A stretch of 49,010 nucleotides of DNA from Octopus sinensis (Eukaryota), in NCBI RefSeq assembly GCF_006345805.1, contig NW_021834448.1, positions 1 through 49,010 of the forward strand. The letters are read 5' to 3'. Both the position numbers and the translations under genes were made by a program. How positions within the stretch are numbered: position 1 is the first letter of the stretch; the number at the start of each line of letters is the position of its first letter. Positions 1 to 49,010 of this stretch are shown piece by piece. The notes below the pieces were generated by a model. The model did not search any database and was not told where the DNA came from. It was given only the letters and a program-made list of their open reading frames with translations.

Positions 1-12935: not shown

Positions 12936-14182
12936 GGATCTTTTCACTTTCGTAGCCTGATTTATCAAATTTTTCCTACTTAACCAAACAATTTGAAACT
13001 TCGTATACTGGTAGAATGTGTCAAAAGAAAACTTAATTGTAAACCAGAATGAAAACGGAATTGTAATTTCTAAGTTTAACATTGTTTAATAATTAGAATT
13101 TTAACCAATAGTATTCGGTCTTTCGGCTTGATATTATTTACTCCGTCTCAATAGACGTAACCGCCAATTTGGTGACGTACTAAACATACATGTGAAATGT
13201 AAACACAACTGAATTTTTTTATATATTATTAACTAACTTATATATTAAACTTATATATTATATAACTAACTTATATATTAAACTTATATATTATATAACT
13301 AACTTAGTTTTTGTAAATTTTCGTATATTTTTTGTGATTTTTATTCCTTACTTTATTCGTGTAACTTTTATTTCTGTAACTTTTTATCTTTGGCAATCTT
13401 TTGTTTGTAGTAGACCTTTCCGTGATAACTGAAATTTTTTATTCGGTGTATGTGTATATGTATGTATGCATGTATGTGTGTGTGTGTGTATGTATGTGTA
13501 TGTATGTGTGTGTATGTATGTATGGCCAATTCAGTGTTTACATTATTTCGAGTTAAAACGAAAGATTACCTTTGCTATGTAGAAAATAATGAGGTTGACT
13601 CAATGGAATCTTTCGTTTTAACTCGAAATAATGTAAACACTGAATCGGCCATACATACATACACACACACATACATACACACACATACATACACATGATA
13701 CACACATACATAGATACATACACACACACACATACATGCATACATACATACATACATACATATACACATACACCGAGTAAAAAATTTCAGTTATCTCTCT
13801 CTTTCACACATTACTCTCTCTGTCTCTTCACACACACTAACAGAAGTACTTCACTTACACAACATACTTTCTGTCTCCCACACCCCATCAAACACACACA
13901 CACGCACACAAAACACAGACCTACGCACAGCTGTCTACGTCACAAAATAGCTTTCTACGTCACACTAAGATAATGCAGTAAATTATTTCAAATGAAACCA
14001 GACAATATGATTGGTTAAAATTCGCAGATTTAATCTACGTTTAAAGTCATAAAATAGATTTTTCTCAAATAAACAAGTTGGAACTAGTGTTTTCTTTTGA
14101 GATACTCTACCAATATACGAAGTTTCACATTATTTAGTTAACTAGAAAAATCTGCGCTCAGGCTACGAAAGTGAAAAGATCC
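12936..14182. mobile_element. Non-autonomous TIR DNA transposon (GG-terminated, 8-bp TSD; Merlin-like)
   Basis: Perfect 25-bp TIR GGATCTTTTCACTTTCGTAGCCTGA / TCAGGCTACGAAAGTGAAAAGATCC; TSD ATAATATA at 12928-12935 and 14183-14190; imperfect sub-terminal inverted arms. Superfamily inferred from ends only. Confidence 0.85.
13424..13795. repeat. 372-bp foldback palindrome nested in the TIR element
   Basis: Outer arms GATAACTGAAATTTTTTATTCGGTG / CACCGAGTAAAAAATTTCAGTTATC; mirrored TATG/CATA microsatellites; inner 44-bp arms 13524-13567 and 13607-13650; ~39-nt loop. Confidence 0.9.
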
Positions 14183-14669
14183 ATAATATATGTAGAATAA
14201 GCCTGCATTTGTACTGTTCGTGGCAAAGCAGTTATTACATAGAAATTGTTGGCAAGTTGTTATAGAAAAGATATGTTCGTTGTCATTTTTAATCTTTGAT
14301 TATCTTCATCCCTAAATTTGGAATATCTAAAAAGCTTCAAATGTCATAAACGTTTCTGGTTACTAATTGTCGCGCATCTATGCGTATATGCAATATTAAT
14401 TTCCGTTCAATGATACAATAAAACATTTAATATTTACGAAAGTTAAAATGCAGCTATTTGTTTTAAGCATATTCAATATGTTTAAAATACATGTATAGTA
14501 ACATAAAATGAGATTTATATTAGGTTAGTGTTAGCTCCTGTATGCAGACTGATTCAGTGACCTGCCACAATATTTTGAAAAAAGATTTCGTTACAGTGTA
14601 GCTGTTCTTTTTACATATACCTTTTTTCTTCCGTACAATATAATGCTATGGCAAACTGAAGCAAAAATG

Positions 14670-14760
14670 GGCGACGGTAAAGAATACGCACACCCGGTGT
14701 GTAGGGTTAAGGTTAGGGGTTAGGGTTACGCCGAAAACGGGTGGTGTGCGTATTCTGTAC
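14670..14760. mobile_element. Mini-MITE with TTAGGG core (right end eroded)
   Basis: Inverted AGAATACGCACACC / GGTGTGCGTATTCT; homologous to 25072-25175. Confidence 0.7.
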
Positions 14761-14922
14761 ATGTTTCGTTGATTAAGGGGCAGTAATGATTACAATGGAA
14801 TATGACAAATTATTATTTATTAAAGATTACTCACCTACAGACTCAAAAGTCCTGGTATATTTCATGATAAATCCATTTTGTTTTATTTTTCTGATTTTGT
14901 AATCAGACGCTTCTGTAGTTTT

Positions 14923-14962
<40 letters not shown>

Positions 14963-16064
14963 ATTGCTTTGTCGTTTTCACTAAGACTATTTCTAGCAAC
15001 CGTAACCTCCTCTTTTTTCCCAATATGTTCTCTTCGATCTGTCTTATCTACTTTGATTGTCTCTCTTCTTTCTATCATTTACATAAGCAAACTCTCTCTC
15101 TCTCTCAACTTTTTTCACAACCATCAGAACGTGAAGCGCTCCTCACGAACGCTGTTTCGTAAGATGGTTGTGATCTGTAAACAGTTTTGAGTAGGAACCA
15201 GAAAAAGAACTATGAACACGCAACGCACATGTGCACACTGAATTCGTAAAACGGAAGAAAAGAATAAAAACACAATTTTAAACAAGTTATATGATGGTCT
15301 GCATGCCATGTCTGACACCACTACCACGCAGCTTTGCTGCAATTTTCTTGTTTTTCCTGTAAGTCCAGACTATCTGACTTTCTCTCTCTCGCAATTGTTG
15401 GTTTCTCAGCCACGCTTTTACTTGTTTTCTATTGTCTCTGTCCGTCTGTCTGTCTGTCTGTTTAAATATGTCTTGTTTCACTCAGGTTAAGACTTCTGTT
15501 TTGCGAGTGACCGAAACGTCGCTGAGATTCTGAAGTAAACGACTTCAGACTCTATACGTTGTTATCCTTCTTCAGTACCGGCCTCATCCGTCTGCTATCA
15601 ACGATATTGTAAAATATTACTCAGATGTAGAAAATTGCCATCGCAGTGGGGCCAGCGAGATCAGACCGTGGTCACAGCAACAAAACAAACGGTTTCACAA
15701 TTTATTTATTTTTTGAGCGATTAGTCTGTTGTTCTTTACAGATTAACTCAATTATTTCTCTTTTAAAAATTGCAATCAGGGTTTTTGTGGAAGTAGATGT
15801 CATAATTCATGTTTAGAATATCGGTTTAGAATATTTATTTACGACATATATTCTTATGCGTCCAGATATTGTTAACGATTCGATGTAGCGCTTAACATTG
15901 TACATAGGTGATAATAAACCTGATAGTTTTCGGTATATATAATATGGTTAAAATAAAAGTGTATAAAAATGATATATTCAGGCAGGCTTTAAGGGTAGGT
16001 TCTTGGTTCATTCTACTTTATGCAGACTGATTCAGTAACCTGTTCTAGAACTGGATCATCAAAA

Positions 16065-16278
16065 GGTGGCGAGCTGGCAGAATCGTTACCTCACTGAACA
16101 AAATGCTTAGCGGCATTTCTTTGGACTTTACGTTCTGAGTTCAAATGCCGCCGAGGGTGATTTTTTGCCTTTCGTCCTTTCGAACTAGTTAAAATAAAGT
16201 ACAAGCTGAGCACTGGAGTTGATGTAATCAACATAGCTCCTCCCCAAAATTGCTGGCCTTGTGCCAAAATTTGAAACC
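16065..16278 (+). mobile_element. tRNA-derived SINE (family B)
   Basis: ggtggcgagctggcagaatcgtta head, gagttcaaat B box, ttgcctttcgtcctttcg core. Confidence 0.8.
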
Positions 16279-16793
16279 AGTTTTAACTATTGTTAATGCT
16301 TTTGCGTTCGTGTAGCGGTTCAGAGTTCATCGAACCTTTTACCTGTACTCACTTCCGTTTTGTTTTACACTTTATAGGGTATAATACCATCAAAAGACAT
16401 AATAGACGCCTTTTGTGTTCATTCAAATATTGGTTTTAGCTGACTTTGAACTAAATCATCCCCGCCCCCATTTCTCTATTTCTCTCTATTACTTTCTCTT
16501 TACATTTTCCTCCCCTTCAATCATTCTCAGTTTATCTCGTTCATCTAACTTTTCACAGTCTACGACTTTCCGTATTCGTCGTTGTGTCTCTTTATATTCC
16601 AATCTCTTTCTCTGTCCTCTCTTCTTTCTCTCTACCTTTATGCTAAATAAAAAAAATCAGTTACATTTCAATCTTTCTTTCTTTCTTTCTTCCACGTTCT
16701 CTCTCTTCTCATTTCCCATATCTTTCTCACAAACCCTGCCTTCCTCTCTTTCTCTTACGCTATTTCCTTGTTATATCTCCTGCTTCTTACTCA

Positions 16794-17605
<812 letters not shown>

Positions 17606-18097
17606 CTGTGTCTGTCTGTTCATCGAATCCAAACATGTTACATATTTTATCGATTCCAACGAAGTCCAAATTTTACAGTCCCGCGATATAATCATAAAAA
17701 GACAAGATTTTCCAAAAATATTTCCAAACTAGCGACAAATAAGAATTTGTTAAAGAAGTGGTTTAACATTATTTTCTAAGTCTACTTTAGTCAGGCTTGA
17801 ACTTATCGACATGCTGCTTCTGTGCCTTTTTCAGACTTTCTTCTTTTACACAACAATGCAATACAATCAACAATGAATATAACGACCATCACAAATAAAC
17901 AAATCGCTAAAACTGACATGGCTCTATGCTGGGGGGGGGGGAGTACCATGGACTGATTGTCATTGACATCTTTGCACACATGGTGGACACTCCCAAGTAC
18001 CTCTAAGAGTTGCTTATTTTCCCAGCCTATGAGTATTGTATGTTAAAATTAAAAAATGATAGAATAGCTAAGCTTTATGCATTTGTAAATAGAACCG

Positions 18098-18550
18098 GGA
18101 TCTTTTCGGTTTGAACGGCAGTTTTTAAAATAATTTACACGTAACTAAAACACTTTTAAACTTCGTATACTGGTAGAATGTGTTTATAAAACATCTTTTT
18201 CTCTTGGTTTTATTGAGAAAAATTCTATAGTTTGTAAGATATTTGTTGTTTTTTCTTCAACTTCTGCAATTTCAACCAATCAATGACGTCTATTGAAGTG
18301 AAAACATTCTGTGCCGTAGGAATATGTCCCTCGTTTAAGAAATAGATTGAGTTTATTTACATTTGTGAAGGAAAAAAGATACCTTTCCCCCCACCTCTAA
18401 CCCTAACCCTAACCCTAACCCTAACCCTAACTAACCCTAAATCTAAAATAGATTGAAATGCAATAGATCGATACTAGGGTCATAATTATGGGTGATAATT
18501 TCATATGACACCGCTAGAAAAAAAAACTGCTGTTCTGACCGAAAAGATCC
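18098..18550. mobile_element. MITE (GG-terminated TIR, 8-bp TSD) carrying a (CCCTAA)n tract
   Basis: TIR GGATCTTTTCGGTTTGAACGGCAGTTTTT / AAAAACTGCTGTTCTGACCGAAAAGATCC; TSD TAGAACCG at 18090-18097 and 18551-18558; telomeric hexamers 18397-18440. Confidence 0.9.
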
Positions 18551-18596
18551 TAGAACCGTACAATTATACGCAATTTTACTATTTGTCGCCTAAGTA

Positions 18597-18737
18597 TCTA
18601 ATTCTATTATATGTGTAGTAGAGATTTCAATGACTCCTTTCTTCAATGCATTATTTTTATACACACGTATATGTAGAAAAGGTTTATTATTTATTCAACA
18701 TTGATCGGCTCGTGGAAATTCCACGGGTCCCGCTTGT
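18597..18737 (+). mobile_element. Possible short non-autonomous Helitron
   Basis: TCTA-type start; subterminal hairpin CGTGGAAATTCCACG followed by CTTG/T (degenerate CTAG/T). Confidence 0.35.
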
Positions 18738-18780
18738 TGTTAATTAAACATTACATACTTTCAAACTCACTAATCCATTT

Positions 18781-19016
18781 GGATCTTTTCGGTTTGAACG
18801 GCAGTTTTTTCTAGCGGTGTCATATGAAATTGTCACCCATAATTATGACCCTAGTATCGATCTATTGCATTTCAGTCTGTTTTAGGGTTAGGGTTAGTTA
18901 GGGTTAGGGGTAGGGGTGGGGGGAAGGGTAAAAAAATGATAGAATAGCTAAACTTTATGTATTTGTAAACAGAACCGGGATCTTTTCGGTTTGAACGGCA
19001 GTTTTTAAAATAATCC
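18781..19016. mobile_element. Rearranged copy of the 18098 MITE family
   Basis: 18781-18930 is the reverse complement of the MITE right end, with TTAGGG tract; 18931-19014 is a direct copy of 18051-18134; flanked by ATCCATTT on both sides. Confidence 0.8.
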
Positions 19017-20601
19017 ATCCATTTTCTATTTGGCTAATCCGAGATTAAAATCTATTTCGAGTAATTGTTGATAATTCCATTTGTTTTACTTTTAAGATGC
19101 TTCTTATGTTTTTCTTTCATTTGAATATTAACCTCTCTCTACATTCTCCTTTGCTTCCCGTCTTTCAGTTTTTTTTTTCTCATTCTTCCTTGTTTCTCTT
19201 CGTCTTCATCCTATTTTTTTCCCTGGTATCTGTCACTTCCTCTCTCATTCTTTCTCTCCAAAATTTTCTTACTCATTTCTTTGTCGCTCTTATTAAGATA
19301 CAATATCTCTTACAACCATTACCTCCCACCCTTTCTCTCAAAACGTTGGTTTTTCTGACTTATTTCTTACTCTTATCATTCTTCTTGCTTCACAACTTCC
19401 TCTCTCTCTCACAAACACACACACCAACTACCACACTCGCGCTCCTAAAATTCCTGTTTGCCTCCCCTTCCTTCTATCATGACATGCGCAAATACTATAT
19501 TTCTCTGTCACTTTCTTCCTCCCGGTCTTTCGAGTTCATTTTCTGTTTCTCCGTTTCTCTCTCTTTCTCTCTCTCACTGTCTCCTCCCTCTCTTTCTCTG
19601 GATATTATTACTTGTTGCTCAACCACATTTTTGCTCGTTATATTTTGTTTCTATCTCTCTTTCTCACCTATATGCCTTCACTCGCTCCGAAATCTCTACC
19701 CACCAACTCAGTTACCTACAGACATAGAAATGTCTAGTATCTGGCCCCCGAATAACCTCCCTCCACCCCGCTAGCAGGTTCGATCCGGTCATCTGTGGGA
19801 AATCAGCCTTTCATCTCCTTTGCCATTCTTCTGTATAATGCATTCGGCATTTGGTCTGCTGGTCATTTATAGATTCCTGGACAAAATAGAAGAGATGGCA
19901 ATCCGAAAGAGCGAGCTCCGTGAGTCAGAGTGACTTTTCCAGTTTGTCTCCCTCGCCATCTTTTTCCATTTTGTCCGATGGGCCCATTAGGTGAACTGGC
20001 AAGCCTTTTTAAAGATATTTCTTTGCTGTGAGAAAGATGTGATGTTTTAAACTCCTTCATCAAACTTAGAAAATTATTTCACTCAGCGTTATGGAACAAA
20101 CGCAAAAAATAAACCTAACAACCCCAGTTCGTGTCAAATTCAAAGTAGAAAATTAAATAAACCAATAATAAACCTTATATTTCTAATGATTGAGGTAGAT
20201 CAGTTGTTATATGGCATTTGGTGGCCATTTGTGGCCATACATCGTGGAGACATTATTAGCTGTGATTTTCATTTTTCTTGATATATTTCCTTATTGACGT
20301 GATTAATGTAATTTACATGCCAATCAAATATATAATTCAGTTGTTTAAAGTCATTAATGAAGGAAACTCTTTAGTGGTAGTTTTTTTTTGGTATGCAGTT
20401 CTTCAAATTTAATCACTATAACCAACGTTTTACAGTGTGAATTTGTGTGTGAGAAGCATTTTCTTCCCTAAATATTTTACTTGTGATATGTTTGTTGTTG
20501 ATTTCGGGTAAATTCCGTCAAAGTTCTTTTTTACCAAATTACTATTTGGTTCGTTAATGGCGGAGGTGGAGATGGAGATGTTACTCAATATATATATAAC
20601 A

Positions 20602-20996
20602 CTAGCAGTATCGCCCGGCGTTGCTCGGGTTTGTAAGGGAAATAACTATATAAGCATTTTTAGAGAGTTATAGCCAAAAAATAGCAAAAAATGCATTAAA
20701 ATGGAAAAAAAATTATGGTAAATTTTTTTTTAATCGTTGACTCATCGTAGACATTTTTAGAGAGTTACTTCCCTTATATAATAGCGAAAAAATGCATTAA
20801 AATGGAAAAAATTATGGTAAATTTTTTTTTAATCGTAGACTCATCGTAGACGCGCGCTAATACCCAGAAGGGCGCGATATGAATCACGACTATAAGATAC
20901 CCGGTTTTGGTAAACTGCACCGCAAAATGTGGGAGTAGCTAGGAATCTAAATCGTAGGAGACAGACAGCACACAACCTCTCTTTTATATATAAAGA
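20602..20996 (-). mobile_element. Non-autonomous Helitron
   Basis: Minus strand starts TCTTTATATATAAAA, ends with hairpin CCCGAGCAACGCCGGG then CTAG; inserted between A and T; internal ~95-bp tandem sub-repeat. Confidence 0.85.
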
Positions 20997-21020
20997 TATA
21001 TCTCATAATATATGATTAGA

Positions 21021-21609
21021 GGATCTTTTCCTTTTGAACGGCAGACAATTAACTAAACACTTTAAAACTTCGTATACTGGTAGAATGTGTCAAAATAAAA
21101 CATTTTTTTCTCTTGGCTTTCTTGAGAAAATTGTAATTTGTTTGTTTTACGTAGCTTAATTTTTCGAATTTTAACCAATCCTATGCTCTCTTTTGAGCTA
21201 AAATCATTTGCTGGGTCTAAAACTGAGACACTACCCCTCAACCTAACCCTAACCCTAATTTTTGTTTCTTAATTGTTAATTTAGTTGTTACGCGTGTAAA
21301 AAAAACCCCGAAAGCAATGGAAAATGATTAAGAAAAAAAATTAGGGTTAGGGTTAGGGGAGGGTTATGGTTAGTTACAGGATGTTGTCTCAGTTTTAGAC
21401 GCAGCAAATAATTTTAGTTGAATGGAGGTAATCGATTGGTTAAAATTGCCGAAATGCCGGATTTTCAGACGAAATATCTTACAAACTATAGAATTTTCTC
21501 AATAAAGCCAAGAAAAAATGATGTTTTATAAACACATTCTACCAGTATACGAAGTTTAAAAGTGTTTAGTTAACTAGAAATTTTGTTGACATTCAAAAGG
21601 AAAAGATCC
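21021..21609. mobile_element. Foldback MITE of the GGATCTTTTC family with inverted CCCTAA/TTAGGG tracts
   Basis: TIR GGATCTTTTCCTTTTGAA / TTCAAAAGGAAAAGATCC; long imperfect arms sharing AACTTCGTATACTGGTAGAATGTGT with 12936 and 18098; telomeric tracts 21241-21258 and 21341-21365; only a 5-bp flanking repeat TTAGA is visible. Confidence 0.85.
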
Positions 21610-21731
21610 TTAGAATATCGTTTTGGAATATTTTGTGACAAATTATTTCATAGTGAGACATACATCTTGAACGCACAACTTTGTACCAGTATCTGTATAC
21701 GAATATTTATGTAATGCAGATACGATTTTTT

Positions 21732-21774
21732 GATCTTTTCGGTTTGAACGGCAGTTTTTTCTAGCGGTGTCATA
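21732..21774. mobile_element. Solo TIR fragment of the 18098 MITE family
   Basis: Matches 18782-18824. Confidence 0.8.
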
Positions 21775-22236
21775 AATATGTGGCTCGTGATTCGTACTTT
21801 GGTAGATATCATGTCTAATCCAGCAAACGAACCATCAAGTTTGTTTATCTAACGCATGTAAAGTATGTATTAAGTTTTCCTGTCTGTGTAGCTGTTCCAA
21901 TTATGGTTAGGGTTACTTACTTTCAAACTTAGAAATTCATTTTCTGTTCTACAAATTCTCTGATTCGTTGTCAAACGCTTCTTATCCTTCATTTTAAATA
22001 TTCGTTAAATATAAATTAACATCAAAGTGAAACCTTTCTTCTCCGTGTCTCTATCGATCTTTCTCTGCGTTTTCCCCTGCATCTTTCAGTCTACTTCCTC
22101 CTCTCTCTTTTACTCAACTTACCACTTTTCTCTAGCATGTCCTCTTCTATTTCTCTTTATCGCTATCTTTTTCTGTCTCTTGTTTCATTTTCTTTTCGCT
22201 CTCACTAACACAATACTTCCCCTCTTTCACTCATGC

Positions 22237-22301
<65 letters not shown>

Positions 22302-22424
22302 CTTCCCCCTTCCCCCTCTCTCTTTTTACTGTTCAATTTATCTTATTCTGTTTCCCATCTGTAGGAATGAATCCAATTGGCATAGAAAATATGTGCTGGT
22401 TATCTATCTATCTATCTATATCTA

Positions 22425-22485
<61 letters not shown>

Positions 22486-22502
22486 GATCTATCTATCTAT
22501 CT

Positions 22503-23793
22503 GGGCCGGAACCCATGGACAACTTCCAGAGATCCCTGGCCTGGCAGTGCTACCGAGAAGCGCTACCCGTTCGGGATAAGCTCTATAGGCATGGCTCGAG
22601 AAACACGGGGCCGACCTGCTCGAGATGCGGTCAGAGCGACGAAACCGTTCTGCACGCAATCGTGCAGTGTCCAACAATCTCCGACCTGTGGGCTTATGTC
22701 GAACGACTGCTGTCACGTGTGGGACGTGTCGGTTTATCAGCCGAGTCTATCGTCAATATCGTCACGCCTCCTTCCTTCAAACGGGAAGGAAGAGTTATTT
22801 TCATCATACTTGTGGCTATGGCGAATGTATCTGGTGGACGCGCCTGAAAGTATTAGAGACAAACACTTTCCTCTCTGGTCAATCTCTCATCAACTTCAAG
22901 TATCACTTGAAAAGGAAAGTGAGAGTAGAGAGGCAAGTTTTGTCTAGTGAATGTTTTAAGAAAAGATGGGTGAATGTAGCAAGGATGACACGTATGAATG
23001 ACGAAGCCACCTTGACTATGATCCTATGAACCGTAAAAATTAATACGGAGAGTTGCTTATTTGTAAAAAAAATATAACATGTGACATCATTGACCGAGGA
23101 TATCGTGGTCTTTTCCGTAGGCTTTTCTTTCCACGGGTAAACCTCACCTGTCTTCCCCTTTACACTTTATATTGACATTTCCTTGATAACGATCCCTATT
23201 GATCGATTTTTTCTTTTTCCTTTTCTCTTTCTCTTTCTCTCTTTTACTTGTTTCAGTCATTTGACTGCGGCCATGCTGAAGCACCGCCTTTAATCGAGCA
23301 ACTCGACCCCGGGACTTATTCTTTTGTAAGCCCGGTACTTATTATATCGGTCTCTTTTGCCGAACCGCTAAGTAACGGGGGACATAAACACACCAGCATC
23401 GGTTGTCAAGCAATGCTAGGGGGACAAGCACAGACACACAAACACACACATGCATATATATACATATATACGACGGGCTTCTTTCAGTTTCTGTCTACCA
23501 AATCCACTCACAAGGCTTTGGTCGGCCCGAGGCTATAGTAGAAGACACTTGCTCAAGGTGCCACGCAGTGGGACTGAACCCGGAACTATGTGGTTGGTAA
23601 ACAAGCTACTTACCACACAGCCACTCCTGCGCCTTTTATCTTAATATACACTTTTTTTTTTGCTTTATTCTTTCTTTCCATTTACGATCCCTTTTGATCA
23701 AAAACTAACCCCCCTTTTTTTATTCCCCAAAGAAAAGCTCTACTTTGTAATTTGTCCCGTCTGTGTGCAGCCCTGTGTGGCTAATAAAGAAAC
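22503..23793 (+). mobile_element. 5'-truncated L1/Tx1-clade LINE (3' end), interrupted by a SINE, inside a (TATC)n array
   Basis: High similarity to 31825-32668; zf-RVT-like LPVRDKL..CSRC..ETVLHAIVQC; shared 3' end GCCCTGTGTGGCTAATAAA. Confidence 0.9.
23239..23633 (-). mobile_element. Full-length tRNA-derived SINE (family A)
   Basis: Minus strand GGCGCAGGAGTGGCTGTGTGG (A box), GGGTTCAGTCCC (B box), internal TA/TG tract, tail CAAGTAAAAGAG; several copies in the window. Confidence 0.9.
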
Positions 23794-24150
<357 letters not shown>

Positions 24151-24441
24151 GTCTATATGCCAACAGAACAAAAAGTGTATAATAGAATCCATTTTTGTTA
24201 TCGGCAATCTTTTATTGTTGGTTATTTTCTTCATTTCAACGCGATTCAGACATTACAGTTTCGCGATACAATACTTGCAAGATATTAGGATTTTTGTTTA
24301 CTTCCAAGAGTTTAGTGTTTGTGCGTTGTCATGTCGCCTTTTGTACCGACCGCGTCCCTAGACAGACCGTCTACATCTGCATCCACTGGTAATGGAACGG
24401 GTGACAATAGAATATCAGACGGCATCACCGCCTTCCCCTCT

Positions 24442-24852
24442 CTCTTTTACTCTTTTACTTGTTTCAGTCATGTGACTGTGGCCATGCTGGAGCACCGCCT
24501 TTAGTCGATCAAATCGACCCCAGGACTTATTCTTTGTAAGCCTAGTACTTATTTTATCGGTACTTTTTGCCGAACCGCTGTGTTACGGGGACGTAAACAC
24601 ACCAGCATCGGTTGTCAAGCGATGTTGGGGGGGGGGACAAACACAGACACACAAAGACGCACATACACACATATATATATACATATATACGACGGGCTTC
24701 TTTCAGTTTCCGTCTACCAAATCCACTCACAAGGCTTTGGTCAGCCCGAGGCTATAGTAGAAGACACTTACCCAAGGTGCCACGAAGTGGAACTGAACCC
24801 GGAACCATGTGGTTGGTAAGCAAGCTACTTACCACACAGCCACTCCTGCCCC
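24442..24852 (-). mobile_element. Full-length tRNA-derived SINE (family A)
   Basis: Colinear with 23239-23633. Confidence 0.9.
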
Positions 24853-25071
24853 TGTTGAAAAAGAAAGAAAGTTCAAAATCTGCGACAGTAACCGAAAGAT
24901 TCGATGACCGAAAGATTCGATGTAGGAACTGCATCGCCAATATTTGGAGTAAGACGACATTCGGCATATTTACTGCCGGTCATTTATAGATTCTTTGACT
25001 CGTCCAGAAAAAAAAAAGAAGAATATATAAAAGTTCACTGGCAAGAATATTTTAGGCAGATCAGTTGTAAA

Positions 25072-25175
25072 GGCGAAGGTAAAGAATACGTACACCCGGT
25101 GGTTAGTTCTAGGGTTTAGGGTTAGGGTTTTTGTTACGCCGAAAACCGGTGGCGTACTTATTCTTTACCTCCGCC
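25072..25175. mobile_element. 104-bp mini-MITE with TTAGGG core
   Basis: TIR GGCGAAGGTAAAGAATACGTAC / GTACTTATTCTTTACCTCCGCC; degenerate 8-bp TSD GTTGTAAA / GTTATAAG. Confidence 0.8.
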
Positions 25176-25295
25176 GTTATAAGTATATCGTTAATTATGA
25201 AAATGCAATGGAATTGGAATCTCACAGGATATAATTTGGTGCTTATGATCTTATTCGTTGTCAGATGCCTTTTATCGTTTGGACATTTTCCCTCT

Positions 25296-25346
<51 letters not shown>

Positions 25347-25527
25347 TCACTCTTTTCCCCTATTTTATTCTCATTTGCCACTGAGTTTCTCTCACTTTCT
25401 CCATTTTATTTACCAATCATCTCTCTTTCTTTCTGTCTTTTTACTTTACTTACGCATATCTCTCACATAACTCTTTGATATTTCCCTTTTAACTGACACA
25501 TTCTATGTCTATTTCGCTCCTCTAGCT

Positions 25528-25758
25528 TATTTCTTTACTACCCACAAGGGGCTAAACACAGAGGGGACAAACAAGGACAGACAAACGGATTAAGTCGATT
25601 ACATCGACCCCAGTGCGTAACCGGTACTTAATTTATCGACCCCGAAAGGATGAAAGGCAAAGTCGACCTCGGCGGAAGTTGAACTCAGAACGTAGCGACG
25701 GGCGAAATACCGCTAAGCATTTCGCCCGGCGTGCTAACGATTTTGCCAGCTCGCCGCC
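25528..25758 (-). mobile_element. tRNA-derived SINE (family B, Meta-domain-like core)
   Basis: Near-identical to 37644-37876; flanking repeat CCTCTAGC at 25519 and 25757; core GCCTTTCATCCTTTCGGGGTCGATAAATTAAGTACC resembles the MetaSINE/Sauria central domain (recalled, not searched). Confidence 0.9.
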
Positions 25759-26719
25759 TCTAGCCACTATACCCCCTCTCTCTCCCTTTCTGCCCTTCAC
25801 TTTTTAAAACTTTTAAACTAATATCTATGCCTGTCTGACTTCCTCTGTCTTTGGGATATGATTCAATCAATTATCTTCAAATCTTTAGCGTGAGTGATCT
25901 TATCGATTCTAACGCATAATGTCTAGGATTTCCAGAGATATTTTTAGCAAATGGTTTTGATTAACCCATCTGTATCTTAAGTACATTTTACTTCGGATCT
26001 GCGAGCGAAACATGCTGTTGGGCGTCTACAGTCGGTCAGATGACGCTAATTTGTATTTCGTTGATTATTTCTCTAAAGGTTGTATTGGAATGAGACAAAA
26101 CTATTAATCAAACGTTACAAGATTTTCAGACGCTAGATATCTTCCATTTTCTTCCTTTTTTTTTTTTTTGGTGTATTTGCTGATAATTCCATTTATTCCG
26201 ATTCATTGCCAGACGCATTTTCTGGTTCATTTGAATATTAACGAAAATTTAAACTTTACGTCAAAGCTCTCTCTCTCTCTTCTCTCTCTCCCTCTCTCCC
26301 GCTCTCCCTCTCTCCATATACATGCACATGTGTGTGTGTGTGTATCAGTCTCTATCACTCTCCCTCTACATTTTTCTATTTTTCATCCGCCTCTTTCTTT
26401 CTCTTTCTATTCTATTCTATGATTCCTTATCTTTGTTCGTCTTGATTCCAATCTCTCTCTATCTCCTTCCCTTTAACATCCCCATCTCTCCTCTCTCTCT
26501 TTCGTCTAACACTTCTTTGCCTCACTCACTATTTCTTCCTCCCCAACCGCTCTCTCTTTTTATCTCACTTTTTTCTTTTCCGTTTGTTTTTGTTTCCCTT
26601 ATTATTATTTTCTTTTGCTGTTTCCCCCTTAAACAAATTCCATCTCACTCTCTCAAGTCTTTTTTTTCCCTCACTTCACCCTTTGAGACGATTCTCTATG
26701 CCATCCACTGCTCATACCA

Positions 26720-26900
26720 AAGAAAACACCACTGCACCACACCACGCTTGCACTAAACATGAACGACCCTCAAAACCCTCTTATTTGGTTCAAATGCTGC
26801 GCCTTATTATCGCCGAGGATCTTTCTTGGAGAAAGCACATTCTTATCCAAGAGGCTAAATTTTCTATTTAGGGTCATCAGACTACCATTCAAGCCGCCCT
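26720..26900 (+). mobile_element. Old CR1/L2-group LINE RT fragment
   Basis: LRLIIAEDLSWRKHI resembles the LGV.I..DLSW..HI motif after RT domain 7. Confidence 0.45.
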
Positions 26901-26972
26901 CCTCCCCGACCCAATCGTTTCTTTTCTTCTCATCGCTCGTAGACCATTCTTCGCCCTGACAGCCCCATATAT

Positions 26973-27117
26973 ATATTGCGAACAGGAGCGAGCTATTGCC
27001 ATCTCTATAAGACGAGGTGTCCAGTATTGAAGAGCAGAAGAAATAGCCCGAAACCAGGATGGTCTGCTGGTCCCGTCGTTAGAAGGTGGTAAGGGTTCGC
27101 TCCCCTACTCGCAATAT
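26973..27117 (+). ncRNA. Type I hammerhead-like ribozyme (core 27021-27070) capping a long rod
   Basis: Stem I CCAGUA/UGCUGG; core UUGAAGA..GAAA; stem III ACCA-GGA-UGGU; GUC triplet; extended pairing out to 26973/27117; stem II weak. Confidence 0.6.
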
Positions 27118-27773
27118 CTTGGATGCAGCTGTGCATCGTTAACCAGATAGAGATGTCCTCTTGGGGTTAAAGGATTGCAATAAAGTTCATTTGAACGGAC
27201 AACCATGCTGCAGTGGCTACAAACATGACTTGTTAGTACAACTACTGCGTTGATCTTTTAGAGAGATTTTACAACGAGCATTTTCGAACGAAATTTGTTT
27301 TGCAAAAAAAAAAAAAAAGAACTATTAAAGAGACTCTAAAAGTTTATGTAAACGATTCGAAAATTCAAAACCGAAAGTTTGATATATACTCTTGGAGTTT
27401 ATCGAATAAATTACAATTTTCGTTTCCCTGTGCCACATGAACTCCCAAAGAAACAAGTCTTTAGAATGGTTGGTTCCACAACGTCGTTCCTTTCTCTCAT
27501 TTTAGACCGGCCCATGTGCTTTCAACTTGCTACACGTGGGTCCCATCTTTGTTGCAGCGATCAAAGTAGTGACATTCGCACGCGAAAACTCGACAGACAA
27601 CAAGTTTGTTACTATGGAAACAGACATCAATGTGGGATTTACAGTCATGTGTTCAATGGTGGCTTTCGATTGGCTAAAATCACTTCTAAATTTTTACACT
27701 TTAAAAACTGTTAACTTTTTATTTACTAATTTATGGCGGAAATGAATTTTATTTTCATAATTAGCATAATTCT

Positions 27774-27890
27774 GGTTTCAGTCCCACTGCGTGGCACCTT
27801 GGGCAAGTGACTTTTATTATAGCTTCGGGCCGACCAAAATCTTGTGAGTGGATTTGGTAGACGGAAACTGAAAGAAGCCCGTCCTATATG
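27774..27890 (+). mobile_element. SINE family A fragment
   Basis: tcagtcccactgcgtggcaccttgggcaag..gaaagaagcccgtc. Confidence 0.85.
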
Positions 27891-28663
27891 TATAGGTTAG
27901 AAATTTACCTGTCAATAAATTTCTAGCTAATATTTTGTGTATCTTGTGTTAAACTATGATTCAAAGATGGTCAAGAGAATGGTGTATCTGGAATTGTGCT
28001 GTTTTCTCCTCTTAGTGGGTAGTTCGGTTGGTGAATGTAACGCTAATACTCAATGTTTGGTTGTGAAGGGGTGAATGTATGGGCTGTTGTTACACACAGA
28101 ATTTTGAGGATTTTTACAGTTTGTGAATTCTATATGATTTGGAAATGCAATAAAATAGTTGAGAGCTGATTAAGTGATTGTCAAGAACTCTAACAGAAAG
28201 GTGCGATTTATTATTAAATATTACTTACTTTGATGTTGTTTAAATCCAGAAGAAAATAATATTTAGTGAAATATTAGCCATTCCATTTGTTCTGCTTCAG
28301 TGTCAGACGCTGGGTTATTTGACAGGTTTAATATGACGTCATAATATAACTTCCTTCTCTTTATTTTTAGATCTCGCTCCCTCTTTCTCCTATCTTTCTC
28401 ATTCCCTCTCTTTCTCGCTACAGATTTGTCTTTGTTATATACATATAGATATGTGTGTGTGTATATATATATATATATACACATACATATATGTATACAT
28501 GTATACATACACACACACACATATACTTATATACATACATACATACATACATACATACGTAATTCCTGAAAGTACTAGTTTATTTCAATATTGTAAAATT
28601 GTAAAAATTGTAAATAATAAAACGCGAAAATCAGACGAGCTTGCAATTTCATAGATTAATATA

Positions 28664-28806
<143 letters not shown>

Positions 28807-29296
28807 AGGACCTCGAACGCACAAGAGTAAACAAGAGAGACAGAGAGACAGAGAGAGAGGGCAGAAGAAGAGAAAAAGGAAAATGCCACTTGTATTTGAA
28901 CTCTATACAAATATTCTTTTAAAAAAACTTTTCTCTAATTTTTCTAAATTAATTATTAATCGTTACAGTGTGAAAAAGTTTCAATGACTTGAAACCGGTA
29001 CTGAAATGCTTTTATAAAATTATTTTAGCATTTTCTATCTTGACTTTTTTTTCCATACATATTATATTATATATATATATATATATAATGTGAAATAGAA
29101 AGATGAATAATCTTGTAGTAGATTAATCAACAGTTTAACCGATACCTTAGTAGCAAAAATCAACAGCAGTAAACAGCACGGTTGGAGGTACAACCATCTG
29201 GCGTTGCACCGTGCGTTGGTGCGGATAATTGAAATTAAACATTATTGGTGATTGAAGAAATGGAGGCTGAACGCAGATTGAAAAGGAATCGTTTTA

Positions 29297-29384
29297 TTTC
29301 ATTTACACGTGTTTCGAAAGGCACAAATTACCAAAATCCGATTGAATAATGGGACCATATTGTGTCTTTCTCTTCAGGAAGAAA
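29297..29384 (-). ncRNA. Type I hammerhead ribozyme motif in Penelope pLTR
   Basis: CUGAAGA; stem II GAAAGACACAA/UUGUGCCUUUC; GAAA; palindromic stem III ACACGUGU; GUA triplet; stem I eroded. Confidence 0.75.
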
Positions 29385-29989
29385 AAAGGAAATCCGTTGG
29401 AAAAAAAAAAACAGAACAGAGGCGGAGCCAAAAAAAAATCGAACTGTGCTCCTAAGAGCCCATGGCGAAACTGTTTATCAGTGTATGTTGAGAACGGTGG
29501 CTGAAGAATTCAACGGGTCAGTCATCGGTCAATCATGTGGGTGAGGGTGTATAGATGTTCTTTGTGACTGAGAATAAAGATCTGACTATTTAAAGAATAT
29601 TGGATGTTTTATAAGTGGCGAGAAAAATCTACTTAGAGACGTGTGTGTGTGTATACTGTTCTATATATGGTGTGTTGGCGTAGGGTAGAAAACATTTTTT
29701 GTGTACGTGTGTGCGTTTGATCGTTCGGCTTGTCAGTGGCTACTGCCGTGATACCGTTGGGTGGCAGAAAGAAAAAAATTAAAAAATATATATATATATT
29801 ATGTTTTATGTGTGTGTGTGTTCATCTAAGCCTACTTGTCAAGGAAAACCCCCGCTGTGAAACAACAAGCCCCGTTTGTCTTACATGAGTAATCCCCTTG
29901 CAGTGGTCAATCGTAGATATCTTAAGGCTATTTCAGAATTGTTACCAAGGGCTATGGGTGCCGGTATTATTTATAAACGCTATTTAAAG

Positions 29990-30345
29990 GCCAGATAAGT
30001 GTAACGCCGCCAATGGGGGCATCGAAAAGCCGACGTAAGAGCCCCGTACCATCCGGCCTCTGGCAAACAAAATATGGAAGAGTTCGGAGAACACAAAGGT
30101 TGCACTGTCTTCTGCCCCTATCAAATGGAGGGCCACCGACAAAATTGACCATTCCAGGCTATAGCTTAAGTTCGACATCCTTCAGTCGCCATATTAGCTT
30201 ACTGAGTCCCGTGGTCTGGCGCTTGTTCACGTCCCGAAAAGTTGCGTAATGGTGGAGACACGCAAAGACAATCTTGAGGATGATGCCCCTACATAAGTGA
30301 AGGCATCTGAGTCCGTGTAAACCTTGCATTGGTAGACGGCGTTTT
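29990..30345 (-). pseudogene. Frameshifted GIY-YIG endonuclease of a Penelope-like element
   Basis: AVYQCKVYTDSDAFTYVGASSSRLSLR (30340 downward), then across frameshifts HHYATF..TTGLSKLIWRLKD, YSLEWSIL and CNLC..ELFHIL. Confidence 0.75.
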
Positions 30346-30734
30346 TGATCTTGGAGTTCGCCGACGTGAATCTTAATCTGCTAGGATTGGTTTCTGAAAT
30401 TAGAACTGCGTTCCTGTACTATATTCGTTCCGAGACCTGCAGCCGCTTACTACTCATTTTCCACTACGTCACTATTAACTATAGGAATAACCCTGATTCT
30501 CCACTATCTATCAGAGTGCTGTCATTGCTACGGCCGTGGTACTGCTAGCGGGAAATGATGCTGGGGATGCTAATGGGGCTCTCTACCCTACTCCCATTGT
30601 TACCGTCAACCACAACACCCTATTTATAACTATACCCCTAGTGGGTACTCCCTGGCTGGAGCGAGATTATGTGTCACTGTACTGGCTCTCATATATATAT
30701 ATATTGGCATGGGTGGGGCCCTGATCAATTTGGA

Positions 30735-32356
30735 TCAATCGGTCCCGTCTTCCGCGGCTGGATAGCCGCTTTGTACAGAGGTTTCCGTTCGGTAATTCGC
30801 GTAAATGGACATCTATCGAAACCTTTCGACATTGCACGTTCGGTCCGTCAGGGATGCCCCCTCTCGTCGCTTCTCTACGTATTGACTCTCAAGCCATTAC
30901 TGCGGAAGCTGGCGACTCTGCGGGACATCCCGCGAGAATTGGGATGGGGGACGAGCGTGTCTGCATTCGCGGACGACGTTACCGTCATAGTGTCTAGCCA
31001 CGAGCAAATCGAGCTGGTCGGCGAGGCACTGAAAGACTACGAAGCGGTGACAGGAGCGAAAATCAACCGGGAAAAGTCAGTGGGCTTGCGGCTCGGCACC
31101 TGGAGAAGCAAGCCCATGCCGTCCACCAGCGCTTCCGTCGTGGGACGCTGGACCAACGGTCCGGTCGAGTTGCTCGGGGTCTGGTTTGGTCCGGATTTCC
31201 AAATGGAGAAGAACTGGAACGAGATAACGAGTAGGGAGGTCACTCTCGCTCGGCAATGGGCCGAGAGGAAACTGTCCCTAAAAGGTCGGGCGGAGGTGGA
31301 GAACATGTGCATCGCGTCCGTCATCTACTACCGCCTGACCGTCGTGCCTTGTCCCGACCTTACCATCACCAAACTAGAACACATTCTCTTCCGCTTCTTG
31401 TGGAAAGGATGCGTCCCGATGGTCAGGCGATCCATTTGCTGTCAACACCCATTAAAAGGAGGACTGGGCATGCCGTAGTTGATGATGCGCTGATGCGCAG
31501 ACACGCGCTGAGACTGCGACATCTCCGGCTCTACGTAGACGACGGTGAACAGGTGTGGTCGCGTTTGTAAAGCACGCTTTCCCGCAGCTCGTCTCCATGA
31601 CTGAACTACAGTCGTGGATCAAAAAGAGGCCGAGGAAGGGCGAATAGCACAGCGAGTGTCGCGTTGCTCTCAGGCAACTCTGCCGTCACGGGTCGACCTT
31701 GAGTGACTTCAACACAACCAAAGCATTCTATAGGGGATTAGTGGAGGGGAGGTACGACGACGATCTTGGGGCAAACCTGGACGTCGACGAGGAATACCTG
31801 CCCCGCCTGTTCAGGACAACTTTCGGGCCAGGACCCATGGACAACTTCCAGAGATCCCTGGCCTGGCAGTGCTACCGAGAAGCGCTACCCGTTCGGGATA
31901 AGCTCTACAGACACGGCTCGAGAAACACGGAGCCGACCTGCCCGAGATGCGGTCAGAGCGACGAAACCGTTCTGCACGCACTCATGCAGTGTCCAACCAT
32001 TTCCGACCTGTGGGCTTATGTCGAACGACTGCTGTCATGTGTGGGACGACTCGGTTTATCAGCCGAGTCTATCGTCAATATTGTCACGCCTCCTTCCTTC
32101 AAACGGGAAGGAAGAGCTATTTTCATCAAACTTGTGGCTATGGCGAAAGAATGTATCTGGTGGACGCGTCTGAAAGGATTGAAGACAAACACTTTCCTCT
32201 CTGGTCAATCTCTCATCAACTTCAAGTATCACTTGAAAAGGAAAGTGAGAATAGAGAGGCAAGTTTTGCCTAGCGAATGTTTAAAAAAGAAGATGGGTGA
32301 ATGTAGCAAGGATGGCACGTATGAATGACGAAGCCACCTTGAGCATAATCCTATGA
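30735..32356 (+). pseudogene. Disrupted ORF2 reverse transcriptase (L1/Tx1)
   Basis: ORFs 30669..31478 and 31699..32328 are pieces of one broken frame. Confidence 0.88.
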
Positions 32357-32664
32357 ACCCGGAAAAATTTTAAACAGAGAGTTGCTTACTTGCAAATAAA
32401 TATGTTAACATGTGACATTATTGACCGTGTTTACCGTGGTCTTTTCCGTAGGCTTTTCTTTCCACGGATAAACCTTATCTGCTTCCCCCTTTACACTTTA
32501 CATCATGACATTTCTGTGATACACGATCAATAGGGATCGTTTTTTTGTTTCCTTTTTACGATCCCTTTTAATCGAAAACCTACCCCACTTTTTTCTTCTC
32601 CCCAAAAAGAAAAGCTCTACTTTGTAATTTGTCCCGTCCGTGTGCAGCCCTGTGTGGCTAATAA

Positions 32665-32668
<4 letters not shown>
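30735..32668 (+). mobile_element. 5'-truncated L1/Tx1-clade LINE (RT C-terminal half, zf-RVT, 3' UTR)
   Basis: SVRQGCPLSSLLY, AFADDVTV, GAKINREKS, LSLKGR, GGLG, CPRC..ETVLHALMQC; in-frame stops; AATAAA then (TA)n. Confidence 0.92.
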
Positions 32669-32699
<31 letters not shown>

Positions 32700-33326
32700 T
32701 TCCCTCTTTCTCTCTCTGACACACACACACATCTATATCGATAAACACATTGATTGATTGACTAAAATAGTTAGATCAATAGATAGGGATATTCCAACGT
32801 AACTAGGTTTCTTTCTGAGGTTTACGACTTTTTTACATTTTAATTCACCCTATTTTTTAAATGATTTTAATCATTAATTTCTGTAAACTATTATTATTAA
32901 ACTATAAATTTTTTTCTGTGGTTTTTGATGTATTTTGAATAAATCTGACCCTCAAAACCGTCGAAATATCATCAAAGTGGGATTTGTGTAAACGTAAAAA
33001 CTACTTAAACTACAACTTAGTGTGTATATATGCGATTATATATGTGTGTATACATATATGTGTGTGTATAACCTGTCTCTATCTGAAGAAACATTTGCCA
33101 AGTATTTTAACATTTCTTTTGAGTTGATTGAAAACAAAATCTTTAAATACCAGTAATTATTTGAAATTATGTTTCATGCATTTGATAGAAAAATAATTAT
33201 TGATCCAAAGTCGTCTGTTGTGCATCATACACATATCTATATATATAAGAGTGTGTATATATGCATACGCGTATGTATGCATGTATCTCTCTCTTTCTCT
33301 CTCTCCCTACTCTGTGTGCGTGTGTA

Positions 33327-33383
<57 letters not shown>

Positions 33384-33619
33384 GTGTGTGTGTGTGTGCG
33401 CGTGTGTGTGTGTGCGTTGTTCCGATTGAAATGCTTATAAAAATATGAATTCCATCTTTATCATAAATATTATTACATACATAAAAATAATGCGATTTTT
33501 GTTCACTTAAAGTATGCTTAATCTTCCGTAATACAAGAAATATTCCTGATTGAAATCAATATTATCGATCTAAGAAATATTTATCTTGTTTTATCTTGGT
33601 TTTATACAATTTGTATACC

Positions 33620-33633
33620 GTTTCCATGGAAAC
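33620..33633. promoter_or_regulatory. Perfect palindromic RFX X-box-like motif
   Basis: GTTTCCATGGAAAC; function not demonstrated. Confidence 0.25.
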
Positions 33634-33996
33634 AAAAGCTTTCACTAAACTTACTGAATCAACATTTATTATCAAGGCAACTTAACACACACACACACAC
33701 ACACACACACATACGGGCACATACAGAGACACGTACGCGCGCATATGTATGTTATCTGCTTAATTATTTAAAGTCTCCCTGTAAAAATGAGCTGGTTTCT
33801 AACAAACATACAAAGCGTCACTGTTTTGAAATGTAGATAACAAAAAAAGTATCACATTTTAAACTTGAGAAAAGTCTTACATATTTTGACTGTTCCATTT
33901 ACAGATCGTATTTGCAATGTGAGAGTCAGTTGTTTGGCTTCTTTTTCTGAAAATCCAAGCTTATCCAGACTGACTGTTAGCCATTTATATATATAT

Positions 33997-34051
<55 letters not shown>

Positions 34052-34054
<3 letters not shown>

Positions 34055-34338
34055 TAATAAATATTAGGGAATAAATCCAAACTTACAGGGAAAAATCAGA
34101 TTTAGGATTGAATCCAATTTTATAGTAAAATATTATATTATATTAAATTAGAGACAAAACCACTATTATGCAAATCAAACAAAGAAAGACTTAAGCCATA
34201 CATAAATTAATTTATATTATTTATAAAGTAACAATTATTAATATCCACTACGATCGTTTCGTGTCTTCAGTCATCAAATCTTTGAGTAGTAGACATTCAT
34301 CAGGTGGTTTCAGAATATTCTTGGCGAGTTTTAAACAA
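34052..34338 (-). mobile_element. Penelope pLTR-like fragment with hammerhead; an inverted piece of it lies at 35382-35405
   Basis: Starts at a (TA)n tract; contains a canonical hammerhead core; perfect 24-bp inverted copy of 34137-34160 next to another (TA)n tract. Confidence 0.6.
34245..34307 (-). ncRNA. Type I minimal hammerhead ribozyme
   Basis: Stem I CCAC/GUGG; CUGAUGA; stem II (A.C) UGUCU/AGACA; GAAA; palindromic stem III ACGAUCGU; GUA triplet. Confidence 0.82.
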
Positions 34339-35560
34339 TATGTATGTATGTTGTAAACAATATGATGTATGTATGTAGTATGTATGTATATATGATGTAT
34401 GTATTTGGGTATGTATGTATGTATATGTTGTATGTATGTATGTTAGTATGTATGATGTATGTATGCATGTATGGTGTGTGTATGTATGAATGAATGACTG
34501 TATGTATGTATGTAGGTATGTATGTATTGTATGCATGTATGTATGTATGGATATATGTATGCATGTATGTATGTATGTATGTATGTCTGTGTATGTATTG
34601 CATGTATGTATGTATGTATGTATGTATGTATGTATGCGTGTGTGTATGCATGAATGAATGTATGTATGTATGTATGTATGTATGTATGTATGTATGCATG
34701 TATGCGTGTGTGTATGCATGAATGAATGTATGATGTATGTATGTATGTATGTATGTATGCATTGTATGTATGTATGTATATATGTATGCATGTATGTATG
34801 TATGTATGTATGTATGTATGATATGTATGTATGTATGTATGTATGTATTATGTATGTATGTATGATGTATGTATGCATGTATGTATGTATGTATGTATGT
34901 ATGTATGATGTATGCATGTATGCGTGTGTGTATGCATGAATGAATGTATGTATGTATGTATGTATGTATGTATGTATGTATGATGTATGTATGTATGTAT
35001 ATATGTATGCTGTATGTATGTATGTATGTATGTATGTATGTAGTATGTATGTATGTATGCATGTATGTATTGTATATATGTATGCATGTATGTATGTATG
35101 TATGTATGTATGTATGTATGTATGATGTATGTATGTTGTATGTATATATGTATGATGTATGTATGTATTGTATGTATGTATGTATGGTATGTATGCATGT
35201 ATGGTGTGTGTATGCATGAATGAATGTATGTATGTATGTATGTATGTATGTATGTATGCATGTATGTATGTATGTATATATGTATGAATGATGTATGTAT
35301 GCATGTATGCATGTATGTATGTTATGTATGTATGATGTATGCATGTATATGTGCAGGTTTGTATGTTTTGTTTTAAACAAAGTTTTGTCTCTAATTTAAT
35401 ATAATAATATATATATATATATAATATATATATATGTATGTATATGTATGTATGTATGTATGTATGCATGTATGTATGTATGTATGCATGTATGTATGTA
35501 TGTATGTATGTATGCATGTATGCGTGTGTGTATGCATGAATGAATGTATGTATGCATGTA
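34339..35560. repeat. Degenerate (TATG)n array with recurring anchor GTGTGTATGCATGAATGAATG
   Basis: Visible; source of the 435-aa and 349-aa poly-HTYI ORFs. Confidence 0.92.
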
Positions 35561-35900
35561 TATGTGCAGGTTTGTATGTTTTGTTTTATGTATGTATTCT
35601 CGTGCATATAGTTACATATCTAGATATGCTCATATATACTTAAATGATAAACTTCTGGAATGTTTTACGGTTCTTCACAGTTCCAGTGATTGATTGGATC
35701 TGTAGACTTCGAATTAGCTTTCTCCTTTCTGGTTTTGAGAAGCCTAATTTCTCAAGAGTGGTATTTAGTAGTATGTTACATATCCCAATAATTACAGGTA
35801 TAAACCTGAACTTCTAATCTGTATAGTGTAACTGCAGATTTCTTAATAGTTCAGCATAGGTGTTCTCTTTTTCACTGATCTTCAGCTTTCTGTTAACATC
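35435..35900 (-). mobile_element. 3' end of an RLE-clade (R4/Dong-like) LINE with TACA-rich 3' UTR
   Basis: Minus-strand DVNRKLKISEKENTYAELLRNLQ..FRFIPVIIG..LEKLGF..LQIQSITGT resembles the K..KY..L / P..IG tail of a restriction-like endonuclease; stop near 35641. Confidence 0.65.
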
Positions 35901-37241
35901 TTCCTATGTATGTGTGTATATATGGATATGTATGTTTGTAAGCTTTGATTTTGCTCGGGAATCTTTTCTGGGCCCTCCTGAAGGTCTGTCATGAAGGGTT
36001 CTTGGTGTCCTTTCTCAGTTTCAAAAAGGGAAAACATATTTCCAGATATTTTCAGCTGTTATTGTCAATCATTAATACCAATGAGAAGTAACAATAGATA
36101 TTATAAAACCATTTTCGGTTGCTGTTGCTGTTGTTTTTGTTGTTAATCAAACCTGATTGAGCGAAAACATTAAAGTATTCCGCTCACAACCTCTTAAGTC
36201 CTCCGTTACATTTTTCTTCGATGTGACAACATTAGCTGTTGTTTCTAGCAGACGAAGAAGCTACTTAAAGGCTCCCACATTCGACTTTTTTTTGCTTTTT
36301 GCTATTTGTATTCTTTATCCCCGGATCAACCGTGGCCTGGGTAGAAGACACCTGGAATGAAAGGTATTCTATCCGTGAATATCCAGGGGTTTTTTTTCCT
36401 TCTCAGACAAAATGAATTTAGAATTCCATTGTTTAATGTGTCCTTTCTTTTGGTACAAAAACGATAAAGTAAGATTTGAGAGATATTTGGCTGTTATTTC
36501 TAGCATATTTTGTGAACACATAGAGGTCTCCCACTCATTGATTCGCTTTTTTAGTTCAGGAATTGTCACAAAGTTATTGTAATTATTGAGATAAAGAGAA
36601 TCAAATGTAAAATCAGAAAAGATTTAAGTAAATAGCATTTAAAAATTCATTTGCTTTTGTTTCCATCCACCAAATATTTTCGATTTGATCTCGATATCCT
36701 TCCTTCTCCATGGAATCGGTTGCGCGTTGCGTAGCTACGTAAACAAAATATCTTTGCTGGCGTCGCTGTAGGTTTCTTATTATCATTATTTAGGTTTGTA
36801 TATATTAGCTCTTGTGGACATTAAAAGAATAAATTATCATTATTATTATTTAGTTATATGAATATCTTTAACATTGAGAGAGAGAGAGAGGTAAGGATAT
36901 AAATATATATAAAGAGGGAGAAAGAGCGAGAGAAAGAGTGAGAGAGAACGCGTATGTGAAAAGAGAAAAATGCTGAAGAACGTTAATATAAGTTAGGATG
37001 TGATTTAGTGGCTTTAATGCCTAGCCTGAAACGTGGTTAAATATAATTAGTTCCTTGGTGTAGAGTTGAAGGTGCAATGGGATTCCGACCGTTTTATTTT
37101 TATTTGCCACGATTTGAATTTTATTTTGTTTTAAATTTACTGACGTTAAAGAGAACTGCTTTTTGTTTTATTAGCTTTTCTTTTTCCCCCTTCCTTCTTT
37201 CATTATTATTTTGTTTCTCTCTTTTCTTCTTACTTTCTGCC

Positions 37242-37284
<43 letters not shown>

Positions 37285-37643
37285 CTCTCCCCCCTCTCCC
37301 TGCCTAGGGTTTTCTAAAATCTATTCTTTCTACATTTCTTCAATGTCTTCTATTTGCCTCTCTTTCTCTCTTCTCTCACTCCTCTCTCCATGTGTGCGTA
37401 TGTGAGTGTGTGCGTGTGAGCGTGCGTGTGTGTCTAATGTGTGTGTTTGTATGTGTGTGTTTATAAATCTATGTGTATTGTATTTTTGTTCGTAAGAATG
37501 AATGAAAATGACAGACGATACTTAGGTAACATCGCTCCAAACATCGTACGCTACAATATACACAAACACACCTACACATCTTCCAATACACACGCTAACC
37601 TGTAATTTTCAAAATCTTACCAACTGCCCACTAGGAGGATCCT

Positions 37644-37876
37644 ATTTCTTTACTACCCACAAGGGGCTAAACACAGAGAGGACAAACAAGGACAGACAAA
37701 CGGATTAAGTCGATTATATCGACCCCAGTGCGTAACTGGTACTTAATTTATCGACCCCGAAAGGATGAAAGGCAAAGTCGACCTTGGCGGAATTGGAACT
37801 CAGAACGTAACGGCAGACGAGATACGGCTACGCATTTCGCCCGGCGTGCTAACGTTTCTGCCAGCTCGCCGCCTTC
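37644..37876 (-). mobile_element. tRNA-derived SINE (family B) with 11-bp TSD
   Basis: TSD AGGAGGATCCT at 37633-37643 and 37877-37887. Confidence 0.92.
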
Positions 37877-38632
37877 AGGAGGATCCTGCCTCTCAACCAC
37901 TGTGGTATAGAGCCATTCTCATACCATTCGATGGCATTACAAGACACTACATGGACATGACAGCCGATGACCTGAAAGGAAGGTATACACATTGAATGCA
38001 CCTTTTTCAGGTGCAGCGATGGGGACAACTTCACCTCACTGCCCTGTGAGACTTTTGTGGCCATCGGAACAACTTCCCTAATATCGGATGGAATATCATT
38101 GACAATGCCCCTCCGTACTCACCTGAGACTTGTAACTTCCAACTCCATGACAACTCCAGATCAAACACACTCCACAAACCTGCGGCATTCATCAACTGGA
38201 AGAATGATTTATCTTAATGTTACAATCACAGGTACGCTCTGACCTTCGAGCCACTGGCAGCTGACAATCCAAGTATAACATCTTAGGACTGGCTTCTCCA
38301 TACTCAAAGGCACGTTACTATCCACCGTCTCTCAAACAGACCATTTTGACAGTCCAACCAAGTATCACTAAATCGTAATCCAGCACCACCCAATCGGTTC
38401 CCTCCCAGGGAAAGGCTGTGTTGCCACTGTAGTATTTGTTAATCCTCCACTAACCTGTGACAACATCCTGCTCTGTTATTGTTGCAGCAAATGCAAGGAA
38501 CTGATGTCGCTGTATATATATACCATACCGCAGCTGCCAGACACAGTGGCGACAGTTACCTATCCCGCACGTACTTGTGGGCCTAAGAACAAAGAAAATA
38601 ACTGATTTCGCTTCCAACCCAATAACACCACA
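37877..38632 (+). mobile_element. Probable decayed Gypsy-type LTR element: integrase remnant, PPT and 3' LTR (38417-38632)
   Basis: SDGDNFTS (cf. integrase SDNG.QFTS), VTIHRL (cf. VSIDRLK), RNPAPPNR; purine run AGGGAAAGG then TGTGTTG...CACCACA with an internal TATA-like tract. Confidence 0.45.
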
Positions 38633-38704
38633 TCACTTTCGTTGATCAACACAGCTCTAACATCTAGAAGTTATCTTGGATTCGTCTCATGTCCTTATTC
38701 GGTT

Positions 38705-38760
38705 TCCAGATTCCTGACGAGTTACGTTCGTTCTGCCAACGAAACTTTCCGTTGCATGGA
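38705..38760 (+). ncRNA. Hammerhead-like motif
   Basis: CUGACGA; GUU/AAC stem II; GAAAC-UUUCC-GUU; poor stem I (UCCA/UGGA distal). Confidence 0.35.
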
Positions 38761-39397
38761 GCTCACACACACATGTACTCTGTGTCTGGGTTGCGAATGT
38801 ATCGCCGTGGATCATATATCCGAGCGGCGGCTTTCGAATATATACACACACATATATATTCATATATATATATATACATACATACATACACATATACTCT
38901 TAGTTTGTGCTTGTGTGTGTGTGTGTGTATGCATATGTAAGACACAAACATGGCTGCAATACTGAGAGGTCCAGTGGCCTGAACACACAAGCGCAAGAAA
39001 CCTAGTCGGCCCCAGAATATTGAGTTCTTTTTATTTTTTTCTGTAGACGTAAAGTGATTTTGTGCTGTACTGCTTACATATTTCATCGATCTCTGATCAA
39101 TAAAAGAAGATATTACTGCTCATCGATTTAGCTCATTCGTCTTCCCTCTGCGCAGGAAGCATTAAGACCAACAACACAATAATGGAGCTTTAAGTGGCAA
39201 ATGACCTACTAGAGATAGAAGTCAAGTTTTCCTCATGTCATATGATATAGTATTGAAAGTTGATAGACACATTAGATAATGTAGTTCTAGATTTTCGTTG
39301 TTTGGGGGAAGAATATCAAAAGGGGAATAAGACACAGACAATTGGATTACATGAGAAGATTGCAGCAAAAATTGAAATGGTGGTAAGCAAATGTAAG

Positions 39398-39449
<52 letters not shown>

Positions 39450-39926
39450 TAAAAAGCTGTGCACAGTGAATTGTTCACCGATATAAATATATGAAAAGAA
39501 AAGCAAAAATAGACTGACGTTTCGGCTGAGCGCTTTACAAAAACAGAGCAATAAGGCAGTTAAAAAGAACAGGAAAAGAAATGAAACCCGTTTAAAGCGA
39601 GTGTATACCTTTCAACTAAATGCTACATGTATATATATATACCATTATTCAGTTTATTTCAAGATTTCTTGCCAATAGAGAAAGAACCGGTTACTAACCT
39701 AGATCCAAGGCTTCTTTGGAATTTCAACATCAACAACAGGGTATTTTTGTATGTATGTATGTATGTATGTATGTATGTATGTATGTATGTATGTATGTAT
39801 GAAATATAAACAACACCTGTAACTGCAAAAAACCTTGTAAGAAATACATATTCTCAAATTGTTTTACTTGATTTAGAAATGCAATATATTTCTTTTCCCA
39901 TAAATAGTTTCTAATTTTCACTTTCA

Positions 39927-39966
39927 CGCATAGACTGTTTCGACGTTTTGTGTCATCTTCAGTGCA
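39927..39966 (-). ncRNA. Compact hammerhead-like motif
   Basis: Stem I UGCA/UGCG; CUGAAGA(U); GAC/GUC stem II; GAAA; eroded stem III; CUA triplet. Confidence 0.5.
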
Positions 39967-41036
39967 GCATGATCCGGAGAAATAAAAACTTGTGGTATAT
40001 ACGCAATATTCCACAAGAACATATAAGAAAAAAAATAGATTAAGATATTCGTTAAATATTGAAGAAGATCATTAGGCCATTTCATTCTGGATAAGAACTG
40101 AAGACAGATATATAGGTTGGAAAAACAATTTGACCATCCACAGTATATCTTCCCAGGCAAGGCTTTTAGGGACTGTAGCAAAGAGACTTCTACACATACA
40201 CACACGCATACACATACACAGACATACACACACACGCACTCGCACACAAATGCACGTGAGCACGCATGCACAAAAATGTGGGTAGTTTGATCACAACACT
40301 GTGAACAAAACGAAATATTCGTCGATTCTGGGATGTCTTCACTCTTAACGGCGGTTAACTGTTTCATTTTGTAGTAATTGTTTATAAATAATTCGAATTA
40401 ATCAAGTGTCTTCTTTATACAGACATAGCACTATGGCGGAGACGAAATCGAAACTTTTGATCATCCGTTGTTCAGTGTTCTAGATACTAGAAATTTAGTC
40501 AAATGTGACAAGATGACATAATAAATGTTTATTAAATCCATTCAACCGTTTGACACTTTAAATAACTTCAGATTTCGTGCTATTCAATTGTAGCCAGACA
40601 CAAAATGTCTACATTAATCCACTGAGCAGACGATTAATTCACTAAGCAGACGACACAAAGCAGTAAATTAAAAATAAATAAAAATGAAAAAGAAATATTT
40701 GCATGTGTGTGTGTTTGCGTGTGTATGTGTGTATGAGTTTGTGTGCGCGCGCGCGCGCGTGTGTGTGTGTGCACGAGCGTTTGCGTCGGTGACAGTTTTA
40801 CTGAGTTGATTGGTATATACATATATGTGTATTTACATGTGTGTGTGTTTATGTGCGTGTGTGTGTGTGGGTGGGGGAGAGCGTGTTTAAATGAATGTAC
40901 AAAATTTTAAAATGAACATCATCAATCCAAAATTATCTCTGCATCGCATTCATAAATGATTTTCTATTTCCACCTTTTTCATGATGTTTGATTAGAAACG
41001 GTATTTATTCAACAACAGCAACAGCAGCAGTGACAG

Positions 41037-41094
<58 letters not shown>

Positions 41095-41460
41095 TATTTA
41101 AGAGAGAGAAACGTTCAATTGAACAGAAACTTAGCGATAAGATGATGACAACGACGCCATATTGAACAAACGCTCGGTTATCTTTTCTAATCAGACGAGA
41201 CGCGTGTCTTGATATAAGCCGTTGATTGCAATCTCGTTTCAGTGTTATGAATGTGTCAAAATATGATGTCTCTCTCTTCTATGAAAGTACAAATAAATAA
41301 AGTTTTATGCATACGGTAAGTTTAGATCTATTGTACGAGTTTGTCCATGAAATGTTGAATTCGCACAAGCAGATAAGCACACAAACACACAATCATACAC
41401 CAACGCACAACTTCACACACACACAAAACAATAAATAATATGAATATCAGATTTGGGTTT

Positions 41461-41662
<202 letters not shown>

Positions 41663-41796
41663 TTCTCTCTTTCTCTTTCTCATATATATATATATTATAT
41701 ATACATACACATATAACTGAGCCCGACGAGCTAGGTTTCTGTAAGAAGTCTATGAAACCTTAAATTGCGTGGGGCCGAATCAGACAGTTTTTAGAC

Positions 41797-41846
<50 letters not shown>

Positions 41847-41878
41847 TAACAATAATAATAATAATATTAATAATAATG

Positions 41879-41909
<31 letters not shown>

Positions 41910-41932
41910 TAACAATAACAATAATAATAATA

Positions 41933-41982
<50 letters not shown>
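41797..41982. repeat. (AAT)n microsatellite
   Basis: Visible. Confidence 0.95.
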
Positions 41983-42357
41983 GTATAAATGCGTAAGTGC
42001 ATAAGCATAAACATAAATATTACATATACATGCGTATGTGTGTGCATGGTATACACACACACACACACATACACATACATATAGTTATGAGAATAATGTC
42101 TGTGCATCTCTCTCTCCCTTTCTTGCCCTCCATATCTGTATGGGTGCGTGCGTGTCCGCGCACGCGCGCGCGTGTGTGGAGTAACATACATGAATGCATA
42201 TATAGATTATATAAGATGTAGGTGGTATCTTTAATAACACACGTTTCTTTGTCTTCTGTCCTTGCTGGCACGTGCTTCTATAAGTAGACATGAAGTTTCA
42301 TAATGCATGGTCTTACGCCGATACATATATACACCCATTCATACATTGATACATGTT

Positions 42358-42388
<31 letters not shown>

Positions 42389-44650
42389 ATATACAAGCAC
42401 ACACATATGTATATGCGTGCGTGTGTGTGTGTGCTGTGTGACACAAATACAAACCAAGAAACATAGATACGTATTATAAGTTGTCTGGTTGCTTAATTAC
42501 CCGATAAGATGTTTAATTGTTTTCGGGTAAGTATATGCTGATGGCATGTTATTCAATTTATATTTTTTCTTTTTAGACGCAATTACGCGTGAAATGTATT
42601 TTGCTGCAAAGGGCGATCGTGCGGCGGTTGGCTTTGAATTTGCACGTTTCTCTTGCTGGTTTCATAATCTAGTGTTAACTAGTGTTCTCATGCATATCAA
42701 TATATAAAATTATTGCGACCTCGAATAGCAACCCGGCACCAGATCTTCGCTAATTTCTTTTCGTTAGCGATTCCATTTATTTATTATCTATCTGTTTCTA
42801 CATTTCATTATCTTTATCTCTATCTAAACATCTATCTACAGATCTATCAATGAACGTGTATGTATGGATGTATTTATGTGTGTACAAATATGTATGTTTG
42901 TGTTTATGTATACATGAAGATATGTATGTATGCATGTATATGTGTTTGTATGTATGTATACATCTATATATCTATACATGTATATATGTATACATACATA
43001 TAAATGTATATGTATGTATGTATGTTATGTATGTATGTATGTATGTATGTATGTATGTATGTATGTATGTATGTATGTATGTATTATGTGTGTATGTCTG
43101 TCTGTCTATATGTATGTCTTTTAATTATTTGAACTCTTCCTTTGAGGAGAGATCTGATTTCTAAAAACGAAGCGACTCCATTGCCGGAATTTGGGAAAAG
43201 AAAAAAACAAGAAACAATGACTGTATTCTATGTTGAACTTTGGAAACGTTTTGCCTATTCTTTGCTATTCTGACTGCATTTGCCGAGTGCATGTTATTTA
43301 GCTATTTTCTTTACTAAAAGTCTTGGTCATTTAGACCTTTAACAAATTTACCAAATACACCAATAATTAAAAATGCAAATGTACGTGTATATGCCACAGA
43401 ACCTCCCGAAATTAGACATCAATATCTAAGCAAACAGAAAACCGAACAGACTATGAATCCATAAACACTTTCCATTTTACAAGAAGGAAGAACAACCCAG
43501 AATAACGAGACTAAGATATACCTTCACACTCGAACGTAATATATGTGCATTCCCATCATCAGCTACCCAAACAGATATCACTGTGGTTTCGACACCTAGG
43601 CAGTACTATTCAATCCGGAGGAGATCACTGTTAAAAATATAAACGTTGCCTGCGAATATTTTATGTAGTGAAGCTGACCAAAAATGGTCAATTTCTTACT
43701 GGGCTTGAAAACAATGAATGTATGCTTTTTTTTATCTTTTACTTGTTTCATTTGCGGCCAAATTGGGGCACCGCCTTAAAGGGTTTTAGTCTGCATATAT
43801 GTATATATATATATATATATGAATCGATCTTTTAAAAATAATTTAAATTCTTCCTATAAAAGAAATGAGCTGATTTAGGACAATGAAACAAAGCCCTTTC
43901 GCTGGAATTTCCATCACAGAATCGCAAACTTTATTTTAGAAGAAACGTAACCTTCACTTATTTTACAAATTGTCCTGCATATCTTTTTACTGTTCTCCAA
44001 ACGAATCGTATTTACAAAGTGTGTGTTAGCTGGTTATTTTCTTTGCCTGAGACCCCTGTCTTTTCGAGGCTGTCATACACACGCACACATGCACACATAC
44101 GTGCGCACACACTCGCGCGCGCGCATTCTATCACAAACTGTCTCTTAGTCTTCCTCAAATCCAATCTTAATCACGTCTAAGAAAAGGACACATCTGCCAC
44201 TGGGTTTCCTGCATAAAGGAAAAAGACAGGGTGGGCTTGGTTGGAACGCCATAAGGTCTGCTTGATCAGGCTGACATGGTGCACTACAACAACAGCTTCA
44301 TCATTTCTGCCATCTAATCACGGGTGTCATTAAAACCGTTTTACCCGTCCCCTGGTCTATCTAAGAATACAATAGCTAATGTGCACTTCCCTTTTTCATG
44401 ACGGTAGGATGTTGTCTGACGGACATTTGGTTAGCATTTCTAGCAAGATTGGTGTCCGCCAAGTAATTCCCTCTTTGGCTCTTCATCGTCGTCATCGTTG
44501 CTGTTATTGTGCAGTCCCAAAATAATTCTGATAAACATAGTTGTTGATAGTGGTGTTGCTGTTTGACCGTTGGTCAAGTAAACCTCAAGAGGTCAAACGC
44601 ATTTCATCCGTCCCCTTTTGTCCCTATTTGCAACGAAACTAAATTCATAT

Positions 44651-44878
44651 TCTCTTTTACTCTTTAACTTGTCTCGGTCATTTTTGACTGCAGCCATGCT
44701 GGAGCACCACCTTCAGTCGAATAAATCGACCCCTGGACTTATTCTTTGTAAGCACTGGTACTTATTCTATCTGTTACTTTTGCCGAACCAAGTTATGGGG
44801 ACGTAAACACACCAACATCGGTGTCAAGCGATGGTGGGGGTACAAACACAGACACACAAATACACACACACACACACA
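44651..44878 (-). mobile_element. SINE family A, 3' half, diverged
   Basis: gccatgctggagcaccac..tttgccgaacc..aaacacaccaacatcgg. Confidence 0.8.
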
Positions 44879-45082
44879 TACGGTACTACCTCGTTTTTCG
44901 AGCAGCTCTAATCACGAATAAATCGTGCTTTATCTCCTCTTTTTCTCAAATTCATTTAATACAGAAGTAACTCGGTTATATATATATAGGGAGAATTCAC
45001 AAAAAAACCCCAACAAAAACGAAGACAGGTATTGTAGACAACAAACAAATGTATTAGTTTAACGCTCAGGAAGTGAAAATGT

Positions 45083-45118
45083 CTTTAACGTTTCCAGCCT
45101 ACGCTCTTCTACAGAAAG
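45083..45118 (-). ncRNA. Variant minimal hammerhead-like motif (copy A1)
   Basis: CUUU/AAAG stem I; CUGUAGAA; (G)AGC-GUAG-GCU(G); GAAAC-GUU. Confidence 0.45.
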
Positions 45119-45547
45119 GAACACAGAAAGAAACAAGGAGAGAAAATAAAGAATGTGTAGTGGCTAGCGATCTATCATGACGAATGCCGGACAGAAGGGT
45201 AAAAAGCAGAAAGTGCATAAAAAGTTTAGAAAGTATAAAAGAGTTACGTAAAGTTCAAAAGGTTCAAAAACTTCGAACATCGTGGTGTATTGGAGCGATT
45301 TTATCAACAGAGGAGTCCAGTGTATCCATGGACAGGAGAGGTGCAGCTGAAGTGTAGTAGAAAGTCCAGGTAGAGAATCCGTAAAAGTTCGTTGGGTAAT
45401 GAGAGGAGACAGGATCAACTGGTGCGACCACGTGAGCGTGTAATATACGGGGAGAATTCACAAAACAAAAACAAAAACAAAAGACGAACACAGGTGGTGT
45501 AGACACCAAACAAATGTATTAGTTTAACGCTCGGGAAGCGAAAATGT

Positions 45548-45582
45548 CTTTAACGTTTCCAGCCTACGCTCTCTACAGAAAG
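45548..45582 (-). ncRNA. Variant minimal hammerhead-like motif (copy A2)
   Basis: CUUU-CUGUAGA-GAGC GUAG GCUG-GAAAC GUU-AAAG. Confidence 0.45.
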
Positions 45583-46141
45583 GAACACAGAAAGAAACAA
45601 GGAGAGAAAATAAAGAATGTGTAGTGGCTAGCGATCTATCATGACGAATGCCGGACAGAAGGGTAAAAAGCAGAAAGTGCATAAAAGTTAGAAAGTATAA
45701 AAGAGTTACGTAAAGTTCAAAAGGTTCAAAAACTTCGAACATCGTGGTGTATTGGAGCGATTTTTCATCAACAGAGGAGTCCAGTGTAATCCATGGACAG
45801 GAGAGGTGCAGCTGAAGTGTAGTAGAAAGTCCAGGTAGAGAATCCGTAAAAGTTCGTTGGGTAATGAGAGGAGACAGGATCAACTGGTGCGACCACGTGA
45901 GCGTGTAATATACGGGGAGAATTCACAAAACAAAAACAAAAACAAAAGACGAACACAGGTGGTGTAGACACCAAACAAATGTATTAGTTTAACGCTCGGG
46001 AAGCGAAAATGTCTTTAACGCTTCCAGCCTACGCTCTTCCACAACAGGAACACAGAAAGAAACAAGGAGAAACAATAAAGAATGTATAGTGGCTAGCGAT
46101 CTATCATGACGAATGCCGGACAGAAGGGTAAAAAGCAGAAA

Positions 46142-46181
<40 letters not shown>

Positions 46182-46184
<3 letters not shown>

Positions 46185-46405
46185 GGATAAATGTAAAAAA
46201 AACACAAACTGGGACAAGAACGCAAAACATTTAGAAGATGATACAAAAAAAAACGGACGGGACATTCGAAGCCTTCGATCTTCAGTCAAAAACCGGATCA
46301 TCTTCGCAATTTCGGCTGATTAATTTTGAGATTGCTCCGACCTGGGCAGCCCCAAAGGAAAATATAAGCCAAGCGCATTAGATTCCTTGGAAGAAAGCCT
46401 CGAAT
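46182..46405. mobile_element. Unclassified repeat fragment between (TA)n tracts
   Basis: Non-microsatellite block bounded by TA arrays; contains a CUGAAGA..CGAA remnant on the minus strand. Confidence 0.35.
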
Positions 46406-46423
46406 ATATATATATATATATAT

Positions 46424-46513
46424 CCCTTCTTTCCTGAGCGTCAAATAATACTTTAATTGTTCCACGTCCTCGCGTTGGTGTGTTTTTTTCTGTGTTTTCT
46501 TGTTTGGATTAAC
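46424..46513 (+). mobile_element. Fragment related to block A of the 45-kb array, opposite orientation
   Basis: TTCCTGAGCGTCAAATAATAC resembles the reverse complement of GTATTAGTTTAACGCTCAGGAA (45051-45072). Confidence 0.4.
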
Positions 46514-46861
46514 TATATATATATATATATGAGAAAACGTAAGTTCAAATTCAAAAAGAACATTTCAAACTTTTTGGGGGATCCAAAAAGAAAGAAGGGG
46601 TGATTTCTAATAAGGATTCACCATATTCATGAAAATCAGCCATAACAGGTAAAAGAGTATTTGAGGAGATTCGTTATAGTATAAGAATATAACAATAACG
46701 AATCTCCTCAAATATATATATATATATATAGTATATATATATATATATATATACATAAATATGTAAATATATACAAATATATATACATATATACATATAT
46801 AGACACACACACACACACACATACATACATACATACATATATATAATATATATATTATATA

Positions 46862-46892
<31 letters not shown>

Positions 46893-46894
<2 letters not shown>

Positions 46895-47053
46895 CGATTG
46901 GCTTCTTTCAGTTTCCATCTACCAAATCCATTCACACGGATTTGGGGCCCGAAGCTATGATAGAAGACATTGTCCAAGATGCCATGTGGTGGGAATGAAC
47001 CCAGAACCATGAAGTTGAGAAGCAAGCTTCTTACCACACAGCCGCGCCTGCAC
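46893..47053 (-). mobile_element. SINE family A, 5' half, diverged
   Basis: ggcttctttcagtttcc..cttaccacacagcc. Confidence 0.8.
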
Positions 47054-47793
47054 CATCACCAACATTATTATTTTCTCTGACGATTTGATCGTAATTTGAG
47101 GGATAATTTACTGCTATTTCTAGCAACTGAACGATCACTTAGAAGCTTCCTCGTTGGCTTCCTATTGATGTTGCTTGTAGTGATGGTGGTGGTGGTGGTG
47201 ATGGTAGGAGTTGTGCTGCAGCTGTTGCAGTCACGGTGGTGGCTGAGGTGATGTCGGTGCTCTTACTGGTGGTCCTCATTGAATACCTACTGTTGTTCAT
47301 GTTGCTGCTGTTGCTGCTGCAACAGGTAGCACTGGGGTTCATGACGATGACGACGATGATTAAGATTTTGATGATGATTATGGTGATGATGATGATGTTA
47401 TTATGACGGTGATATTAGACTAAAAACAAAGAGCAAAAAGAAATAAAAGTGAGGGTGGAGAACAACAGCCAAGGGAAACAACAGCTGTTGAGACGAACGT
47501 GCAACGAGCAGCAACGAAAACAACAATAACGAAAGCATTAACAGCAAGGAATCATTAGAACATGAAAAGTAACAAGATGAAGAATAAGAATAAGAAGAAT
47601 ATCTGAATTAAACACCAGGCCAGTAATTTCTTTTTAGGGGAGGTGGCTTTGTCGATAAGAACAACACTAGTTTCGGGACTGGTGTTGTAGTTTATCGTTT
47701 CAGAAAAAAGTGGGTCTGTAAAATGCGAAGGGCACTGCCTTTCACCTTTCCATTTTTCCATATATGGATATATGTATAGGCGTATACATATAT

Positions 47794-47838
<45 letters not shown>

Positions 47839-47864
47839 TATATATATATAATATATATATATAG

Positions 47865-47898
<34 letters not shown>

Positions 47899-47900
<2 letters not shown>

Positions 47901-48060
47901 GGGAGTAAACACATAAATGTGAAACAAGGTGGACAAAAGAGTACTCAAATAACAGGGGTAGAGTAATATGTTTTATTTAAAAGCAGCAGAAATTCAACAA
48001 AACCTGTTACTCGGAATTTCACGTTCCCCTTCGCCGGACAGTTTTGCTAATTAGAACCGA
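47899..48060 (-). mobile_element. pLTR-like fragment with degenerate hammerhead (48004-48041), between (TA)n tracts
   Basis: CUGU/ACAG stem I; CCGGCGA; AGG-GGAA-CGU; GAAA; UUC-C-GAG; GUA. Confidence 0.5.
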
Positions 48061-48066
48061 TATATA

Positions 48067-48104
<38 letters not shown>

Positions 48105-48108
<4 letters not shown>

Positions 48109-48453
48109 TTCCGGGTTCAGTCCCACTGCGTGGCATCTTGGGCAAGTGTCTCCTATAGCGACCAATGCCTTGTGAGTGGATTTGGTAACGGAAACTGAAA
48201 GAAGCCTGTCGTATATATGTATATATATATATAATATGTGTGTGAATATGTTTGGTGTGTCTGTGTTTGTTCCCCTAGCATTGCTTGACAACCGATGCTG
48301 GTGTGTTTACGTCCCCGTCACTTAGCGGTTCGGCAAAAGAGACCGATAGAATAAGTACTGGGCTTACAAAGATAAGTCCCGGGGTCGATTTGCTCGACTA
48401 AAGGCGGTGCTCCAGCATGGCCGCAGTCCAAACTGAACAAGTAAAAAGAAAAA
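48105..48453 (+). mobile_element. SINE family A lacking the A-box head
   Basis: Reverse-complement match to 23239-23590. Confidence 0.88.
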
Positions 48454-48562
48454 GATATATATATATATATATATAAATATATATATATATGCATATAGTT
48501 TGTTTATAGATATATATATAACTATATGTTATATATATACGTATACATAATATATATATCTA

Positions 48563-48605
<43 letters not shown>

Positions 48606-48680
48606 ACAGACATATCTGTATATATATAAATATATATACATACATATATATACACATCTATATACATATATATGTATATA
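48454..48680. repeat. (TA)n-rich microsatellite
   Basis: Visible. Confidence 0.92.
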
Positions 48681-49010
48681 TACACAATAATAACACATAA
48701 TAATAGTAATATTATTCTCCGATTTAAAACCACATTTATCTAAACAATTCACTGAAAAGTGATGAGCTAACTTTCAATCAATTGTTTACATAAGTTGTTT
48801 ATATATAAATCGTTTAGATAAACTCTTTTGATATATTATTATTGTTTAGATATAAATTGTCGAGATATATTATCATTATCATTATTATTGTTGTTGTTGT
48901 TGTTGTTGCTGCTGCTACCGCTGCCGCCGCAGTTGTTGTTGTTGTTGTTGTTGTGTTGTTATTGTTATCATTGTATAAAACACTTTAGTATTAATAGTCG
49001 TTTTTTTTTC

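What the first reader, a model, noticed from the sequence alone, without database searches (positions are those of the whole stretch)
26973..27245. Hammerhead-like ribozyme at the tip of a 145-nt G.U-rich rod, in an unclassified small element
Seen on +: nested helices 26973-81/27109-17 (9 bp), 26985-94/27094-103 (10 bp, 2 G.U), 26996-27004/27084-92 (9 bp, 2 G.U), GACG/CGUC, then stem I CCAGUA/UGCUGG enclosing UUGAAGA..GAAA, stem III ACCA-GGA-UGGU and a GUC triplet (predicted cut after 27064). The non-Watson-Crick pairs in these helices are G.U on this strand, which points to RNA-level structure rather than a DNA palindrome. It starts at a short (TA)n and is followed by AATAAA at ~27179. Unlike PLE minimal hammerheads, stem III can form intramolecularly. 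Caveats: C3U core change and a nearly absent stem II, so this copy may be dead. Inference: an LTR-like or retrozyme-like non-coding element not explained by any ORF in the window.
Basis: partly seen in the sequence, partly recalled or inferred. Interest (0 to 1): 0.8.

Follow-up and report, generated by a model that had tools for sequence, protein, structure and literature searches.

The report
Hammerhead retrozyme, target of promoter-seeking LINE
This is a decayed copy of a common 360-base repeat whose family carries a predicted self-cutting RNA (a retrozyme), and a lineage of larger jumping genes inserts into such repeats, and into zinc-finger gene clusters, about 30 bases after a TATA box, likely at the transcription start so as to borrow the promoter.

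Summary
The rod and hammerhead are real. The locus is one decayed copy (about 10% from the column majority) of a ~361-bp tandem-unit repeat with over 1,000 candidate copies. The family has a canonical type I hammerhead, fixed 3' ends, 5' truncation, partial tandems and inverted arms. This fits an animal non-LTR retrozyme likely moved by Penelope-like elements, not an LTR element. Pairing covaries between sister families. This copy has C3U and a broken stem II; its AATAAA is a private mutation.

The new part: an L1/Tx1-type LINE lineage inserts in sense at window 27000 (±1), with 13-19 bp duplications. Of 28 LINE 3' ends of one old subfamily, 27 join a retrozyme there. Related subfamilies hit the same position in sister families whose sequence differs, a Penelope terminal repeat, and C2H2 zinc-finger cluster promoters. 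The LINE therefore likely targets polymerase II start sites by position. No start site, cleavage or circle was tested, and I found no report of this targeting in seven searches.

The parts
26967..27284 (+). One 5'-truncated copy of retrozyme family A (unit about 361 bp); lacks the first ~39 bases of the unit, including a block shared with family B upstream of the TATA box
26968..26975 (+). TATATATA, likely TATA box; TATAWAW starts 32 and 30 bases before the LINE site
   Evidence: same spacing in families B, E, F, H
26973..27117 (+). Rod of nested helices closing the hammerhead. The 5' arm upstream of 27000 could pair only in read-through or circular RNA if transcription starts near 27000 (inference)
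27000..27018 (+). Empty LINE target site (junction at 27000 +/-1) and the 13-19 bases duplicated on insertion; predicted transcription start
27021..27070 (+). Type I hammerhead: stem I 27021-26/27065-70, core 27027-33 (C3U here), stem II 27034-49 (2 of 4 pairs lost here), GAAA 27050-53, stem III 27053-63, predicted cut after 27064
27179..27184 (+). AATAAA, private to this copy and 2 of 38 others; family reads AGTAAA
27231..27284 (+). Region between the family's two recurrent 3' end points (about 27235 and about 27289), the ~54-base 'tail' usually present on one arm only; the window copy departs from the family after 27284

Best explanation
The locus is a decayed copy of a hammerhead-bearing tandem repeat (a non-LTR retrozyme) that was likely copied by Penelope-like enzymes, and its likely promoter is the fixed landing site of an L1/Tx1-type LINE that inserts about 30 bases below TATA boxes. 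Shown: the repeat family, its hammerhead motif and covarying rod, its Penelope-like insertion anatomy, the LINE junctions with target duplications, and the TATA spacing. Inferred for the retrozyme: polymerase II starts near 27000, reads through tandem units, and two hammerheads (helped by the palindromic stem III, as dimers) cut out a ~361-nt monomer that includes the next unit's promoter and can circularise; a GIY-YIG Penelope-like RT copies it into (TA)n. Inferred for the LINE: it is guided by the TATA-bound initiation complex, nicks the template strand at about +1 and the other strand 13-19 bases on, lands in sense and is transcribed from the captured promoter. In retrozyme targets the hammerhead 65 bases downstream stays intact and could trim read-through LINE RNA.
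For: Family and structure. Covariation between families A and B (plus one C and one E row): 24 pairs, 93.7% of cells paired, 15 pairs with changes on both sides, slid controls 27-49%. Penelope anatomy: of 36 loci, 15 continue head-to-tail and 14 hold both orientations; 22 of 38 outer ends run into TA/CA repeats. Neptune-like PLEs with intact 775-883 aa ORFs, minimal hammerheads and TA targets are in G000. Only 1 of 108 retrozyme loci holds a PLE fragment. LINE: 27 of 28 complete 3' ends join a retrozyme at the homologous site; duplications of 13-19 bp; tandem insertions around a duplication. TATA 28-33 bases upstream in 17 of 24 junction rows (20 with a relaxed motif) against 4.9% (7.1%) background, and in 10 of 10 further copies with an exact duplication. 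Target sequences differ among A, B, D, F, H, a PLE repeat and zinc-finger promoters. Three copies in a B site carry a 13-base 5' extension of A-site sequence (L127, L133, L136), as expected if LINE RNA starts in its host promoter.
Against: No start site, cleavage or circle was measured. Sites were assigned by hand and many rows are related (retrozyme families are homologous; cluster copies may be segmental duplicates), so the independent classes number about eight. Exceptions: L346 and L142 lack a TATA at 28-33; L341 and L315 sit about 22 bases further downstream in the zinc-finger promoter; L351, L355 and L371 show no duplication. Many 5'-truncated old copies have no upstream half of the target. 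No PLE terminal repeat homologous to family A was found among 30 PLE loci. Family B has 10-13 bp duplications at AT-rich sites rather than (TA)n. Covariation rests mainly on one A-versus-B contrast, and only helices in alignment register were counted.
Confidence: 0.7

Rival explanations
1. Retrozyme as above, but the LINE finds its site by sequence or RNA-DNA homology: read-through 3' target sequence (ended by the hammerhead) anneals to another copy of the same repeat, as in R1/R2, and the TATA spacing is inherited from an ancestral target.
For: 3' junctions are precise and lack a poly(A) tail; subfamilies tend to return to the same target family; A, B, C and E share CAYCTCTAG.
Against: One subfamily hits both A and B without chimeric flanks; unrelated targets (zinc-finger promoters, PLE repeat, sites X1, X2, X4) share only the TATA spacing.
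Confidence: 0.17
2. The repeat is not a free retrozyme but the terminal repeat (pLTR) of an autonomous Penelope-like element not yet found, surviving as 5'-truncated copies.
For: Inverted arms, one-sided tail, TA targets and hammerhead are pLTR hallmarks (10.1101/2021.04.23.441226; PMC4209133).
Against: Upstream of a unit lies the previous unit, not an ORF; 107 of 108 loci lack any match to two PLE proteins within 1.5 kb, also in young families F and H.
Confidence: 0.07
3. The LINE-retrozyme junction arose once or a few times and was spread as a composite by the Penelope machinery, so there is no targeting.
For: Many old copies lack the upstream half of the target; L119 lies inside an inverted family-B structure.
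Against: Duplications at both ends in many copies, different target families for one LINE subfamily, tandem insertions, and young intact copies at other promoters.
Confidence: 0.04
4. LTR or LTR-retrozyme of the plant kind, as the first reader left open.
For: A TA-rich start and an AATAAA in this copy.
Against: Type I not type III hammerhead, tandem units, no paired LTRs or internal region, AATAAA not conserved.
Confidence: 0.02

Closest known systems
Animal non-LTR retrozymes (Cervera and de la Pena 2020, PMC7229834; Li et al. 2026, 10.64898/2026.07.22.740005)
   Same: Tandem 150-450 bp units, type I hammerhead, GC under 50%, no ORF, co-occurrence with PLEs, monomers to multimers.
   Different: Inverted arms with a one-sided tail, a conserved TATA box 57-59 bases above the core, and use as a LINE target are not described in the parts I read; the 2026 study sampled no mollusc.
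Penelope-like element pLTRs (PMC4209133; 10.1101/2021.04.23.441226)
   Same: Partial tandems, inverted 5'-truncated copy, tail at one end, palindromic helix III, microsatellite targets.
   Different: No ORF attached; tail about 54 bases rather than 30-40; no homologous pLTR found in 30 PLE loci.
Target-specific Tx1-clade LINEs: Tx1 in Tx1D, Keno in U2, Kibi/Koshi in microsatellites, Tx1-Mar in Mariner-N4 (PMC4494074, PMC4640811)
   Same: APE endonuclease + RT + zf-RVT, CCHC ORF1, fixed site in a multicopy element, long duplications, tandem insertions.
   Different: Here the site sequence varies while the distance to a TATA box is fixed, and targets include retrozymes and protein-coding gene clusters. 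Clade membership was not tested by phylogeny.
Position-specific Ty3, TRE5-A and NLTR-A at polymerase III genes (PMC5911963)
   Same: Insertion at a fixed distance from a promoter complex containing TBP; Ty3 inserts at the start site; TRE5-A and NLTR-A are L1-group elements.
   Different: Those target tRNA/5S genes through TFIIIB; this one sits at likely polymerase II TATA promoters, in sense orientation.
R2 co-transcription with 28S rRNA (as cited in PMC4494074; the ribozyme detail is recalled)
   Same: Reliance on the target's transcription; a ribozyme near the element end.
   Different: R2 is sequence-specific, uses a restriction-like endonuclease and carries its own 5' ribozyme; here the ribozyme belongs to the target and lies 3' of the element.

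Membership tests
Non-LTR retrozyme | Type I hammerhead core and three stems | tested here: met
   Family: core intact in 16 of 36 copies, core and all stems in 4 of 36. Not met by the window copy itself (C3U, 2 of 4 stem II pairs).
Non-LTR retrozyme | Tandem units of 150-450 bp | tested here: met
   361 bp (A), 353 bp (B), 352 bp (F); 15 of 36 A loci continue head-to-tail
Non-LTR retrozyme | No ORF and no paired LTRs around an internal region | tested here: met
   PBS and PPT were not searched separately
Non-LTR retrozyme | Conserved self-paired RNA structure | tested here: met
   circular folds of natural units z -0.9 and -2.6 (A), -4.6 and -5.5 (B), with antisense folds also stable
Non-LTR retrozyme | Self-cleavage in vitro | not testable with these tools
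   needs transcription assay
Non-LTR retrozyme | Linear and circular monomer RNA in vivo | not testable with these tools
   only contigs of runs guessed to be RNA were available
Autonomous Penelope-like element | RT + GIY-YIG ORF joined to the repeat | tested here: not met
   1 of 108 loci has a PLE fragment, about 1.2 kb away
PLE-mobilised non-autonomous element | Fixed 3' end, 5' truncation, partial tandems, inverted arm, one-sided tail | tested here: met
PLE-mobilised non-autonomous element | Sequence shared with a partner pLTR | tested here: inconclusive
   none among 30 GIY-YIG loci of 5,029 candidates
LTR retrozyme | Type III hammerhead in paired LTRs, 4-bp duplication | tested here: not met
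L1 group LINE (the targeting element) | ORF1 plus ORF2 with APE, RT and C-terminal zinc finger; closer to L1 than R2 | tested here: met
   the closest database relative scores about 173 bits on human L1 ORF2p and up to 88 on R2
Tx1 clade | RT phylogeny with named Tx1 references | not tested
Target-specific LINE (over 20% of flanks in one repeat type, criterion of PMC4494074) | Fixed site with duplication | tested here: met
   27 of 28; 18 of 30 protein-selected loci lie directly above a hammerhead
Position-specific, promoter-guided element (Ty3/TRE5 type) | Fixed distance to a promoter element with variable site sequence | tested here: met
   with the listed exceptions
Position-specific, promoter-guided element (Ty3/TRE5 type) | Dependence on the initiation complex; site equals the mapped start | not testable with these tools
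   needs CAGE and a retrotransposition assay

The most novel reading that the evidence does not exclude
A cephalopod L1/Tx1 lineage is a LINE that integrates at polymerase II transcription start sites, set by the TATA box. It parasitises the promoters of hammerhead retrozymes (themselves parasites of Penelope elements), may use their ribozyme to end its RNA, and is still inserting at the start sites of the C2H2 zinc-finger gene clusters.
Probability: 0.55. Interest if true: 0.85.

Novelty: new variant of a known kind. Interest (0 to 1): 0.7.

Why it matters
The retrozyme alone is a new member of a known class. The targeting is the surprise. Known promoter-guided retrotransposons with base-level precision use polymerase III genes. 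A LINE that lands at TATA+30 of likely polymerase II promoters would be a new targeting mode, with intact young copies (ORF2 1,131-1,181 aa, two copies 99.9% identical) available to test it. Its insertions would also map the otherwise unknown promoter of animal retrozymes, giving a direct test of how they are transcribed. Repeated insertion at the start of clustered C2H2 zinc-finger genes could shape the regulation and turnover of that gene family.

Tried and rejected
Rfam: no hammerhead match in the window region (E up to 10) or in five loci at gathering threshold, so Rfam silence is uninformative here. Sequencing runs: no RNA holder listed; contigs of three runs guessed to be RNA cover the family but cannot show ends, strand or circles. 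Thermodynamic folds do not recover the hammerhead fold in monomers or dimers; one region (L220) was mis-specified and is ignored. Partner pLTR: none found. Distant LINE relatives in metagenomes (80 loci, 25-44% identity) have no hammerhead by my scan, but that scan scores only 6 of 30 known G000 junctions, so this is weak. One search was off target and returned a young Helitron-like repeat. The window's own L1-type LINEs (22386-23790, 30642-32665) are a sister lineage (50% RT identity over 111 aa) ending in microsatellites, unrelated to this locus. My notebook idea that L341 shows a 5' extension was wrong: it is a second site about 22 bases downstream. 'C3U proves the copy dead' was rejected as too strong: young family H has U3 with G8 in 24 of 25 copies. 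Earlier scan findings: none.

Full report
Observation. The helices, core boxes and GUC are as described. The + strand folds at z -6.5 and the - strand at z -3.3. G000 is a 2.7-Gb, microsatellite-rich animal genome; the closest named relative of the LINE described below is from Argonauta hians (59% identity), so a cephalopod host is likely (inference).

Family A. A DNA search gave 1,163 candidates, 40 scored, 61 matches, the best at 80-86% identity. The repeat spans window 26967/8-27284 and is part of a ~361-bp unit repeated head-to-tail. The 39 aligned copies differ from the column majority by 5-13%, the window copy by 9.8%; only 8 exact matches to a 32-base core motif exist, so the family is old. 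C3 is present in 33 of 37 other copies with a letter there. The core is intact in 16 of 36 copies and all stems too in 4 of 36. The window copy has C3U, two of four stem II pairs lost and a C>A change in the palindromic stem III; it is probably inactive (inference; C3U impairing cleavage is recalled). Caution: young family H has U3 with G8 in 24 of 25 copies, so C3U alone does not stop spread. AATAAA is found in 2 of 38 other copies.

Mobility. Copies end at two fixed points about 54 bases apart. Of 36 loci, 15 continue in tandem and 14 hold both orientations; 22 of 38 outer ends run into TA or CA repeats. These match the PLE hallmarks in 10.1101/2021.04.23.441226 (passages). G000 has many GIY-YIG PLEs (5,029 candidates) with Neptune-like cysteine motifs (label), intact ORFs and minimal hammerheads, mostly U3-A8, near TA-joined ends (15 hits in 38 partly overlapping loci against 0.3 in shuffles; variant described in PMC4209133, passages). 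No PLE repeat homologous to A was found, and 107 of 108 retrozyme loci lack PLE protein. This fits non-LTR retrozymes (PMC7229834, part 2 of 6 and passages; 10.64898/2026.07.22.740005, parts 1-3 of 5; its supplements were not seen).

Sister families and structure. Families B (2,755 candidates, 353 bp, 3-7% from majority), C, D and E, and young F (2,100 candidates, 96-99%, 352 bp) and H (1,784 candidates, 97-99%) share the layout. On an A/B/C/E alignment of 22 rows, 24 pairs in three helices are 93.7% paired with 15 pairs changed on both sides; slid controls give 27-49%. I counted only helices in register and dropped three outer pairs that B breaks. The signal is mostly one A-versus-B contrast.

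The LINE. Several A copies begin exactly at window 27000 next to a LINE 3' end. A search with the LINE 3' end alone gave 30 loci: 28 reach the terminus and 27 of these join a retrozyme at the homologous site (A 13, of which two show only 14-17 target bases and one lacks the first 20; B 11; C, D, E one each); L063 is unassigned. Leaving out the query and three loci found earlier through the repeat gives 23 of 24. The core usually starts 26-30 bases downstream. Of 19 examined 5'-end loci (30 fetched; 11 internal matches not examined), 7 follow the upstream half of a retrozyme, 9 follow another element's 3' end plus the duplication, and 3 are uninformative. Duplications are 13-19 bp. L127, L133 and L136 have a B-site duplication followed by 13 bases of A-site sequence. 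A second element with ORF1-like frames only ends at the same site or its duplication in about 19 of 24 loci. Contigs of run X2 (organism B) show LINE-like loose ends at the same site (11 + 11 contigs). Against simple insertion: many truncated old copies lack the upstream half of the target.

Position rather than sequence. A protein search found young intact subfamilies (Pfam zf-CCHC, Exo_endo_phos, RVT_1, zf-RVT; L1-like; 74% identical to the old RT). Of 30 loci, 18 sit directly above a hammerhead, in families whose site sequences differ. Others lie in a PLE repeat (L342), at unclassified sites, or in promoters of a C2H2 zinc-finger cluster on C28 (8 of 10 cluster-type copies have zinc-finger linkers within about 3 kb). 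A TATA motif starts 28-33 bases above the site in 17 of 24 hand-assigned rows (20 relaxed) against 4.9% (7.1%) background. For 20 further attempts, 15 had a 3' end, 10 an exact duplication, and all 10 a TATA at 29-32 with a slightly widened motif list; four of these loci also appear. By eye L358 and L368 also fit with one mismatch. Exceptions: L346, L142, L341/L315 (about 22 bases downstream), L351, L355, L371. Independent target classes number about eight. TATA at about -30 from the start site is established knowledge, so the site is the predicted start. The LINE 5' end has runs of six or more T, which favours polymerase II over III (inference).

Comparison and novelty. Tx1-clade elements that target transposons, snRNA genes and microsatellites are known (PMC4494074, passages and section 15; PMC4640811, passages). 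The figure legend there lists a 'satellite' target that I could not identify, since figures and supplements were not seen; it could be a retrozyme. Position-specific targeting is known at polymerase III genes (PMC5911963, passages). An octopus repeat annotation lists 13 active L1-Tx1 families and has no occurrence of 'target', 'promoter' or 'hammerhead' (PMC13282606, passages). Searches (0 papers; 0 papers) listed no report of a LINE targeting retrozymes or TATA-defined start sites; I saw most of those results as listings only, and Repbase and subscription journals were not searchable.

Verdict. Retrozyme identity about 0.9; fixed-site LINE insertion shown; TATA-guided start-site targeting about 0.7; use of the host hammerhead by the LINE is speculative (about 0.25).

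Noticed in passing
window 34242-34307 (-): A minimal type I hammerhead (CUGAUGA, long helix II, palindromic helix III, GUA-type site) about 190 bases above a (TA)n run; likely a truncated PLE terminal repeat.
   Followed up: partly
window 30642-32665 (+) and 22386-23790 (+): Two broken L1/Tx1-type LINE copies (RVT_1, zf-RVT) of a sister lineage ending in (TA)n and (TCTA)n; not hammerhead-targeting.
   Followed up: partly
L197-L226: An apparently ORF1-only non-autonomous derivative of the targeting LINE that uses the same site.
   Followed up: partly
L380-L404 (family H): Young retrozyme family with an uncompensated U3-G8 core in 24 of 25 copies and a UUC site; a natural test of whether cleavage is needed for spread.
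   Followed up: partly
G000:C28 about 4.36-5.50 Mb (L341, L354-L372, L430-L449): C2H2 zinc-finger gene cluster with many young LINE copies at the predicted start sites.
   Followed up: partly
L107-L110: Young Neptune-like PLE with a 781-aa RT-GIY-YIG frame preceded by an overlapping 479-aa frame with no Pfam match; no hammerhead found by my scan in these loci.
   Followed up: no
L177-L196: Young (97-99% identical) ~390-bp repeat ending in a hairpin and CTAG, Helitron-like (label recalled), 739 candidates.
   Followed up: no
window 10316-10768 (+) and 4797-5249 (-): Open frames resembling a mariner transposase fragment and a retroelement RT fragment (resemblance recalled, not scanned).
   Followed up: no
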